Below are positions 1 through 64,000 of a DNA stretch of 64,000 bases, piece by piece. This DNA is from Gemmatimonas sp. (GTDB lineage: Bacteria; Gemmatimonadota; Gemmatimonadetes; Gemmatimonadales; Gemmatimonadaceae). Positions within the stretch are counted from its first letter, which is position 1; every line of letters starts with the position of its first letter. The notes beneath the pieces were generated by a model, which saw nothing but the letters and a program-made list of their open reading frames with translations, was not told the origin of the DNA and did no database searches. The stretch is from NCBI GenBank assembly GCA_011390805.1, contig JAABRT010000005.1, positions 9,649 through 73,648 on the forward strand. Direction: 5' to 3'. The translations under genes and the position numbers were made by a program.

Positions 1-2
1 CC

Positions 3-1121
3 GTGGCGCACTTCACACACGCGCGGCGTGTGCTGGCTGACTATGCGTTCGAAGAAACGGTGAGTAAGTCGCTGGTTGTGCGCGAGGCAATCGGGGTGTG
101 CGCACTCATTACCCCGTGGAACTGGCCAATCAATCAGATCGCCTGCAAAGTCGCGCCGGCGCTGGCCGCCGGTTGCACGATGGTACTCAAGCCCAGCGAG
201 GTGGCGCCGATGAGTGCGTTGCTGCTCGCCGAAGTGTTACACGAAGCAGGCGTGCCGGCCGGTGTGTTCAATCTGGTAAATGGTGACGGAGCCACTGTCG
301 GCGATGCACTGTCGCGCCATCCCGACGTGGACATGGTGTCATTCACAGGATCTACGCGTGCCGGTATCCTGGTGGCCAAGGCGGCCGCTGACACCGTTAA
401 GCGCGTTACGCAGGAACTCGGTGGCAAGTCGGCCAACATCATTCTCGATGACGCCGATCTCAAGACGGCCATCACCGGTGGTGTGCGCGGATGTTTCGGC
501 AACAGCGGACAGTCGTGCAATGCGCCAACGCGCATGTTCGTACCACGCGCGATGATGGCCGATGCTGAAACACTGGCGCGCGCGGTGGTGGACCGCATTG
601 TCGTGGGCGATCCGGCCAGCGAAGGCACGTCCATGGGCCCGGTGGTAAGCGCTGCGCAATACGAGCGCGTGCAAAAGCTGATCGGTGCCGGCATTGACGA
701 AGGCGCCACGGTGCTCACGGGGGGACTCGGCAAGCCGGATGGTCTGGAAACCGGCTATTACGTGAAACCCACGATTTTCACTAACGTCACCAACGCCATG
801 CGCATTGCGCGCGAAGAAATATTTGGTCCCGTGTTGGTGATGATCCCGTACGACTCGGAAGCCGACGCAATCGCCGCCGCCAACGATACGCCCTACGGGT
901 TGTCCGGCTATGTGTGGTCAGGCAGTACCGAGCGTGCGCTGCACGTGGCCAAAGCGCTGCGCACCGGCAATGTGCACATCAATGGCGGTCCGGTAGACCA
1001 CGGCGCTCCTTTCGGCGGCTACAAGCAATCAGGGAACGGTCGTGAATGGGGGGTGTTCGGCCTTGAAGATTTTCTGGAGACCAAGGCCATCATGGGGTTG
1101 CCGCGCGCTACGGAATCCTGA
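3..1121 (+). CDS. Aldehyde dehydrogenase family protein (5' end cut by window edge)
   Basis: The ORF is open to the window edge, and the GTG at 3 is only the first in-frame start. At 372 aa it is shorter than typical ALDHs of nearly 500 aa. Hallmarks present: ELGGKS, the catalytic-Cys motif FGNSGQSCNAPTR, and C-terminal GGYKQSGNGRE. Confidence 0.9.
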   Translation: MAHFTHARRVLADYAFEETVSKSLVVREAIGVCALITPWNWPINQIACKVAPALAAGCTMVLKPSEVAPMSALLLAEVLHEAGVPAGVFNLVNGDGATVGDALSRHPDVDMVSFTGSTRAGILVAKAAADTVKRVTQELGGKSANIILDDADLKTAITGGVRGCFGNSGQSCNAPTRMFVPRAMMADAETLARAVVDRIVVGDPASEGTSMGPVVSAAQYERVQKLIGAGIDEGATVLTGGLGKPDGLETGYYVKPTIFTNVTNAMRIAREEIFGPVLVMIPYDSEADAIAAANDTPYGLSGYVWSGSTERALHVAKALRTGNVHINGGPVDHGAPFGGYKQSGNGREWGVFGLEDFLETKAIMGLPRATES

Positions 1122-1141
1122 ACGGCACACGGTGCGCGGCA

Positions 1142-1876
1142 TTAACCGCCGCGCACCGCAAACCGCAGACTGCCGCCGTCCTGCAGTCGGCTCATGTCCA
1201 CCACATCAACAATACGTCCCCCGGCGGCGGCAATCACTTCTTCCACCTGCGAGCGGGCCACGAAGTGCATTTCGTAGGGAATGCGCCCGCGCAGGCGCTG
1301 CCAGAACCTCCGCAGATGTTCGCGCCGTAGCCGGTACCACCAGGCGCTGAGCGAGCCTTCGGCTATGTGAGGACCTATGCGCACTTGGAACACAGCCAGC
1401 CCTCCGCTGCGCACAATGCGCAGGAACTCGCCAATGTATTTCAGTGCCGGTTCGGGTGGCACGTGTTGCAGTGTGATGTTGCTGTAGACAAAGTCGAATG
1501 AGTTGTCGGCGAACAACTTCAGATGTGGCTGATCGTTCATTACGTAGCTGACTTTTTGCGGAGCAGCGTTGTACCGCTCGGCTGCAGCCACCATGGTGCT
1601 GGAAATATCTACGCCCGTCACGTGCGAGAAATGCGGCGCCAGCGCCTGCGTGAGTCGACCCACCCCACAGCCGAAATCAAGCGCACGATCCGGCGTAAAC
1701 GCGAGCTGTTCATCGTGCAGGTATTGCATCACGAGTGCGATTTCGGAGCGTCCGTGTGCGAAGAAGTCTTCCGGATCCCACTTGCCGCCGCGTCGCGCGT
1801 GATTGGTGAGCACTGCGTACATCGGATCGGTCTCACCGTACTTCTCAAATACCTGCTTGACGTGCTCGAGTCCCAT
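1142..1876 (-). CDS. Class I SAM-dependent methyltransferase
   Basis: SAM-binding motif I LDFGCGVGRLT, followed by DFVYSNITLQH. The track ORF extends to 1981. I prefer ATG 1876 (MGLEHVKQVFEKYGE...), and ATG 1915 is an alternative. Confidence 0.8.
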   Translation of the reverse strand: MGLEHVKQVFEKYGETDPMYAVLTNHARRGGKWDPEDFFAHGRSEIALVMQYLHDEQLAFTPDRALDFGCGVGRLTQALAPHFSHVTGVDISSTMVAAAERYNAAPQKVSYVMNDQPHLKLFADNSFDFVYSNITLQHVPPEPALKYIGEFLRIVRSGGLAVFQVRIGPHIAEGSLSAWWYRLRREHLRRFWQRLRGRIPYEMHFVARSQVEEVIAAAGGRIVDVVDMSRLQDGGSLRFAVRGG

Positions 1877-2022
1877 GGTGCGCTGGATGGAATGAGTCGT
1901 GGAGTCACGCCGCATGACGCCGAAGCCCTCACAATGCGCATCGGACCGCCCCGTGGTAACCTCGTGGAGCCAACCGGACACAACAGCGTTGCCCCAAGCG
2001 AACTATAGCGCCAGCTTTGGTG

Positions 2023-2784
2023 ATGCCTTCGTACGTCGATCCCCGAATCCCGCGCCGCCTCGCCGGCTGGCGCAGCCCTGCTCTCGGTCTCGAGATGCCC
2101 ATCGTTCACTATGGCTGGGGCGGTCAGCCCGTGCTGCTCTTTCCCACCGCGGCGGCAGACTACCTGGAGAACGAGCGTTTCTGGTTGGTCAAGGCGATTG
2201 AGCCGCTGATTGCGGCGGGTCGGGTGCAGGTGTTTTCCATCGACAGCATCAACCGGTTAGCCTGGATGGATCGCAAGCTGCCCGTGCCCGAACAGGCCAG
2301 ACGGCAAGCGCTGTATTCGCGCTACGTCGAAGACGAAGTCGTGCCGTTTATCCGTCATGCCGTGAGCGATCCGGGTGCACGGGCCATCACCACCGGCGCC
2401 AGCTTCGGATGCTTTCACGCCGCCAATGCGCTCTTCCGACGCCCTGATCTGTTTGGTGGCCTGATTGGCATGAGCGGCTTCTATGACTTGTCGCCAGGCT
2501 ACTTCAAGGGCTACAGTCAGGAGAACGCGTACTTCAACAACCCCATGTGGTACGTGGCCAATCTCGAAGGCGGTCCGCTGGACACGCTGCGCCATCACAC
2601 GCGTATTGCACTGGTGGCCGGACAGGGCGCATACGAAGCGCCCGATGCCACGCGCAACTTTCATCACCTGCTCGACCGCAAGCAAATCGGACATGTGTTC
2701 GATCTCTGGGGCCACGATGTCAACCATGACTGGCCCTGGTGGCGGAAAATGCTACCGCATTATCTGGAGCGTCTCGGATGCTGA
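2023..2784 (+). CDS. Esterase-family alpha/beta hydrolase (putative-esterase/esterase D type)
   Basis: Nucleophile elbow GASFG within GASFGCFHAANALFRRPDLFGG, then MSGFYD. The track start at 2017 is TTG, and the first ATG is at 2023. Confidence 0.7.
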   Translation: MPSYVDPRIPRRLAGWRSPALGLEMPIVHYGWGGQPVLLFPTAAADYLENERFWLVKAIEPLIAAGRVQVFSIDSINRLAWMDRKLPVPEQARRQALYSRYVEDEVVPFIRHAVSDPGARAITTGASFGCFHAANALFRRPDLFGGLIGMSGFYDLSPGYFKGYSQENAYFNNPMWYVANLEGGPLDTLRHHTRIALVAGQGAYEAPDATRNFHHLLDRKQIGHVFDLWGHDVNHDWPWWRKMLPHYLERLGC

Positions 2785-4118
2785 AGAGCCCAACCGTACG
2801 TGGTGGATCGCGCAGTGCCCGCTCGGCGAACGTGAAAACGCTGTGCGCGATTGTACTGACAGCGGCGTTCACCTTGGCTCCGGCACACCGCACTGTGTTG
2901 GCGCAGGACGCCGGTGTGCAACCGCTGCGCAACGCCGATCTGGCGACCCGACGCGCTCACGTGCGCACACTGCTGCGCGATGTGCCTTTGGTGGACGGAC
3001 ACAACGACTTGCCGTGGGTGATGCGCAACTACGCCAACGCACCACTTGATGTCGTAGCCTACGATCTCACCAAGACCACGCCGGGCCACACCGATATGGC
3101 CCGACTGCGCGAAGGCGGAATAGGCGGACAGTTCTGGTCGGTGTACGTGCCCGGTACAGTGGCCGACTCCGGGTACGCCCGTATTCAGCTCGAGCAGATT
3201 GACGTGGCACGCCGTGTCATCGCGCGCTATCCCGCCGATTTGCAGTGGGCACTCAGCGCTGACGCTATTCGTAGTGCACACAAAGCCGGACGCATTGGTT
3301 CGGTGCTGGGGATGGAAGGCGGACACGTCATTGAAAACTCCCTGGGCGCACTGCGCGCATACTACGAGTTGGGCGCACGCTACATGACACTTACGCATAG
3401 TGTCACGCTGGACTGGGCCGACGCCGCCGGTGATGTGCCGCGACACAACGGACTGACGGCTTTTGGTCGCGAAGTCGTGCGCGAGATGAACCGACTGGGC
3501 ATGCTGGTGGACTTGTCGCATGTCACGCCGGCCGTGATGAGCAACGCGCTGGATGTGACTGAGGCGCCCGTCATCTTCTCTCACTCCAATGCACGCGCAG
3601 TCACGGATGTGGTGCGCAATGTGCCCGACAGTATTCTGCGCCGACTGCCCGCCAATGGCGGTGTGATCATGGTAACGTTTGTGCCGGGCTTCTCATCGCA
3701 GAAAGTTGCCAACTGGAATCGCTCACTTGACTCCGCGCGTACCGCGGCCGGCAGCGATACCGACGCGCAGTTCAAAGCGGTGGCCGAGTATCGTGCGGCC
3801 CATCCCGCTCCCAGTGCAACACTGAGCGATGTGGCCGATCATCTCGATCACATCAAGCGGGTGGCCGGTGCCGCGCACGTTGGACTCGGCGGGGACTACG
3901 ACGGCATTTCCGAAGTAGTGCAGGGACTGGAGGATGTGTCCAAGTATCCCGATCTGCTGGCCGAGCTGGTGAAGCGCGGATGGACTGATGCCGAACTGCG
4001 CGGCGTGATCGGCGACAATGTCTTGCGCGTGATGCAGCGCGCCGAAGCGGTGGCGTCGCGACTTCAGCGGGAGCGGCCGGCATCTACCAAAACCATTCAG
4101 GCGCTCGACGGGCGCTGA
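2778..4118 (+). CDS. Membrane (renal-type) dipeptidase, peptidase family M19, secreted
   Basis: M19 signature VDGHNDLPW plus FSHSNARA. ATG 2778 overlaps the upstream stop (ATGCTGA). That start gives a signal-peptide-like N-terminus, MLKSPTVRGGSRSARSANVKTLCAIVLTAAFTLAPA. Confidence 0.9.
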   Translation: MLKSPTVRGGSRSARSANVKTLCAIVLTAAFTLAPAHRTVLAQDAGVQPLRNADLATRRAHVRTLLRDVPLVDGHNDLPWVMRNYANAPLDVVAYDLTKTTPGHTDMARLREGGIGGQFWSVYVPGTVADSGYARIQLEQIDVARRVIARYPADLQWALSADAIRSAHKAGRIGSVLGMEGGHVIENSLGALRAYYELGARYMTLTHSVTLDWADAAGDVPRHNGLTAFGREVVREMNRLGMLVDLSHVTPAVMSNALDVTEAPVIFSHSNARAVTDVVRNVPDSILRRLPANGGVIMVTFVPGFSSQKVANWNRSLDSARTAAGSDTDAQFKAVAEYRAAHPAPSATLSDVADHLDHIKRVAGAAHVGLGGDYDGISEVVQGLEDVSKYPDLLAELVKRGWTDAELRGVIGDNVLRVMQRAEAVASRLQRERPASTKTIQALDGR

Positions 4119-4153
4119 TCGTCATTTCCTTTTCACTTAGACGGGAGCTGCCA

Positions 4154-5341
4154 ATGACCATCGATCGCCGACACTTTCTGAAATCCGGAGCCCTGTTTGG
4201 CGGTGCGATGGGTCTGGGTATGGTGCCGCAGCTCGCCAGTGCTGCCGACACGTCAGATGCTACGGGCACCGCGTTGCCGGGCACCGCCCGGCATATCCCG
4301 CGTGCCGCTGCGCCACTGCGCATTCTCATTCTTGGCGGCACAGGTTTTATCGGGCCCGCGCAGGTGGAGTATGCGTTGGCGCGCGGACATACCGTCACCT
4401 TGTTCAACCGCGGCCGCACCAATCCCGGTCTCTTTCCGGCTGTCGAGAAGCTGCAGGGAGATCGCAACGAGCCCGACGGGTATGCCGCCCTCAAGGGCGA
4501 TCGCGAATGGGACGTGGTGATCGACAACCCGACCACGTATCCGCACTGGGTTCGGGGCGCGGCCGATGCTCTGGCCGGACGTACCAAGCAGTACATGTTT
4601 GTCTCTACGATCAGTGTCTTCAGCGACTATTCAACCATTGGCATTGCCGAAGACGGACCGCTGCACCCGCCGGGAGATCCCGACGCACGCACGATGACGC
4701 CAGCAGGGCCTTCGTCGTACGGCCCGCTCAAAGTGCGCTCAGAACTCACGGCCCTTGAGCGCTTTGGTGCTGACGCGACCACGATCGTGAGGCCCGGCCT
4801 CATCGTTGGCCCCGGCGATTTGAGTGACCGCTTCAGTTACTGGCCGGTGCGGATTGACAAAGGCGGAGAGATCATGGCTCCCGGCACGCCCAACGATCCC
4901 ACGCAGTACGTTGATGCGCGAGATCTGAGCGAATGGATGATCCGATTGGCTGAACAGCGCCGGATGGGCACCTTTAACGCCACGGGACCGAGCACACCCA
5001 CGAACATGGCGGAGCTGTTGTACGGCATCAAAGCCGTCACCACCAGCAACGCGCGCTTTACCTGGGTCGACGCAGATTTCCTTGAGGCGCATCAGGTAGC
5101 CGGTTGGCGTGAGATGCCAGTGTGGTTGCCTCCGCGCGGCCGGACCGCCGGCTTCATGCGCATTGATTGCACCAAGGCGTGGGAATCGGGGCTGACTTTC
5201 CGGCCGCTGGCCGAGACGGCGCGCGACACGCTGGAGTGGTATCACACCCGTCCCGCGGAGCAACAGGAACGGGCGCGGGCCGGTATCGCACCCGAAAAGG
5301 AAGCGGCGGTGCTCAAGGCGTGGCACGCGCGCGCTGGCTGA
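4154..5341 (+). CDS. NAD-dependent epimerase/dehydratase (extended SDR) with twin-arginine export signal
   Basis: Tat-type N-terminus MTIDRRHFLKSGALFGGAMGLG...ASA, followed by the Rossmann motif ILILGGTGFIGP. A GGGAG Shine-Dalgarno sequence lies upstream. Confidence 0.8.
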   Translation: MTIDRRHFLKSGALFGGAMGLGMVPQLASAADTSDATGTALPGTARHIPRAAAPLRILILGGTGFIGPAQVEYALARGHTVTLFNRGRTNPGLFPAVEKLQGDRNEPDGYAALKGDREWDVVIDNPTTYPHWVRGAADALAGRTKQYMFVSTISVFSDYSTIGIAEDGPLHPPGDPDARTMTPAGPSSYGPLKVRSELTALERFGADATTIVRPGLIVGPGDLSDRFSYWPVRIDKGGEIMAPGTPNDPTQYVDARDLSEWMIRLAEQRRMGTFNATGPSTPTNMAELLYGIKAVTTSNARFTWVDADFLEAHQVAGWREMPVWLPPRGRTAGFMRIDCTKAWESGLTFRPLAETARDTLEWYHTRPAEQQERARAGIAPEKEAAVLKAWHARAG

Positions 5342-5382
5342 TTGCCGGTCGGCTTCGGTCTGATGTCACGAACTTACATTGC

Positions 5383-5412
5383 TTGACAGCGTTAGGTTAA
5401 CAGTGTTAACCT
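5383..5412 (+). promoter_or_regulatory. Putative tetR promoter overlapped by an operator palindrome
   Basis: TTGACA at 5383-5388 and TAACCT at 5407-5412 (18-nt spacer). The -10 element ends 6 nt before ATG 5419, implying a leaderless or near-leaderless mRNA. A perfect inverted repeat AGGTTAACA-g-TGTTAACCT spans 5394-5412. The 9-mer ACAG[C/T]GTTA occurs at 5386, 5400 and 6170. Confidence 0.45.
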
Positions 5413-5418
5413 GACCTC

Positions 5419-6072
5419 ATGAGCACCTCAAGCATTACCAAACCCGCAGGGTCTGCAGCCCGGCGGGTTCGTCAAAAGGAAGAAACGCGCGACCGCATTC
5501 TGAATGCGGCGCGCGAGCTGTTTGTGGCCAACGGCGTTGAAGCCACCACAATGCGGGCCATCGCAGCCCGCATCGAGTACACGCCCACCGCGATCTATCA
5601 CCACTTCCGCGATAAGGAAGCGCTCATTGAGGAGCTGTGCTACCTCGATTTCAGAGCGCTCGCCGCAGCGCTGGTCCGCATTGGGGAAATCCCGGATCCG
5701 CTGGAACGCATCAGGAAAATGGGCTGGGCCTACGCCGATTTCGGGTTCGAAAACAGAGGCCAGTATCAGTTCATGTTCATGACACAAACGAGCCATGTAG
5801 CTATTGATACGAGCCGAGTGGAAAAGAATAACCCTGAAGAAGACGCGTATGGCTTTCTGGTGCAAACCGTCGAAGAGGGGCTCAAAAAAGGCTTGTTCAG
5901 ACCGGAGTTTCAGGATGAACACCAGCTCGCGCAGATCTTCTGGAGCGGGTTGCACGGCCTGATCTCGCTGCATATCGCCAAGGCCGACGACCCGTGGATC
6001 TCCTGGCGAGACCCGCGCTCCACCATCCGGTTGGCCATCGATGTCATGGTGCGAGGAACACGACGGCAGTAG
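5419..6072 (+). CDS. TetR/AcrR family transcriptional regulator
   Basis: N-terminal helix-turn-helix TTMRAIAARIEYTPTAIYHHFRDKEAL. It lies directly upstream of a TolC-MFP-RND efflux operon. Confidence 0.9.
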   Translation: MSTSSITKPAGSAARRVRQKEETRDRILNAARELFVANGVEATTMRAIAARIEYTPTAIYHHFRDKEALIEELCYLDFRALAAALVRIGEIPDPLERIRKMGWAYADFGFENRGQYQFMFMTQTSHVAIDTSRVEKNNPEEDAYGFLVQTVEEGLKKGLFRPEFQDEHQLAQIFWSGLHGLISLHIAKADDPWISWRDPRSTIRLAIDVMVRGTRRQ

Positions 6073-6130
6073 CCAGCACCGCTGGATCCGCTCTCAAGCC
6101 CACCACCACACCGCCCCCACCGCCCGCCAA

Positions 6131-6160
6131 GCCCCGAAACCTCGGGGCGCTTCTTTGCCC
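6131..6160 (+). terminator. Hairpin plus T-rich tail after tetR
   Basis: GCCCCGA (6131-6137) pairs with TCGGGGC (6142-6148) around a 4-nt loop, followed by GCTTCTTTGCCC. Confidence 0.5.
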
Positions 6161-6166
6161 AAATAC

Positions 6167-6179
6167 TTAACAGCGTTAC
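6167..6179 (+). promoter_or_regulatory. Second TetR-operator-like site upstream of the efflux genes
   Basis: TTAACAGCGTTAC resembles the tetR-proximal TTAACAGTGTTAAC. It ends 11 nt upstream of ATG 6191. Confidence 0.35.
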
Positions 6180-6190
6180 GCCACCGAACC

Positions 6191-7597
6191 ATGTTCACTT
6201 TTCTCTCCGGACTGCTCGCTCGTGCCCGGCAGCAACCGATTCTCATGATCACGCTCGGGGCGCTGCTGGCCTCCTTGGCTCACGCATTGGTTCAGCCGCT
6301 GCGAGCCCAGCCTACCGCCGAAGCGGTGCTCGATGAACTCGTGCGGGAAGCGCTGGAGCGAAATCTCCAGCTGGCGCAGCAGCGACTCACCACCGAGCAG
6401 GGAGCCAGCGGGGTGCGGCAGGCCCGCGGCGTGCTGCTGCCTACGCTGGCCGTCGATGCGCGCTACTCCGAATTCAGCGGTGTGGTCAATATCGGTGAGT
6501 TCATTAACCCGGCCTACGAAGCGCTCAACCAGCTGCTCGGGCAGAACGCGTTCCCCACCAACATCGCCGCCACGCTGCCGTTCCGTCAGGAGACTCGGCT
6601 CCGGGCCACGCAGGTGATCTACAATCAGGCCGCCATTGAGCAGTGGCGATTGGCCCGTTCGGTATATGGCGTGTCGCGCGCGAGCCAGGAGCTGGCGGCC
6701 CGACAAACCGCGGCCGATGTGCAGCTCGCCTGGCTGGCGCTGGCGGGAGCCACACGGGTTCTCGACGTGTATGAATCAGCTCTTACGGTGTTGGCAGAAA
6801 ACGAACGGGTAGCCGACCGGCTGGTGGCCAACGGGCAGGGTACCGCCGACGCGGTGTTTCGCGCGCGCGCCGACAAAGCCGGAGTAGAGCAACAGCTGGC
6901 CGACGCCCAGCGACAGCGCGATGCCGCTCAACGGCTGCTTAATTCCCTGCTCGATCGAGACCCGGACACCCCCATCACCGTTGTCGACGACAGCACGCTG
7001 GTGCGGCCACTCCCCTCCGATCGCGACGCCACGCTAAACGAAGCGTTGGCGCGCCGCGAGGAGCTGGAGCAGGCGTCCCTCGGAGTGAGCATTGCCGACC
7101 GACAGGTACGGCTGGCCTCGTCGGCCTTTCTCCCCAGTGTGGCGTTGGCGGCAGACTGGGGCATTCAGGGTGATCGCTACACCCTCGATGGCAGTGGAAA
7201 CGTGGCCGTGGCGTCACTCGTGCTGCAATGGAACCTGTTCAACGGCGGACAGGACGCGGCGAGACGCGAGCAGGCCACGCTCGAAAGGCGCAAGGCAGAG
7301 CTTCGGCAGCGCGATACGGAGCGACAGGTCACGTTGCAGGTGGAACAGGCCTGGGACGCGGCAGCGGTCGCCCAACGCGCGCTCACCACATCCGCAGCCC
7401 GACTGGCAGCCGCGCGCAGCTCGTTCACACTGGTCTCGCGCCGCTACGACGAAGGCCTCGCCCCGCACATCGAGTTTGTGGCCGCGCGTGAGTCGCTCAC
7501 ACAGGCGGAGCTCAATGCGGTGCTCTCGCGATTCACCTACGCCGCGCGCCGGGTAGACCTCGAGCGCGCCGCGGCGCTGCGTGCGCTCACGCCCTGA
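6191..7597 (+). CDS. TolC-family outer-membrane efflux protein
   Basis: About 470 aa with the two-repeat, coiled, Ala/Leu/Gln/Arg-rich organisation typical of outer-membrane factors. ATG 6191 gives a signal peptide (MFTFLSGLLARARQQPILMITLGALLASLAHA). The track start at 6041 overlaps tetR and is rejected. Confidence 0.85.
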   Translation: MFTFLSGLLARARQQPILMITLGALLASLAHALVQPLRAQPTAEAVLDELVREALERNLQLAQQRLTTEQGASGVRQARGVLLPTLAVDARYSEFSGVVNIGEFINPAYEALNQLLGQNAFPTNIAATLPFRQETRLRATQVIYNQAAIEQWRLARSVYGVSRASQELAARQTAADVQLAWLALAGATRVLDVYESALTVLAENERVADRLVANGQGTADAVFRARADKAGVEQQLADAQRQRDAAQRLLNSLLDRDPDTPITVVDDSTLVRPLPSDRDATLNEALARREELEQASLGVSIADRQVRLASSAFLPSVALAADWGIQGDRYTLDGSGNVAVASLVLQWNLFNGGQDAARREQATLERRKAELRQRDTERQVTLQVEQAWDAAAVAQRALTTSAARLAAARSSFTLVSRRYDEGLAPHIEFVAARESLTQAELNAVLSRFTYAARRVDLERAAALRALTP

Positions 7598-7670
7598 CGG
7601 ACTCCACCACATGTCTCCGCTACGCTCACACGCTGTCTCCGATCAGTACCACCGTCCACCGGCACTTCAG

Positions 7671-8732
7671 ATGCTGTCTTCCTCCGCTTCCCGCCCGGCG
7701 AATGCGCTGGCAATCATCGCGCTTTCCGCCGTTTTTCTGGCCGCGTGTTCCGGCGCTGATGCGACACCAGACACAAGTACGATCGCGCCCATTCCAATTG
7801 CACTGGGCAACGTGACACGTGAAGTGGTGTCGCGTCCGGTCACGGCCACCGGTGCATTCGGTCCCAAAGACGAAGTGCTGCTGTCATTCAAAATCGGTGG
7901 CATCGTCGCACGCGTTTCGGTAGACGAAGGAGACGCAGTGTCGCAGGGCATGCAGCTTGCCGCGCTCGATCTGCGTGAGATCGATGCCATGTTGACCAAG
8001 GCAAACATTGCCGTGGAGAAAGCCACGCGTGATGTCACGCGATTGCGTGCCTTGCAACGTGACAGCGTGGCCACACTCGCACAGTTGCAGGACGCCGAGT
8101 CTGCACTTGCCGCTGCCCAAGCCGATCGGCAGACAGCGCTGGTGAACCGCGAGTATGCGGTGATTACGGCGCCTGTGAGCGGCCGCATTCTGCGTCGCCG
8201 TGTGCAACCCGGTGCGCTCGTTTCGGCGGGACAGGAACTGTTCACGCTCGGCAGCGATGCCCGCGGACGGGTGGTGCGTGTAGGTATTCCCGACCGCGAT
8301 GCCGTGCGCGTGCAGGAAGGGCAATCCGCCACGATTCAGTTTGACGCACTGCCCGGTCAGACCTTTAGCGGACGCGTGTCGCAGCGTGGCGCAGCCACGG
8401 ACCCCCGCACCGGAATGGTACCGGTGGAGGTCACGGTGACCGGTGCAGAGATGATGCCTGCCGGAACAGTTGCACGTGTGGCGATTACGGTACCATCCGC
8501 CGCCGAAGTCACGCTCGTTCCCATTGAGGCCATTATCGAAGCCGACGGAGATTCGGCCACTGTGTACAGCATGCGCGATGGGCGTGCGGTACGGCATGCG
8601 GTGCGCGTGCTGTACATCGAAGGTACGCGCGTGGCCGTTGAAGGGCTCGCCGGTGTAACGCGGGTGGTGAGCAGCGGGGCTCCGTATCTCTCCGACAGTT
8701 CTCCGGTGCGCGAAGTGGAAGGTGCGCGATGA
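7671..8732 (+). CDS. Efflux RND periplasmic adaptor (membrane fusion protein, HlyD family), lipoprotein
   Basis: Lipobox FLAACSG after start MLSSSASRPANALAIIAL. Lipoyl/beta-barrel MFP pattern (GIVARVSVDEGDAVSQGMQLAALD ... ITAPVSGRI). ATG 7611 is an alternative start. Confidence 0.85.
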   Translation: MLSSSASRPANALAIIALSAVFLAACSGADATPDTSTIAPIPIALGNVTREVVSRPVTATGAFGPKDEVLLSFKIGGIVARVSVDEGDAVSQGMQLAALDLREIDAMLTKANIAVEKATRDVTRLRALQRDSVATLAQLQDAESALAAAQADRQTALVNREYAVITAPVSGRILRRRVQPGALVSAGQELFTLGSDARGRVVRVGIPDRDAVRVQEGQSATIQFDALPGQTFSGRVSQRGAATDPRTGMVPVEVTVTGAEMMPAGTVARVAITVPSAAEVTLVPIEAIIEADGDSATVYSMRDGRAVRHAVRVLYIEGTRVAVEGLAGVTRVVSSGAPYLSDSSPVREVEGAR

Positions 8733-11700
8733 GAATTGTCGAGTTCGCCGTCAAGCGCTGGCAGTTCACGGTACTGCTGTTCCTGATGCTGATCGCGATC
8801 GGATTCACGAGCTGGCAGACCATTCCGCGTGCCGAGGATCCGTCGTTTCCTGTGCCGATTTTTACTGTGGTGGCTGTCTATCCCGGTGCTGATGCGAGCG
8901 ATATGGAGCAGCAGGTCACGGAGCCCATTGAACGTGAGCTGTACGCACTGGAGAACGTGAAAGAACTGTATTCCCGAAGCGGTGACGGGCTGGCGGTTAT
9001 CACGGTGGAGTTTGAGGTGGAGGTCGATGCCGACCGCAAGGAAGACGAGGTGCGTCGCGAGATCAACGGACTGCGGGCGGAGCTGCCCGCCGCACTACAG
9101 CGGCTTGATGTGCAGCGCAATGAAAACAACACAGTGGCGATCGCGCAGATCGCGCTGGTGAGTGAGACAACGCCGTACCACGAGCTCGATGTCATTGCGG
9201 AGCGCATTGAAGAATCGATCGAGCGCGTGCCGGGTGTGCGTCAGGCCGACCGATGGGGTGCACCGCGACGGGAAGTACAGGTGACACTCGATCTTGGGCG
9301 CATGTCGACACTCGGCATTGCACCAACGCAGGTACTGAATGCGCTGGCCAGTGACAATGGTGCGATTCCCGGTGGCAGCGTTGACGTGGGCGCACGCCGC
9401 TTCAATCTCGCGGCAACGGGGCGTTACAGCTCACTTGAGCAAATGCGCGAAACGGTGGTGAGCGGTAACGCCGGCAACATTGTTCGCGTGCGTGATGTGG
9501 CCGACGTGCAGTGGGGATACGGTGATCCGGTCCACATTACGCGCTGGAATGCACAACGCGCGATGTTTGTGAGTGTGACCCAGCAGAAGGGCACCAACAT
9601 CAGCGACGTGCGCAACGGTATCTGGCCCGTGCTCGATGCGGAAGAAGCATTGTTGCCGGCCGGAGTAACGCTTGAGCGCGGCTTTGATCAGTCGGTGAAT
9701 GTGAGTGAGCGCCTCAATCGGCTTGGCATTGACTTCGCAATTGCCCTTGCGCTGGTGATTGTCACGCTGCTGCCGCTCGGCTGGCGCGCGTCGATTGTGG
9801 TGATGGTGTCGATTCCGTTGTCGCTGGCTATTGCCGTCGCGCTGCTCAACTTCACCGGTTACTCCATCAATCAGCTGTCTATTGTAGGCTTCGTGATTGC
9901 GCTGGGTTTGCTGGTTGATGACAGCATTGTCGTGGTTGAAAACATTACCCGTTTTCTGCGGGCCGGGTACTCGCGCACCGATGCAGCAATCCAGGCCACC
10001 AAACAGATCGCGGTCGCCGTGCTTGGATGTACCGCCACGCTGATCTTCGCGTTTCTCCCGTTGCTGTTCCTGCCCGGATTGGCGGGACGCTACATTCGCT
10101 CGCTGCCCATCGCTGTGGTGTACGCGGTGCTCGCGTCGCTGTTTGTCTCGTTTACCGTGATTCCGTGGCTGGCCAGTCGTATCCTGCCTCGAGAGGAGCC
10201 CAAGGAAGGCAATCGTTTTCTACAGCTGCTCGATACAGGGATCCGTCGCACGTATGCTCCGCTGCTCGGCCGGGCGTTGATGTATCCGTGGCGCACCCTG
10301 GCGCTCTCTGCGGCACTCGTCGTAGGCAGTCTTGCGCTCATTCCAGCCGTTGGCTTCTCGCTTTTCCCGAAGGCAGGTACGCCGCAGTTTCATGTGGATA
10401 TTGAAACGCCCGATGGATCGAGCCTCGATGAAACCAACCGGGCGGTGAGATTTGCTGAACGTGTCATCGGCGCCCATCCGTCGGTGCGCGGCATGTTCAG
10501 CAACGCAGGGAAAGACAACCCGCCGGTGTATTACAACGTGTTTCAGCGTGCGGAGGCGGCGAATCGCGGCCAGTTGTTTGTGCTGCTGCACGACTACGAT
10601 GCCGTGAACACGCCGGTGATGCTCGACTCATTACGGAATCAGCTGGCCGAATACGCCGGTGCGCGCATTGAGCTGAAGGAGTTCGAGAACGGGCCTCCTA
10701 TTGAAGCTCCTATTGCAATGCGTGTAGAGGGTCCCGATCTCGACACACTGCGCCTGCTTGCCTCGCGGGTGGAAACCGTGATGCAAGGAACAGCGGGTAC
10801 TCAATACGTGCGCAATCCCATTCGCCTGCGGCGCACCGACCTGCGACTGAATGTTGATCGTCAGAAAGCGGGTTTGCTCGGCATTCCCAGTATTGAAGTG
10901 GATCGCACGCTGCGGCTTGGTATTGCCGGTCTCGAGGCGGGATACTTTCGCGGAGCCGATGGCAATGAACACCCGCTGGTTGTGCGGCTCGCACACGACG
11001 GTCGTCCCACACCCGAGGCGCTGGACCGCATTTACGTCACATCGGTGCAAGGTGCGTTGGTGCCGCTGGGTCAGGTGGCAACGCTTGGTTTTGAAGCCAA
11101 GCCCACCGTGATCGATCATCGTGAGCGTGTGCGCGCCGTGAGCATCACCAGCTATGTGCAGAGTGGATTCAACACCGACCGGGTCACACGCGAAGTGCTG
11201 GCTGCACTCGAAAGTGTCGATGTGCCCGACGGCTATCGTTTGTATGCGGCTGGAGAAATTGAAAGCCGGGAGGAGAGCTTTGGCGGCATCGGTTCGGCGG
11301 TGATTGTTGCGGTGTTTGGGATACTGGCGATTCTTGTGCTCGAGTTCCGCAGCTTCCGCACAACACTGGTGGTTGCATCGGTGATTCCGCTTGGAGTTGT
11401 TGGTGGTATCCTCGCGCTGCTCTTCACCGGCTACACGTTGTCGTTCACGGCGATGATCGGGTTTGTTGCGCTGGTGGGCATTGAGATCAAGACATCAATC
11501 CTGCTGGTGGACTTCACCGACCAGTTGCGCGCCGAAGGCTTCGGTCTCGACGACGCCATTCAGAAGGCCGGTGAAATACGCTTTGTGCCGATCGTGCTCA
11601 CCGCCATTACAGCCATTGGCGGACTGCTGCCTTTGGCGGTGCAGGGCTCGGCGCTGTATTCGCCGTTGGCCTGGGTGATTATCGGTGGGCTGGTGTCCAG

Positions 11701-11821
11701 CACGTTTATCGCGCGTCTGGTCACACCTGTGATGTACAAACTGCTGGCGCCGCCGTTGGAGGCGCCCGATGCAGAGCGGGAGAGTTCGGTGGGGCTGCGT
11801 CCGGTGCCGGCGCTTGGGTAG
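8729..11821 (+). CDS. Efflux RND transporter permease subunit (AcrB/HAE-type)
   Basis: 1030 aa with twelve-TM RND architecture and two large periplasmic loops. The start overlaps the adaptor stop (ATGA at 8729-8732). Confidence 0.95.
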   Translation: MRIVEFAVKRWQFTVLLFLMLIAIGFTSWQTIPRAEDPSFPVPIFTVVAVYPGADASDMEQQVTEPIERELYALENVKELYSRSGDGLAVITVEFEVEVDADRKEDEVRREINGLRAELPAALQRLDVQRNENNTVAIAQIALVSETTPYHELDVIAERIEESIERVPGVRQADRWGAPRREVQVTLDLGRMSTLGIAPTQVLNALASDNGAIPGGSVDVGARRFNLAATGRYSSLEQMRETVVSGNAGNIVRVRDVADVQWGYGDPVHITRWNAQRAMFVSVTQQKGTNISDVRNGIWPVLDAEEALLPAGVTLERGFDQSVNVSERLNRLGIDFAIALALVIVTLLPLGWRASIVVMVSIPLSLAIAVALLNFTGYSINQLSIVGFVIALGLLVDDSIVVVENITRFLRAGYSRTDAAIQATKQIAVAVLGCTATLIFAFLPLLFLPGLAGRYIRSLPIAVVYAVLASLFVSFTVIPWLASRILPREEPKEGNRFLQLLDTGIRRTYAPLLGRALMYPWRTLALSAALVVGSLALIPAVGFSLFPKAGTPQFHVDIETPDGSSLDETNRAVRFAERVIGAHPSVRGMFSNAGKDNPPVYYNVFQRAEAANRGQLFVLLHDYDAVNTPVMLDSLRNQLAEYAGARIELKEFENGPPIEAPIAMRVEGPDLDTLRLLASRVETVMQGTAGTQYVRNPIRLRRTDLRLNVDRQKAGLLGIPSIEVDRTLRLGIAGLEAGYFRGADGNEHPLVVRLAHDGRPTPEALDRIYVTSVQGALVPLGQVATLGFEAKPTVIDHRERVRAVSITSYVQSGFNTDRVTREVLAALESVDVPDGYRLYAAGEIESREESFGGIGSAVIVAVFGILAILVLEFRSFRTTLVVASVIPLGVVGGILALLFTGYTLSFTAMIGFVALVGIEIKTSILLVDFTDQLRAEGFGLDDAIQKAGEIRFVPIVLTAITAIGGLLPLAVQGSALYSPLAWVIIGGLVSSTFIARLVTPVMYKLLAPPLEAPDAERESSVGLRPVPALG

Positions 11822-11873
11822 TGCAGCTGTGCAAGCTCTGCAAGCTGTGCACTCACGATCGGTTAAGCAGCGT

Positions 11874-12191
11874 CTACCGCGGTGGTTTGGGGCGAAGCAC
11901 AGGGGCGCGGGTTTGCAGTCGTCCGCCCGTGGGCTGCGCCCATAGCGGCGCGCCCGGGCCGCGGTCTCCCGGTCCCCACACGCACGTATGAACTTCGTGC
12001 AACTTGGTTACCTGGAATGTCGCTCTGGACACCCGGCAGGTTGACCCGTCGGTGGCGTGCAGCAGGTTATTTCCCGATTTCGCAGCTACGGTTTTAATCT
12101 CTACGGCGAAGCCGAGGGGAAGGCGCGTTCTTACGCAGGCGGTAGACAGCAGCGCAGCGACTACCAATGTCGCAGTGGAAACTGTTCGCAT
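11874..12191 (-). CDS. Small hypothetical lipoprotein
   Basis: Signal plus lipobox MRTVSTATLVVAALLSTAC. It starts 2 nt after the TonB-like stop. There is no recognisable domain, and third-position GC looks weaker than in neighbouring genes. Confidence 0.45.
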   Translation of the reverse strand: MRTVSTATLVVAALLSTACVRTRLPLGFAVEIKTVAAKSGNNLLHATDGSTCRVSRATFQVTKLHEVHTCVWGPGDRGPGAPLWAQPTGGRLQTRAPVLRPKPPR

Positions 12192-12193
12192 GT

Positions 12194-13084
12194 CTACCGT
12201 ACCTCGCGCGGCGCCTTTTCCGGCGTGCGCGCGGAGTCGGCGCTCGCACGTCCCGTGGGCGCCGTGTCCGGCGCGCGCCTCAGCGCTCCGGCGCGATCCG
12301 CTGGCAGTGAGTCGCCCACCAAGCTGTCAACAGGCAGCGTATCGCCGGGCAAACTGGCCACGCGGAATGTGAACTGTTGCACCACTACCTGCGCCACGGG
12401 AGCGCCACGTAACGTGGCAGGCGAGAACTTCATCATGGGCAGCGCCCGGCGCACGGCGCTGGTGAACGCCGTGTCCGACGTTTGCACCGCCACAAAAGAC
12501 GCAGGATCTGCACGGCCTGTTGAGTCGACGATGAAGCGCGCCAGTACAGCACCCTCAATGCGCGCACGCAGCAGGCTTTCGGGATACTCAGGCCCCGCGC
12601 TGTTGGGGTCGGGCGTGACGGCGCTGTCGACCTCAACAACCGAAAGTGCTACGTCTTCGAGCGCAGATGTCGGCGCTTCGGCCTCTTCGACGGCATCATT
12701 GCCTTCGCCTCCTGCACCGGTGCCCGGAACGGGCACTTCGGTTGACCCCGATCCGTCGGAGGTTTGATCCACGACAGGCGCGAGCTCGGCGTTGCCGGCG
12801 AGCCCGGCATACAGGAGCCGTTCTTCGGCAATACTGGCAACCGCCTTGTTCTCGGGCGCGATATACATCGCACGCACCATCTGCTCGCGCGCATCTGCGC
12901 CCCGGAACTCCAAGGACAGCAGCACCACCGCACCAGCAACGCCAATCAGGTGGATTGTCATGCCACCGAGCACGCCGGCCGCTCTCCGCGCGCTCAGCGA
13001 ACGGCCTGATTCCAGCAGGGTAAGGCCCCGACGTGTGCGGGGGGGCGCCAACGGTGACGAAGGCGTGTTCATACCGATCTCCAC
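12194..13084 (-). CDS. Energy transducer TonB-family protein
   Basis: N-terminal TM anchor (MTIHLIGVAGAVVLLSL), a Pro/Ala/Gly-rich spacer, and a C-terminal TonB domain (PEYPESLLRARIEGAVLARFIVDSTGRAD...MKFSPATLRGAPV). Confidence 0.75.
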   Translation of the reverse strand: MEIGMNTPSSPLAPPRTRRGLTLLESGRSLSARRAAGVLGGMTIHLIGVAGAVVLLSLEFRGADAREQMVRAMYIAPENKAVASIAEERLLYAGLAGNAELAPVVDQTSDGSGSTEVPVPGTGAGGEGNDAVEEAEAPTSALEDVALSVVEVDSAVTPDPNSAGPEYPESLLRARIEGAVLARFIVDSTGRADPASFVAVQTSDTAFTSAVRRALPMMKFSPATLRGAPVAQVVVQQFTFRVASLPGDTLPVDSLVGDSLPADRAGALRRAPDTAPTGRASADSARTPEKAPREVR

Positions 13085-13289
13085 GCGGCGGAGGAAGGAT
13101 GCACAAAGATGTACAAACGCCGCTTACTCAAACCAAACGTCGGATCCCCCCGTCGCGCAAGGACCTGAGCGCGCACGACACCAAGGCGTAGCGACCGCAA
13201 CGCTCACGCCGTCCCCGGCGTAAAATCACATCGACCCCACGCGAGCCTTTCCGGTGCGCGCACGTTCCCCTCCCGTCCCTACCCACCTC

Positions 13290-16200
13290 ATGCGAAGTCC
13301 GCTCTACCTTGCCCTTCTGGCGCTCGGTGTCTCCGCCACCGGTTCCGGCCTTGTCGCCCCGCTGCACGCGCAGCGCGCCGCGGCAGCCGACCCAACAACT
13401 GCGGCCATCAACGCGCTGCGCTGGCGCAGCATCGGTCCGGCCAACATGGCGGGGCGCATTGTTGACGTGGAAGGCATTCCGTCGCCTTCGCGCACCTTCT
13501 ACGTGTCCACCGCCGCCGGTGGCGTGTGGAAGACGATCAACGGTGGCACCACGTTTTTCCCCGTGCTCGACACAGCGCGCGTGGCGGCCGGTGGTGATCT
13601 CGCGATCGCACCGTCCGATACCAATGTGATTTACTGGGGCACCGGTGAGCCGAACTCACGCAACTCGATTTCGGCTGGTGGCGGCATTTACAAGTCCACC
13701 GACGGCGGCGCGTCATGGTCGTTCCTCGGCCTTGAGGAAACCCGGCACATTGGTCGTGTGCAGGTGCACCCCACCAACCCCGACATCGTGTGGGTAGCGG
13801 CGCTGGGACACGCCTGGGGATCCAACCCGGAGCGCGGCCTCTACAAAACCACCGACGGTGGCAAGACGTGGGCGCTCAAAAAGTTCATTGATGACAAGAC
13901 CGGCTTTGTGGACGTGCAGGTGCACCCCACCAACCCGGATGTTCTCTTCGCGTCGAGCTATCAGCGCGTGCGCGGTCCGTATTTCCTGAACTCCGGCGGA
14001 CCGGGCTCAGCGCTCTGGAAGAGCACCGATGGTGGTGAGAGCTGGAGCGAAGTAAAGGGCGGTGGGTTCCCTGAGACCATGAAGGGTCGCATCGAGATTG
14101 CCATCTCGCAGAGCAACCCGAACATCATGTTCACCATGGTGGAAGCCGATACGGCACCCAATGCAAAACCCGCCAGCGGCACACCGCAGCAGCGTCGGCC
14201 GAGTGGCTTGTACCGTTCGGAAGACGGTGGGCAGACATGGGAATACCGCAATCCCAGCAACACGCGTCCGTTCTACTACTCGCAGGTGCGTGTTGACCCC
14301 AAGAACCCTGATGTTGTGTTCTGGTCCTCGACACCGGTGAAGTACTCGCGCGACGGTGGCAAGACGGCTGGCAATACCACGGTTGGTTTGCACGTGGACC
14401 ATCATGCCATGTGGATTGACCCCAACGATACGCAGCGCATCATTGTGGGCAATGATGGTGGACTGGGCATCTCACTTGATGGCGGTGGTACGTGGGAGTT
14501 CCCGAACACGTTTGCGCTGGGGCAGTTCTACGCGATTTCGTACGACATGCAGGTGCCCTACCGCGTGTGCGGCGGCTTGCAGGACAACGGATCGTGGTGC
14601 GGACCGAGCCGCCGGCGTCAGGGTGCCATCACCAATGCGATGTGGCACAACATCGGTGGTGGTGACGGGTTCGTCACCGCGCAAGATCCCACCGATCCCA
14701 ACACCATTTATTCAGAAAGCCAGGGCGGCAACATCTCCCGCTATGATTGGGCCAGCGGCGCGCGTTCGGGGCTGCGCAAGCCGAACTGGCGCGACGCCTA
14801 CAGCGCGTGGGAAGACAGCATTGCGGTTGTCCGCGGCGATGAATCCCGTCCGGAAACGGCCGATATGCGCCGTCAGATCGCCACGATCCGCGCCAAGCAG
14901 AAGCAGGATTCACTCGATCTGCAGCTGCGCTGGAACTGGAACACACCGTTCCTGATCTCCAAGCACAACCCGCGCACACTGTACTTTGCGGCCAACCGCG
15001 TGCTCAAGAGTGTTGAGCGTGGCGACAACATGTTCCCGATTTCACCGGACCTGTCGTACGCCGACACGATGAAGATCCGGGTCTCTACCCGCACCACCGG
15101 TGGTATCACTCCCGATGTGACGCAGGCCGAGACGTTTGCGACGATTGTTTCGCTCAATGAATCGCCGGTTCGTCCGGGCGTATTGTTTGCCGGCACCGAC
15201 GACGGCCGCGTGTGGCTCACGAAAAACGACGGCGGTGCGTGGGAAGAAGTGACGAAGAACATCACCGGTGTGCCGGCGGGTGCGTACGTGTCGCGCATTG
15301 AACCGTCGTACGCGTCCGAAGGCACGTTCTATGTGTCGTTCGATGATCATCGTCGCGATGACTACAAGCCGTACGTGGTGATGAGCACCGATTACGGCCG
15401 CACGTTCAAGTCGATTTCCAGCAACCTGCCCACCGGACAGATCGATTTCGTGCACGTGATTCGCGAAGACCCGGTCAATCCGAATCTGTTGTATGTGGGC
15501 ACGGATGTCGGTGTGTATGTGTCGCTCAACAAGGGCGAGTCGTGGCAGCGCTTCATGACCGGATTCCCCAGCACGCCGGTGCACGATCTGCAGATTCATC
15601 CGCGTGATCGTGAGCTCATTGCCGGTACGCACGGTCGGTCCATCTGGATCGTAGACGTGGCACCGCTGCAGCAGATGACGCCCACGGTGATGGCTGCCGC
15701 GTCGCACCTGTTTGAACCGCGCACGGCGTTTCAGTGGGGTGAGCCGCCCATCAATGGTGGCAGCAATGGCCACAAGTTGTTTCAGGCACCCAGTCCGCAG
15801 TACGGGGCTGATTTGTGGTACCGCGTAGGCAGCGGCACCGGTCAGGCGCGCATTGTGGTGCAGGACGCGTTGGGTGACACGATCACCACGATCAACGGCC
15901 CCGGTGGTCCCGGTCTGCATCGTGTGTCGTGGAACATGCGTGGCAAGCCGTTGCCCGCACCGCCGCTGTCACCGGCTCAGTTGCGCGACAGCATCAACAC
16001 GGCGCGTCGCATCGTTGTGGTGCTCGACTCACTCGAGAAGGAAGGCTCGATTCCGGCCAACCTGATCGCGCAGGCCCGTACGGCCATGGCTGAAGGACCG
16101 GCCGGCATCCAGCGCCTCATGGGTGGTGGTGGCGGCGGTGGCGGCCGCGGTGGTTTTGGAGGCGGTGGCGGATTCTCCGGTGCACGCAACGATCGTCCGG

Positions 16201-16550
16201 GTGAGTCGCGCCCGACGCCCAGCTTCCCGACTGCACCCGCTGGTGGTGGACGTGGTGCAGGTGCCGCGCGTGAGACCGATCAGGCCAACGTGCAGTCGGT
16301 GTTCGCCGCAATGCGCGAAGCCATTCCCGACTTCAATCCGTTTGGCGGCCGCGGTGGTCGTGGCGGCTTCGGTGGCGGTGGTATGGTAACCAGCGGTGAT
16401 TTCCGCGTCACACTCACTGCGGGCGGCAAAACCATGTCGCAGATGTTGCGTGTGGAGCAGCTCAACGGCGCCGATGCCACCCTCGAGGGATTTGGTGAAG
16501 AGGAAGAGTTGCTGCGCGAGTTCAACCGCTGGATGCGAGCCGCGCGCTAA
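13290..16550 (+). CDS. Secreted sortilin/VPS10-type BNR (Asp-box) repeat protein with Gly/Arg-rich inserts
   Basis: Signal peptide MRSPLYLALLALGVSATGSGLVAPLHA. Repeated Asp-boxes: STDGGASW, TTDGGKTW, STDGGESW, SEDGGQTW, SLDGGGTW, SLNKGESW. Low-complexity GGGGGGGGRGGFGGGGGFSG and FGGRGGRGGFGGGG lie near the C-terminus. Confidence 0.85.
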   Translation: MRSPLYLALLALGVSATGSGLVAPLHAQRAAAADPTTAAINALRWRSIGPANMAGRIVDVEGIPSPSRTFYVSTAAGGVWKTINGGTTFFPVLDTARVAAGGDLAIAPSDTNVIYWGTGEPNSRNSISAGGGIYKSTDGGASWSFLGLEETRHIGRVQVHPTNPDIVWVAALGHAWGSNPERGLYKTTDGGKTWALKKFIDDKTGFVDVQVHPTNPDVLFASSYQRVRGPYFLNSGGPGSALWKSTDGGESWSEVKGGGFPETMKGRIEIAISQSNPNIMFTMVEADTAPNAKPASGTPQQRRPSGLYRSEDGGQTWEYRNPSNTRPFYYSQVRVDPKNPDVVFWSSTPVKYSRDGGKTAGNTTVGLHVDHHAMWIDPNDTQRIIVGNDGGLGISLDGGGTWEFPNTFALGQFYAISYDMQVPYRVCGGLQDNGSWCGPSRRRQGAITNAMWHNIGGGDGFVTAQDPTDPNTIYSESQGGNISRYDWASGARSGLRKPNWRDAYSAWEDSIAVVRGDESRPETADMRRQIATIRAKQKQDSLDLQLRWNWNTPFLISKHNPRTLYFAANRVLKSVERGDNMFPISPDLSYADTMKIRVSTRTTGGITPDVTQAETFATIVSLNESPVRPGVLFAGTDDGRVWLTKNDGGAWEEVTKNITGVPAGAYVSRIEPSYASEGTFYVSFDDHRRDDYKPYVVMSTDYGRTFKSISSNLPTGQIDFVHVIREDPVNPNLLYVGTDVGVYVSLNKGESWQRFMTGFPSTPVHDLQIHPRDRELIAGTHGRSIWIVDVAPLQQMTPTVMAAASHLFEPRTAFQWGEPPINGGSNGHKLFQAPSPQYGADLWYRVGSGTGQARIVVQDALGDTITTINGPGGPGLHRVSWNMRGKPLPAPPLSPAQLRDSINTARRIVVVLDSLEKEGSIPANLIAQARTAMAEGPAGIQRLMGGGGGGGGRGGFGGGGGFSGARNDRPGESRPTPSFPTAPAGGGRGAGAARETDQANVQSVFAAMREAIPDFNPFGGRGGRGGFGGGGMVTSGDFRVTLTAGGKTMSQMLRVEQLNGADATLEGFGEEEELLREFNRWMRAAR

Positions 16551-16570
16551 CACACGGAAACTGCAGCAGT

Positions 16571-16623
16571 AAACAACAACGCCCCCGAACCGTGCATGAC
16601 GGTTCGGGGGCGTTTGTGTTGTT
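16571..16623. terminator. Bidirectional intrinsic terminator between convergent genes
   Basis: 12-bp perfect stem: GCCCCCGAACCG (16581-16592) pairs with CGGTTCGGGGGC (16600-16611) around a 7-nt loop. It is flanked by AAACAACAAC upstream and GTTTGTGTTGTT downstream, which gives a U-rich tail on both strands. Confidence 0.7.
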
Positions 16624-16645
16624 GGCGTGCACACACACCGCACCG

Positions 16646-19600
16646 TTATCGGGTGGATTCTGTACCCGGCACTGTTTGCACGCGTGCTCCATCGCGCAAC
16701 CGCTGCAGCGCCATCCGTGCTTCGCGCAGCTCATCATGCAGTGACGGGTCCGCATTGCTCCACCAGCTCACGAAGCGCTCGTACGCCGCCGTCGCCTTGT
16801 CGGCTTCGCCAAGCTGTTCGTACAGCCTTGCGCGAACGAGATAGCTGCGCACAAAGAGCGCAGCACCCGGTTCAGCCATTCCAAGTTGCAGATTGTTGAG
16901 CTCCATGGCGGCGTAGGTATCGAGCGCGCCACGCAGGTCACCGAGTCTGGCTCGTACCTCCGCTTGCGTCAGTGCACGCACGCCACCGCTGGTGAGCGTC
17001 CGATTGCGGAGCTGATCGGCGGTTGGAAACTCCGCCGCCAGGCGCCGCGCGGCCAGTGTGTCGCCGCGATCGAGTGCCAGCGATGCGTCCAGCTCCAACA
17101 GGCGTACAGCCGGTGGTAACCAGTCTCGGACAACGCCAACAAAGCTGGAGTCGCGGGTTGCAAGATAGGCGACGTACGGCACGCCTATGGATTGCTGTCG
17201 CAGCGACGAAGGTGTTCCACCTTCTCCTGCACCGTTGAGTTGCTCAATGCCCGAACGAATGACGCGCTGCAACTGCGGTGTGGCTGGCGCTCCCATCGCC
17301 AGGCGCGCTCCGGCCGCGTACCAGTTGGCGGTGGCACGTGTTGGCAAACCGAAGATCGGGATGACAGGCGACGCCTCTTCGGCCACTGCGCCGAGACTGT
17401 CGAGCAGCGTAATGGAACCCGTGGCGGCTGCGGTTGTCATGCCAATGAACGGCAGCAGCGTACCCGGTGTGGTGGTGCGCACGCCGAGGGAGTCGGGGTC
17501 AGACTGCGTGATTGCGTCGCGCAGATCGCTCACTGCCTGATCCGGATCGCCCGACATCGCACGATAAAGCGGCAAGCTGTACGCCATTGCCGGCGAGAAT
17601 ACTGCCGGTCGCTCCCGGGCCCGCTCGAGCAAGAGAATGGCTGAGTCAAATTGCGTGAGCACGGCGTAGGTGTTGAGCAACGCCTGCCACGCCTGTGGTC
17701 CATCGGGTTCGAGCTCGAGCCAACTTGAGGCAAACTGCTTGGCGCGGTCCTGCGCCGCCCGCCGCAACGAGGACCGGCGCGCGGTATCCGCAACACTGGA
17801 GGCCAACAACATGCGATCACTGTCAATCAGCACACCGCTCGAACTCGTGGCGCTCATCTGATAAATCTCCACCAGATGCTGGTACGCCAGGTGAAACGTG
17901 GAATCGAGTTCGATAGCCCGTTCAAAGGCGCGCATTGAACGGTTGAGCATGGTGACGGTGGAGTCCGGATTATTGAGCGCTCCGTTGAGCGCCATATGAT
18001 AGTCGGCGTCGGCTAGCCCGTACCACACATCGCCATCACCTGAATCTGTGGCGACCAGTGTGGTCAGGCGCTCGCGCGCCGACCGCCAGTTGCGAACGGC
18101 GCCTTCGGTGTCGGCCACCGATGCGGCCTGAAATCCACGCGCCAGGTCACGATTGGCCGTTAGAACTTCGCGCTGGCGAGGAGAGAGGCGCGCACCGAAT
18201 CGCACAGCATTTTCGGCCGACTGCAGGTACAGCGAATCGTCAATGTTGCGCCAGCCCAGGCCGAGCGAGCGCTTGTAATACGCCAGTGCAAACGTGGAAT
18301 CGATCGCGATGGCCTCGGCGAAGTGCGCGTCGGCCTCGTCGGTGCGCCAGCGGTTGAGCGCGCGCAAACCATCGAGGTACAGCCGGTACGCCGCCACCGA
18401 TTCGGTGGTTTGACGCGTGAGCTCAACGGAAAGCGCCGGACCGTTCATCAGGTCGAGCAGGCCGCGCGCGATGCGATCAAAGGCCACTCGTGGATCGCTG
18501 TCAATCGGAATGCCAGCGGTGGCGGTATCAATGCGCGAACCTGTCGCGACATCAAAGAGACGCGCGACGAGAAAGAGTGAGTCGTTGGCGCTGGTGATCT
18601 GCCCCATGACCACCGTCCCTGCGGCGGCACGTCGGGCAATGCGTCGCGCGTCATCAAGACTCACACGTCGCGTTTCATCAGCGCGCACGTCGTTCAGCAA
18701 ATCGAGCGTGCGCTCATAGTCCACCACGCTCAGATCGTTCCACTGCGAGAGCGTGAGGCCGAGCATGTTCACAGCGCCATCGCGCAGCCAGTCGAGCGAA
18801 CTGTTCCCCGATTGCAGTTCGAACGGCGCAATGAGCCAGGTGCGTTCGTTCTGTGGCGTGGACGATGCACGATCCGACGTGAAAAACTGAAACGCGCCGA
18901 AAACCGCAAGCCCCGCGACCACCGCGCTGGCCACACGTCCGCGACTGAATACCGACGCACTGCGACGCGGCGCGCTGTTCAGGCGACTGGCGTTGAGCGT
19001 GCGATTCCCCGACAACTCCACGTCGTTTGGATCACGACCTTCGAGTACCAGCGCCATCATCCTGCCGCGTGCATAGCGTGCATCGGGCTGCTTGCGCAAC
19101 GCTTCGCGAATCACGGTGTCGAGCGCATCAGGAACGTCGGTTGACAGGGTGCGAAGCGGGATTGGCTCTTCGGTGAGATGCTTGGCCAGAATGGACGCCG
19201 GTGTTTCGGCGGTGACCACCGGCCGGCCGGCGATCATCTCGTAGGCCACCAGTCCCAACGAATACAAGTCGCTACGACCGTCAATATCATCTTCACCCGA
19301 GGCCTGCTCAGGGCTCATGTAGCGCGGTGAGCCGAGCACAAATCCGGCGCCGGTCAGTCGGCTGTCTCCCGACGAAAGCGCGCGCGCGACACCAAAATCG
19401 GTGAGCATGGCACGGCCCGTTTCGCGGTCAAGCAGAATGTTTTCCGGCTTGACGTCGCGGTGTACCACTCCCGCCGCATGGGCGTCGTCGAGCGCCATGG
19501 CGAGGTCGTGCACGATGTTGATGACAACATCCGAAGGGAGCGACTGTTCGCGCTGCAGACGGTCGCGCAGGCTTTCGCCCGGAACGTATTCCATGGCAAA

Positions 19601-19882
19601 CCAGAGCAGTCCGTCACTCTCGCCAGCCGCGTACACCGACACGATATTGGGATGACGCAGCCGGGCAACCGTTCGTGCCTCAAGCAGAAAACGTTGGCGC
19701 AGTTCGGCGCTGCTCGCGACGTCCGGAGCAATGACTTTGACCGCCACCGGTCGGTCAAGCGTTGTGTCGGTTGCGAGAAACACGGTGCCCATGCCCCCGA
19801 CACCCAGCACGCGCTCAATTTGATACTGCCCGCGAAGCGCGTTGGCCAAGCGTGACTGGAGATCTGCCTGCGGAGCGTTCAT
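16646..19882 (-). CDS. Ser/Thr protein kinase with one TM segment and a large TPR-like extracytoplasmic domain
   Basis: Hanks kinase motifs GVGGMGTV, VAVKVI, HRDVKPENILL, DFGVA and SPRYMSPEQ. A TM helix follows (VASAVVAGLAVFGAFQFF), then about 700 aa of helical-repeat sequence. The track start at 19888 is TTG, and ATG is at 19882. Confidence 0.9.
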   Translation of the reverse strand: MNAPQADLQSRLANALRGQYQIERVLGVGGMGTVFLATDTTLDRPVAVKVIAPDVASSAELRQRFLLEARTVARLRHPNIVSVYAAGESDGLLWFAMEYVPGESLRDRLQREQSLPSDVVINIVHDLAMALDDAHAAGVVHRDVKPENILLDRETGRAMLTDFGVARALSSGDSRLTGAGFVLGSPRYMSPEQASGEDDIDGRSDLYSLGLVAYEMIAGRPVVTAETPASILAKHLTEEPIPLRTLSTDVPDALDTVIREALRKQPDARYARGRMMALVLEGRDPNDVELSGNRTLNASRLNSAPRRSASVFSRGRVASAVVAGLAVFGAFQFFTSDRASSTPQNERTWLIAPFELQSGNSSLDWLRDGAVNMLGLTLSQWNDLSVVDYERTLDLLNDVRADETRRVSLDDARRIARRAAAGTVVMGQITSANDSLFLVARLFDVATGSRIDTATAGIPIDSDPRVAFDRIARGLLDLMNGPALSVELTRQTTESVAAYRLYLDGLRALNRWRTDEADAHFAEAIAIDSTFALAYYKRSLGLGWRNIDDSLYLQSAENAVRFGARLSPRQREVLTANRDLARGFQAASVADTEGAVRNWRSARERLTTLVATDSGDGDVWYGLADADYHMALNGALNNPDSTVTMLNRSMRAFERAIELDSTFHLAYQHLVEIYQMSATSSSGVLIDSDRMLLASSVADTARRSSLRRAAQDRAKQFASSWLELEPDGPQAWQALLNTYAVLTQFDSAILLLERARERPAVFSPAMAYSLPLYRAMSGDPDQAVSDLRDAITQSDPDSLGVRTTTPGTLLPFIGMTTAAATGSITLLDSLGAVAEEASPVIPIFGLPTRATANWYAAGARLAMGAPATPQLQRVIRSGIEQLNGAGEGGTPSSLRQQSIGVPYVAYLATRDSSFVGVVRDWLPPAVRLLELDASLALDRGDTLAARRLAAEFPTADQLRNRTLTSGGVRALTQAEVRARLGDLRGALDTYAAMELNNLQLGMAEPGAALFVRSYLVRARLYEQLGEADKATAAYERFVSWWSNADPSLHDELREARMALQRLRDGARVQTVPGTESTR

Positions 19883-20044
19883 GGACAAAGCAAAGACGGA
19901 GGGGAGACTGCAGGCCAGCGACCGCGCGCCATGATTTCTACCATATTGCCCTCACTACGTTCATTCACGATACGAAGTGTCGCAACGACGTCACAAGCTC
20001 CTTCGGGATGGGACGAAGTGCGGCGGGCACCTTACTTTCGTGCC

Positions 20045-21112
20045 ATGACGTTGCGCTCATTCTCATATGCCGCCATGCTCCCGCTGGCGATCCTGTGTGT
20101 TCTGCCAGGCTGTCGATCCTCTATGCCTCTCCCGTCACCCTCCTCGCGCATGGCCCAACCGCTGCTCGCCAGCGATCCCGATTTTCTGGTGATCGCACAT
20201 CGTGGTGCCAGTGGATACCGGCCGGAGCACACGCTCGAGGCCTACACGCTCGCCGTGGAGATGGGTGCCGACTACATCGAGCCCGACCTGGTGAGCACCC
20301 GAGACGGCGTGCTCGTGGCGCGCCACGAAAACGAGATCGGCGAAACCACCGATGTGGCCACACGCTTCCCGGACCGGAAGACCACCAAGGTTGTAGACGG
20401 CAGCAACGTGACAGGATGGTTCACCGAGGATCTGACACTCGCCGAGCTGCGAACGTTGCGAGCGCGCGAGCGATTGGCCTTTCGGGATTCGAGCTACAAC
20501 GGTCAGTTCCTTGTACCCACGTTCGATGAAGTGCTGGCGCTGGCCGATTCGCTCGGGCGCGCACGTGGCCGGGTGGTGGGGGTGTACCCCGAGACCAAGC
20601 ACCCCACCTACTTCCGGTCGATCGGCCTGCCACTGGAAGACAAGCTGCTCGCCTCACTCACTCGTGCGGGATGGAATCGTGCCGATGCGCCGGTGTTTAT
20701 CCAGTCGTTTGAAGTAGCCAACCTGCGGCGTTTGAAATCGCAGACCGATGTACGGCTTATCCAGCTGATTGCCGCCGGATCGCCGCCGGATCGCGGCATC
20801 GAAGCAGACATTCCCACGTACGAAGACATGCTCACCTCCGATGGGCTGCGCGACGTTGCCGCGTACGCCTACGGCATCGGTCCGGAAAAGCGGCTGGTGA
20901 TTCCGATGGATAGCGGCGCTACCACACTCGTACGTGACGCACACTCGGCGGGCTTGAAGGTGCACGTGTGGACCCTCCGCAAGGAGCCCGTGTTCATTGG
21001 GTCACGTTTCAAAGCCGACTTTGCGGCCGAAGCGCGGGCGTTCAAGGCGTCCGGCGTGGATGGTGTCTTTACCGATCATACGGATGCGGTAGTGGGAGCA
21101 GTGCGTCCGTAG
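20045..21112 (+). CDS. glpQ: Glycerophosphodiester phosphodiesterase (GDPD family), lipoprotein
   Basis: VIAHRGASGYRPEHTLEAY...YIEPDLVSTRDGVLVARHE. ATG 20045 gives the lipobox LCVLPGC. Confidence 0.9.
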   Translation: MTLRSFSYAAMLPLAILCVLPGCRSSMPLPSPSSRMAQPLLASDPDFLVIAHRGASGYRPEHTLEAYTLAVEMGADYIEPDLVSTRDGVLVARHENEIGETTDVATRFPDRKTTKVVDGSNVTGWFTEDLTLAELRTLRARERLAFRDSSYNGQFLVPTFDEVLALADSLGRARGRVVGVYPETKHPTYFRSIGLPLEDKLLASLTRAGWNRADAPVFIQSFEVANLRRLKSQTDVRLIQLIAAGSPPDRGIEADIPTYEDMLTSDGLRDVAAYAYGIGPEKRLVIPMDSGATTLVRDAHSAGLKVHVWTLRKEPVFIGSRFKADFAAEARAFKASGVDGVFTDHTDAVVGAVRP

Positions 21113-21163
21113 CAACAGTGCAGTCGCCTTGCTGTATCCGGATGCGGCGCCGCATACTGGCGC

Positions 21164-27795
<6,632 letters not shown>

Positions 27796-27833
27796 CCAGT
27801 ACGCGAAGTGCCCGGGGCGGTTAGCTTTCAGGG

Positions 27834-29717
27834 ATGTCCAATACCGCCTCGCACCTTGACGAGACGTCGGCCGCGGCCGACTCCAATGCAGTACATAAAA
27901 TCGACCAGTCCGGCTTTGCCTCGCTTGGTCTTGACCCTCGCTTGCTCGATTCGCTGCTGAAGCTCGGCTACGAAGAGCCAACACCCATTCAGCGCGCAGC
28001 TATTCCGCCGCTTCTTGAAGGACGTGACGTGCTGGCCATGGCGGCCACCGGCACTGGCAAGACCGCAGCCTTTGCGCTGCCCATGCTGCATTTTTTGAAT
28101 CCTGAGGCCCGCGCTTCCGAACGCATTGCCGGCCTCGTGCTGGTGCCCACGCGCGAGCTGGCCATGCAGGTGGCCGAAGCGGTGCATCGCTACGGGAAGG
28201 CGCTGGGTGTGCAAGCGCTGCCCATTTACGGTGGCGCGCCGATGGAACCGCAGCTCAAGGCGCTCAAGCGTGGTGTGGACGTGGTGATTGCCACGCCGGG
28301 ACGCGCACTCGATCACTTGCGCCGCAAGTCGCTCTCGCTGGCGCATGTGAAAGTGGTTGTGCTCGACGAAGCCGACGAAATGCTCGACATGGGCTTCGCC
28401 GAAGATCTTGAGGCGATTCTTGAGAGCACGCCGAAAGACCGCCAGACGGCGCTGTTCTCGGCAACGTTGCCACCGCGCATCAACTCGATTGCCAACGGCC
28501 ATCTTACCGATCCCGTCCGTGTACGCATTGACCGCGAAGTGGTGGCGGCTGGCGAGTCGGCACGCGTTCGTCAGGTGGCGTATGTGGTGACGCGCAATCA
28601 CAAGATGGCGGCCCTCGGTCGCGTGCTCGACGTGGAAAGCCCCACAGCTGCGATTGTATTCTGTCGTACGCGTACCGAAGTGGACGAGCTCAATGAAACG
28701 CTGACGGCGCGTGGATTGCGCGCCGAAGCGTTGCACGGTGGACTGTCGCAGGACCAGCGTGACCGTGTGATGAAGCGCTTCCGCGCCAAGAAAACCGATC
28801 TGCTGATTGCAACTGACGTTGCAGCACGCGGTCTTGATGTGGATCACGTGTCACACGTGGTGAACTTCGATGTGCCGTCGGATGCGGAAGCCTACGTGCA
28901 TCGCATTGGTCGTACAGGCCGTGCCGGCCGAACGGGTGTGGCGATTACACTGGCTGAGCCGCGCGAGCATCGCCTGCTGCGCAATATCGAACGCCTTACC
29001 GGTCAGCCGATTGCCGTGGAAGCGATTCCCACGGTGAGCGATTTGCGCGCGCGCCGTCTTGAACTCACGCGCGCCACACTGCGTGACGCCATTATCGAAG
29101 CCGCTGAAAACGGCGGTACGGAAGCCGGGCACGAAGTCATTGCCTCGCTGGCCGAAGAGTTCGACATTTTCGATATTGCTGCGGCGGCCGTGCGCCTGCT
29201 CGACGCAGGTCGGCAGGGCACCGAGGAGCCGGAGATCCCGGTGGCGAGTGTGCGTCCTGAGCGTTCGTCGTATGGCGCATCGGGCGGCAGCAGCTCCGGG
29301 CGCGGTTCGCGCGGAGATCGCGGAGATCGTGGTGCCCGCAGCGAGCGTGGGGACCGTGGCATTGTGGGCAGCCGTAGTGAACGCCCGAGCGGTGCCGCCG
29401 GTCGCGTGGCCAGTGCTTCGGCGTCGGGCAAGCGTTCCGAGTCCAAGGCGGCACCCAAGCCGCGTGCCTCCTCGGGCAGCATGACCAAGCTGTTTGTGGG
29501 CGGAGGACGCAAAGCCAAGATCCGTCCCGGTGATCTGGTTGGTGCGATTGTGAATGAATCCGGTGTGCCTGCCGCAGACATCGGCGCGATTGTGATCAGC
29601 GATCGCCACGCCACGGTCGAGGTGCCTTCGGGAAAGGCCGATCAGATTCTGGAAGCCTTGGGCGCCGCGCACATCAAAGGCAAAAAGGTCCCGGTTCGCC
29701 GCGACCGCGTAGGGTAA
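27834..29717 (+). CDS. deaD: DEAD-box ATP-dependent RNA helicase (DeaD/CsdA-like) with R/G/D/S-rich linker and DbpA-type C-terminal RNA-binding domain
   Basis: Q-motif/motif I (TPIQ, AATGTGKTAAF), PTRELA, DEAD (VVLDEADEM), SAT (FSATLP) and HRIGRTGRAG. The linker reads SSSGRGSRGDRGDRGARSERGDRG. The C-terminus reads KLFVGGGRKAKIRPGDLVGAI. Confidence 0.9.
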   Translation: MSNTASHLDETSAAADSNAVHKIDQSGFASLGLDPRLLDSLLKLGYEEPTPIQRAAIPPLLEGRDVLAMAATGTGKTAAFALPMLHFLNPEARASERIAGLVLVPTRELAMQVAEAVHRYGKALGVQALPIYGGAPMEPQLKALKRGVDVVIATPGRALDHLRRKSLSLAHVKVVVLDEADEMLDMGFAEDLEAILESTPKDRQTALFSATLPPRINSIANGHLTDPVRVRIDREVVAAGESARVRQVAYVVTRNHKMAALGRVLDVESPTAAIVFCRTRTEVDELNETLTARGLRAEALHGGLSQDQRDRVMKRFRAKKTDLLIATDVAARGLDVDHVSHVVNFDVPSDAEAYVHRIGRTGRAGRTGVAITLAEPREHRLLRNIERLTGQPIAVEAIPTVSDLRARRLELTRATLRDAIIEAAENGGTEAGHEVIASLAEEFDIFDIAAAAVRLLDAGRQGTEEPEIPVASVRPERSSYGASGGSSSGRGSRGDRGDRGARSERGDRGIVGSRSERPSGAAGRVASASASGKRSESKAAPKPRASSGSMTKLFVGGGRKAKIRPGDLVGAIVNESGVPAADIGAIVISDRHATVEVPSGKADQILEALGAAHIKGKKVPVRRDRVG

Positions 29718-29728
29718 GCAGGACCGCG

Positions 29729-29770
29729 AACCGGGTGTGACGGTAGTAATCGTTGCACCCGGTTTTCTTT
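29729..29770 (+). terminator. Intrinsic terminator after deaD
   Basis: AACCGGGTG (29729-29737) pairs with CACCCGGTT (29756-29764) around an 18-nt loop, followed by TTCTTT. Confidence 0.65.
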
Positions 29771-29792
29771 ACCGCATTCAACGGACGCAGTT

Positions 29793-30146
29793 ATGACTCT
29801 TTACCGTGCCCACCGATTCTGGCCACTGCTGGCGGCGACTATCCTGCTCCCGCTGCATCTGAAGCTTGATAAGTCGAGCCCGACCGCGGGCGCCGAACTG
29901 GCGTCTGCGCCAACCTCGGTTCAGCTGTGGTTCTCGCAGCCGGTGGAACTGCCTGTGACGAAGGTGACCGTCGCCGGCGCTGACAAGAAGGAAATCGCGG
30001 TAAAGGCGCTGGTAAAGGCCGAAGATGGCGCTGTTGTGGCGCCTATTTCCGGTACAATCGGATCAGGCAGCTACACGGTGTCATGGCGCACCATGGCCAA
30101 GGACGGCCATGTCATCAAGGGCGATTTTTCGTTTCGCGTGAAGTAA
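29793..30146 (+). CDS. copC: CopC-domain copper-binding periplasmic protein
   Basis: Signal peptide, then HLKLDKSSPTAGAEL (a mature N-terminal His is typical of CopC), PTSVQLWFSQPVE, YTVSWRTMAKDGHVIKGDFSFRV. Confidence 0.85.
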   Translation: MTLYRAHRFWPLLAATILLPLHLKLDKSSPTAGAELASAPTSVQLWFSQPVELPVTKVTVAGADKKEIAVKALVKAEDGAVVAPISGTIGSGSYTVSWRTMAKDGHVIKGDFSFRVK

Positions 30147-30165
30147 AAATCTGTCGCAGGCATTT

Positions 30166-30198
30166 CCAAAGCATCTCCAAAGCATCTCCAACACCGCT
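30166..30198 (+). repeat. 11-bp tandem repeat in a 5' untranslated region
   Basis: CCAAAGCATCT at 30166-30176 and again at 30177-30187. A degenerate third copy, CCAACACCGCT, follows at 30188-30198 and ends 3 nt before ATG 30202. Confidence 0.85.
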
Positions 30199-30201
30199 CT
30201 C

Positions 30202-31164
30202 ATGTTTTCGCTTTCCACTGGCTCTTCGCGCGTCTCCCTGGGCGCCGCACTCGGCGCTTCCCTTCTGTTGGCCGCTTGTTCGAGCGGCTCCGACTCTTCC
30301 GGTTCCGCCAACAATACCGCTGCCGCCGCGCAGTACAGCCAGCCTATGAAGGTGGGCGAGCTGTCAGGGTTCTCCACGCCCGAAAGTGCATTGTTCGACG
30401 CTGAGCGCGACGTCTGGTACATCAGCAACATCAACGGCGTACCGAATGACCTCGACAACAACGGATTCATTTCCAGGGTGTCGGGTGATCTGGGCACGGT
30501 TGACACGCAGTTCATTGCCGCCGGCAAGAACGGTGTCACGCTCAATGGCCCCAAAGGCATGGCGTTGGTCGGCGATACGCTGTGGGTGGCCGATATCAAC
30601 ACGGTGCGTGGCTTCAATGTGACAACCGGTAGCGAAGTCGCATCGATTGCCGTAGATGGTGCCGTTTTTCTGAACGACATTGCGCTTGCCGCCGACGGAT
30701 CACTGTACATCAGTGATACCGGCATTCGTTTCAGCGCTGAAGGCATGGCGCATCCGGGACCGGATCGCATTTTCAAGCTGGTCGGTCGTGAAGTGTTCGA
30801 AGCGCTGCGCTTCGAGGGTGAGCCGGGCCCCAACGGTCTGGCCTTCGGCGCCGATGGCAAACTCATCATCGTACCGTTTGCGTCAGCCACCATTTCTGCA
30901 TGGGAAGCTGGCAGTTCGGCGGCTGACTCCATCGCCGCCGGTCCGGGAGGTTTTGACGGCGTGCTCACGCTGCCCGACGGGCGCGTGCTGGTGAGCAGCT
31001 GGAGCGACTCCACCGTACACACCTTGTCCAACGGTACGCTCACGCCACTTATCCGTAACGTGCCGGCACCGGCAGACTTCGGGTTTGATGCCAGCCGGGG
31101 AAATCTGGCGATCCCGTTGTTTGAAGTCGGTCGTCTGGAAGTGTGGAGTGTTGTAGCGCAGTAA
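30202..31164 (+). CDS. Beta-propeller lipoprotein (SMP-30/gluconolactonase/LRE- or NHL-like)
   Basis: Lipobox LLLAACSS. Repeated blade-like segments: PESALFDAERDVWYISN, PKGMALVGDTLWVAD, LNDIALAADGSLYISD, PNGLAFGADGKLIIV, FDGVLTLPDGRVLVSS. Confidence 0.6.
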   Translation: MFSLSTGSSRVSLGAALGASLLLAACSSGSDSSGSANNTAAAAQYSQPMKVGELSGFSTPESALFDAERDVWYISNINGVPNDLDNNGFISRVSGDLGTVDTQFIAAGKNGVTLNGPKGMALVGDTLWVADINTVRGFNVTTGSEVASIAVDGAVFLNDIALAADGSLYISDTGIRFSAEGMAHPGPDRIFKLVGREVFEALRFEGEPGPNGLAFGADGKLIIVPFASATISAWEAGSSAADSIAAGPGGFDGVLTLPDGRVLVSSWSDSTVHTLSNGTLTPLIRNVPAPADFGFDASRGNLAIPLFEVGRLEVWSVVAQ

Positions 31165-31274
31165 GCGTTTGTCGTTTGATGCAGCGGCGAGGTGCACGGG
31201 TCGGTTGCGCGCCTCGCCGTGATTACTGTTTCAGGAGTTGCACGGTGACCAGCAATACAGCAGCAGCACAGGGC

Positions 31275-31895
31275 ATGTACTCGCCGCGCGAAGAGTTGGC
31301 CAACGCCCTTACGCACGGCGTGGGATTGCTGGCGAGTCTGATTGGCGTGCCGGTGCTCATTACGTCATATCTGGCGCGGGGCGATCTGCTGCTGGTGCTG
31401 GGTGTGAGCGTATTCGCGGCATCGCTGCTGGCCGTGTATACCACGTCCACGTTGTACCACGCCGTGCCGCATCAGCGCGCGAAACATGTGCTGCGCCTGG
31501 CCGACCATGTGGCCATCTATCTGCTCATTGCGGGAACGTATACGCCCTTTACGCTGGGCGTGCTGCGCGGAGCGTGGGGCTGGGCAATGTTCGGAGCGAT
31601 TTGGACCCTCGCGGCGCTGGGCATCTTTTTCAAGCTCGTGTTCCGCTCGCGCTTCAAGAAGGTTTCTACCGCGTTCTATCTCGGTATGGGTTGGTTGATT
31701 GTATTTGCGCTCCGCCCGATGGCGTTGCAAATGCCAAGCGCGGGATTGATGCTGCTTGCAGCAGGTGGGCTGTTGTACACGGCTGGCGTTATTTTTTATG
31801 TGCGGAAAGCGGAGTACGCCCACGCCATCTGGCACTGTTTTGTACTAGGTGGAAGTGTGTGTCATTTTTTTGCCGTGCTCGGCTACGCAGGGTGA
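31275..31895 (+). CDS. Hemolysin III / PAQR family membrane protein
   Basis: EELANALTHGVG, STLYH, DHVAIYLLIAGTYTPF, HAIWHCFVLGGSVCHF. Seven TM segments. ATG 31275 is preferred, and GTG 31245 is possible. Confidence 0.9.
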   Translation: MYSPREELANALTHGVGLLASLIGVPVLITSYLARGDLLLVLGVSVFAASLLAVYTTSTLYHAVPHQRAKHVLRLADHVAIYLLIAGTYTPFTLGVLRGAWGWAMFGAIWTLAALGIFFKLVFRSRFKKVSTAFYLGMGWLIVFALRPMALQMPSAGLMLLAAGGLLYTAGVIFYVRKAEYAHAIWHCFVLGGSVCHFFAVLGYAG

Positions 31896-31928
31896 CGCGC
31901 GGATCGCGCCGTCGGGATTGAGACACCG

Positions 31929-32303
31929 GTGACGGGTGGCGTGCGGCTTCTGGCAGGCATCTTTGCCGCCGCTGGTGTGATGCACTTCATCACCCCGAAT
32001 ATTTTCATTTCCATTGTGCCGCGCTGGCTCCCGTCGTGGCTGCCGAGTGCACGCACGCTGGTGTACGTGAGTGGCGTGCTGGAGATACTCGGGGCGATCG
32101 GGCTGCTGCTGCCCTCTACGCGTGTGCTCGCGGCATACGCGCTCATCGCGCTGCTGATTGCCGTGTTTCCCGCCAACATACAAATGCTGCTGGACGCGCG
32201 GGCGCGCGACGCAGCCGACTGGTGGATTGCCGCGCTTTGGATTCGTCTGCCGCTGCAGCTGGTATTGATCTGGTGGGTGTGGCGCGTCGCGGCGGCTAGC
32301 TGA
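31929..32303 (+). CDS. Small DoxX-like (DoxX_2-type) membrane protein
   Basis: 124 aa with four hydrophobic helices. The pattern HFITPNIF..IVPRWLP....LVYVSGVLEILGAIGLL...VFPANIQM recalls the DoxX_2 family. GTG start. Confidence 0.55.
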   Translation: MTGGVRLLAGIFAAAGVMHFITPNIFISIVPRWLPSWLPSARTLVYVSGVLEILGAIGLLLPSTRVLAAYALIALLIAVFPANIQMLLDARARDAADWWIAALWIRLPLQLVLIWWVWRVAAAS

Positions 32304-34005
32304 AGGTCTCCGCGAACTTCTCGCGCGCCTGTGTGCCACCCATAGTGATCAACATGGTGCCTTTCATCAGTGTGTCATCGGCCTGAGGTGATGCCTGAAC
32401 GCGATCGTCATGCTGGATGGCAATGACATTCAGTCCGGTGCGTTCCCCAATGGCCGACTCGGCGAGTGTGCGACCGGCCAGCGAGGCCGGGACGGGGATG
32501 TAGAACAAGTCCACACCTTCACCCAGCACGACCAGTTCACGCTCCTGAACGATGGAGAGCACGCTGTGCACTCCCAACGATGCGTAGCTGAGCACAAAAT
32601 CCGCACCGGCGCGCTGTATCGCCTCCACGTTCCGTTCGTGCGTCACGCGTGAGAGAATACGCGCGTCGGGGTTAAGGCGACGGCAATAAACGGTAAGGTA
32701 CACATTCATGGCGTCATCATGCGTCGTGAGCAGAATCGACGGTGCGTGCTCCACACCAGCGTCCGCCAGCACGCTGCGATCGGCGGCGTCACCCACGATG
32801 TGTCGATCGGCGCACGATTCAACTTTCCCCGCCAACTCCGGCGCGCGCTCCACGATGTGCACCGGAATGTCACGCGCCTGCAGCGCTCTCGCTGCGGCAC
32901 GGCCAACCTTCCCGCCACCGAGCACGATTACCGGATTGGGATTCACATTGTAGATCACCAGCAACTCGTTGAGCTCGTTGATCTGCGCTTCGGTGCCGAT
33001 CACTACCAACACACACATGCTGGAGAGCTGCATATCCGGTCGGGCCGGCAACATGCGTCCTTTCTGCCACACACCAATCACCGTGACGCCAATGGCCTCG
33101 CGCAGCCCAACGTCGCGAATCGTACGTCCCTGCAGAGGCGTATCGTGCACCGGGAACTCAGCCAACAGCATGCCGTGAAATCGACCGATCACATTGGCGT
33201 GCGCGATCCCAGCGCTTACGCGGTTGGCCAGGTGCTCACCAAGTTGCCGTTTGAGCGGCAGCACATGGGTGGCGCCGCTCAGCTCAAGGATGTCCACCGA
33301 ATCGTGCGACTCGGCCAGTGCGATGATCGGAACCTGTTCGGCCCGTTCGCGCACGGTCAGAATGATGCTGCTGTTTTGCGGATCGTTGCTGTTGGCGAAT
33401 ACAAGCTTGGCTCGATCAACGCCAGCCGCGGCAAATGTATCAGACGAATCGATGTTGCCGGTAATCACCGGCATTCCGGCGTCCCGAAGTCGCAGCGCTT
33501 CCTCGGAATCCGGCACAATCACATAGGCCGGTACGCCCGCAATCTCCAACCGGTGTACAAGCGCGAGAGCAATCGGATCGTTGGAACAGATGAGCACATG
33601 TCCTGAGACATTGGCAGGCACGTTGCGCAACGCACGCACTCGTGCCCGACTGCGCTGCTCAAGCCACGGCGCATACACGGCGCGGATAAACAGGAACGGC
33701 AACAGAATCAACAGCATGATCAGGCCGGTCAGCAGCACAACTGCGCTGAAAACCCGTCCCAGATCGCTCTGAAACGTGATGTCGCCAAAGCCGAGCGTGG
33801 TCATCACCGTGAGCGTCCAGTAGACACCGGTGAACCAGCTGTGATCCTGTCCCTCCGCCGCCATGATGATGTGAAACAGCCACGAAAACAACAGGATCAC
33901 CGCGATCAGCATTGCGATGTAGCGCAGAAACGGCGCCACGCTGCGGTGCAGTGGATCCTCTTGCTCGGTGAGCAGCGTTGCCAGATTCGAGCCGACGGTT
34001 TTCAT
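32296..34005 (-). CDS. Potassium channel with two RCK (TrkA-N/TrkA-C) domains
   Basis: Selectivity filter TTLGFGD. Two Rossmann RCK units (HVLICSNDPIALAL..., VIVLGGGKVGRAAARAL), each followed by a TrkA-C-like segment. ATG 34005 is preferred over GTG 34110. Confidence 0.85.
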   Translation of the reverse strand: MKTVGSNLATLLTEQEDPLHRSVAPFLRYIAMLIAVILLFSWLFHIIMAAEGQDHSWFTGVYWTLTVMTTLGFGDITFQSDLGRVFSAVVLLTGLIMLLILLPFLFIRAVYAPWLEQRSRARVRALRNVPANVSGHVLICSNDPIALALVHRLEIAGVPAYVIVPDSEEALRLRDAGMPVITGNIDSSDTFAAAGVDRAKLVFANSNDPQNSSIILTVRERAEQVPIIALAESHDSVDILELSGATHVLPLKRQLGEHLANRVSAGIAHANVIGRFHGMLLAEFPVHDTPLQGRTIRDVGLREAIGVTVIGVWQKGRMLPARPDMQLSSMCVLVVIGTEAQINELNELLVIYNVNPNPVIVLGGGKVGRAAARALQARDIPVHIVERAPELAGKVESCADRHIVGDAADRSVLADAGVEHAPSILLTTHDDAMNVYLTVYCRRLNPDARILSRVTHERNVEAIQRAGADFVLSYASLGVHSVLSIVQERELVVLGEGVDLFYIPVPASLAGRTLAESAIGERTGLNVIAIQHDDRVQASPQADDTLMKGTMLITMGGTQAREKFAETFS

Positions 34006-34110
34006 GATCTGAACGATAGGCAGCAACCGCCCGTTGCGCGAATGCAGGGGATGCTCGTGGCGACAGGGCTGGCAATCGGCTAGCCTTCGGCTGACTCCAA
34101 CGCCAGACAC

Positions 34111-34938
34111 ATGCCCCGAATCGAAAAGAGTTACACGATTGCCCGACCGGACGGCCCGCGAAGCATCCGACTTGCGCTCGATCCGGAGTTCATGAGCCAG
34201 CGCATCATGTTGGAGTATCTGGATGCGGGCAAACTGTACGAACAGGAAACGTGTCAGTTTCTGGCGGCGATCTTACAGGATGGCGACGCGTTTATCGATG
34301 TCGGCGCGCATGTAGGCTGGTTTACCACGTTCGCTGCGGCGCTTGTGGGCCCGACGGGCGAAGTGTGGAGCGTGGAGCCCAACCGGTCCAACTTTGCGCA
34401 TCTCGTAGACCACATTGCGATGAATGAAGCGTGGCATGTGCGTCCTCTTCACATGGCCATGGGTAATCGACGGACGGTGGAACCGCTGACCATCGCGACT
34501 GACAACGACGGTGGCCATTCGGTGCGCACGGTGCACGACACGACAGCGCGGGCCGAAGCACTTGCTGCCGACGGTGTGCAACCCACCTACGTGGCCACGC
34601 TCGATGATCTGCTGCTCAACCGCCCATTCGCTTCGCTCAAGGCAATCAAAATCGATGCTGAAGGTGCTGAGCACGCCATCATGCAAGGCGCTGAGCAGTT
34701 GCTGGCGAGGCATCGCGTGCCGTACGTCATTGCCGAAATGAACAGTGCGTGTTTGGAGATTGCCGGGTCCGGCGAAATGGCCTTTCGCAACTTCATGACT
34801 TCGCTCGGATACTCAACACATTTTTTTCATCCCACCAAGCCCGAGCTGATTACACTCGAGCCCGGACAGACGGTGCAATCGGAGGTGCTGCTGAACTTCT
34901 GCTTCCGACGTCTGGATGCACCGGCGTTTGCGACGTAG
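34111..34938 (+). CDS. FkbM-family SAM-dependent methyltransferase
   Basis: FIDVGAHVGWFT (motif I) and IKIDAEGAEHAIMQGAEQLL, both typical of FkbM-type methyltransferases. Confidence 0.85.
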   Translation: MPRIEKSYTIARPDGPRSIRLALDPEFMSQRIMLEYLDAGKLYEQETCQFLAAILQDGDAFIDVGAHVGWFTTFAAALVGPTGEVWSVEPNRSNFAHLVDHIAMNEAWHVRPLHMAMGNRRTVEPLTIATDNDGGHSVRTVHDTTARAEALAADGVQPTYVATLDDLLLNRPFASLKAIKIDAEGAEHAIMQGAEQLLARHRVPYVIAEMNSACLEIAGSGEMAFRNFMTSLGYSTHFFHPTKPELITLEPGQTVQSEVLLNFCFRRLDAPAFAT

Positions 34939-35734
34939 TCGCCACTCGTGATTTTGCCGGGTTGTCAGACGAGCGCATGGGCGCCGCTAGTGGCAACAAC
35001 ACCAGCGGAAGCAGCGCGTGCGGCATGCGAACGATCACTTCACCCATCGTGCCGGGACCGTAAGCCGCGATGCGCAGCAGGGCAGTAAACAGTCCCCACT
35101 GCGCCATCCACAGAACGACCGCGCGGGAGCGGGTGAGCAGCAGTGCAAGAGCGGCCGCAATGTCGATCACGCCAACCACTGCGAGCAGGCGTTCTGTGGC
35201 AGACTGCGTGATGCGGATGTCGAGCAGTTCCCGCACCGAGGTAATGGTAAGGTCAACAAAGAATGGATGGGCGCGCAGCGCTTCTGTGCCGTGCACGGCG
35301 AATACAGTTACAGTGGCCAGTCGCACAATCCACAGCGCGAACGACTCCTGAGGCAGGGAACCACGCGCCTTGCCCCAGCCAAGACTGATCAGCAACAGCG
35401 CGAGCGGCGCCGCCATGCGCATGGCCTGGGCGGGCATGGCCCACGCGCTATATGGATAGCCACCCTGGTCCTGAGTGGCCCACGCCAGTGCTGTGACCAC
35501 CACCAGTACCACGCTTGCCGCAATGGCACGTGTGCGCACAAACCATGCAGCGGGTATACATGCTACCAGCAGCCAGGCGAGTGTGATCTCCACTCCCCGC
35601 GACTGGCCGTGCGCAAGTTCCTCGTTCATGAACAGCCGCGATCCAAGCGCCGTGCCGGAACGCAGCAGCATGGCGGTGCCGAGCGCCACGAATGACGTGG
35701 CGGCTGCGAGCAGTCGCTGCTGCGCAGTTGTCAT
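34850..35734 (-). CDS. Hypothetical polytopic membrane protein
   Basis: About 8 hydrophobic helices (for example ITLAWLLVACIPAAWFV, AIAASVVLVVVTALAWA, LLAVVGVIDIAAALALLL). GGAGG lies 9 nt upstream of the ATG. The opposite-strand ORF has nonsense composition. The last 89 nt overlap the convergent FkbM gene. Confidence 0.6.
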   Translation of the reverse strand: MTTAQQRLLAAATSFVALGTAMLLRSGTALGSRLFMNEELAHGQSRGVEITLAWLLVACIPAAWFVRTRAIAASVVLVVVTALAWATQDQGGYPYSAWAMPAQAMRMAAPLALLLISLGWGKARGSLPQESFALWIVRLATVTVFAVHGTEALRAHPFFVDLTITSVRELLDIRITQSATERLLAVVGVIDIAAALALLLTRSRAVVLWMAQWGLFTALLRIAAYGPGTMGEVIVRMPHALLPLVLLPLAAPMRSSDNPAKSRVATTSQTPVHPDVGSRSSAAPPIAPSVRARV

Positions 35735-35752
35735 GCCGGGCGACCTCCGCGG

Positions 35753-35800
35753 CTGGTGTGCAAACAGGCGCCGCAGCTGGTGTGCAAACAGGCGCCGCAG
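35753..35800. repeat. Perfect 24-bp tandem duplication in an intergenic region
   Basis: CTGGTGTGCAAACAGGCGCCGCAG at 35753-35776 is repeated exactly at 35777-35800. It lies between the phosphatase stop (35817) and the membrane-protein start (35734). Confidence 0.95.
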
Positions 35801-35816
35801 CGCGCGATCGGCGGCA

Positions 35817-37139
35817 TTAGCGCTGGGCGCTGACCGATGTCATCGCCGGACGTGGTGCTCGCGTGTAGTCGTCGAGCACCGCTCCATCGATACCGATTGC
35901 CCGGGCGCGCAGCTGCGCAGAGTCGGCGGAAATAATCCACACGTGATGTGCGCTGGCCGACATGCCCGGCGACCTGAGAAACCAACGCGTGGAGTCGGGT
36001 GTGCGCTGCGGTACGCCTAATCCGCCTTCACCGATGTAGACAACGCCGTCTTCCGCCGGTTTGAAGTTTCGAATGGGCACAGTGCGCTTGAGCGTATGTC
36101 CGTCCGATTCGAGTGCCAGATCGAGACCGTACTCGTCAAACAACGGCGACCATGTCTCGCGCACGCGGGTGAACTCCAGCGCGGTGTACTCCTTCACGGC
36201 CGGATACGCGGGTCGGTGATACTGCGCCATGATCCATCGCCGCGAGGGCCGCAGCGCCTGCAGCTGCTCTTCCAGCCATTCGCTCTGGTCACCGGCCACG
36301 CTGATCTCGGTGTTGAGTGTGATCAGCGCCAACTGCGTTCCCAACGGTGTGGTGTAGTAGTAGCCGTAGCTGAGTTCATCGGTGATGTCACCCAGCCAGA
36401 AATGCTCGTTAAAGCCGATGCTTTCGTCATGGTTGCCGCGCGCGACAATGAACGGCAGGATGCGGCCGTCGGCTGTACGCAGCAGTTCGTTGTCTTCGAA
36501 CCACCAGAACAGATGGCGCCAGTCGGCCGTCGTCCCCCAGTCGGCACCGTGTGCAAGCGCGATAATTTCCGGGTTGTCGGTGAGCAGCTGGGCCATGCGC
36601 TTGTTCATGTTCTGCCGGTCCACGTGCGGTGTTCGGCCGGCGTAGCGCGGCTTCGGTCCACCCATGCGGGAGTCACCACCGGAGAGCAGGGTGATCGGGC
36701 GGTCGTCGTCGGGCGCCGTGATGAACCAGCGTTCTTCGGACATCTCGCCGTCACTTTCCACGGCCACGTACACTTTGGTAAACGGCTGCAGTCCGGTGAT
36801 CTCTGCATGATGGTACCACCCGGGAGGGACGCCTTCCTGCACATCTTCGGCGCGCAATGTGGCGGCTCCATTGCGCACGGCCGGTGCGGACATGGCATAC
36901 GACCGATTGCCCGCAGCACGACTCACTGTGTCGTAACGCACCACGTTGCTGCGCGTCTCGGACATCGTGGTCCACGAAATGATGGCGTGCTCCGACGGCT
37001 TTTCTGTCCAGATCACACGCAGGTGACGCGGTGATGGGCCGGTCGCTGCATCATCACGATCAGCGGTATTGGGCGGCGCAGAATCTGTGCGGCACGCACC
37101 AATCACGAGCAGTGCCACGGCTAAAGACAAAAGGCGCAT
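35817..37139 (-). CDS. Purple-acid-phosphatase-like metallophosphoesterase, lipoprotein
   Basis: Lipobox LLVIGACRTD. An Fn3-like N-terminal domain (LRVIWTEKPSEHAIISWTT), then calcineurin-type motifs GGDSRMG, GNHDE and AQYHRPAYP. Confidence 0.8.
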   Translation of the reverse strand: MRLLSLAVALLVIGACRTDSAPPNTADRDDAATGPSPRHLRVIWTEKPSEHAIISWTTMSETRSNVVRYDTVSRAAGNRSYAMSAPAVRNGAATLRAEDVQEGVPPGWYHHAEITGLQPFTKVYVAVESDGEMSEERWFITAPDDDRPITLLSGGDSRMGGPKPRYAGRTPHVDRQNMNKRMAQLLTDNPEIIALAHGADWGTTADWRHLFWWFEDNELLRTADGRILPFIVARGNHDESIGFNEHFWLGDITDELSYGYYYTTPLGTQLALITLNTEISVAGDQSEWLEEQLQALRPSRRWIMAQYHRPAYPAVKEYTALEFTRVRETWSPLFDEYGLDLALESDGHTLKRTVPIRNFKPAEDGVVYIGEGGLGVPQRTPDSTRWFLRSPGMSASAHHVWIISADSAQLRARAIGIDGAVLDDYTRAPRPAMTSVSAQR

Positions 37140-37144
37140 AGCGT

Positions 37145-38221
37145 TCAGGAAAGTGTAGAGAAAGTGGTCTCGCTGCCGGCAACCGCCGTGCGTACAGCGT
37201 CAATGTCGTTTGGTGCGCCCGCCACGAAGAGGTACTCCGTGTTCCGCAAATGGCTGACCGCGCCAACCTTGTCACCCTTGAAGTTGTGGATACCGATTTG
37301 TGCGCCCACGTAGCGCTTATAGTCATATGAAAGAACCAGCACGTCACCACGTGTGGCGAGCATGTCTGCCAGATCGTTACGTGCGAGGTAGCCCTCGTCG
37401 CTGAACGACACGATCAGCACGCGGGCATCAAGGGCGGAAACGACATCCCGCAGTGCACCGGCAAAGCGCGGTCGGCTGTTGAACACGCTGGGCCGGGTCC
37501 GCACGTCGGTACGCTTGCGTGCTACGCCGTAGGCTTCAGGGGCGTCCCAGCGCACGAGTGTTTCCCAGATGTGATAGTTGCCCAGATACGAATGCTGATT
37601 GTACGGCGGGTCGAGATACGCAATGTCAGCGCTGAGCGTGTGTGCGGCCTCCAGCGCATCCATCTGAAACGCCGCCCCTTTGCCGTGCGCTGCACGCGTC
37701 AGCAACGCCGGCACGCGCAATGTGAGCGGATTGGCAGCCCGGGCAGCCCATTGCTTGAGATAGGCCATTTGCACACCGGTGGTGGAGTCCACGCGATCGG
37801 CGGCTTCCATGAGCGAGACAAGTGCAATCGCCTCCAGCTCGGCCGGCAGGCGGCGTTGGGCGATGGCACAACGTATCGCGTCAATGCGCGCACCGTTTTC
37901 GGGGGTGAAGAAGCGCGCATCTTCACAAAATGTCTTTGTGAAGTATCCGGCGTTGGCCGGGGTCTGCTGCAGTTCGGCAAGCAACCTGGTGACTTCCGGC
38001 ATCCACTGGTCGGCATCGGCCTGTACATAACAGGTGGCCAGCGCATGGCCGTACGCCGAATAGTCATTGGCGAGCACCTGCAGCCCTTCGGCCTTCAGGG
38101 CGTGTCCGACGCGCGCCGTGCCGGAAAAAAGATCGATTGCCGAGGTTGCCCCGGGAACCGTCCTCACCACGCCGGTTATCCTCTCAAGAAGGAGACGTTT
38201 GGAGCCGATATACTTGATCAT
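37145..38221 (-). CDS. Site-specific DNA adenine methyltransferase (D12 / alpha-class N6-MTase)
   Basis: N-terminal KYIGSKRLL, SAM motif DLFSGTARVG, and catalytic motif YLDPPYNQHSY. ATG 38221 (MIKYIGSK) is preferred, and ATG 38245 is possible. The stop lies 5 nt before the next gene's start. Confidence 0.85.
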   Translation of the reverse strand: MIKYIGSKRLLLERITGVVRTVPGATSAIDLFSGTARVGHALKAEGLQVLANDYSAYGHALATCYVQADADQWMPEVTRLLAELQQTPANAGYFTKTFCEDARFFTPENGARIDAIRCAIAQRRLPAELEAIALVSLMEAADRVDSTTGVQMAYLKQWAARAANPLTLRVPALLTRAAHGKGAAFQMDALEAAHTLSADIAYLDPPYNQHSYLGNYHIWETLVRWDAPEAYGVARKRTDVRTRPSVFNSRPRFAGALRDVVSALDARVLIVSFSDEGYLARNDLADMLATRGDVLVLSYDYKRYVGAQIGIHNFKGDKVGAVSHLRNTEYLFVAGAPNDIDAVRTAVAGSETTFSTLS

Positions 38222-38248
38222 CACCGTGCAAGGTATCGCGCGCATCTC

Positions 38249-38278
38249 TTGACACGCTACAGAGCGCTTGGCTATCGT
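38249..38278 (+). promoter_or_regulatory. Putative sigma-70-type promoter for the leader and ATP-grasp operon
   Basis: TTGACA at 38249-38254 and TATCGT at 38273-38278 (18-nt spacer). The predicted transcription start is near 38285. Confidence 0.4.
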
Positions 38279-38352
38279 TGTCTCACAACTGAAGATCGTG
38301 GTCTTTTGCCGCCTATTGCCGCCACGTAAAACAAGGAGCTAAAACGCGATTG

Positions 38353-38382
38353 CCCGGCGGCCTGTTTTCCGTCGGGTTTTTT
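38353..38382 (+). terminator. Intrinsic-terminator-like hairpin inside the 5' leader (candidate attenuator)
   Basis: CCCGGCGG (38353-38360) pairs with CCGTCGGG (38369-38376) with one G-U pair, around an 8-nt loop. Six T residues follow (38377-38382). It lies 40 nt upstream of ATG 38422, with no plus-strand gene upstream to terminate. Confidence 0.55.
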
Positions 38383-38421
38383 CGTGTTCGGACGGCGCAC
38401 CTTCTGCGTCGAGGTTTTGTC

Positions 38422-39396
38422 ATGTCGTTGTTCCCCATTGCTGTGCTGCACGAGCATCCCGACTGGTTCCGGCCGCTGTTTGCCGAGCTGGATGCACGCG
38501 GAGTCCCGTATGTGCGTCTGGATGCTGCCGCGCACGCGTACAATCCGGGTGAGACGTCACTCCCGTATTCCGCCGTCTTCAATCGTGCGAGCCCGAGCGC
38601 TTATCTGCGCGGAAATGGCTCGAGCATCTTCTCCACGCTGCACTGGCTGCGGCACGTCGATCGCCTTGGCATTCCGGTGGTCAACAATGCCGCGGCGTAC
38701 GCGCTGGAGCTTTCCAAGGCGTCACAGCTCGATCTGCTGGCGTCGCTCGGACTGCCGTTTCCAGCCAGTCGTGTGATCAATCATGCGTCGCGTGCCGAAG
38801 AGGCGGCATCGCAGCTTCGCTTTCCGGTGCTGGTGAAAGCCAACATCGGTGGCAGCGGTGCGGGCATTGTCCGCTACGACACGCCTGAGGCACTGCGGGA
38901 CGCTGTGGCGCGCGGCGAAGTGGAGCTCGGTGTCGATGGTACCGCGCTGGTGCAGGAATCGGCGCCGCTGCGCAACGGTCACATCACGCGCGTAGAAACA
39001 CTCGGCGGCAAGTTTTTGTACGCCATCAATGTGTTTCCTGCCGTCGGTTCGTTTGACCTGTGTCCCGCCGACGCCTGCCAGACCACGAATGGTGTGGAAC
39101 TCGTACGTGGAGCGTGCGCGATTGACGCGCCCAAGACGGGGATGCGGGTGGAAGGCACGCGACCGTCAGATCAAATCATCAGTCAGGTGGAGCGCATTTC
39201 GCAGGCGGCCGGCATTGATGTAGGCGGTATCGAGTTTCTCGTGGATGACCGTGATGGCAAGCACTATTTCTACGACGTGAACGCGCTGTCGAACTTTGTG
39301 GCTGACGCACCCAACGTGGTGGGCTTTGATCCGTTTGCGCGTCTGGTGGACTATCTCGAAGTGCGCGCCGGTCTGATTGGCGCGGGGGTTCCATAA
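38422..39396 (+). CDS. ATP-grasp domain protein (RimK/glutathione-synthetase-like ligase), substrate unknown
   Basis: ATP-grasp pattern: PVVNNAAAYALELSKASQLDLLASLGLPFP, FPVLVKANIGGSGAGI, LVQE, GIEFLVDDRDGKHYFYDVNALSNF. GAGG lies 7 nt upstream of ATG 38422. Confidence 0.8.
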   Translation: MSLFPIAVLHEHPDWFRPLFAELDARGVPYVRLDAAAHAYNPGETSLPYSAVFNRASPSAYLRGNGSSIFSTLHWLRHVDRLGIPVVNNAAAYALELSKASQLDLLASLGLPFPASRVINHASRAEEAASQLRFPVLVKANIGGSGAGIVRYDTPEALRDAVARGEVELGVDGTALVQESAPLRNGHITRVETLGGKFLYAINVFPAVGSFDLCPADACQTTNGVELVRGACAIDAPKTGMRVEGTRPSDQIISQVERISQAAGIDVGGIEFLVDDRDGKHYFYDVNALSNFVADAPNVVGFDPFARLVDYLEVRAGLIGAGVP

Positions 39397-40451
39397 TGCG
39401 CTACGGCTACTGGCTCCCCGTATTCGGTGGTTGGCTTCGCAACGTCGAAGACGAAGGCATGCAGGCGTCATGGGCGTACGTGCAGCGATTGGCACGTCGC
39501 AGCGAAGAGTTGGGGTACGACCTCACGCTCATTGCCGAACTGTTTTTGAATGACATCAAAGGCATTGAGGCGCCCGCGCTCGACGCGTGGTCAACGGCGG
39601 CTGCATTGGCTGCGGTGACGCACAGTCTGGAGCTCATGGTGGCTGTACGGCCAGCGTATCACCATCCGGCCACGCTGGCCAAGCAGGCCGCAACAATTGA
39701 TCAGATCAGTAACGGACGCTTGTCGCTGAACGTAGTGTCGTCGTGGTGGAAGGATGAGGCGCGTCGCTACGGCTCACAGTTTGACGAACACGATGATCGC
39801 TACGCGCGCACCGCGGAATGGCTGGAGATTGTGCAGGGCGCGTGGCAGCAGCAGAGTACGTCTTTCAGTGGACAGTATTACTCGGTGGACGAACTGGTGG
39901 TAGAGCCCAAGCCGGTGGCCAGTCGTCATCGTCCGTATCCCACGTTGTATGCCGGTGGCGAATCGGATGCGGCCAAGTCGCTGATTGCGACAAAGTGTGA
40001 TGCGTATGTCATGCATGGCGATCCGCCGGAGCGGATCGCGCCAAAGATTCTTGACTTGCAGCTGCGACGCGAGCGGGCAGGGTTGCCGCCGATGCAGTTT
40101 GGAATGGCCGGCTACGTGATTGTGCGCGATACACCGGCAGAAGCGCAGCGCGAGTTGGAGCGCATCACATCGGTTGTACCGGGTTCACCGGGCTACGGCA
40201 ACTTTCAGGATTTTGTATCCAACAGCAAGCTCGATCAGCAGCTGTCGATCCAGGATTATTCGGTGTCCAATCGCGGACTGCGCGCGGGGCTGGTGGGCAC
40301 GCCAGAACAGGTTGCGCAGCGCGTGCGTGAGTTGCAGGCGGTGGGTGTTGACCTGCTGTTGCTGCAGTGCAGTCCGCAGTTGGAAGAGATGGAGCGTTTC
40401 TCGGAGCAGGTGATGCCGCTGGTGGAGCGCAGTCAGCGCGTGGCGGCGTAG
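39396..40451 (+). CDS. LLM-class (luciferase-like) flavin-dependent monooxygenase, SfnG/SsuD-like
   Basis: MRYGYWLPVFGGWL..., TIDQISNGRLSLNVVSSWW, HDDRYARTAEWLEIV, LVGTPEQVAQRVRELQAVGVDLLLLQ. The start shares one nucleotide with the upstream stop (TAATG). Confidence 0.85.
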   Translation: MRYGYWLPVFGGWLRNVEDEGMQASWAYVQRLARRSEELGYDLTLIAELFLNDIKGIEAPALDAWSTAAALAAVTHSLELMVAVRPAYHHPATLAKQAATIDQISNGRLSLNVVSSWWKDEARRYGSQFDEHDDRYARTAEWLEIVQGAWQQQSTSFSGQYYSVDELVVEPKPVASRHRPYPTLYAGGESDAAKSLIATKCDAYVMHGDPPERIAPKILDLQLRRERAGLPPMQFGMAGYVIVRDTPAEAQRELERITSVVPGSPGYGNFQDFVSNSKLDQQLSIQDYSVSNRGLRAGLVGTPEQVAQRVRELQAVGVDLLLLQCSPQLEEMERFSEQVMPLVERSQRVAA

Positions 40452-40470
40452 CGCACAATCATGGCGGTGA

Positions 40471-40494
40471 CAGCGGACTCAGGAGAGTCCGCTG
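40471..40494. terminator. 10-bp hairpin at the convergent junction of LLM gene and fhs
   Basis: CAGCGGACTC (40471-40480) pairs with GAGTCCGCTG (40485-40494) around the loop AGGA. There is no U-tract, and it overlaps the last codons of fhs. Confidence 0.35.
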
Positions 40495-42161
40495 GTCACG
40501 CCGTCTGCAGTCATGCTCATGCGATCTGCCGCCGGTGATTTGGGCAGTCCCGGCATGGTCATGATGTCACCGCACCGCGCGACCACAAATCCGGCACCGG
40601 CACTGCCGCTTACATCGGTAACCGTAATGCGGAAATCGCGCGGACGGCACAAGCGCTCCGGATTGTCGGTGAGCGAGTATTGTGTTTTGGCCATGCACAC
40701 GGGGGTGTCACCCATGCCGTTGGCTTCCAGCCACGCGATGCCGCGTTCCGCGGCGGGAGTGAAATCAGCACCATCACCGCCGTACACGCGCTGTACAATG
40801 GTGTTGATTTTTTCCTTGATGGGAAGCACGGTGTCGTAGAGCGGCTGGAACTTGCTCCCACCGTTATCGAGCAATGCCAATACGGCACGCGCGAGTTCTT
40901 CTCCACCCTCGCCACCGCGCACAAATACATCGGTGTACGCCACCGGCACCCCCAGTTCGGCGCAGTAGCGCATGACGCGATCGAGCTCCGCGCTGCTGTC
41001 CGTCGTGCGACGATTGAGCGCGACCACAACCGGCACACCAAACTGACGCACGTTGCCGATGTGGTGATCGAGATGTGGCAGCCCGCGTTCAAGTGCATTG
41101 AGGTCTTCGGTGTCGAGCGCAGTCTTGGCCGCGCCACCCTGCATTTTGAGTGAGCGCACGGTTGCCACCAACACCGCTGCTTCAGGATTCAGTCCGCCGG
41201 TGCGACACACAATATCGAAGAACTTCTCCGCGCCCAGATCAGAACCGAATCCCGCCTCGGTGACCACGACATCGCCGAGTGCCAAAGCCGTTTGTGTGGC
41301 CACAAGGCTGTTGCAGCCGTGCGCGATGTTGCCAAACGGACCGGCGTGCACAATCGCCGGTCCGCCTTCCAGCGTCTGCACGAGGTTAGGGCGCAAGGCG
41401 TGCTTGAGCAGGATACTCATGGCCTGCTCAGCACCCAGGTCGCTCGCCCGTACCGGTGTGCGTGACGGCAGGGGGCGCGTGCCAACCACGATGCGGCCCA
41501 ACCGTTGCTGCAGGTCGGTGTAGTCGCGCGCCAGCGCTACAATGGCCATCACTTCGCTCGCAGGCACGATAACCCATCGCTCCTCACGTGGTACGCCGTG
41601 TGTAGCGCCACCCAACCCCAGTACCGCGTGCCGCAGCGCACGGTCGTTCATGTCAATGGTACGTGGCCACGAAATACGGCGTGTATCAAGATCGAGAACG
41701 TTTCCTTGCGCGAGGTGATTGTCGAGCAGTGCACTGAGCAGGTTGTGCGCCGATGCAATCGCGTGGAAATCCCCCGTGAAGTGCAGGTTGATTTCCTCCA
41801 TGGGCAGCACCTGACTGTAACCGCCGCCGGCCGCGCCGCCTTTCACACCAAACACCGGACCAAGGCTGGGTTCACGAAGCGCCAGCACCGCGTTGGTGCC
41901 GATGCGCCGCAGTGCCTGGGCCAGCCCCACGCTTACGGTACTTTTCCCTTCACCCGCCGGTGTAGGACTGATCGCCGTGACCAGCACCAATCGTCCCCGC
42001 GCCGGCCGCTGTGCCAGAGCAAGCGGCAACTTGGCCATATAGCGGCCGTGCTGATCAATCTCCTCGGGAACGAGCCCGAGCTCAGCCGCCACGTCAGTGA
42101 TTGGGCGCAGTGTAGCGCTTTGAGCGATCTGAATATCCGACGGGAAGGCGGTGGTGCTCAT
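40479..42161 (-). CDS. fhs: Formate--tetrahydrofolate ligase
   Basis: 560 aa with ITPTPAGEGKSTVSVGL and full-length FTHFS architecture. Confidence 0.95.
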   Translation of the reverse strand: MSTTAFPSDIQIAQSATLRPITDVAAELGLVPEEIDQHGRYMAKLPLALAQRPARGRLVLVTAISPTPAGEGKSTVSVGLAQALRRIGTNAVLALREPSLGPVFGVKGGAAGGGYSQVLPMEEINLHFTGDFHAIASAHNLLSALLDNHLAQGNVLDLDTRRISWPRTIDMNDRALRHAVLGLGGATHGVPREERWVIVPASEVMAIVALARDYTDLQQRLGRIVVGTRPLPSRTPVRASDLGAEQAMSILLKHALRPNLVQTLEGGPAIVHAGPFGNIAHGCNSLVATQTALALGDVVVTEAGFGSDLGAEKFFDIVCRTGGLNPEAAVLVATVRSLKMQGGAAKTALDTEDLNALERGLPHLDHHIGNVRQFGVPVVVALNRRTTDSSAELDRVMRYCAELGVPVAYTDVFVRGGEGGEELARAVLALLDNGGSKFQPLYDTVLPIKEKINTIVQRVYGGDGADFTPAAERGIAWLEANGMGDTPVCMAKTQYSLTDNPERLCRPRDFRITVTDVSGSAGAGFVVARCGDIMTMPGLPKSPAADRMSMTADGVTSGLS

Positions 42162-42200
42162 GCTCGGAGATGAAAGAGTGAGAGAACAACGGTGTACGTG

Positions 42201-42854
42201 CTACAGCGGAACCTCGGCCACGTGATCATCGACAATGGCAAACGCACGCTCCCCACGCGAAGGTGTCCACGCGCCTCCGCCTGTAAAGGCCGAAAACGCG
42301 GGCAGCATCAAATAGTTCGATCCCAGCACAAAACACGGTAGTCGAACCCGATCTCCACCGCGCCCTGCAAGCTTCACATTGGGGTGCAAATGTCCGCACA
42401 ATGTGATGCCCTGCACGTGCGCGTGTGGTGGTTCATGCGCGCAAATGACATCGTGGAGGGAGAGGGTATCGTAGGTCTCGATACCAAGCCCGCTGGGCGG
42501 GTCGCCAGCGTGCGCGTCATGATTGCCTCGCACCAGCGTGATCTGCAGCGATGGCCAACGCGAACGCCAGGCCATCACCGGCTCAAGGGCGCGGCTGTTC
42601 CATCCATGTCGTGAGTGCGCCAGATCGCCGAGGATCAGCAACCGTTCGGCATTGGTGCGGCCAAGCAAACGGTCCAGTCGTGTGAGATCGGCGGTGGTAC
42701 CACCCCCCGGCACCGGGACACCGTTGGCGCGCATGGCAGTGGCCTTGCCCCAGTGCACGTCGGCAATCGCGACCGTGCGCTGCCCGGGCAGTTCCACGGC
42801 GCGTTCCGCGTGCAGGACCACGGTGGCAGCGTTGCCGGGCAGTGTGACGTTCAT
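42201..42854 (-). CDS. pdeM: Ligase-associated DNA damage response phosphoesterase/endonuclease PdeM (MPE)
   Basis: Metallophosphoesterase motifs ADVHWGK, LLILGDLAHS, RGNHD, GHLHP. It sits downstream of the Lhr-like helicase. Confidence 0.85.
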   Translation of the reverse strand: MNVTLPGNAATVVLHAERAVELPGQRTVAIADVHWGKATAMRANGVPVPGGGTTADLTRLDRLLGRTNAERLLILGDLAHSRHGWNSRALEPVMAWRSRWPSLQITLVRGNHDAHAGDPPSGLGIETYDTLSLHDVICAHEPPHAHVQGITLCGHLHPNVKLAGRGGDRVRLPCFVLGSNYLMLPAFSAFTGGGAWTPSRGERAFAIVDDHVAEVPL

Positions 42855-43023
42855 GCGAACAAAGCTACACTGTTGAGCGACCTGCTCTGCTACGCCGTTG
42901 GTGTGCTGCTTGCGGCTGTCATTGATGTACGCTTGAGGCCAACGGCTTTCTCGTCACGATAACGAGGCGCGAGACACCGGCATGCGGCGAATCCGCGATA
43001 TCCACCAATGCACAGGGACTGGG

Positions 43024-45648
43024 CTATCCCGACTTGCCCGGCCAGAGCTGTTGTCGCCCTCTCACCGCCGGTCGTTCAGACTGCGCCGTCATGCGACGCA
43101 CACGATCCGACAGCTTCTCGGTGCTCAGCTTCTGACGCGTGCGGTCAACCAGCAATGGAAAGGCCAGAGGCGTGGGACGCTCCACATCAATGACGCGCAC
43201 ATTGCTGGCCGAGAGCCGCGTGAGGACGCGTCCAATGCGACTGGCCTCAAGCTGCCGCTCCAATACTTCACGCTGCGCCTGATGCAGCAGCAGGTTGTCA
43301 GGATCAAATCGCGAGAACACGTCAAACAGCAACCCGCTGGACGCTTGCACCTGCTTGATGGATTTCTGCTGCCCCGGAAACCCGCTGAAAATCAGACCGG
43401 CTACACGTGCGATTTCACGGAACTGTCGCCGCGCGAGCTCAGCCGCATTGAGGCTTTGTGTGATGTCGTGCAGCATGTGCGCCGGAGACAGCAGTCCGCC
43501 GTCAAGTGCTTCCTCCAACGGCGCGAGCTCCGGCGAGAGTAACTCGAAACCGTAATCGTTGCAGGCGAAGCTGAAGGTAATGGGACCGTGCTGCGCAATG
43601 CGGTAGGCGAACAGTGCCGACAGTCCTTCATGCACCAAACGTCCTTCAAAGGGATAAATGAAGAGGTGAAATCCCTCGCGCGTTTCACAGCGTTCAATGA
43701 GCAGTTCTTGAGGTCGCGGAATCGCTGAACGCTCAGCCTGCAGCAGCAACAGCGGTTTGATTGCCTGCAGCTCAGCGGTGTTGTACACACCCGTGCGTGC
43801 GTTCTCCAGCGTGTCGCGCACCGCCGATGCCAACTCTGTAGACAGCGGCATGCGTGCGCCGGCCCAACGCGGAATCGCATGCGCCATGGACTTGGCCTTG
43901 CGCACCCAGGCCACCAGATCACGCACGCGCACAAACTCAAGCGCCCGGCCGGAAAACAGGAACACGTCCCCGGGCTTGAGGCGCGCAATAAAACTCTCCT
44001 CCACTGAGCCGATGCGCCCACCGCTCATGAAGCGCACGGCAATGGATGTATCGCTGACGATTGTGCCGATGTTCAGTATGTGACGCCGCGCAACCTGTGC
44101 GTCGCGCACGCGATAAAGTGCTCCGTCGAATACCAGTCGCGCGTACTCGGGGTAGGCCTGCAGCGTATCGCCACCACGCGTGGCAAAGTCAATTGCCCAG
44201 TCAAGTTCCTCCCGTGTGAGCGACTGATACGCACGCGTGGTACGCAGTTCAGCCAGCGCTCCGTCAGCTGTGAAGCCACCGCCGAGTGCCAGCGTCACGA
44301 GATGTTGTACGAGCAGATCAAGTGGCCGGTCCACCGGATCGCGTGATTCGATGGCCATGGCGCGCATGGCGTCACGCGCCGCAGAGACTTCGATGAGCTC
44401 CAGTGCGTTGGTTGGCACACAGACAATGCGCGACACACGCCCGGGCGAATGGCCTGATCTGCCGGCCCGCTGCAGCAGACGGGCAACCCCCTTGGGGCTG
44501 CCGATTTGCATGACCACATCAACTGGCGAAAAATCCACGCCCAGGTCGAGCGAAGACGTTGAAACAACAATGCGAAACCGGCCGCTGCGCAGTCCGTCCT
44601 CTACGGAGCGACGCTGTTTGACGTCCAGTGAACCGTGGTGGAGCGCGGTGAACTCAAACCAGTCAGGACGTGCGGTACAGATAGACTGGAACCACAGCTC
44701 GCACTGGCTGCGGGTGTTGGTGAATACGATGGCGCTTTCGGCCTGTTCAAGTCGCTCAAGGACCTGCGGGAGCAGTTTGACATTGAGGTGCCCGGCCCAT
44801 GGGAAGCGATCCATGGTTTCCGGGACAAGTGACTCAACAACGATCTCCTTCGGTACGAGGCCGCGAATGAGATTTGCCTCATTCGGTACTGCGGCTGGTG
44901 CGTCATGCTTCACGCTATCCCGTGCGGGGCGACGCTTTGGTGAGTGCGCAGATGCATGCGCTGGAGCGCGATTGCCCACCAGCGTATCGCGCGCGACTTC
45001 CAGATTGCCAAGCGTGGCCGACAGGCCCCACGTACGGAGCTGTGGAGCAATGGCACGCAGTCGTGCGAGTGCCAACTCCGTTTGCGCACCGCGTTTGGTT
45101 GAGAGCAGTTCGTGCCACTCATCAACAATCACGCAGCGCAGATTGCTGAACAGCGACGCGTGGTCCTCCCGGCACAACATGAGGGTGAGCGACTCCGGTG
45201 TTGTAATCAGTGCTGTGGGTAAACGCTCACGTTGCCGTTGGCGCAGCGATGACTTTGTGTCTCCCGTGCGCGATTCCACTGTCCACGGAAGTCCAAAATC
45301 CTGCACGGGCTCAAGCAGCGCGCGTTCAGTATCGGCCGCCAGCGCACGCAGTGGCGTAATCCAGAGTACCCGCAGCGGATCGCTGGCATCGCGTTTGCGC
45401 CGTTTAGCTGCAGGCACCGCTTCGTGCCGTTCGTTCAGTGCCTCGGCAACCGGACCAAGCCACGCCGCGTAGGTTTTACCGGTGCCGGTAGCCGCGTGAA
45501 TCATCCCCGATTCGCCGCGTGCGTAGGCGTCCCATACCTCACGCTGGAACTCAAACGGCGACCAGCCGCGCGACGCAAACCACGCGTTTATGCGCTCCGC
45601 GGAAGACAACGTGGAATCGGTGCGTTTGCGTGCTGTTGTGACGGTCAT
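43024..45648 (-). CDS. Ligase-associated DNA damage response DEXH-box helicase (Lhr-core type)
   Basis: AATGTGKTYAAW, DEWH (VIVDEWHELL), SATL and QRAGRSGH. ATG 45648 overlaps the ligase stop (ATGA), so the track start at 45729 is rejected. Confidence 0.9.
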   Translation of the reverse strand: MTVTTARKRTDSTLSSAERINAWFASRGWSPFEFQREVWDAYARGESGMIHAATGTGKTYAAWLGPVAEALNERHEAVPAAKRRKRDASDPLRVLWITPLRALAADTERALLEPVQDFGLPWTVESRTGDTKSSLRQRQRERLPTALITTPESLTLMLCREDHASLFSNLRCVIVDEWHELLSTKRGAQTELALARLRAIAPQLRTWGLSATLGNLEVARDTLVGNRAPAHASAHSPKRRPARDSVKHDAPAAVPNEANLIRGLVPKEIVVESLVPETMDRFPWAGHLNVKLLPQVLERLEQAESAIVFTNTRSQCELWFQSICTARPDWFEFTALHHGSLDVKQRRSVEDGLRSGRFRIVVSTSSLDLGVDFSPVDVVMQIGSPKGVARLLQRAGRSGHSPGRVSRIVCVPTNALELIEVSAARDAMRAMAIESRDPVDRPLDLLVQHLVTLALGGGFTADGALAELRTTRAYQSLTREELDWAIDFATRGGDTLQAYPEYARLVFDGALYRVRDAQVARRHILNIGTIVSDTSIAVRFMSGGRIGSVEESFIARLKPGDVFLFSGRALEFVRVRDLVAWVRKAKSMAHAIPRWAGARMPLSTELASAVRDTLENARTGVYNTAELQAIKPLLLLQAERSAIPRPQELLIERCETREGFHLFIYPFEGRLVHEGLSALFAYRIAQHGPITFSFACNDYGFELLSPELAPLEEALDGGLLSPAHMLHDITQSLNAAELARRQFREIARVAGLIFSGFPGQQKSIKQVQASSGLLFDVFSRFDPDNLLLHQAQREVLERQLEASRIGRVLTRLSASNVRVIDVERPTPLAFPLLVDRTRQKLSTEKLSDRVRRMTAQSERPAVRGRQQLWPGKSG

Positions 45649-47249
45649 GCACCATCCCGCTGCGCGCGCAACAGGCTGCGCACGGTTTCGAGTGAGTCGG
45701 CTTCGCTCGCGGGCTTGTCCTTGCGCCACCGCAACATGCGCGGAAAGCGCACCGCAATGCCGCTCTTGTGACGCGTGCTTTCCTGAATGCCTTCAAACGC
45801 CAACTCGAACACGAGCTCCGGTACAACGGTGCGCACCGGGCCGAACTTTTCCCTGGTATTGGCGCGCACAAAACGATCAACCTCACGAATCTCCGCATCG
45901 GTAAGTCCGGAGTACGCTTTGGCAAAGGGCACAAGCGCGTCGCCGTCCCATACGGCAAAGGTGTAGTCGGTAAACAAACCGGCACGACGCCCGTGACCAG
46001 CCTGTGCATACACAAGCACCGCATCAACGGTGAGTGGCGCCACCTTCCACTTGTACCAGTCGCCGGTGCGCCTGCCCACTCCGTATGCGGAATCACGCCG
46101 CTTGAGCATGAGTCCTTCGGCCTCTTGCGCGCGTGATGCATTGCGCGCCGCTGCAATGTCATCCCAGCTTGCCTCCGTGAGCAGGGGAGATACTGAAACG
46201 GGGGCGCCGGTTGGTAGCGCGGTCACAATGCTCTCCAGATATGACCGGCGAACATTTAGTGTCTCACTGCGCACATCGCGTCCGCCAACTTCCAGACAAT
46301 CGTACGCCACGAGGTGGACCGGGACATCTGCCAGCAACTTCTTGCCCACAGTCTTTCTGTTCAACCGTCGTTGCAGCGCCGTAAAGGGCAGCGGCTTTCC
46401 ATCACGCCAGGCGAGCAACTCTCCATCGAGCACGGTACCATCGGGCAGAAACGACACCGCCGCCTCGACTTCGGGGAACCGTCCGGCCAGCAGATCTTCG
46501 CCGCGGCTCCAGAGAAAAATGCGTCCTTTACGATGGATTACCTGCGCGCGGATGCCGTCCCATTTCCATTCCACCTGCCAGAGTTCCCGCGCGCCGAGCG
46601 ATGCGGGTTGTGCATCAAGTGCATAGGCCAGAAAAAACGGGTACGGCTGGCTCCAGTCGGCGTCACTCGTTTCAGTCGATAGCAATGACTCAAACCATGT
46701 GCCGCTCGGTTCCCATTGGCCCATGAGGCGATGGGCAATGACATCGGCTTCGATACCGCTCGCAGCCGCCAGAGCGCGCACTACCAGACCGTCGGATACA
46801 CCAACGCGAAACGCCCCGGTGAGCAGCTTGTTGAACACAAATCGCGAGGTGCCAGAGAGCTCGGCCCACGACTGCAACAACACGTCACGCTGATGCGGCA
46901 CATCAAGCGACTTGAGTGGCAGCAAGGTGTGCTCAACCCAGTCGGCGAGCGTGCGTGTGCTGTGGCTTTGGGCTTCCGGTATGAGCAGTGAAATCGCTTC
47001 CGCCAGATCACCGGTTTGCGAGTACGACTCTTCAAACAGCCAATCGGGAATATCCGCAGCCTGAGCCGCCCATACACGCAAATCGGGGGCACGCACCATG
47101 CGCTTGGGCCGGCGACCGGTAAGGAACGCCACCGCCCACGCGCTGTCGGCAGCCGGCGCACTCTGAAAGTACGCGGTCAGTGCCGCGACTTTGCTTTGTG
47201 TGCCCGTCGACGCATCAATGGCATCGTACAACTCGGCGAAGCGTATCAC
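45645..47249 (-). CDS. ATP-dependent DNA ligase (ligase-associated DNA damage response cluster type)
   Basis: Nucleotidyl-transferase motif I EWKWDGIRAQV. Its GTG start overlaps the exonuclease stop (GTGA). Confidence 0.9.
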   Translation of the reverse strand: MIRFAELYDAIDASTGTQSKVAALTAYFQSAPAADSAWAVAFLTGRRPKRMVRAPDLRVWAAQAADIPDWLFEESYSQTGDLAEAISLLIPEAQSHSTRTLADWVEHTLLPLKSLDVPHQRDVLLQSWAELSGTSRFVFNKLLTGAFRVGVSDGLVVRALAAASGIEADVIAHRLMGQWEPSGTWFESLLSTETSDADWSQPYPFFLAYALDAQPASLGARELWQVEWKWDGIRAQVIHRKGRIFLWSRGEDLLAGRFPEVEAAVSFLPDGTVLDGELLAWRDGKPLPFTALQRRLNRKTVGKKLLADVPVHLVAYDCLEVGGRDVRSETLNVRRSYLESIVTALPTGAPVSVSPLLTEASWDDIAAARNASRAQEAEGLMLKRRDSAYGVGRRTGDWYKWKVAPLTVDAVLVYAQAGHGRRAGLFTDYTFAVWDGDALVPFAKAYSGLTDAEIREVDRFVRANTREKFGPVRTVVPELVFELAFEGIQESTRHKSGIAVRFPRMLRWRKDKPASEADSLETVRSLLRAQRDGA

Positions 47250-48316
47250 CCGGCTGCGTCCTCGACAGCGTCGCTCTTTGCGGCAGCGGCATTTGTATCA
47301 TCTGTGTTCGTGTCATCCACCGCCGTATCATCACGCTCCCCCTCAAAGCGCGTCTCCAGCGCGTGTGCCTCATAGCCGCGCTCGCGCAGCCAGCGCACCA
47401 CGGGTCCGGTGAAACCGTGCGTTGCCCACACGCGCTCCGCACCCGTTTCCGATATCGCCTGCTGCAACTGCGGCCAGTCCACATGATCCGACAGTGTGAA
47501 GCCGCGATCAACACCGCGCCGACGCCGGGCACCGCGCACCAGCATCCAGCCGCTGGCAAAGGCTGCCGACGATTTGCCAAAGCGCCGCTTCCACGTGGAG
47601 CCATCGGCGCTGGGAGGCGCCACTACAATCGCACGTGACCACGCCGGGTCTCGTTTGTCCACCGTGGCGTACGTGGTGGCCGGCATGGCGATACCTGCGT
47701 CGCGGTACAGCGCAGTCATTGTCTCAACCGCACCATGTGTCAGAATCGGACCGATCGATGGATCGAGTCCAGACAACAAACGCTGCGCTTTGCCGAGCGC
47801 ATAGCCGTAAAGCAATGAGGCGCGTCCGGCATCGGCATTCGCGCGCCACCACGCGTTGATCTGCGCGAACACGGTCTCCTGCGAGGGCCAGCGATACACG
47901 GGCAGCCCGAATGTGCATTCCGTGATGAATGTGTGGCAACGCACCGGCTCCCAGGGAGCGCAGGTTGCATCGGCGTCTGTTTTGTAATCGCCCGATACCA
48001 CCCACACCTCGCCACGATGCTCTACACGTACCTGTGCCGATCCGAGAATGTGTCCGGCCGGATGAAGCGAGAACTGTACTCCGTTGATTGTCGTGGTCTC
48101 ACCGTACCCGATGCTTTGCACGCGGTCAGCGTAGCTGCCCAGCCGTTGGCGCGAGACGCCGAGCCCTTGCGACGACACGAGATAGCGTTGATGTCCCCAA
48201 CGCAGGTGGTCCGCGTGGGCGTGCGTGATGACGGCACGATCAACAGGCTTCCATGGATCGATGTAGGCGTCGGCGGCTTCGCACCACAAGCCGCGGTCGG
48301 TGAGTTGGAGCAGCAT
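47246..48316 (-). CDS. Ligase-associated DNA damage response exonuclease (metallo-beta-lactamase fold)
   Basis: HxHxDH motif ITHAHADH. N-terminus MLLQLTDRGLWCEAADAYIDPWKP. ATG 48316 is preferred over GTG 48400. Confidence 0.85.
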   Translation of the reverse strand: MLLQLTDRGLWCEAADAYIDPWKPVDRAVITHAHADHLRWGHQRYLVSSQGLGVSRQRLGSYADRVQSIGYGETTTINGVQFSLHPAGHILGSAQVRVEHRGEVWVVSGDYKTDADATCAPWEPVRCHTFITECTFGLPVYRWPSQETVFAQINAWWRANADAGRASLLYGYALGKAQRLLSGLDPSIGPILTHGAVETMTALYRDAGIAMPATTYATVDKRDPAWSRAIVVAPPSADGSTWKRRFGKSSAAFASGWMLVRGARRRRGVDRGFTLSDHVDWPQLQQAISETGAERVWATHGFTGPVVRWLRERGYEAHALETRFEGERDDTAVDDTNTDDTNAAAAKSDAVEDAAG

Positions 48317-48445
48317 GGATGATGAGCGAATGATCTCGATCGGGTGTTCCGGTGCGCCGCTGCGGAAGAGCGAGGGTGTGAGGCGCGCCCGGCTGTCCAC
48401 AGCCTTCAGTGTGATGTCTCACGCGGCGAGCCCTCGTGTCGTAAT

Positions 48446-51097
48446 ATGACAGATACCATGAAAATGAATTCCATGCCTGTATTCAGCTCTGCTGTCCAGT
48501 CCAGTGCGCGACGCCTGGCAACACCACACAGTGCGTGGCTGCTGAGCTCCCGTCTCACGGCCGGTGTGGCCATGCTCATGGGGCTGGCGGCCTGCGGTGA
48601 CGCCAATGGCGAAGGTGAACGGTCCGAGCCCGCTCCGGGGGTTGCCGTTGCGCTCGCCGAACACCGCGCCGAGGTGATTTCGTCGGTGCGTTACGACGCG
48701 GCGTTTGATATTCCGTTGTCGCGAGACTCAGCCGTAACCGGGACCGTGGACATCAGCTTTGGGCTGCGGGACACGCTGCAGCCGCTGGTGCTCGATTTCC
48801 GGGCACCGCCCGACCATGTGTTGAGCGTGCGGCTTAACGGCGCTGAGGTACCGTATACGCTGCCTGCAGATCACATCGTAATTCCCGGCAGCGCCCTTTC
48901 GGCCGGAGAGCACACGGTCAGTGTGGCGTTTCGCAGCACCAACGACGCGCTCAACCGGCAGGAGGAGTTCTTTTACGCGCTCTTCGTGCCGGACCGTGCG
49001 TCCACTGCGCTGCCGGTGTTTGAACAGCCTGACCTGAAGGCGCGTTTTGCACTCACGCTGACGGTGCCGAGCGATTGGAAAGCACTCGCCAACGGTGCGC
49101 AGCTTTCGCGCGAGTCGTTGGGTAACGGTCGCGACCGTGTGCAGTTTGCCGAGTCAGCGCCAATCAGTACGTATCTCTTTTCATTTGCAGCGGGCGTGCT
49201 GCAAGTGGATTCTGCACAGCGCGGCGGCCGCACACTCACCATGTACCATCGGGAGAGTGACGCCGCAAAGTTTGCGCGCAATCGCGACGCGATCTATGAC
49301 TTGCACGCTACAGCCATCGATTGGCTGGAAGAGTATACGCGCATTGAATATCCGTTTGACAAGTTTGCGTTTTTTGCGATTCCTGCGTTCCAGTTTGGTG
49401 GCATGGAACATCCCGGTGCCATCTGGTATCGCGCCGAATCGCTGTTCCTTGATCCGTCGGCCTCGAGAACGCAGGAACTCGGACGGGCCAGTTTGATCGC
49501 GCACGAAACAGCGCACATGTGGTTTGGTGATCTGGTCACCATGCGCTGGTTCAACGACGTCTGGATGAAAGAGGTGTTCGCCAACTTCATGGCCGCAAAA
49601 ATCGCCGGGCCGTCGTTTCCGGATATCAACCTCCCGCTGCGCTTCTTTCAGTCGCACCACCCGGCCGCGTACAACGTAGACCGGACAGCGGGTACCAACG
49701 CCATACGTCAGCCGCTGGACAACCTGCGTGATGCCGGATCGCTCTACGGGGCGATCATTTATCAGAAGGCCCCGGTTGTGATGCAACAGCTGGAGTCGCT
49801 GGTGGGAGAGGCTGTGTTGCGCGATGGACTGCGTGCGTATCTGGACCGCTACCAGTTCGGCAATGCGACGTGGACAGATCTGATCGAGATTCTGGATGCA
49901 CTCAGCCCCGTTGATCTGACCTCCTGGAGCGAGGTGTGGGTAAACGAAGCGGGACGCCCACGCGTACAGGTTGTCCTGTCTGATTCGGGTGTGGCGCTCA
50001 GGCAATCCGATCCTGTGGCACAGCGAAATCTGCTGTGGCCACAATCGCTGGTTTTGGCTACAGGTCGCGACTCGCTCATTACGCTCGATACGCTGTACAT
50101 GGGCGGTCGCGAAGCTTTCCTGCGCGTCGCTTCCCGGCCAACGTTCGTGCTGCCCGGCGCTGATGGCGTAGGCTACGGCCGCTTTGTACTCGATGCACAA
50201 AGCCGAACGGCATTGCTACCTCAAGCAGCAACGCTCAAGGATCCGCTGCACCGTGCCGTCGCCTTTCAGTCGCTCTGGGAAGAGGTGCTTGAGGATTCGC
50301 TAGCCGCTGAGCCGTTTGCGCGGGCCACGCTCAATGCGTTGCGCCAGGAAGACAACGAATTGGTGGCGCAGCAGCTCATTGGTTTGCTGCGCGGTGCCTA
50401 CTGGCGCTTTGTGCCCGACGCCGTTCGCATACAAATGGCACCGGAAGTGGAATCGGTGCTCTGGACGCTGCTTGATGAGGCCAGCTCGGCGGGCCGAAAG
50501 GGTGCGTACTTCAGTGCGCTCACGAGTATGGCGCTGTCCGACAGTGGGGTCGCGCGGCTGGAACGCATCTGGCGTACCCAAGAACCACCAGCCGGTTTGC
50601 CGCTGGCCGAACAACAGTACATCGCACTGGCCGAAGCGTTGGCGCTGCGCAATGTGAGTAACGCCAGCGAGATTCTGTCCACGCAGGAATCACGCATCAG
50701 CAACCCCGATCGCCTGGCGCGTTTCAGATTCATGCGGCCGGCGTTGAGTGCCAACTCGTCAACGCGTGACTCGCTGTTTGCGACATTCGCCAGCGTGGAG
50801 AACCGCCGCCGCGAATCGTGGGTGTTGGACGCCATGTCGGCCATGCATCACCCGCTTCGGTCACAGGAGTCGGTTGGCTCGGTGCGTGCGAGTCTCGATC
50901 TTGTTGAGGAGATACAGGCCACCGGCGACATTTTCTTCCCGCTGCGCTGGCTGTCCGCCACGCTCGACGGTCACCGTTCAGCTCAGGCGGCTGAAGTCGT
51001 GAGAGCGTTCTTGCGGGAAAACCTCGATCTGCCGCCGCGACTGCGCGGCAAGGTGCTGCAAGCGGCCGATGACCTGTTCCGCGTGACCTCGCAGTAA
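48446..51097 (+). CDS. M1-family zinc aminopeptidase (aminopeptidase N-like), lipoprotein
   Basis: The GAMEN-equivalent GGMEHPG, and HETAH followed 18 residues later by E (HETAHMWFGDLVTMRWFNDVWMKE). Lipobox MGLAACGD. The start is uncertain (48446, 48458, 48464 or 48473). Confidence 0.9.
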   Translation: MTDTMKMNSMPVFSSAVQSSARRLATPHSAWLLSSRLTAGVAMLMGLAACGDANGEGERSEPAPGVAVALAEHRAEVISSVRYDAAFDIPLSRDSAVTGTVDISFGLRDTLQPLVLDFRAPPDHVLSVRLNGAEVPYTLPADHIVIPGSALSAGEHTVSVAFRSTNDALNRQEEFFYALFVPDRASTALPVFEQPDLKARFALTLTVPSDWKALANGAQLSRESLGNGRDRVQFAESAPISTYLFSFAAGVLQVDSAQRGGRTLTMYHRESDAAKFARNRDAIYDLHATAIDWLEEYTRIEYPFDKFAFFAIPAFQFGGMEHPGAIWYRAESLFLDPSASRTQELGRASLIAHETAHMWFGDLVTMRWFNDVWMKEVFANFMAAKIAGPSFPDINLPLRFFQSHHPAAYNVDRTAGTNAIRQPLDNLRDAGSLYGAIIYQKAPVVMQQLESLVGEAVLRDGLRAYLDRYQFGNATWTDLIEILDALSPVDLTSWSEVWVNEAGRPRVQVVLSDSGVALRQSDPVAQRNLLWPQSLVLATGRDSLITLDTLYMGGREAFLRVASRPTFVLPGADGVGYGRFVLDAQSRTALLPQAATLKDPLHRAVAFQSLWEEVLEDSLAAEPFARATLNALRQEDNELVAQQLIGLLRGAYWRFVPDAVRIQMAPEVESVLWTLLDEASSAGRKGAYFSALTSMALSDSGVARLERIWRTQEPPAGLPLAEQQYIALAEALALRNVSNASEILSTQESRISNPDRLARFRFMRPALSANSSTRDSLFATFASVENRRRESWVLDAMSAMHHPLRSQESVGSVRASLDLVEEIQATGDIFFPLRWLSATLDGHRSAQAAEVVRAFLRENLDLPPRLRGKVLQAADDLFRVTSQ

Positions 51098-51123
51098 CCC
51101 GCACCCGCCACCGCAGTTGTTGT

Positions 51124-52164
51124 TTACGGCACGATGATCGTGACACCCGGATGCGGATGTGTGTTCATGGTCGCCAGCGCCTGCGGTGCGTGATCCAGCG
51201 TGAGCCGGCGGGTGATGAGTTGTGCTGGCTTGAGCTGTCCGTCGGCAACCATGCGCAGCATGGCCGGATATGCGTGTGCCGCCATGCCGTGGCTGCCGAT
51301 CAGCTCAAGCTCCCGTGAGATGAGCAGATGCAGCGGTAAACGCGGCTCGGCGTCTGCACCGGCCAGCAGCCCCACCTGCACGTGCCGGCCGTTTCGCGCG
51401 AGAGAGCACAGCGCGTTACGCGCGGTCACGGCCGATCCGAGCGCGTCGTACGCACTCTGCACACCACCGCGGGTGATGTCGTGAATATGCGCCGCGATAT
51501 CTGTCACTTCGGTCGCATTGATGACGACTTCCGCGCCGTTTTCACGTGCCAATGCAAGCGCTTCGGGTGATACGTCAATCGCGATCACGCGAGCGCCCAA
51601 CGCATGCGCAATCATGACGGCCGACAGGCCCACGCCGCCACAACCGAACACCGCGGCCCACTCACCTGGTGCCGTACGTCCCTGCGTCACCACGGCGCGA
51701 AACGCGGTGGCAAATCGACAGCCAAGTGAGGCCGCTGTATCGAACGACATGTCATCGGGTAATGCGACAAGATTCACGTCGGCGTGATCAATAGCCACCA
51801 GCTCGGCGTATGATCCCCAGTGCGTAAATCCCGGTTGTGTTTGCTGTTCACACACCTGCTGCTGGCCGCGCGCACAGGTGGCGCACGAACCGCAGGCACA
51901 CACAAACGGCACGGTGATACGCGCATCCGGCTTCCATCGCACGACGTCGCGACCAACCGCGACAATCTCACCGGCCAGCTCATGTCCCGGCACGTGAGGA
52001 AAGGACGTAATGTCGGGGTCGTGTCCCTGCCAGCCATGCCAGTCGCTGCGGCAAAGACCGGTGGCGCGCACACGGATCACGGCGCCGTGTGATGCCGGAA
52101 CCGGGTCGGGAAGGGAGACCACCGACAGTGGTCCTCCAAATCGCTCGTATGCAACAGCACGCAT
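51124..52164 (-). CDS. Zinc-dependent alcohol dehydrogenase (MDR family)
   Basis: GLCRSDWH, PGHELAGEIVAVG, structural-zinc Cys cluster CACGSCATCARG, and GCGGVGLSAV. Confidence 0.9.
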   Translation of the reverse strand: MRAVAYERFGGPLSVVSLPDPVPASHGAVIRVRATGLCRSDWHGWQGHDPDITSFPHVPGHELAGEIVAVGRDVVRWKPDARITVPFVCACGSCATCARGQQQVCEQQTQPGFTHWGSYAELVAIDHADVNLVALPDDMSFDTAASLGCRFATAFRAVVTQGRTAPGEWAAVFGCGGVGLSAVMIAHALGARVIAIDVSPEALALARENGAEVVINATEVTDIAAHIHDITRGGVQSAYDALGSAVTARNALCSLARNGRHVQVGLLAGADAEPRLPLHLLISRELELIGSHGMAAHAYPAMLRMVADGQLKPAQLITRRLTLDHAPQALATMNTHPHPGVTIIVP

Positions 52165-52180
52165 GGGCGCGGGTGGAAGG

Positions 52181-52210
52181 TGATATGAGCCGATGTGAGG
52201 CGATATCAGT
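52181..52210. repeat. Three helically phased 10-bp direct repeats in a divergent promoter region
   Basis: TGATATGAGC, CGATGTGAGG and CGATATCAGT are consecutive 10-mers with core GAT[A/G]T[G/C]AG. They lie between the ADH start (52164) and the tesB start (52252), followed by an AT-rich stretch. Confidence 0.6.
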
Positions 52211-52251
52211 GAATAAAAACAGCAGGATGACAGCTCAGTAGATTATAGGGC

Positions 52252-53130
52252 ATGACAACACCCCTCGATGAGCTGCTCACGTTGCTCGATCTTGAGCCGC
52301 TGGAAGTGAACATCTACCGTGGTCTCAACCGGGACATCGGCTCTTCCCGCGTGTTTGGCGGACAGGTGTTTGCGCAGGCGCTGGTGGCAGCGCGACGCAC
52401 GGTGGATGAGCCGCGTGAAGCACACTCAGTGCACGGCTATTTCATTCTGCCGGGTGATCTGAAAGCGCCCATTGTGTATTTCGTGGACCGACTGCGTGAC
52501 GGTGGCAGCTTTGCGACGCGTCGTGTCACGGCGATTCAGCACGGACAGGCGATCTTCAACCTGTCGGCCAGCTTTCATCGCACCGAAAGCGGGCTTGAGC
52601 ATCAGCCTGTGATGCCGGAGGTGCCGCCACCCGATGAGCTGTCAGATGAGCTGTTGCTCATTCGCCAGATGGCAGAGCGCATCCCCGAGCGCTATCGCGC
52701 CGTCTGGACTCAGGACCGGCCAATCGATGTGCGTCCGGTCGATCCGGTTGATCCGTTCAGCCCCGATGTCCGTGCGCCGGTTCGCCGGCTGTGGTTTCGC
52801 GCGCGGGGGCGTATGCCTGATGCGTTGATGTTGCACCAGGCCGTGTTGGCCTATGCATCGGATTACAGCTTGCTGACCACTGCGCTGCTGCCGCATGGCG
52901 TTTCGTTCCGCGCGCCGGAGCTGCAACTGGCATCGCTTGATCACGCATTATGGCTGCACCGTCCGTTCCGGGCAGATGAATGGCTGCTGTACAGCATTGA
53001 CAGTCCGGTGACATTCGGAGCGCGCGGCTTTGCGCGCGGTTCCATTTTTTCGCAAGCGGGTGACCTCGTTGCATCCGTCGCGCAGGAAGGATTGATGCGC
53101 TTGCGACCCACCGGTGATTCACTGCCGTGA
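52252..53130 (+). CDS. tesB: Acyl-CoA thioesterase II
   Basis: Double-hotdog TesB pattern: LLDLEPLEVNIYRG, GGQVFAQAL, SVHGYFILPGD, ASDYSLLTTAL. Confidence 0.9.
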   Translation: MTTPLDELLTLLDLEPLEVNIYRGLNRDIGSSRVFGGQVFAQALVAARRTVDEPREAHSVHGYFILPGDLKAPIVYFVDRLRDGGSFATRRVTAIQHGQAIFNLSASFHRTESGLEHQPVMPEVPPPDELSDELLLIRQMAERIPERYRAVWTQDRPIDVRPVDPVDPFSPDVRAPVRRLWFRARGRMPDALMLHQAVLAYASDYSLLTTALLPHGVSFRAPELQLASLDHALWLHRPFRADEWLLYSIDSPVTFGARGFARGSIFSQAGDLVASVAQEGLMRLRPTGDSLP

Positions 53131-54281
53131 CGCCTGTGCTGTTATTGGCGGGGCTGGGACACTCACATCTCTTTGTGCTGGAGGCACTCAGGAAGGGTGA
53201 ACTGCCGCCCTGTCGCGTGCTGGTGTGTTCAGAAGAAGCGCATCACGTGTACTCCGGTATGGTGCCGGGGTGGTTGGGCGGACGCTACTCGCCCTCCGAG
53301 CTGACGGTTGATATTGCAGCTATATGCGCCAGCACCGGCGCGGAGTATGTAAGCCGCAATGTGGCGGGAGTGGATGCGGTCTCGCGCACGGTGCTGCTCA
53401 GCGACGGGACATCGCTTCCGTTTGACGTGTGCTCGATTGCCGTTGGTTCTCGACCCGCCGGTGTGGAGACCGAAGGAGTGCGCGAGTGGGCATGGCCGCT
53501 CAAGCCGCTGCAACGCGTAGAAGGCGTGCTGCGACAACTCAAAACACTCGCCGCTGCGCGCGCGGGTGCGGTGACAGTGGTTGGCGGAGGGTTGGCTGGC
53601 ATCGAGGTCGCGCTGGCCGCGCGTGCGAGGCTGCGCATTGAAGGTGCGCCGTCAAACACTGTACCGGTGCGCATCGTGAACCGGGATGCAGCACTGAGCA
53701 CCGGTCGCGGGCGCGGATTTACATCACGGCTTGAAGATGCCTGTGCACGCCACGCGGTGGCGATTCATCACAACGCGCGCGTGAACGCGGTGTCGGAACA
53801 CGGTGTGCAGCTAAACGACGATGAGCAGTTGCCCAGCGATGTGACCATCTGGGCTACCGGACCGGCGGCTGCACCATGGTTGGCCAACTGTGGTCTGGCG
53901 GTGGACGACCGCGGATTTCTGTTGGTCAACGAGCATCTGCAATCACTGTCGTCGCCGCATGTGTTCGCCGCGGGTGATTGCGCCACCCTCGACCACGCGC
54001 GCGATACACCTAAAGCTGGTGTGTACGCCGTACGCATGGGTCCGCATCTGGCGCGTTCGCTGGCGCAGGCGTTACGCGGTGCACCCGTTACCGAGCGCTA
54101 CGATCCACAACAGCGTTGGCTTACGCTCGTGAACACCGGTGATGGACGTGCGGTGGCCAGCTGGGGACCGTTCACGGCACAGGGAAAGTGGGCCATGCGG
54201 TGGAAAGACAAGATCGATCGCGCCTTCATGGCACGGTTTTCGGATCCCGTTCATCGTCCCCGTGACGGCGTGTCGCGATAA
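53127..54281 (+). CDS. FAD-dependent pyridine nucleotide-disulfide oxidoreductase (NDH-2-like; resembles the family often fused N-terminal to SelD)
   Basis: LLLAGLGHSHLFVL, VTVVGGGLAGIEVALA, VFAAGDCAT. The GTG start overlaps the tesB stop (GTGA). Confidence 0.8.
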   Translation: MTPVLLLAGLGHSHLFVLEALRKGELPPCRVLVCSEEAHHVYSGMVPGWLGGRYSPSELTVDIAAICASTGAEYVSRNVAGVDAVSRTVLLSDGTSLPFDVCSIAVGSRPAGVETEGVREWAWPLKPLQRVEGVLRQLKTLAAARAGAVTVVGGGLAGIEVALAARARLRIEGAPSNTVPVRIVNRDAALSTGRGRGFTSRLEDACARHAVAIHHNARVNAVSEHGVQLNDDEQLPSDVTIWATGPAAAPWLANCGLAVDDRGFLLVNEHLQSLSSPHVFAAGDCATLDHARDTPKAGVYAVRMGPHLARSLAQALRGAPVTERYDPQQRWLTLVNTGDGRAVASWGPFTAQGKWAMRWKDKIDRAFMARFSDPVHRPRDGVSR

Positions 54282-55002
54282 ACAGCGCCCCCTCGCGGGC
54301 GCGCGTACCGAACTTGACGAGTGCATCATACGCCGACACAAAGGCAATAAAGTAGACGTCGCCCGGTGCGACATGGGCGTCGGGCCCGACTACCATTCCA
54401 TCAACGATGAGCGACAAACAGCGGTTGCTGCGGATGTAGCGGTAACAACCTGTACCGGCATTCGGTGGGCGTACGCCGGGCAACGGATTGCGGCGTATCA
54501 GATCACCCAGATGCGCCACATTTCCACGGTCCTCGGCGATTTTGTGCGGTTCGATAATGCGCCAGCCGTTTTGCCGCGCGTCGCGCAGCTGGTATGTGTT
54601 GAAGTTGGGTTCCATGACACGGCTGGCCACAATGCGAACCGACGTCAGTGTGACCCCGGTTTGTGGCGCCACAAGCTCAACGCTGATGGTATCGGCGTTC
54701 CCGGGAACCTCTACGAGGTCGGATCGGGCGGGAGCAAGTCCAACGGCCCGCACCAGAAAGCGCACGACTGACAGCTCGGTTCCTGTGAGCGTGTAGTGTC
54801 CCTGTTCATTCGTACGCGTTTGAGCCAGTGCCACGCCCGCGGTATCAAGCAGCGTGACCACAGCGCCTGCCACGAGCGAATCGGTACGCGCGTCAACGAC
54901 CGTTCCAACAAACACCTGCGCCTGTGCGCTGCCACTGAACAGAGCGCACAAGGCTAATCCAACCGCTGTCGCGCGACATCCCGCAACTGATGGACTGCGC
55001 AT
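54226..55002 (-). CDS. CarboxypepD_reg domain protein with plug-like C-terminus (paralogue type of 26311-27795)
   Basis: Signal peptide MRSPSVAGCRATAVGLALCALFSGSAQA. CarboxypepD_reg segment VFVGTVVDARTDSLVAGAVVTLLD...NEQGHYTL. Tail LIVDGMVVGP...FIAFVSAYDAL. It overlaps the convergent oxidoreductase gene by 56 nt. Confidence 0.6.
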   Translation of the reverse strand: MRSPSVAGCRATAVGLALCALFSGSAQAQVFVGTVVDARTDSLVAGAVVTLLDTAGVALAQTRTNEQGHYTLTGTELSVVRFLVRAVGLAPARSDLVEVPGNADTISVELVAPQTGVTLTSVRIVASRVMEPNFNTYQLRDARQNGWRIIEPHKIAEDRGNVAHLGDLIRRNPLPGVRPPNAGTGCYRYIRSNRCLSLIVDGMVVGPDAHVAPGDVYFIAFVSAYDALVKFGTRAREGALFIATRRHGDDERDPKTVP

Positions 55003-55092
55003 CGTATTTACCTCAAAACCAACCACGTTACGCCGACACAACGGCCGGCCCCATCGTCTGCGCGTACTGCCTGTACATCGTGAACAGCCGCG

Positions 55093-56232
55093 TTATTCCA
55101 CCGCCGCCGGTGTCGAAGATTCAGCGAACACCGGTGCCAGCAGCCCATCCCGCGAACGACCGTGCGGGTCCTGGTTGGCGCGAATGGCGTTCACCATTTC
55201 CAGCGCTGTCTGGGTAACCGGCGGAAGCTCCGCCGCCGACTGCCCGAGCGGAGTCACACGCTCTCCCCACTTTACCAGCAGCGAGCAATACGTGAGCCCG
55301 CCACCAAAGGCCGGCATGAGCAGTGTGCTGCCCGGCTTCACCCGGGATGCTTCCAGCGCTTCAACGAGCGCTACCGGAACCGTTGCCGCACTCATGTTGC
55401 CGTACTTCTGTACGGTAACGATTACACGCTCCATTGGAATACCCGCGTACTTGGCGACTGATTCGATAATCCGCAGGTTGGCCTGGTGTGGAATGACCAG
55501 ATCTACATCGTCGGCCGTCTTGCCGCACTGCTCCAGCACCCGACGCGATGCATCGGACATGGCGTGTACCGCGCGTTTGAAGATCGACTGGCCATCAAAA
55601 TCCCAGATGGTGTCACCGTAGGTGATGTCGTGCAGCGCGTACGTGCATCCCATGCCGCGCACGCGCAGCGTTTGCCGGCCTTCAGCATCACAGCCAAGCA
55701 CGCTTCCCAGGACACCTTCTTCATTGTCTGAAGCCTGCAGCACAACGGCCGCTGCGCCGTCACCAAAGAGCACCGCGACGCCACGGTTACTCCAGTCCAT
55801 GTATCGACTGATCAGTTCAACGCCAATGACCACGGCATTCCTGACAACACCCGTTCGAATCATGGCGGTCGCGGTGGTCAGGCCATAGCAAAAGCTCGTA
55901 CAGGCGGTGTTGAGATCGATGCTCGCAGCCTTGGTGGCACCGAGCGCGAACTGTACACCGCTGGCCGAATTCGGAACGAGCTCGTCGTTGGAGACGCCGC
56001 CGTAAATGATGAGATCAACGTCAGCCGGATCGAGTCCGGCACAGGCCAGCGCACGTGATGCGGCAACGGTGGACAGTTCAATGGCTCCCACGTGCGAGAC
56101 GCGTCGCTCTTTCATGCCGGTACGTGAGACAATCCACTCGTCGGAGGTATCGAGAAACGTGGAAAGATCGTCGTTGGAGAGCACGGCGGGCGGCATGCAC
56201 TTGCCCCAGCCTGTAATCGCGGCGTACGTCAT
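55093..56232 (-). CDS. Beta-ketoacyl-ACP synthase III (FabH-like) with a C-terminal extension of about 50 aa
   Basis: Catalytic triad contexts NTACTSF (Cys), PHQANLRI (His) and GNMSAAT (Asn). N-terminus ITGWGKCMPPAVLSNDDL..DTSDEWIVSRTGMKERR. The tail after the core is LGQSAAELPPVTQTALEMVNAIRANQDPHGRSRDGLLAPVFAESSTPAAVE. Confidence 0.85.
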   Translation of the reverse strand: MTYAAITGWGKCMPPAVLSNDDLSTFLDTSDEWIVSRTGMKERRVSHVGAIELSTVAASRALACAGLDPADVDLIIYGGVSNDELVPNSASGVQFALGATKAASIDLNTACTSFCYGLTTATAMIRTGVVRNAVVIGVELISRYMDWSNRGVAVLFGDGAAAVVLQASDNEEGVLGSVLGCDAEGRQTLRVRGMGCTYALHDITYGDTIWDFDGQSIFKRAVHAMSDASRRVLEQCGKTADDVDLVIPHQANLRIIESVAKYAGIPMERVIVTVQKYGNMSAATVPVALVEALEASRVKPGSTLLMPAFGGGLTYCSLLVKWGERVTPLGQSAAELPPVTQTALEMVNAIRANQDPHGRSRDGLLAPVFAESSTPAAVE

Positions 56233-56295
56233 GGTTCCGGAGGGAGAGGGGTAAGGCAGAAAGCTGTGGCGGTTCTTGCACAAATGCGAGGGGTG

Positions 56296-57369
56296 CTACC
56301 GAACCGACTCCCGGGTTGGCATCACGGCCCAGTAGTCAAAGTCGAGCACCACAGCCGGATCGTAGGCACCTTCGACATTGCGCAGCGGAAAATCATGCGA
56401 CGCACGGTCTTTCAGAGCGACTGTACGCAAACGCAGCACACCAAGATCGGTGCGCCCGGGCAGCGGCTCGCGGGCCAGCACTTCGCTCCATGCATAAATG
56501 GTGTCGCCCGCAAAGACGGGACTCACGTGACGACCTCCGTTAATGCCAACCATCGCAAACGCATTGCCCAACCCGTTAAAGCTCAATGCACGCGCCAGGC
56601 TGATGATGTGACCGCCGTACACGATGCGCCGGCCAAACCGTCCTTCACGCTCCACGTGCTGGTTGAAGTGCACACGTGCCGTATTCTGAAACAGTCGTGC
56701 GGCCGACATGTGTTCCGACTCTTCAATGGTCATTGCATCCACGTGGTCGATGCGCTCGCCGACACTGTAGTCGTCCCACACAAAATCGCTGCCGGCCAGC
56801 TGCGTGTCGTAGCTCCCGGGCGCGAGCGTGAACGGAATGTGCAAACCCTCGGCGGTTACGGCCTCCGGCAAGGCGGGAACCACCGTTTCCGGCGCTGGTG
56901 ACGATGCATCGCGCTTGCGCACCATCACCCAGCGTGTGTACTCCACCACCATCTCATCACGCTGGTTCACACCGCGTGATCGCACATACACCACACCCGT
57001 GGTGCCATCACGATTGGCCTTTACGCCAATGACCTCGCTGATGGTGCGCACCGTATCACCGGCGTACAACGGCACGCCAAAGCGACCGTCAGCATAACCG
57101 AGATTCGCAATCGCGTTGAGCGACACATCAGGCACCGTTTTGCCAAACACCATGTGAAATACCAGCATGGAGTCGAGCGGTGCATCGGAAAAACCAATCG
57201 ACTGCGCAAAGGGTGCCGACGAGCTCACCGCGAATCGCGGGCCGAACAGCGACATGTACAGCGACGCATCGCCGTGCGTAATCGTGCGGGGTGTCGCGTG
57301 TACCAGCGACTGCCCAACCACAAAGTCTTCAAAGAAGTTGCCGAGCTGTGTCTTTGATGCCGGCATCAT
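56296..57369 (-). CDS. mch: Mesaconyl-C1-CoA hydratase (beta-methylmalyl-CoA dehydratase), double MaoC/hotdog
   Basis: About 357 aa. Collinear with my recollection of Chloroflexus Mch: GNFFEDF.VGQ..VHATPRTIT.GD, LNAIANLGYA.GRFG, RWVMVRKRD...APETVVP.LP, HVEREGRFGRRIVYGGHIISLAR, YDPAVVLDFDY. The start overlaps the mcl stop by 1 nt. Confidence 0.9.
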   Translation of the reverse strand: MMPASKTQLGNFFEDFVVGQSLVHATPRTITHGDASLYMSLFGPRFAVSSSAPFAQSIGFSDAPLDSMLVFHMVFGKTVPDVSLNAIANLGYADGRFGVPLYAGDTVRTISEVIGVKANRDGTTGVVYVRSRGVNQRDEMVVEYTRWVMVRKRDASSPAPETVVPALPEAVTAEGLHIPFTLAPGSYDTQLAGSDFVWDDYSVGERIDHVDAMTIEESEHMSAARLFQNTARVHFNQHVEREGRFGRRIVYGGHIISLARALSFNGLGNAFAMVGINGGRHVSPVFAGDTIYAWSEVLAREPLPGRTDLGVLRLRTVALKDRASHDFPLRNVEGAYDPAVVLDFDYWAVMPTRESVR

Positions 57370-58412
57370 CAGAATCCGTACGCCGCCGACAGCTCCGGAT
57401 CATTCTGTGCGACGAGCCGAGCCAGATCCACCATCACCTTGGCCTGCTTCCAGGTGGCGTCGTCCTGCATCTTGCCGTCGATCATGGCCACACCGCTGCC
57501 ATCGGGCATCGCCTCAAGAATGCGCTTGGCAAACAAGACCTCGGCGGCCGCCGGACTGAACACGCGGCGCGCGATTGCGATCTGATTGGGCGCCAATGAC
57601 CATGCGCCTGTGCATCCCATCACAAACGCGTTGCGGAACTGTGCCTCACATCCCTCTTCATCACGGATGTCACCAAACGGTCCGTAAAACGCACGGATGC
57701 CGTGCGAGACGCAGGCATCCACCATGCGCGCTACTGTGTAGTGCCACAAATCCTGCTGCACGAAGGAGCGCGGTGCATCGGCCGAACCGGGATCCGCGAG
57801 CACACCGTAGAACGGATGACCACCACCAACGCGCGTTGTCTTCATCCCGCGCGAGGCCGCAAGATCGGCGGGCCCCAGACTCATGCCGTGCATGCGCGGA
57901 CTGGCGCCGGCAATCTGCTCCACATTTTTCACACCTTCCGCCGTTTCCAGCAGCGCGTGAATGAGGATCGGCTTTTTGATGTCATATCTCGCCTCGAGCA
58001 ACGCGAGATACTGGTCAACAAAGTGAATGTCCCACGGACCTTCCACCTTGGGAATCATGAATACATCGAGCTTGTTGCCCGCGTCGCGCACAATCTGCTC
58101 AAGATCATCAAGAAACCACGGCGAGTTGAGGCAGTTCACGCGTACCCACAGCGCCGTGTTGCCAAAGTGATTCGCGTTGGCCACTTCAATAAAGCCCTTA
58201 CGCGCCGCTTCCTTGTCTTCAACAGGAATGGCGTCTTCAAGATTGCCGCACAATACGTCTACCTGTGTGATCATATCCGGCACGCGCGCACGGATTTTTT
58301 CAATGTGCGGCGGGAAAAAATGAATCATGCGTTCGGGGCGCACCGGCAGCGCACGCAACGGTTCGGGTGCACCAATGGCGAGCGGTTTGTAAAAGTTGAA
58401 CGGCAGCTTCAC
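57369..58412 (-). CDS. mcl: (S)-malyl-CoA / beta-methylmalyl-CoA / (S)-citramalyl-CoA lyase (HpcH/CitE-like)
   Basis: Near-collinear with my recollection of Chloroflexus aurantiacus Mcl: [139 protein letters not shown]. Confidence 0.92.
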
Positions 58413-58431
58413 GCGTGCGCTCCAGTACGTA

Positions 58432-59664
58432 TCAGGGTTGGGTGTCAGTCGGGCCGGCGACTACGCCGTCGTCATGCAACGTGCCGAGTTCCGCTTCGCT
58501 GACGCCCGCCAGCTCAAGCAGGATCTCGTCTGTGTGTTGGCCAAGCGTAGGTGCCGGGCGGACGGTGACGCGCGCGGCGTCGCCAAACGCAAGCGGCGAG
58601 CCGGCGGCCAGTGTCTCGCCCACGCCGGGTTGCGTGAGAGTGCTGAACATCGGATTGGCGGGCGACATATCAGGATCGTCGCGCAACGCCTCACGTACTG
58701 AGCGATACGGCGCCCAAGTGACGCGATGCTCAGTGAAGGCCGTTGCGACTTCGGCCAACGTGCGGCTGGCAAACCATGGCTCAAGTTCGGCCGCAATCTC
58801 GTAACGCGCGCGAAAGCGATTGCCTTCGTCTTTGAGATCGAGGCCAAGATTGGCGCCAATGGATGTCATCGCACTGCCGGAACCGGTGGCTGAACACAGC
58901 GTCATCCACTGGGCATCGGTGAGACCAACCACCATCACACGCTCTCCATCGCGCGTCACGAAGTCTCTCCCGAACGCACCGTAGAGGTAGTTGCCGTAGC
59001 GTGCCCGGTCCGGCTGGCCGTGTTGAATCTCGCCAATGAATCCCAGATGGCCCAGCATCGCCAGTCCCACGTCCTTGAGCGCGAGTGAAACCAGTTGTCC
59101 GTGCCCTGTACGACTGCGATGACGTTCGGCGGCCAGCAATGCCAGTGCAATCTGATGTCCGGCAATCGCGTCCCAAGCGGGAAACACATGATTCACGGGC
59201 GTAACATCGTCGCTCGGACCAGTGATATGCGGAATACCGAGCTGCGGATTCACGGTGTAGTCAACTTCGGAGCCGCCATCACGCCGGCCGGTGAGGTTGA
59301 CCATGATCAGGTCTGCTCTGTGCGAACGCAGTTTGTCGTACGACAGCCAGCCGCGCGCTGGAAAGTTGGTGGAAAACATGCCGGCGTCGGCCCCCGGCGC
59401 GCAGATAATGCGCGTGAGCAACTCCTGGCCACGCGGTGAGCGGAAGTCTACCGCGATGGAGCGTTTGCCTTTGTTGAGCCCTGTCCAGAACAGGCTGGTG
59501 TTGCCATCGGCGGTGAGTGGCCAGCGCCGTGCGTCGAGGCCGCCGCCGATGGGATCAAAGCGGATCACGTCGGCGCCAAGCTGCGCCAGTGTCATACCGC
59601 CCAGCGGCGCGGCCACAAACGCCGATCCTTCCACAACACGCATGCCGTCCAGAATTCCGCGCAT
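58432..59664 (-). CDS. mct: Mesaconyl-CoA C1-C4 (intramolecular) CoA transferase-like, family III CoA transferase
   Basis: [91 protein letters not shown] and [12 protein letters not shown] match my recollection of Chloroflexus Mct. ATG 59664 lies 1 nt after the upstream stop, so the track start at 59754 is rejected. Confidence 0.85.
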
Positions 59665-59665
59665 C

Positions 59666-60892
59666 TCAAATGACTCCGTGTTCGCGCAGCTCGGCAATGC
59701 GGGCGTCGTCCAGTCCCAACACTTCACGCAGCACCTCATCCGTGTGCTGTCCAAGTGTCGGTCCGAGACTGCGCACGGTACCGGGGGTTTCCGAGAGCAG
59801 TGGCACCGGCGCCGGAATCACCATGGACTCGCCGGTGTGCGGATCGTCGATGGCCATGAGGTTGCGGCGTGCATGAAACTGACGATCGCCAAAAATGTCA
59901 GCAATGTTGTTGAGCGGTCCGGCTGGTGTATCGGTGGAGTAGCAGCGCGTGAGTACTTCTTCGCGCGTGAGCGAGCTGCACCAGTCGCGTACGATTTCGT
60001 TAACGGCGTGACAGTGGGTGAGCCGCACCTTCTGATCGCCGTAGGTACTTGACGATGCGAGCTCAGGACGCCCCATGGCCGCGGCCAGCCGTGCGAACAG
60101 CTTGTCGGTGGCACAGGATATGGCCACCCACTTGCCATCCTTGGTGGCGAAGTGTCCGTGCGGACAGGCAAAATCGTTGTGTGACGAACCCATACGCTCG
60201 CGCACAATGCCGTACATGCTGTACGCTGGCGCGAGTTCGTCAGTGCACCGGAACACCGATTCAAACAGTGCGGCGTCCACAAACTGACCTTCGCCGGTGA
60301 GGTCGCGATGCCGGAGCGCCATGAGCACGCCCAGGCATCCGTACAACCCGGTCATGTAGTCGCCAAGTGTGGTGGAGCCCGGCGTGACGGGCGTGCCTTT
60401 GGGCATGCCAGCCAGGTACGCAATGCCACCAACAGCGTGAGCAACACGCGCGAATCCCGGCCGGTCTTTGTACGGACCGGTTTGTCCGTAGCCGGTGACG
60501 CGCAACATCACGAGCCGCGGATTAATCTCGTGTAACACGTCCCAGCCAAGGCCCCATTTTTCGAGCGTGCCGGTGCGAAAGTTTTCGCACAGCACATCGG
60601 TTTTGGCGATGAGTTCCTTGAACAGTGCCACGCCATCGGGCGAACGCAGGTCAAGGGTGACCGAACGTTTGTTGCGCGCTTCGCTCACCCACGTGAGCGT
60701 ATCACCACGTTGCGACGGTGTGCCGAACCGGCGCAGGCCATCGCCGCCAAGTGGATGTTCGATCTTGAGCACATCAGCGCCAAACTCGCCCAGTACTGTG
60801 GCGCAGAATGGTGCGGCAATGATCGTGGCGATATCGATCACTCGAATGCCTTCAAGAGGCAGTTTACCGGGCGCAGCGGGAGGTGGCAGCAT
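59666..60892 (-). CDS. Family III CoA transferase, SmtA/SmtB-like (succinyl-CoA:(S)-malate CoA transferase subunit candidate)
   Basis: CaiB/BaiF pattern [37 protein letters not shown]. By eye it matches the adjacent 60898-62127 product at a large fraction of positions over its full length, as expected for a two-subunit paralogue pair. Confidence 0.75.
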
Positions 60893-60897
60893 GGCTA

Positions 60898-62127
60898 TCA
60901 GATGATGCGTTGTGCACGCAGGCGCGCGATTTCAGAGGCGGCGAGACCGAGCAGGTCGCGCATGACTTCATCGGTGGCGTTGCCCAGCACAGGCCCGAGA
61001 TTGGTGACCCGTCCCGGAGTCTTTGACAGATGCGGTACAACGCCCGGAATCACGAGGTCTTCAATGCCCTCTTCTGTCATGTGCAGCAGATCGCCGCGCG
61101 CGAGAAACTGTTCATCCTCAAAGATGTCGGCAATGCTGTTGACCTTACCTACCGGCACTTCTTCGGCGAGACATTTTTCCAGTACCTGTTCGCGCGTCAG
61201 TGAACCCACCCAGTCAATCACGATCGTATTCACGCGATCCCGGTCAGCCAGGCGTTTGCGCTGATCGCCGTACAGATTGCTCGACGACAGATGCGGTTGG
61301 CCCATGGCCACCGACAAGCGCTCGAACATCTTGTCGGTTGTGCAGGCAATGGCAATCCATTTGTCATCGGCGGTGCGAAAATGGCCATGCGGCACGGCCA
61401 CAAAGCTGCCGGAGCCTTCGCGCTCACGGATTTTTCCCGATGTGCCGTACGCCGTGGCGATTTCTTCAAGCACACGGAACACCGACTCGTAAATGCCGAC
61501 ATCAATCATCTGTCCGCGTCCAGTGCTCTCCTGATGCCGCAGCGCGATGAGCACGCCAATGGCTCCAAAGAGGCTGGCGATGTAATCGCCGAGCGGCACG
61601 GTGCCCGGAAGGACCGGTGTCTCACCGGGAAATCCCGAGAGGTAGTTCAGTCCTCCAAACGCCTGCGCGATGTGCGCAAACCCGGAGCGCCGGCGATACG
61701 GGCCAGTCTGCCCGTAACCTGACACACGCAGCATGACCAGACGCGGATTGGCTTCATGAATCTGCGCCCAGCCGAGTCCCCACTCCTCCATGGTGCCGGG
61801 TCTGAAGTTCTCCACGAGCACGTCAGACTTTTTCACCAGGGCCAGAAACAGCTGCACGCCTTCAGGATGGCGCAGGTCAATGGTTACCGATTTGCGGTTT
61901 CTTCCTTCGCTCAGCCATTTGAGCGACGCATCGCTACGGGGCGAGGGTGTTCCAAAGCGACGCATCGGATCGCCGGCAATGGGGTGTTCCACCTTGAGCA
62001 CCTCCGCGCCGAACTCGCCGAGAATGGATGCGGCGTACGGGCCGGCGAGAAAATTGCCCACATCAAGCACGCGAACGCCGCTCAATGGCAACTGTGTCTC
62101 GGATGTCTGGTCTTCCGATGTACTCAC
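60898..62127 (-). CDS. Family III CoA transferase, SmtA/SmtB-like (second subunit candidate)
   Basis: [40 protein letters not shown] start at 62127. It is divergent from the meh-like gene. Confidence 0.75.
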
Positions 62128-62223
62128 CAGGGATTCTCGGGTTCGGGCAGGGTGGAACTGCAGAGAACAACTGCTATCTTGGCGCCATCACGTGTTCGCG
62201 TCCACGCTTTAACGCCTGAGAAT

Positions 62224-63108
62224 ATGACTGCACACACGCCTGACATCACCGAATGGGTTGGCAAAACAGAAGTCGTGCACGATCCACTGTCGGTGACACA
62301 GGCTCAGGCGGCCGCGGCCATGTTTGACGCGGGCAATGTAACCCTTTCCGAACATTCGGCGCTGCCATCATTATGGCAATGGTTCTACTTCCTGCCTCGA
62401 GCGCCGCAGTCAATGCTCGACAGCGATGGTCACCCGGTGCGCGGTGGATTCCTGCCGCCGGTTGCATTGCCTCGCCGCATGTTTGCCGGATCACGAGTGC
62501 AAATGCACCAGCCGCTGCGTCTGGGCGTGCCAGCGTCACGGGAAGGCATCATTCACGACGTGACTACGAAGAGCGGGCGCAGCGGATCACTGGCCTTCGT
62601 CACGGTGCGATATCGCTTTCTGCAGGACGGCGTGCTGTGCCTGGAGGAAGAACAGGACATCGTGTACCGCGAGCCGGGCGCACCGGTGGCTGCACCCGCA
62701 ACCTTGGCCTTTCCCGATCCACCTGCCGACGCGCTGGTGCAGGACGTCACCGCCGACTCGCGGCTGCTCTTTCGCTTCTCGGCCCTCACCTTCAATGCCC
62801 ATCGCATTCACTACGACCGCGACTATGCGATGCACGAGGAGGGCTATCCAGGGTTGGTCGTGCATGGACCGCTCACGGCGATGCTGCTCGTGCAGTTGGC
62901 CGAACGCGCGGAGCAGCAGCGTGCGCACGCGCAAAAAGTGAACGCCCGCCGCATATCGTCGTTCAGCTTTCGTGGCGTGGCGCCCTTGTTTGACGGGGCA
63001 CCGTTCCGGTTGCAGGCGAGACACGACGCGGGGCGCGTATTGCTTGAAGCAATGAAACCCGACGGCGGGACGGCTCTGCGAGCGGAAGCAGGCTTTGACG
63101 ACGCCTGA
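62224..63108 (+). CDS. meh: Mesaconyl-C4-CoA hydratase ((S)-citramalyl-CoA forming), hotdog fold
   Basis: LWQWFYFLPRAPQS.LDSDGHP.RGGFLPP, RRMFAG, SGRSGSLAFVTV, EEEQDIVYREPGAPV, LLFRFSALTFNAHRIHYDRDYA.HEEGYPGLVVHGPL and FSFRG.APLFD.APFRL match my recollection of Chloroflexus Meh. The track ORF (61756) is extended through antisense of the neighbouring gene, and the real ATG is at 62224. Confidence 0.85.
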   Translation: MTAHTPDITEWVGKTEVVHDPLSVTQAQAAAAMFDAGNVTLSEHSALPSLWQWFYFLPRAPQSMLDSDGHPVRGGFLPPVALPRRMFAGSRVQMHQPLRLGVPASREGIIHDVTTKSGRSGSLAFVTVRYRFLQDGVLCLEEEQDIVYREPGAPVAAPATLAFPDPPADALVQDVTADSRLLFRFSALTFNAHRIHYDRDYAMHEEGYPGLVVHGPLTAMLLVQLAERAEQQRAHAQKVNARRISSFSFRGVAPLFDGAPFRLQARHDAGRVLLEAMKPDGGTALRAEAGFDDA

Positions 63109-63289
63109 GTGTGGGTACGGCGCACGGCCTTGGGCGCGCGCTACCGGCCGAGGGCCCATCCGCGTGACACTTGCTTAACTTCAGTCTGCTATCGGGGTGA
63201 TCGTTGACCTGCTCGAGTGTTGTGCAACCACTCGGTAACAGTTCGAAACCGGTCCGACCGGTGCTGCGACACCCCGTTAATTCGCTCGT

Positions 63290-64000
63290 ATGGCAACTGT
63301 CCCTGCGATCACCTCCCCGTTCACTTACCGCTCGGCGCCGATGCCATCTGACCAGCCCGCTGACAGCATTTCGCAGGTACGCAGCGCCTACGATCGCTGG
63401 TCGTCGCACTACGACACCGACCACAATCGCACGCGGGATCTCGACGCGCAGATATTCCGCACACACGGCCCGAGCGTGCGTGGACGTGCCGTACTCGAGT
63501 TGGGTTGCGGTACCGGCAAGAACACCGAGTTGCTGGCGGCAACGTGCCGTGAGGTGACCGCACTTGATATCTCGGCCGGAATGCTGGCCATTGCACGCGA
63601 ACGCATCACGGCATCACACGTGCAGTTTGTGGAACAGGATATCAGTGCACCGTGGCCTGTACCGAGCGCGACGATTGATCTTGTCGTGAGCAATCTTGTG
63701 CTGGAGCACGTGCAGGATTTGCGCCCGGTGTACGCCGAAGCGGCCCGGGTGCTTCGCAAAGGCGGCAAGCTGTATCTCAGCGAGCTGCACCCCATGCGTC
63801 AGCTCAGAGGTACCCAGGCGAGATTCACCGATACCGAGTCTGGTGACGTTGTGCATGTGCCTGCGTTTCATCACAGCGTGAGCGAGTTTGTGAATACAGC
63901 GCTGGCGTCCGGCTTCACATTGCGCGCACTCGGAGAGTGGCTGGAAGACGACGCAGTGCCCGGTGCGCCGCCCAGGATTCTTACCGTGTACCTGGTGCGT
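63290..64000 (+). CDS. Class I SAM-dependent methyltransferase (3' end cut by window edge; absent from the supplied ORF track)
   Basis: My own translation from ATG 63290 runs 237 codons to the window end without a stop: MATVPAITSPFTYRSAPMPSDQP...VLELGCGTGKNTELL...VTALDISAGMLAIARE...IDLVVSNLVLEHV...LRKGGKLYLSELHP. Motif I is LELGCGTG. ATG 63341 is an alternative start. Confidence 0.8.
   Translation, partial: MATVPAITSPFTYRSAPMPSDQPADSISQVRSAYDRWSSHYDTDHNRTRDLDAQIFRTHGPSVRGRAVLELGCGTGKNTELLAATCREVTALDISAGMLAIARERITASHVQFVEQDISAPWPVPSATIDLVVSNLVLEHVQDLRPVYAEAARVLRKGGKLYLSELHPMRQLRGTQARFTDTESGDVVHVPAFHHSVSEFVNTALASGFTLRALGEWLEDDAVPGAPPRILTVYLVR

Follow-up and report, generated by a model that had tools for sequence, protein, structure and literature searches.

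Six adjacent genes at positions 56,296–63,108 of the 64,000-nucleotide stretch of DNA analysed here (the window), smtA-smtB-mct-mcl-mch together with meh, very probably constitute a Gemmatimonadales chromosomal copy of the glyoxylate-assimilation module that was originally defined in Chloroflexus aurantiacus. Judged from their sequences, all six are clearly orthologous to the enzymes of Chloroflexus. Five lie on the minus strand: smtA-like (60,898–62,127, 409 aa), smtB-like (59,666–60,892, 408 aa), mct for a mesaconyl-CoA C1-C4 intramolecular CoA-transferase (2-methylfumaryl-CoA isomerase; 58,432–59,664, 410 aa), mcl (57,369–58,412, 347 aa, GTG start) and mch for a mesaconyl-C1-CoA hydratase (beta-methylmalyl-CoA dehydratase) with a double hot-dog fold (56,296–57,369, 357 aa). 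The sixth, meh, encodes a predicted mesaconyl-C4-CoA (3-methylfumaryl-CoA) hydratase on the plus strand (62,224–63,108, 294 aa). A first-pass annotation had named these six neighbouring reading frames, all of which are present, and its minus-strand spacing was exact: smtB begins 5 nt past the smtA stop, gaps of 1 nt and 19 nt follow, and mch shares 1 nt with the mcl stop. The five minus-strand genes form one tightly packed operon, from which meh diverges across a common 96-nt region (62,128–62,223). This region presumably holds the promoters of both smtA and meh. No sigma-70 consensus site was found within these 96 nt; a CACGTG core is located at 62,189–62,194 and occurs in the same intergenic region of 7 of 9 Gemmatimonadota loci, versus none of 11 loci of other phyla.

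Outside the module, 12 nt downstream of mch and on the same strand, lies fabH (beta-ketoacyl-ACP synthase III, 55,093–56,283), which matched the profiles NF006829 (365 bits, cut-off 249) and TIGR00747 (320 bits, cut-off 292). Though not a module member, fabH may be co-transcribed with the module genes. Only the closer relatives L086 and L088/L089 keep it there; L001, L004, L007 and L083 lack it at that site.

Mch, with the Pfam domains MC_hydratase and MaoC_dehydratas, aligned without gaps to PDB 4e3e, which we take to be the C. aurantiacus protein (E=1e-168, 69.1% identity), and also matched 8hgn, a 'beta-methylmalyl-CoA dehydratase' (E=2e-134). Mcl gave a gap-free alignment with 80.3% identity (E=1e-195) to 4l7z/4l80, the C. 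aurantiacus MCL (PMC3832036), versus only E=4e-58 for Rhodobacter Mcl1 (4l9y). The Mg2+ and catalytic residues Glu60, Asp61, Arg92, Glu157 and Asp184 (PMC3832036) are all kept. Mct, again gap-free, was 70.7% identical to 8apq, the C. aurantiacus Mct (E=2e-195), and covered 403 of the 403 positions of TIGR04253 (E=8e-203) with 673.9 bits, just below the curated cut-off of 725. It retains Leu43, Arg47, Arg75, Asn100, Phe101, Arg104, Tyr136, Asp165 and Arg314, which include the catalytic Asp165 and Arg47 and the tunnel-narrowing Leu43 (PMC9813914, PMC9196870), and carries Phe at position 74 where the reference has Ile74. The mct reading frame extends upstream to a TTG at 59,754, but translation starts at the ATG of MRGIL according to the alignment with the solved Mct and to how the gene is called in relatives. 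The Mct of Ca. Accumulibacter phosphatis and that of an Olavius symbiont are among the CoA-transferases reported to catalyse intramolecular transfer (PMC9813914), which we count as support for this activity outside Chloroflexota. The claimed collinearity with the Chloroflexus proteins was borne out, Mcl, Mct and Mch being 69–80% identical to these structures over full length, with E-values far outside what chance would give.

SmtA and SmtB both belong to Pfam CoA_transf_3 (E=1e-111 and 6.5e-116) and, as previously noted, resemble each other (57% identity). SmtA is 75–79% identical to the equivalent gene of the Chloroflexaceae MAG loci L009, L012 and L016, and has the GDY motif with the catalytic Asp of its family; SmtB is 78–80% identical to its Chloroflexaceae equivalents. 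Members of the SmtB cluster are named '...subunit B' by JGI, and proteins at least 90% identical to the window SmtA and SmtB already bear correct JGI names. Meh, whose start agrees with a 100% identical NCBI protein of 294 aa, has more than 8,000 homologues; those at 61–72% identity are named '3-methylfumaryl-CoA hydratase' by JGI. It is 60–63% identical to the same-position gene in Chloroflexaceae loci, and its presumed preference for mesaconyl-C4-CoA comes from orthology and context only.

Among solved structures, Meh comes nearest to two itaconyl-CoA hydratases, 8huc and 8khg (E=1e-60), and such hydratases act on mesaconyl-C4-CoA too (PMC12290011). The cluster might thus serve the catabolism of C5 dicarboxylates (itaconate, mesaconate, methylsuccinate, citramalate) as Ict/Ich/Ccl clusters do, with Meh as itaconyl-CoA/mesaconyl-C4-CoA hydratase, Mcl as citramalyl-CoA lyase and one CoA-transferase as the activating enzyme. 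Partial matches of Mcl to RipC/Ccl and of Mch to RipB/Ich fit this proposal, but they extended over just a part of each protein and scored far under the cut-offs (RipC_Ccl 133 bits versus 375; RipB_Ich 104 bits versus 340). Moreover, itaconate degradation has no part for Mct or Mch, the neighbourhood contains no acyl-CoA dehydrogenase or MmgE/PrpD isomerase, and Meh, as judged by eye from its residue-by-residue alignment, is nearer to the Chloroflexaceae gene than to the solved hydratases. Given also the 69–80% identity of Mcl, Mch and Mct to the Chloroflexus enzymes, we regard C5-dicarboxylate catabolism as very unlikely, and the Chloroflexus-type assignment stands for all six genes.

The order mch-mcl-mct-smtB-smtA-meh equals that of Caur_0173...0180 in C. 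aurantiacus (order according to PMC3150298). The same arrangement recurs in a further 16 loci, which span four phyla: five Gemmatimonadota MAG loci of a species-representative genome set, two closer relatives and the isolate Gemmatimonas groenlandica, besides loci of Burkholderiales, Chloroflexaceae and Myxococcota. In neighbour-joining trees, the window grouped with G. groenlandica (92–97% bootstrap), and the enclosing Gemmatimonadota clade received 89% in the six-gene and 55% in the three-gene tree. The host belongs to Gemmatimonadales. Named matches of FTHFS, a housekeeping protein encoded on the same contig, came from Gemmatimonadales, Gemmatimonadaceae or Gemmatimonadetes. The lone exception, a Vicinamibacterales protein, stood near the bottom of the list. 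The surroundings (TetR-OEP-HlyD-AcrB, TonB_C, BNR/Sortilin, CarboxypepD_reg) and the FTHFS matches agree with the non-Chloroflexus, diderm context described earlier.

Its grouping with G. groenlandica and a neighbourhood common to close relatives show that the cluster is neither a recent transfer (the earlier annotation had proposed to test for horizontal origin) nor an assembly chimera. Pfam by itself names just the broad families HpcH_HpaI, CoA_transf_3 and MaoC_dehydratas, which would allow for a generic CitE, CaiB-BaiF and MaoC set of unrelated function, or for a chimera with Chloroflexi DNA. The chance of either is practically nil: the full-length identities to characterised enzymes, the uniform GC content, the FTHFS matches and the identical locus with its flanking genes in the independent assemblies L081, L082 and L086–L089 refute both.

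The reaction chemistry of the glyoxylate-assimilation module is established through the work of the Fuchs laboratory on Chloroflexus, and we infer by orthology that the window proteins follow it. SmtAB would transfer CoA from succinyl-CoA to (S)-malate, and Mcl would cleave the (S)-malyl-CoA to acetyl-CoA and glyoxylate. The same Mcl would then condense glyoxylate with propionyl-CoA to beta-methylmalyl-CoA, which Mch would dehydrate to mesaconyl-C1-CoA. Mct would shift the CoA to C4 via an anhydride at Asp165, with mesaconate staying unreleased, Meh would hydrate mesaconyl-C4-CoA to (S)-citramalyl-CoA, and Mcl, in its third use, would split the latter into acetyl-CoA and pyruvate. The net conversion would be that of glyoxylate and propionyl-CoA to acetyl-CoA and pyruvate. 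Most likely the module would serve to co-assimilate C2–C4 acids (glycolate/glyoxylate, propionate, malate/succinate) while the organism grows heterotrophically or photoheterotrophically, a reading based on the absence of genes within 64 kb of a larger genome.

In line with the first-pass annotation, tblastn searches with Pcs, Mcr and a fused acyl-CoA carboxylase gave no match in the window (E<=1e-3). The heterotrophic or mixotrophic role proposed by that annotation is plausible, but its deduction that the organism is not autotrophic does not follow, since mcr (Caur_2614) and pcs (Caur_0613) of C. aurantiacus also lie far from Caur_0173–0180 (PMC3150298), which makes their absence from the window uninformative. 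The module could supply the second cycle of a full autotrophic 3-hydroxypropionate bi-cycle in a (photo)autotroph, with pcs-mcr, the acetyl-/propionyl-CoA carboxylases and methylmalonyl-CoA epimerase and mutase elsewhere in the genome. Mcr-family proteins (P0285, P0316, P0321, P0333) come from MAGs labelled Gemmatimonadaceae, pcs lies immediately upstream of mcr in the Gemmatimonadaceae loci L084 and L085, published surveys describe complete gene sets of the bi-cycle in Gemmatimonadales (PMC9802188, for two MAGs; bioRxiv 10.64898/2026.09.02.748891), and a 2026 preprint reports mcr and mcl in freshwater Gemmatimonadota. However, the contigs that carry pcs-mcr in Gemmatimonadaceae measure just 3.4 and 7.6 kb, which makes their binning uncertain, and a 2024 marine survey describes autotrophy in Gemmatimonadota as without physiological confirmation (PMC11316326). 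Mcr is also very rare (195 matches in 5.8 billion proteins), whereas the module is common, with at least 571 Mct-like loci besides the many Meh homologues. In none of the compared Gemmatimonadota loci, G. groenlandica included, did a pcs, mcr or carboxylase gene lie 10 kb or less from the cluster, and no Mcr was named for this sister lineage among the best 120 of the 195 matches. We consider the complete bi-cycle unlikely and favour co-assimilation.

The novelty implied for a non-Chloroflexus context was overstated. The module is already published for Proteobacteria (PMC6593406, citing Zarzycki and Fuchs 2011) and, since 2022 and with this arrangement, for Gemmatimonadales (PMC9802188), and homologues carry JGI names. 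The cluster is thus a correct but ordinary finding, the module being known in this bacterial order.

Compared with known systems, the Pseudomonas itaconate pathway (Ict/Ich/Ccl, RipABC; PA0878-0883) has the final two steps in common, the formation of (S)-citramalyl-CoA and its cleavage to acetyl-CoA and pyruvate; Meh is homologous to its Ich. Partial 3-hydroxypropionate bi-cycles occur in Ca. Accumulibacter, Ca. Competibacter, Kentron and Olavius symbionts (PMC6593406). Burkholderiales and Accumulibacter-type modules comprise the same enzymes at 70–77% identity to the window, but in most Ca. Accumulibacter loci compared smtAB is not beside mct-mcl-mch. Burkholderiales MAGs L005, L008, L010 (Rubrivivax) and L015 (Methylibium) share the arrangement, and in L005, L008 and L015, unlike the window, pcs-mcr adjoins the module. 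C. aurantiacus Caur_0173–0180, the second cycle of the bi-cycle, matches the window in its six families, order and orientation, with 80% (Mcl), 71% (Mct) and 69% (Mch) identity and conserved catalytic residues in Mcl and Mct. However, C. aurantiacus is a filamentous Chloroflexota phototroph, whereas the window host is a mesophile-type diderm, and the Caur numbering implies two additional loci that the closely packed window genes lack. Within Gemmatimonadota, L006 is 86–97% identical per protein and, with L086 and L088, alone shares the fabH/tesB/methyltransferase/FA_hydroxylase neighbourhood, while the others have different flanks. The arrangement is identical in the Gemmatimonadales MAGs of Garritano et al. 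2022 (PMC9802188) and in G. groenlandica (CP053085.1, 1.566–1.573 Mb), the sister in our tree, where identity across the concatenated set of six proteins is about 78%.

Six open reading frames lie at 56296-63108, at the places proposed in the first-pass annotation, and the distances given there between the minus-strand genes proved exact. In the order of transcription, the minus strand encodes smtA-like (60898-62127), smtB-like (59666-60892), mct (58432-59664), mcl (57369-58412, GTG start) and mch (56296-57369), separated by gaps of 5, 1 and 19 nt and then joined by a 1-nt overlap. The sixth gene, meh-like (62224-63108, plus strand), is divergent from smtA across a 96-nt spacer, and its start at 62224 matches a 294-aa NCBI protein with 100% identity. 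The mct reading frame is open upstream as far as a TTG at 59754; we placed its start at the ATG of MRGIL because the alignment with the solved Mct points there, as do relatives, whose gene is called at 410 aa.

Pfam placed the products in broad families only (HpcH_HpaI, three CoA_transf_3, MC_hydratase/MaoC and FAS1_DH_region). Comparison with solved structures was decisive for the predicted identities beyond these names. Mcl aligned with the trifunctional C. aurantiacus lyase (PDB 4l7z/4l80, PMC3832036) over 345 residues with 80.3% identity and zero gaps (E=1e-195). Of the five residues compared (per PMC3832036), all are conserved: Glu157 and Asp184 bind Mg2+, Glu60 and Asp61 hold the water, and the fifth is Arg92. 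This is as expected for a putative trifunctional malyl-CoA lyase of the MCLC type. Mct aligned gap-free with the C. aurantiacus enzyme (8apq; 70.7% identity, E=2e-195). It keeps the catalytic Asp165 as well as Arg47, Leu43, Tyr136, Phe101, Arg75, Arg104 and Arg314, with Ile74 to Phe as the sole change among the ligand-binding residues listed (PMC9813914, PMC9196870). Leu43 narrows the tunnel and has been described as typical of intramolecular transferases (PMC9813914, PMC9196870); with Asp165, Arg47 and Leu (or Ile) at position 43, Mct is predicted to be an intramolecular mesaconyl-CoA transferase. Against the NCBIfam model TIGR04253, Mct scored 673.9 bits (E=8e-203, 403/403 model positions) and narrowly missed the curated equivalog cut-off of 725. 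The assignment is unambiguous despite this, because the second-best family reached only 114.6 bits. Mch aligned with 4e3e, which we take to be the C. aurantiacus Mch, over 349 residues with 69.1% identity and zero gaps (E=1e-168), and with 8hgn ('beta-methylmalyl-CoA dehydratase') at E=2e-134. Its MC_hydratase and MaoC_dehydratas domains fit a predicted double hot-dog mesaconyl-C1-CoA hydratase. The first-pass reading of these three proteins as Chloroflexus-type enzymes held: gap-free identities to solved structures were 69-80%, and the best structures were of the Chloroflexus type, not distant generic relatives.

The adjacent SmtA and SmtB share 57% mutual identity. Each shows 75-80% identity to its positional counterparts in Chloroflexaceae loci, and the JGI names in their clusters at ≥90% are subunit A and subunit B, respectively. 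We predict them to be the SmtA/SmtB pair of the module on the basis of these Chloroflexaceae MAG genes and names. Meh has more than 8000 homologues, of which those with 61-72% identity are named 3-methylfumaryl-CoA hydratase, and is 60-63% identical to the same-position gene of Chloroflexaceae loci. The SmtA/SmtB-like pair and the divergent Meh-like hydratase claimed earlier were thus recovered at these identities. The solved structures closest to Meh are itaconyl-CoA hydratases (8huc and 8khg, E=1e-60), and enzymes of this kind also hydrate mesaconyl-C4-CoA (PMC12290011). Encoded beside smtA and divergent from it, Meh is a predicted mesaconyl-C4-CoA hydratase whose sequence does not tell its substrate specificity apart from that of itaconyl-CoA hydratases.

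Itaconate degradation by Ict, Ich and Ccl (RipABC) was rejected as the function of the whole cluster: the models gave partial matches far below their cut-offs (104.2 versus 340 bits for RipB_Ich, 132.9 versus 375 for RipC_Ccl). The ethylmalonyl-CoA pathway, represented by Rhodobacter Mcl1 and Mch, was rejected as well, with the Rhodobacter Mcl1 structure (4l9y) matching Mcl at E=4e-58 versus 1e-195 for the Chloroflexus type. For the haloarchaeal methylaspartate cycle, the models NF041625 (61 bits versus 560), NF041626 (74 versus 500) and NF041294 (104-239 versus 700) all fell short. Neither ccr, ecm and mcd nor methylaspartate genes were found in the window.

The preferred reading is that of a glyoxylate-assimilation module. 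Orthology, conserved catalytic residues and operon structure mark the cluster, and via orthology to the characterised Chloroflexus enzymes we infer the activities of its six proteins. SmtAB would activate (S)-malate using succinyl-CoA, and Mcl would cleave the malyl-CoA into acetyl-CoA and glyoxylate. Mcl would also join glyoxylate and propionyl-CoA to beta-methylmalyl-CoA, which Mch would dehydrate to mesaconyl-C1-CoA. Mct would then move the CoA from C1 to C4 via an anhydride at Asp165 inside the sealed active site, Meh would add water to mesaconyl-C4-CoA to give (S)-citramalyl-CoA, and Mcl would split the latter into acetyl-CoA and pyruvate. With this module, bacteria can make acetyl-CoA and pyruvate from glyoxylate and propionyl-CoA, and synthetic CO2-fixation designs make use of it. 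In the host, it probably serves to assimilate glycolate/glyoxylate, propionate and C4 acids together.

A housekeeping formate-tetrahydrofolate ligase of the same contig has its named homologues, at 72-75% identity, in Gemmatimonadales, Gemmatimonadaceae or Gemmatimonadetes, the sole exception being one Vicinamibacterales match near the bottom of the list. Among the matches listed, the closest Mct loci belong to Gemmatimonadales MAGs, L006 being at 91%. The rest of the window encodes a TetR-OEP-HlyD-AcrB efflux operon, TonB_C, BNR/Sortilin and CarboxypepD_reg proteins, a Ser/Thr kinase, Lhr, an ATP-dependent DNA ligase and others, which bears out the diderm, non-Chloroflexus gene repertoire described earlier. 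At 43024-47249 (minus strand), the Lhr-type helicase (DEAD, WH_Lhr, DEAD_assoc) adjoins the ligase, a pair that looks like a DNA-repair gene set; beyond it lies a 384-aa ORF without a Pfam family. Another ORF of 1285 aa (21164-25021, plus strand) gave no match in Pfam or NCBIfam; visual inspection showed a hydrophobic segment at its N-terminus and a lipase-like motif, GYSKGG.

The GC content is flat through the cluster. On one side the cluster is flanked by ADH, tesB, Pyr_redox_2 and fabH, on the other by methyltransferase, FA_hydroxylase and patatin genes. Since the locus with its flanks was recovered alike in independent assemblies, an assembly chimera is excluded and stable chromosomal residence is likely. 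Recent transfer from Chloroflexus was ruled out by the lack of a GC anomaly, the Gemmatimonadota clade in the trees and the stable neighbourhood. The flanking fabH (55093-56283, minus strand), 12 nt downstream of mch, was rejected as a module member: it encodes an ordinary FabH, and its place beside mch is conserved in the closest relatives alone. Beyond it, 51124-54281 encodes a CarboxypepD_reg protein, a TIGR03169-type pyridine nucleotide-disulfide oxidoreductase, tesB and a zinc ADH. Two closer relatives, L086 and L088/L089, share most of this neighbourhood and also the methyltransferase, FA_hydroxylase and patatin genes past meh, an arrangement not conserved in other Gemmatimonadota; L088/L089 lack the CarboxypepD_reg gene, and the L086 sequence stops short of the ADH.

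The divergent intergenic region between smtA and meh (62128-62223) contains 'CCATCACGTGTTCG', with a CACGTG core at 62189-62194. Of the 9 Gemmatimonadota loci, 7 have this core in the smtA-meh spacer and the remaining two have one-mismatch variants; it was absent from this spacer in all 11 loci from other phyla. Window-wide, ATCACGTG had 9 matches versus 4.3 expected, which is no clear enrichment. The core may act as an operator or promoter element specific to the lineage. No sigma-70-like promoter was detected, terminator-like sites did not exceed their frequency in shuffled sequence, and the window contained neither Rfam families nor tRNAs.

Mct-like loci numbered at least 571 among species-representative genomes. 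The exact order meh / smtA-smtB-mct-mcl-mch was observed in Gemmatimonadota (L001, L002, L004, L006, L007, L086, L088/L089 and the isolate Gemmatimonas groenlandica, CP053085.1, L083), Burkholderiales (L005, L008, L010, L015), Chloroflexaceae MAGs (L009, L012, L016) and a Myxococcota MAG (L020). In C. aurantiacus, the genes run Caur_0173 (mch), 0174 (mcl), mct, 0178 (smtB), 0179 (smtA) and 0180 (meh) (PMC3150298), an order equal to that of the window. Neighbour-joining trees of concatenated proteins (Kimura distances; six-gene and three-gene sets) gave one clade of Burkholderiales loci and another of Accumulibacter loci, each with 100% bootstrap. The Chloroflexales MAG loci formed a further 100% clade, which C. 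aurantiacus and L018 joined at only ~60%. Gemmatimonadota formed a clade with 89% bootstrap for six genes and 55% for three, and within it the window paired with G. groenlandica at 92-97%. Because the deep inter-phylum branches had bootstraps of 8-57% and left the branching order open, we claim no direction of transfer. Across phyla, each of which forms its own clade, module proteins are 70-80% identical, and an inter-phylum identity of 70-77% is in keeping with published proposals of transfer between phyla. With its scattered distribution, the cluster exemplifies the spread of a metabolic module as a unit.

The trifunctional propionyl-CoA synthase (Pcs) and the bifunctional malonyl-CoA reductase (Mcr) mark the CO2-fixing first cycle, whose genes had been described as missing from the window. 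Using one Pcs, two Mcr fragments and one fused acyl-CoA carboxylase from related loci as queries, tblastn detected none of these in the window (E≤1e-3), nor did Pfam reveal Pcs or Mcr in 43 ORFs. This absence carries little weight, too little to bear out the first-pass inference of a non-autotrophic role, because C. aurantiacus, too, has mcr and pcs away from the module (PMC3150298). None of the Gemmatimonadota loci examined had pcs, mcr or the carboxylase within 10 kb of the module, whereas in the Burkholderiales loci L005:3-4831, L008:9975-17755 and L015:12894-21090 both pcs and mcr lie directly beside the six genes, so that most bi-cycle-specific genes form one block. There, Pcs has ~1850 aa with AMP-binding, ECH and ADH domains, and Mcr is a double-SDR protein. 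The Myxococcota MAG (L020:13362-18797) has, after the module, a gene for a single-chain acyl-CoA carboxylase of 1811 aa that combines biotin carboxylase, BCCP, ACC_central and carboxyltransferase domains.

Among 5.8 billion proteins, the Mcr family had 195 matches at E≤1e-3. These include partial proteins from Gemmatimonadaceae-labelled MAGs, encoded on short contigs where pcs lies just upstream; adjacent pcs-mcr pairs occur on L084 (JALOPR010000258.1) and L085 (JANRJP010000073.1), which at 3.4 and 7.6 kb are so short that their binning as Gemmatimonadaceae is uncertain. No Mcr was named for G. groenlandica among the best 120 of the 195. We consider it quite improbable that the genome of the window also carries a pcs-mcr pair and that its lineage runs the complete 3-hydroxypropionate bi-cycle. 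If true, this would be a CO2-fixing organism outside Chloroflexota, testable in culture through G. groenlandica.

A partial bi-cycle has been described in several proteobacterial lineages, and Chloroflexi too probably acquired it horizontally (Seah et al. 2019, PMC6593406). The Mct of Accumulibacter and that of an Olavius symbiont are among the enzymes that catalyse intramolecular transfer (PMC9813914). Garritano et al. (2022, PMC9802188) reported two Gemmatimonadales MAGs with the full set of bi-cycle genes, their glyoxylate-salvage genes being arranged similarly to the reference, and a 2026 preprint again found bi-cycle markers in freshwater Gemmatimonadota. Our analysis supports the first-pass reading of enzymes and cluster; the module is already known in Gemmatimonadales, and the window holds a further copy, in which neither the enzymes, the arrangement nor the host order are new. 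In practice, this copy is useful in two respects: the cluster is also present in the cultured and sequenced G. groenlandica, where its role is genetically testable, and it sets the Gemmatimonadota loci examined, with their unjoined module, against the pcs-mcr-joined module of Burkholderiales.
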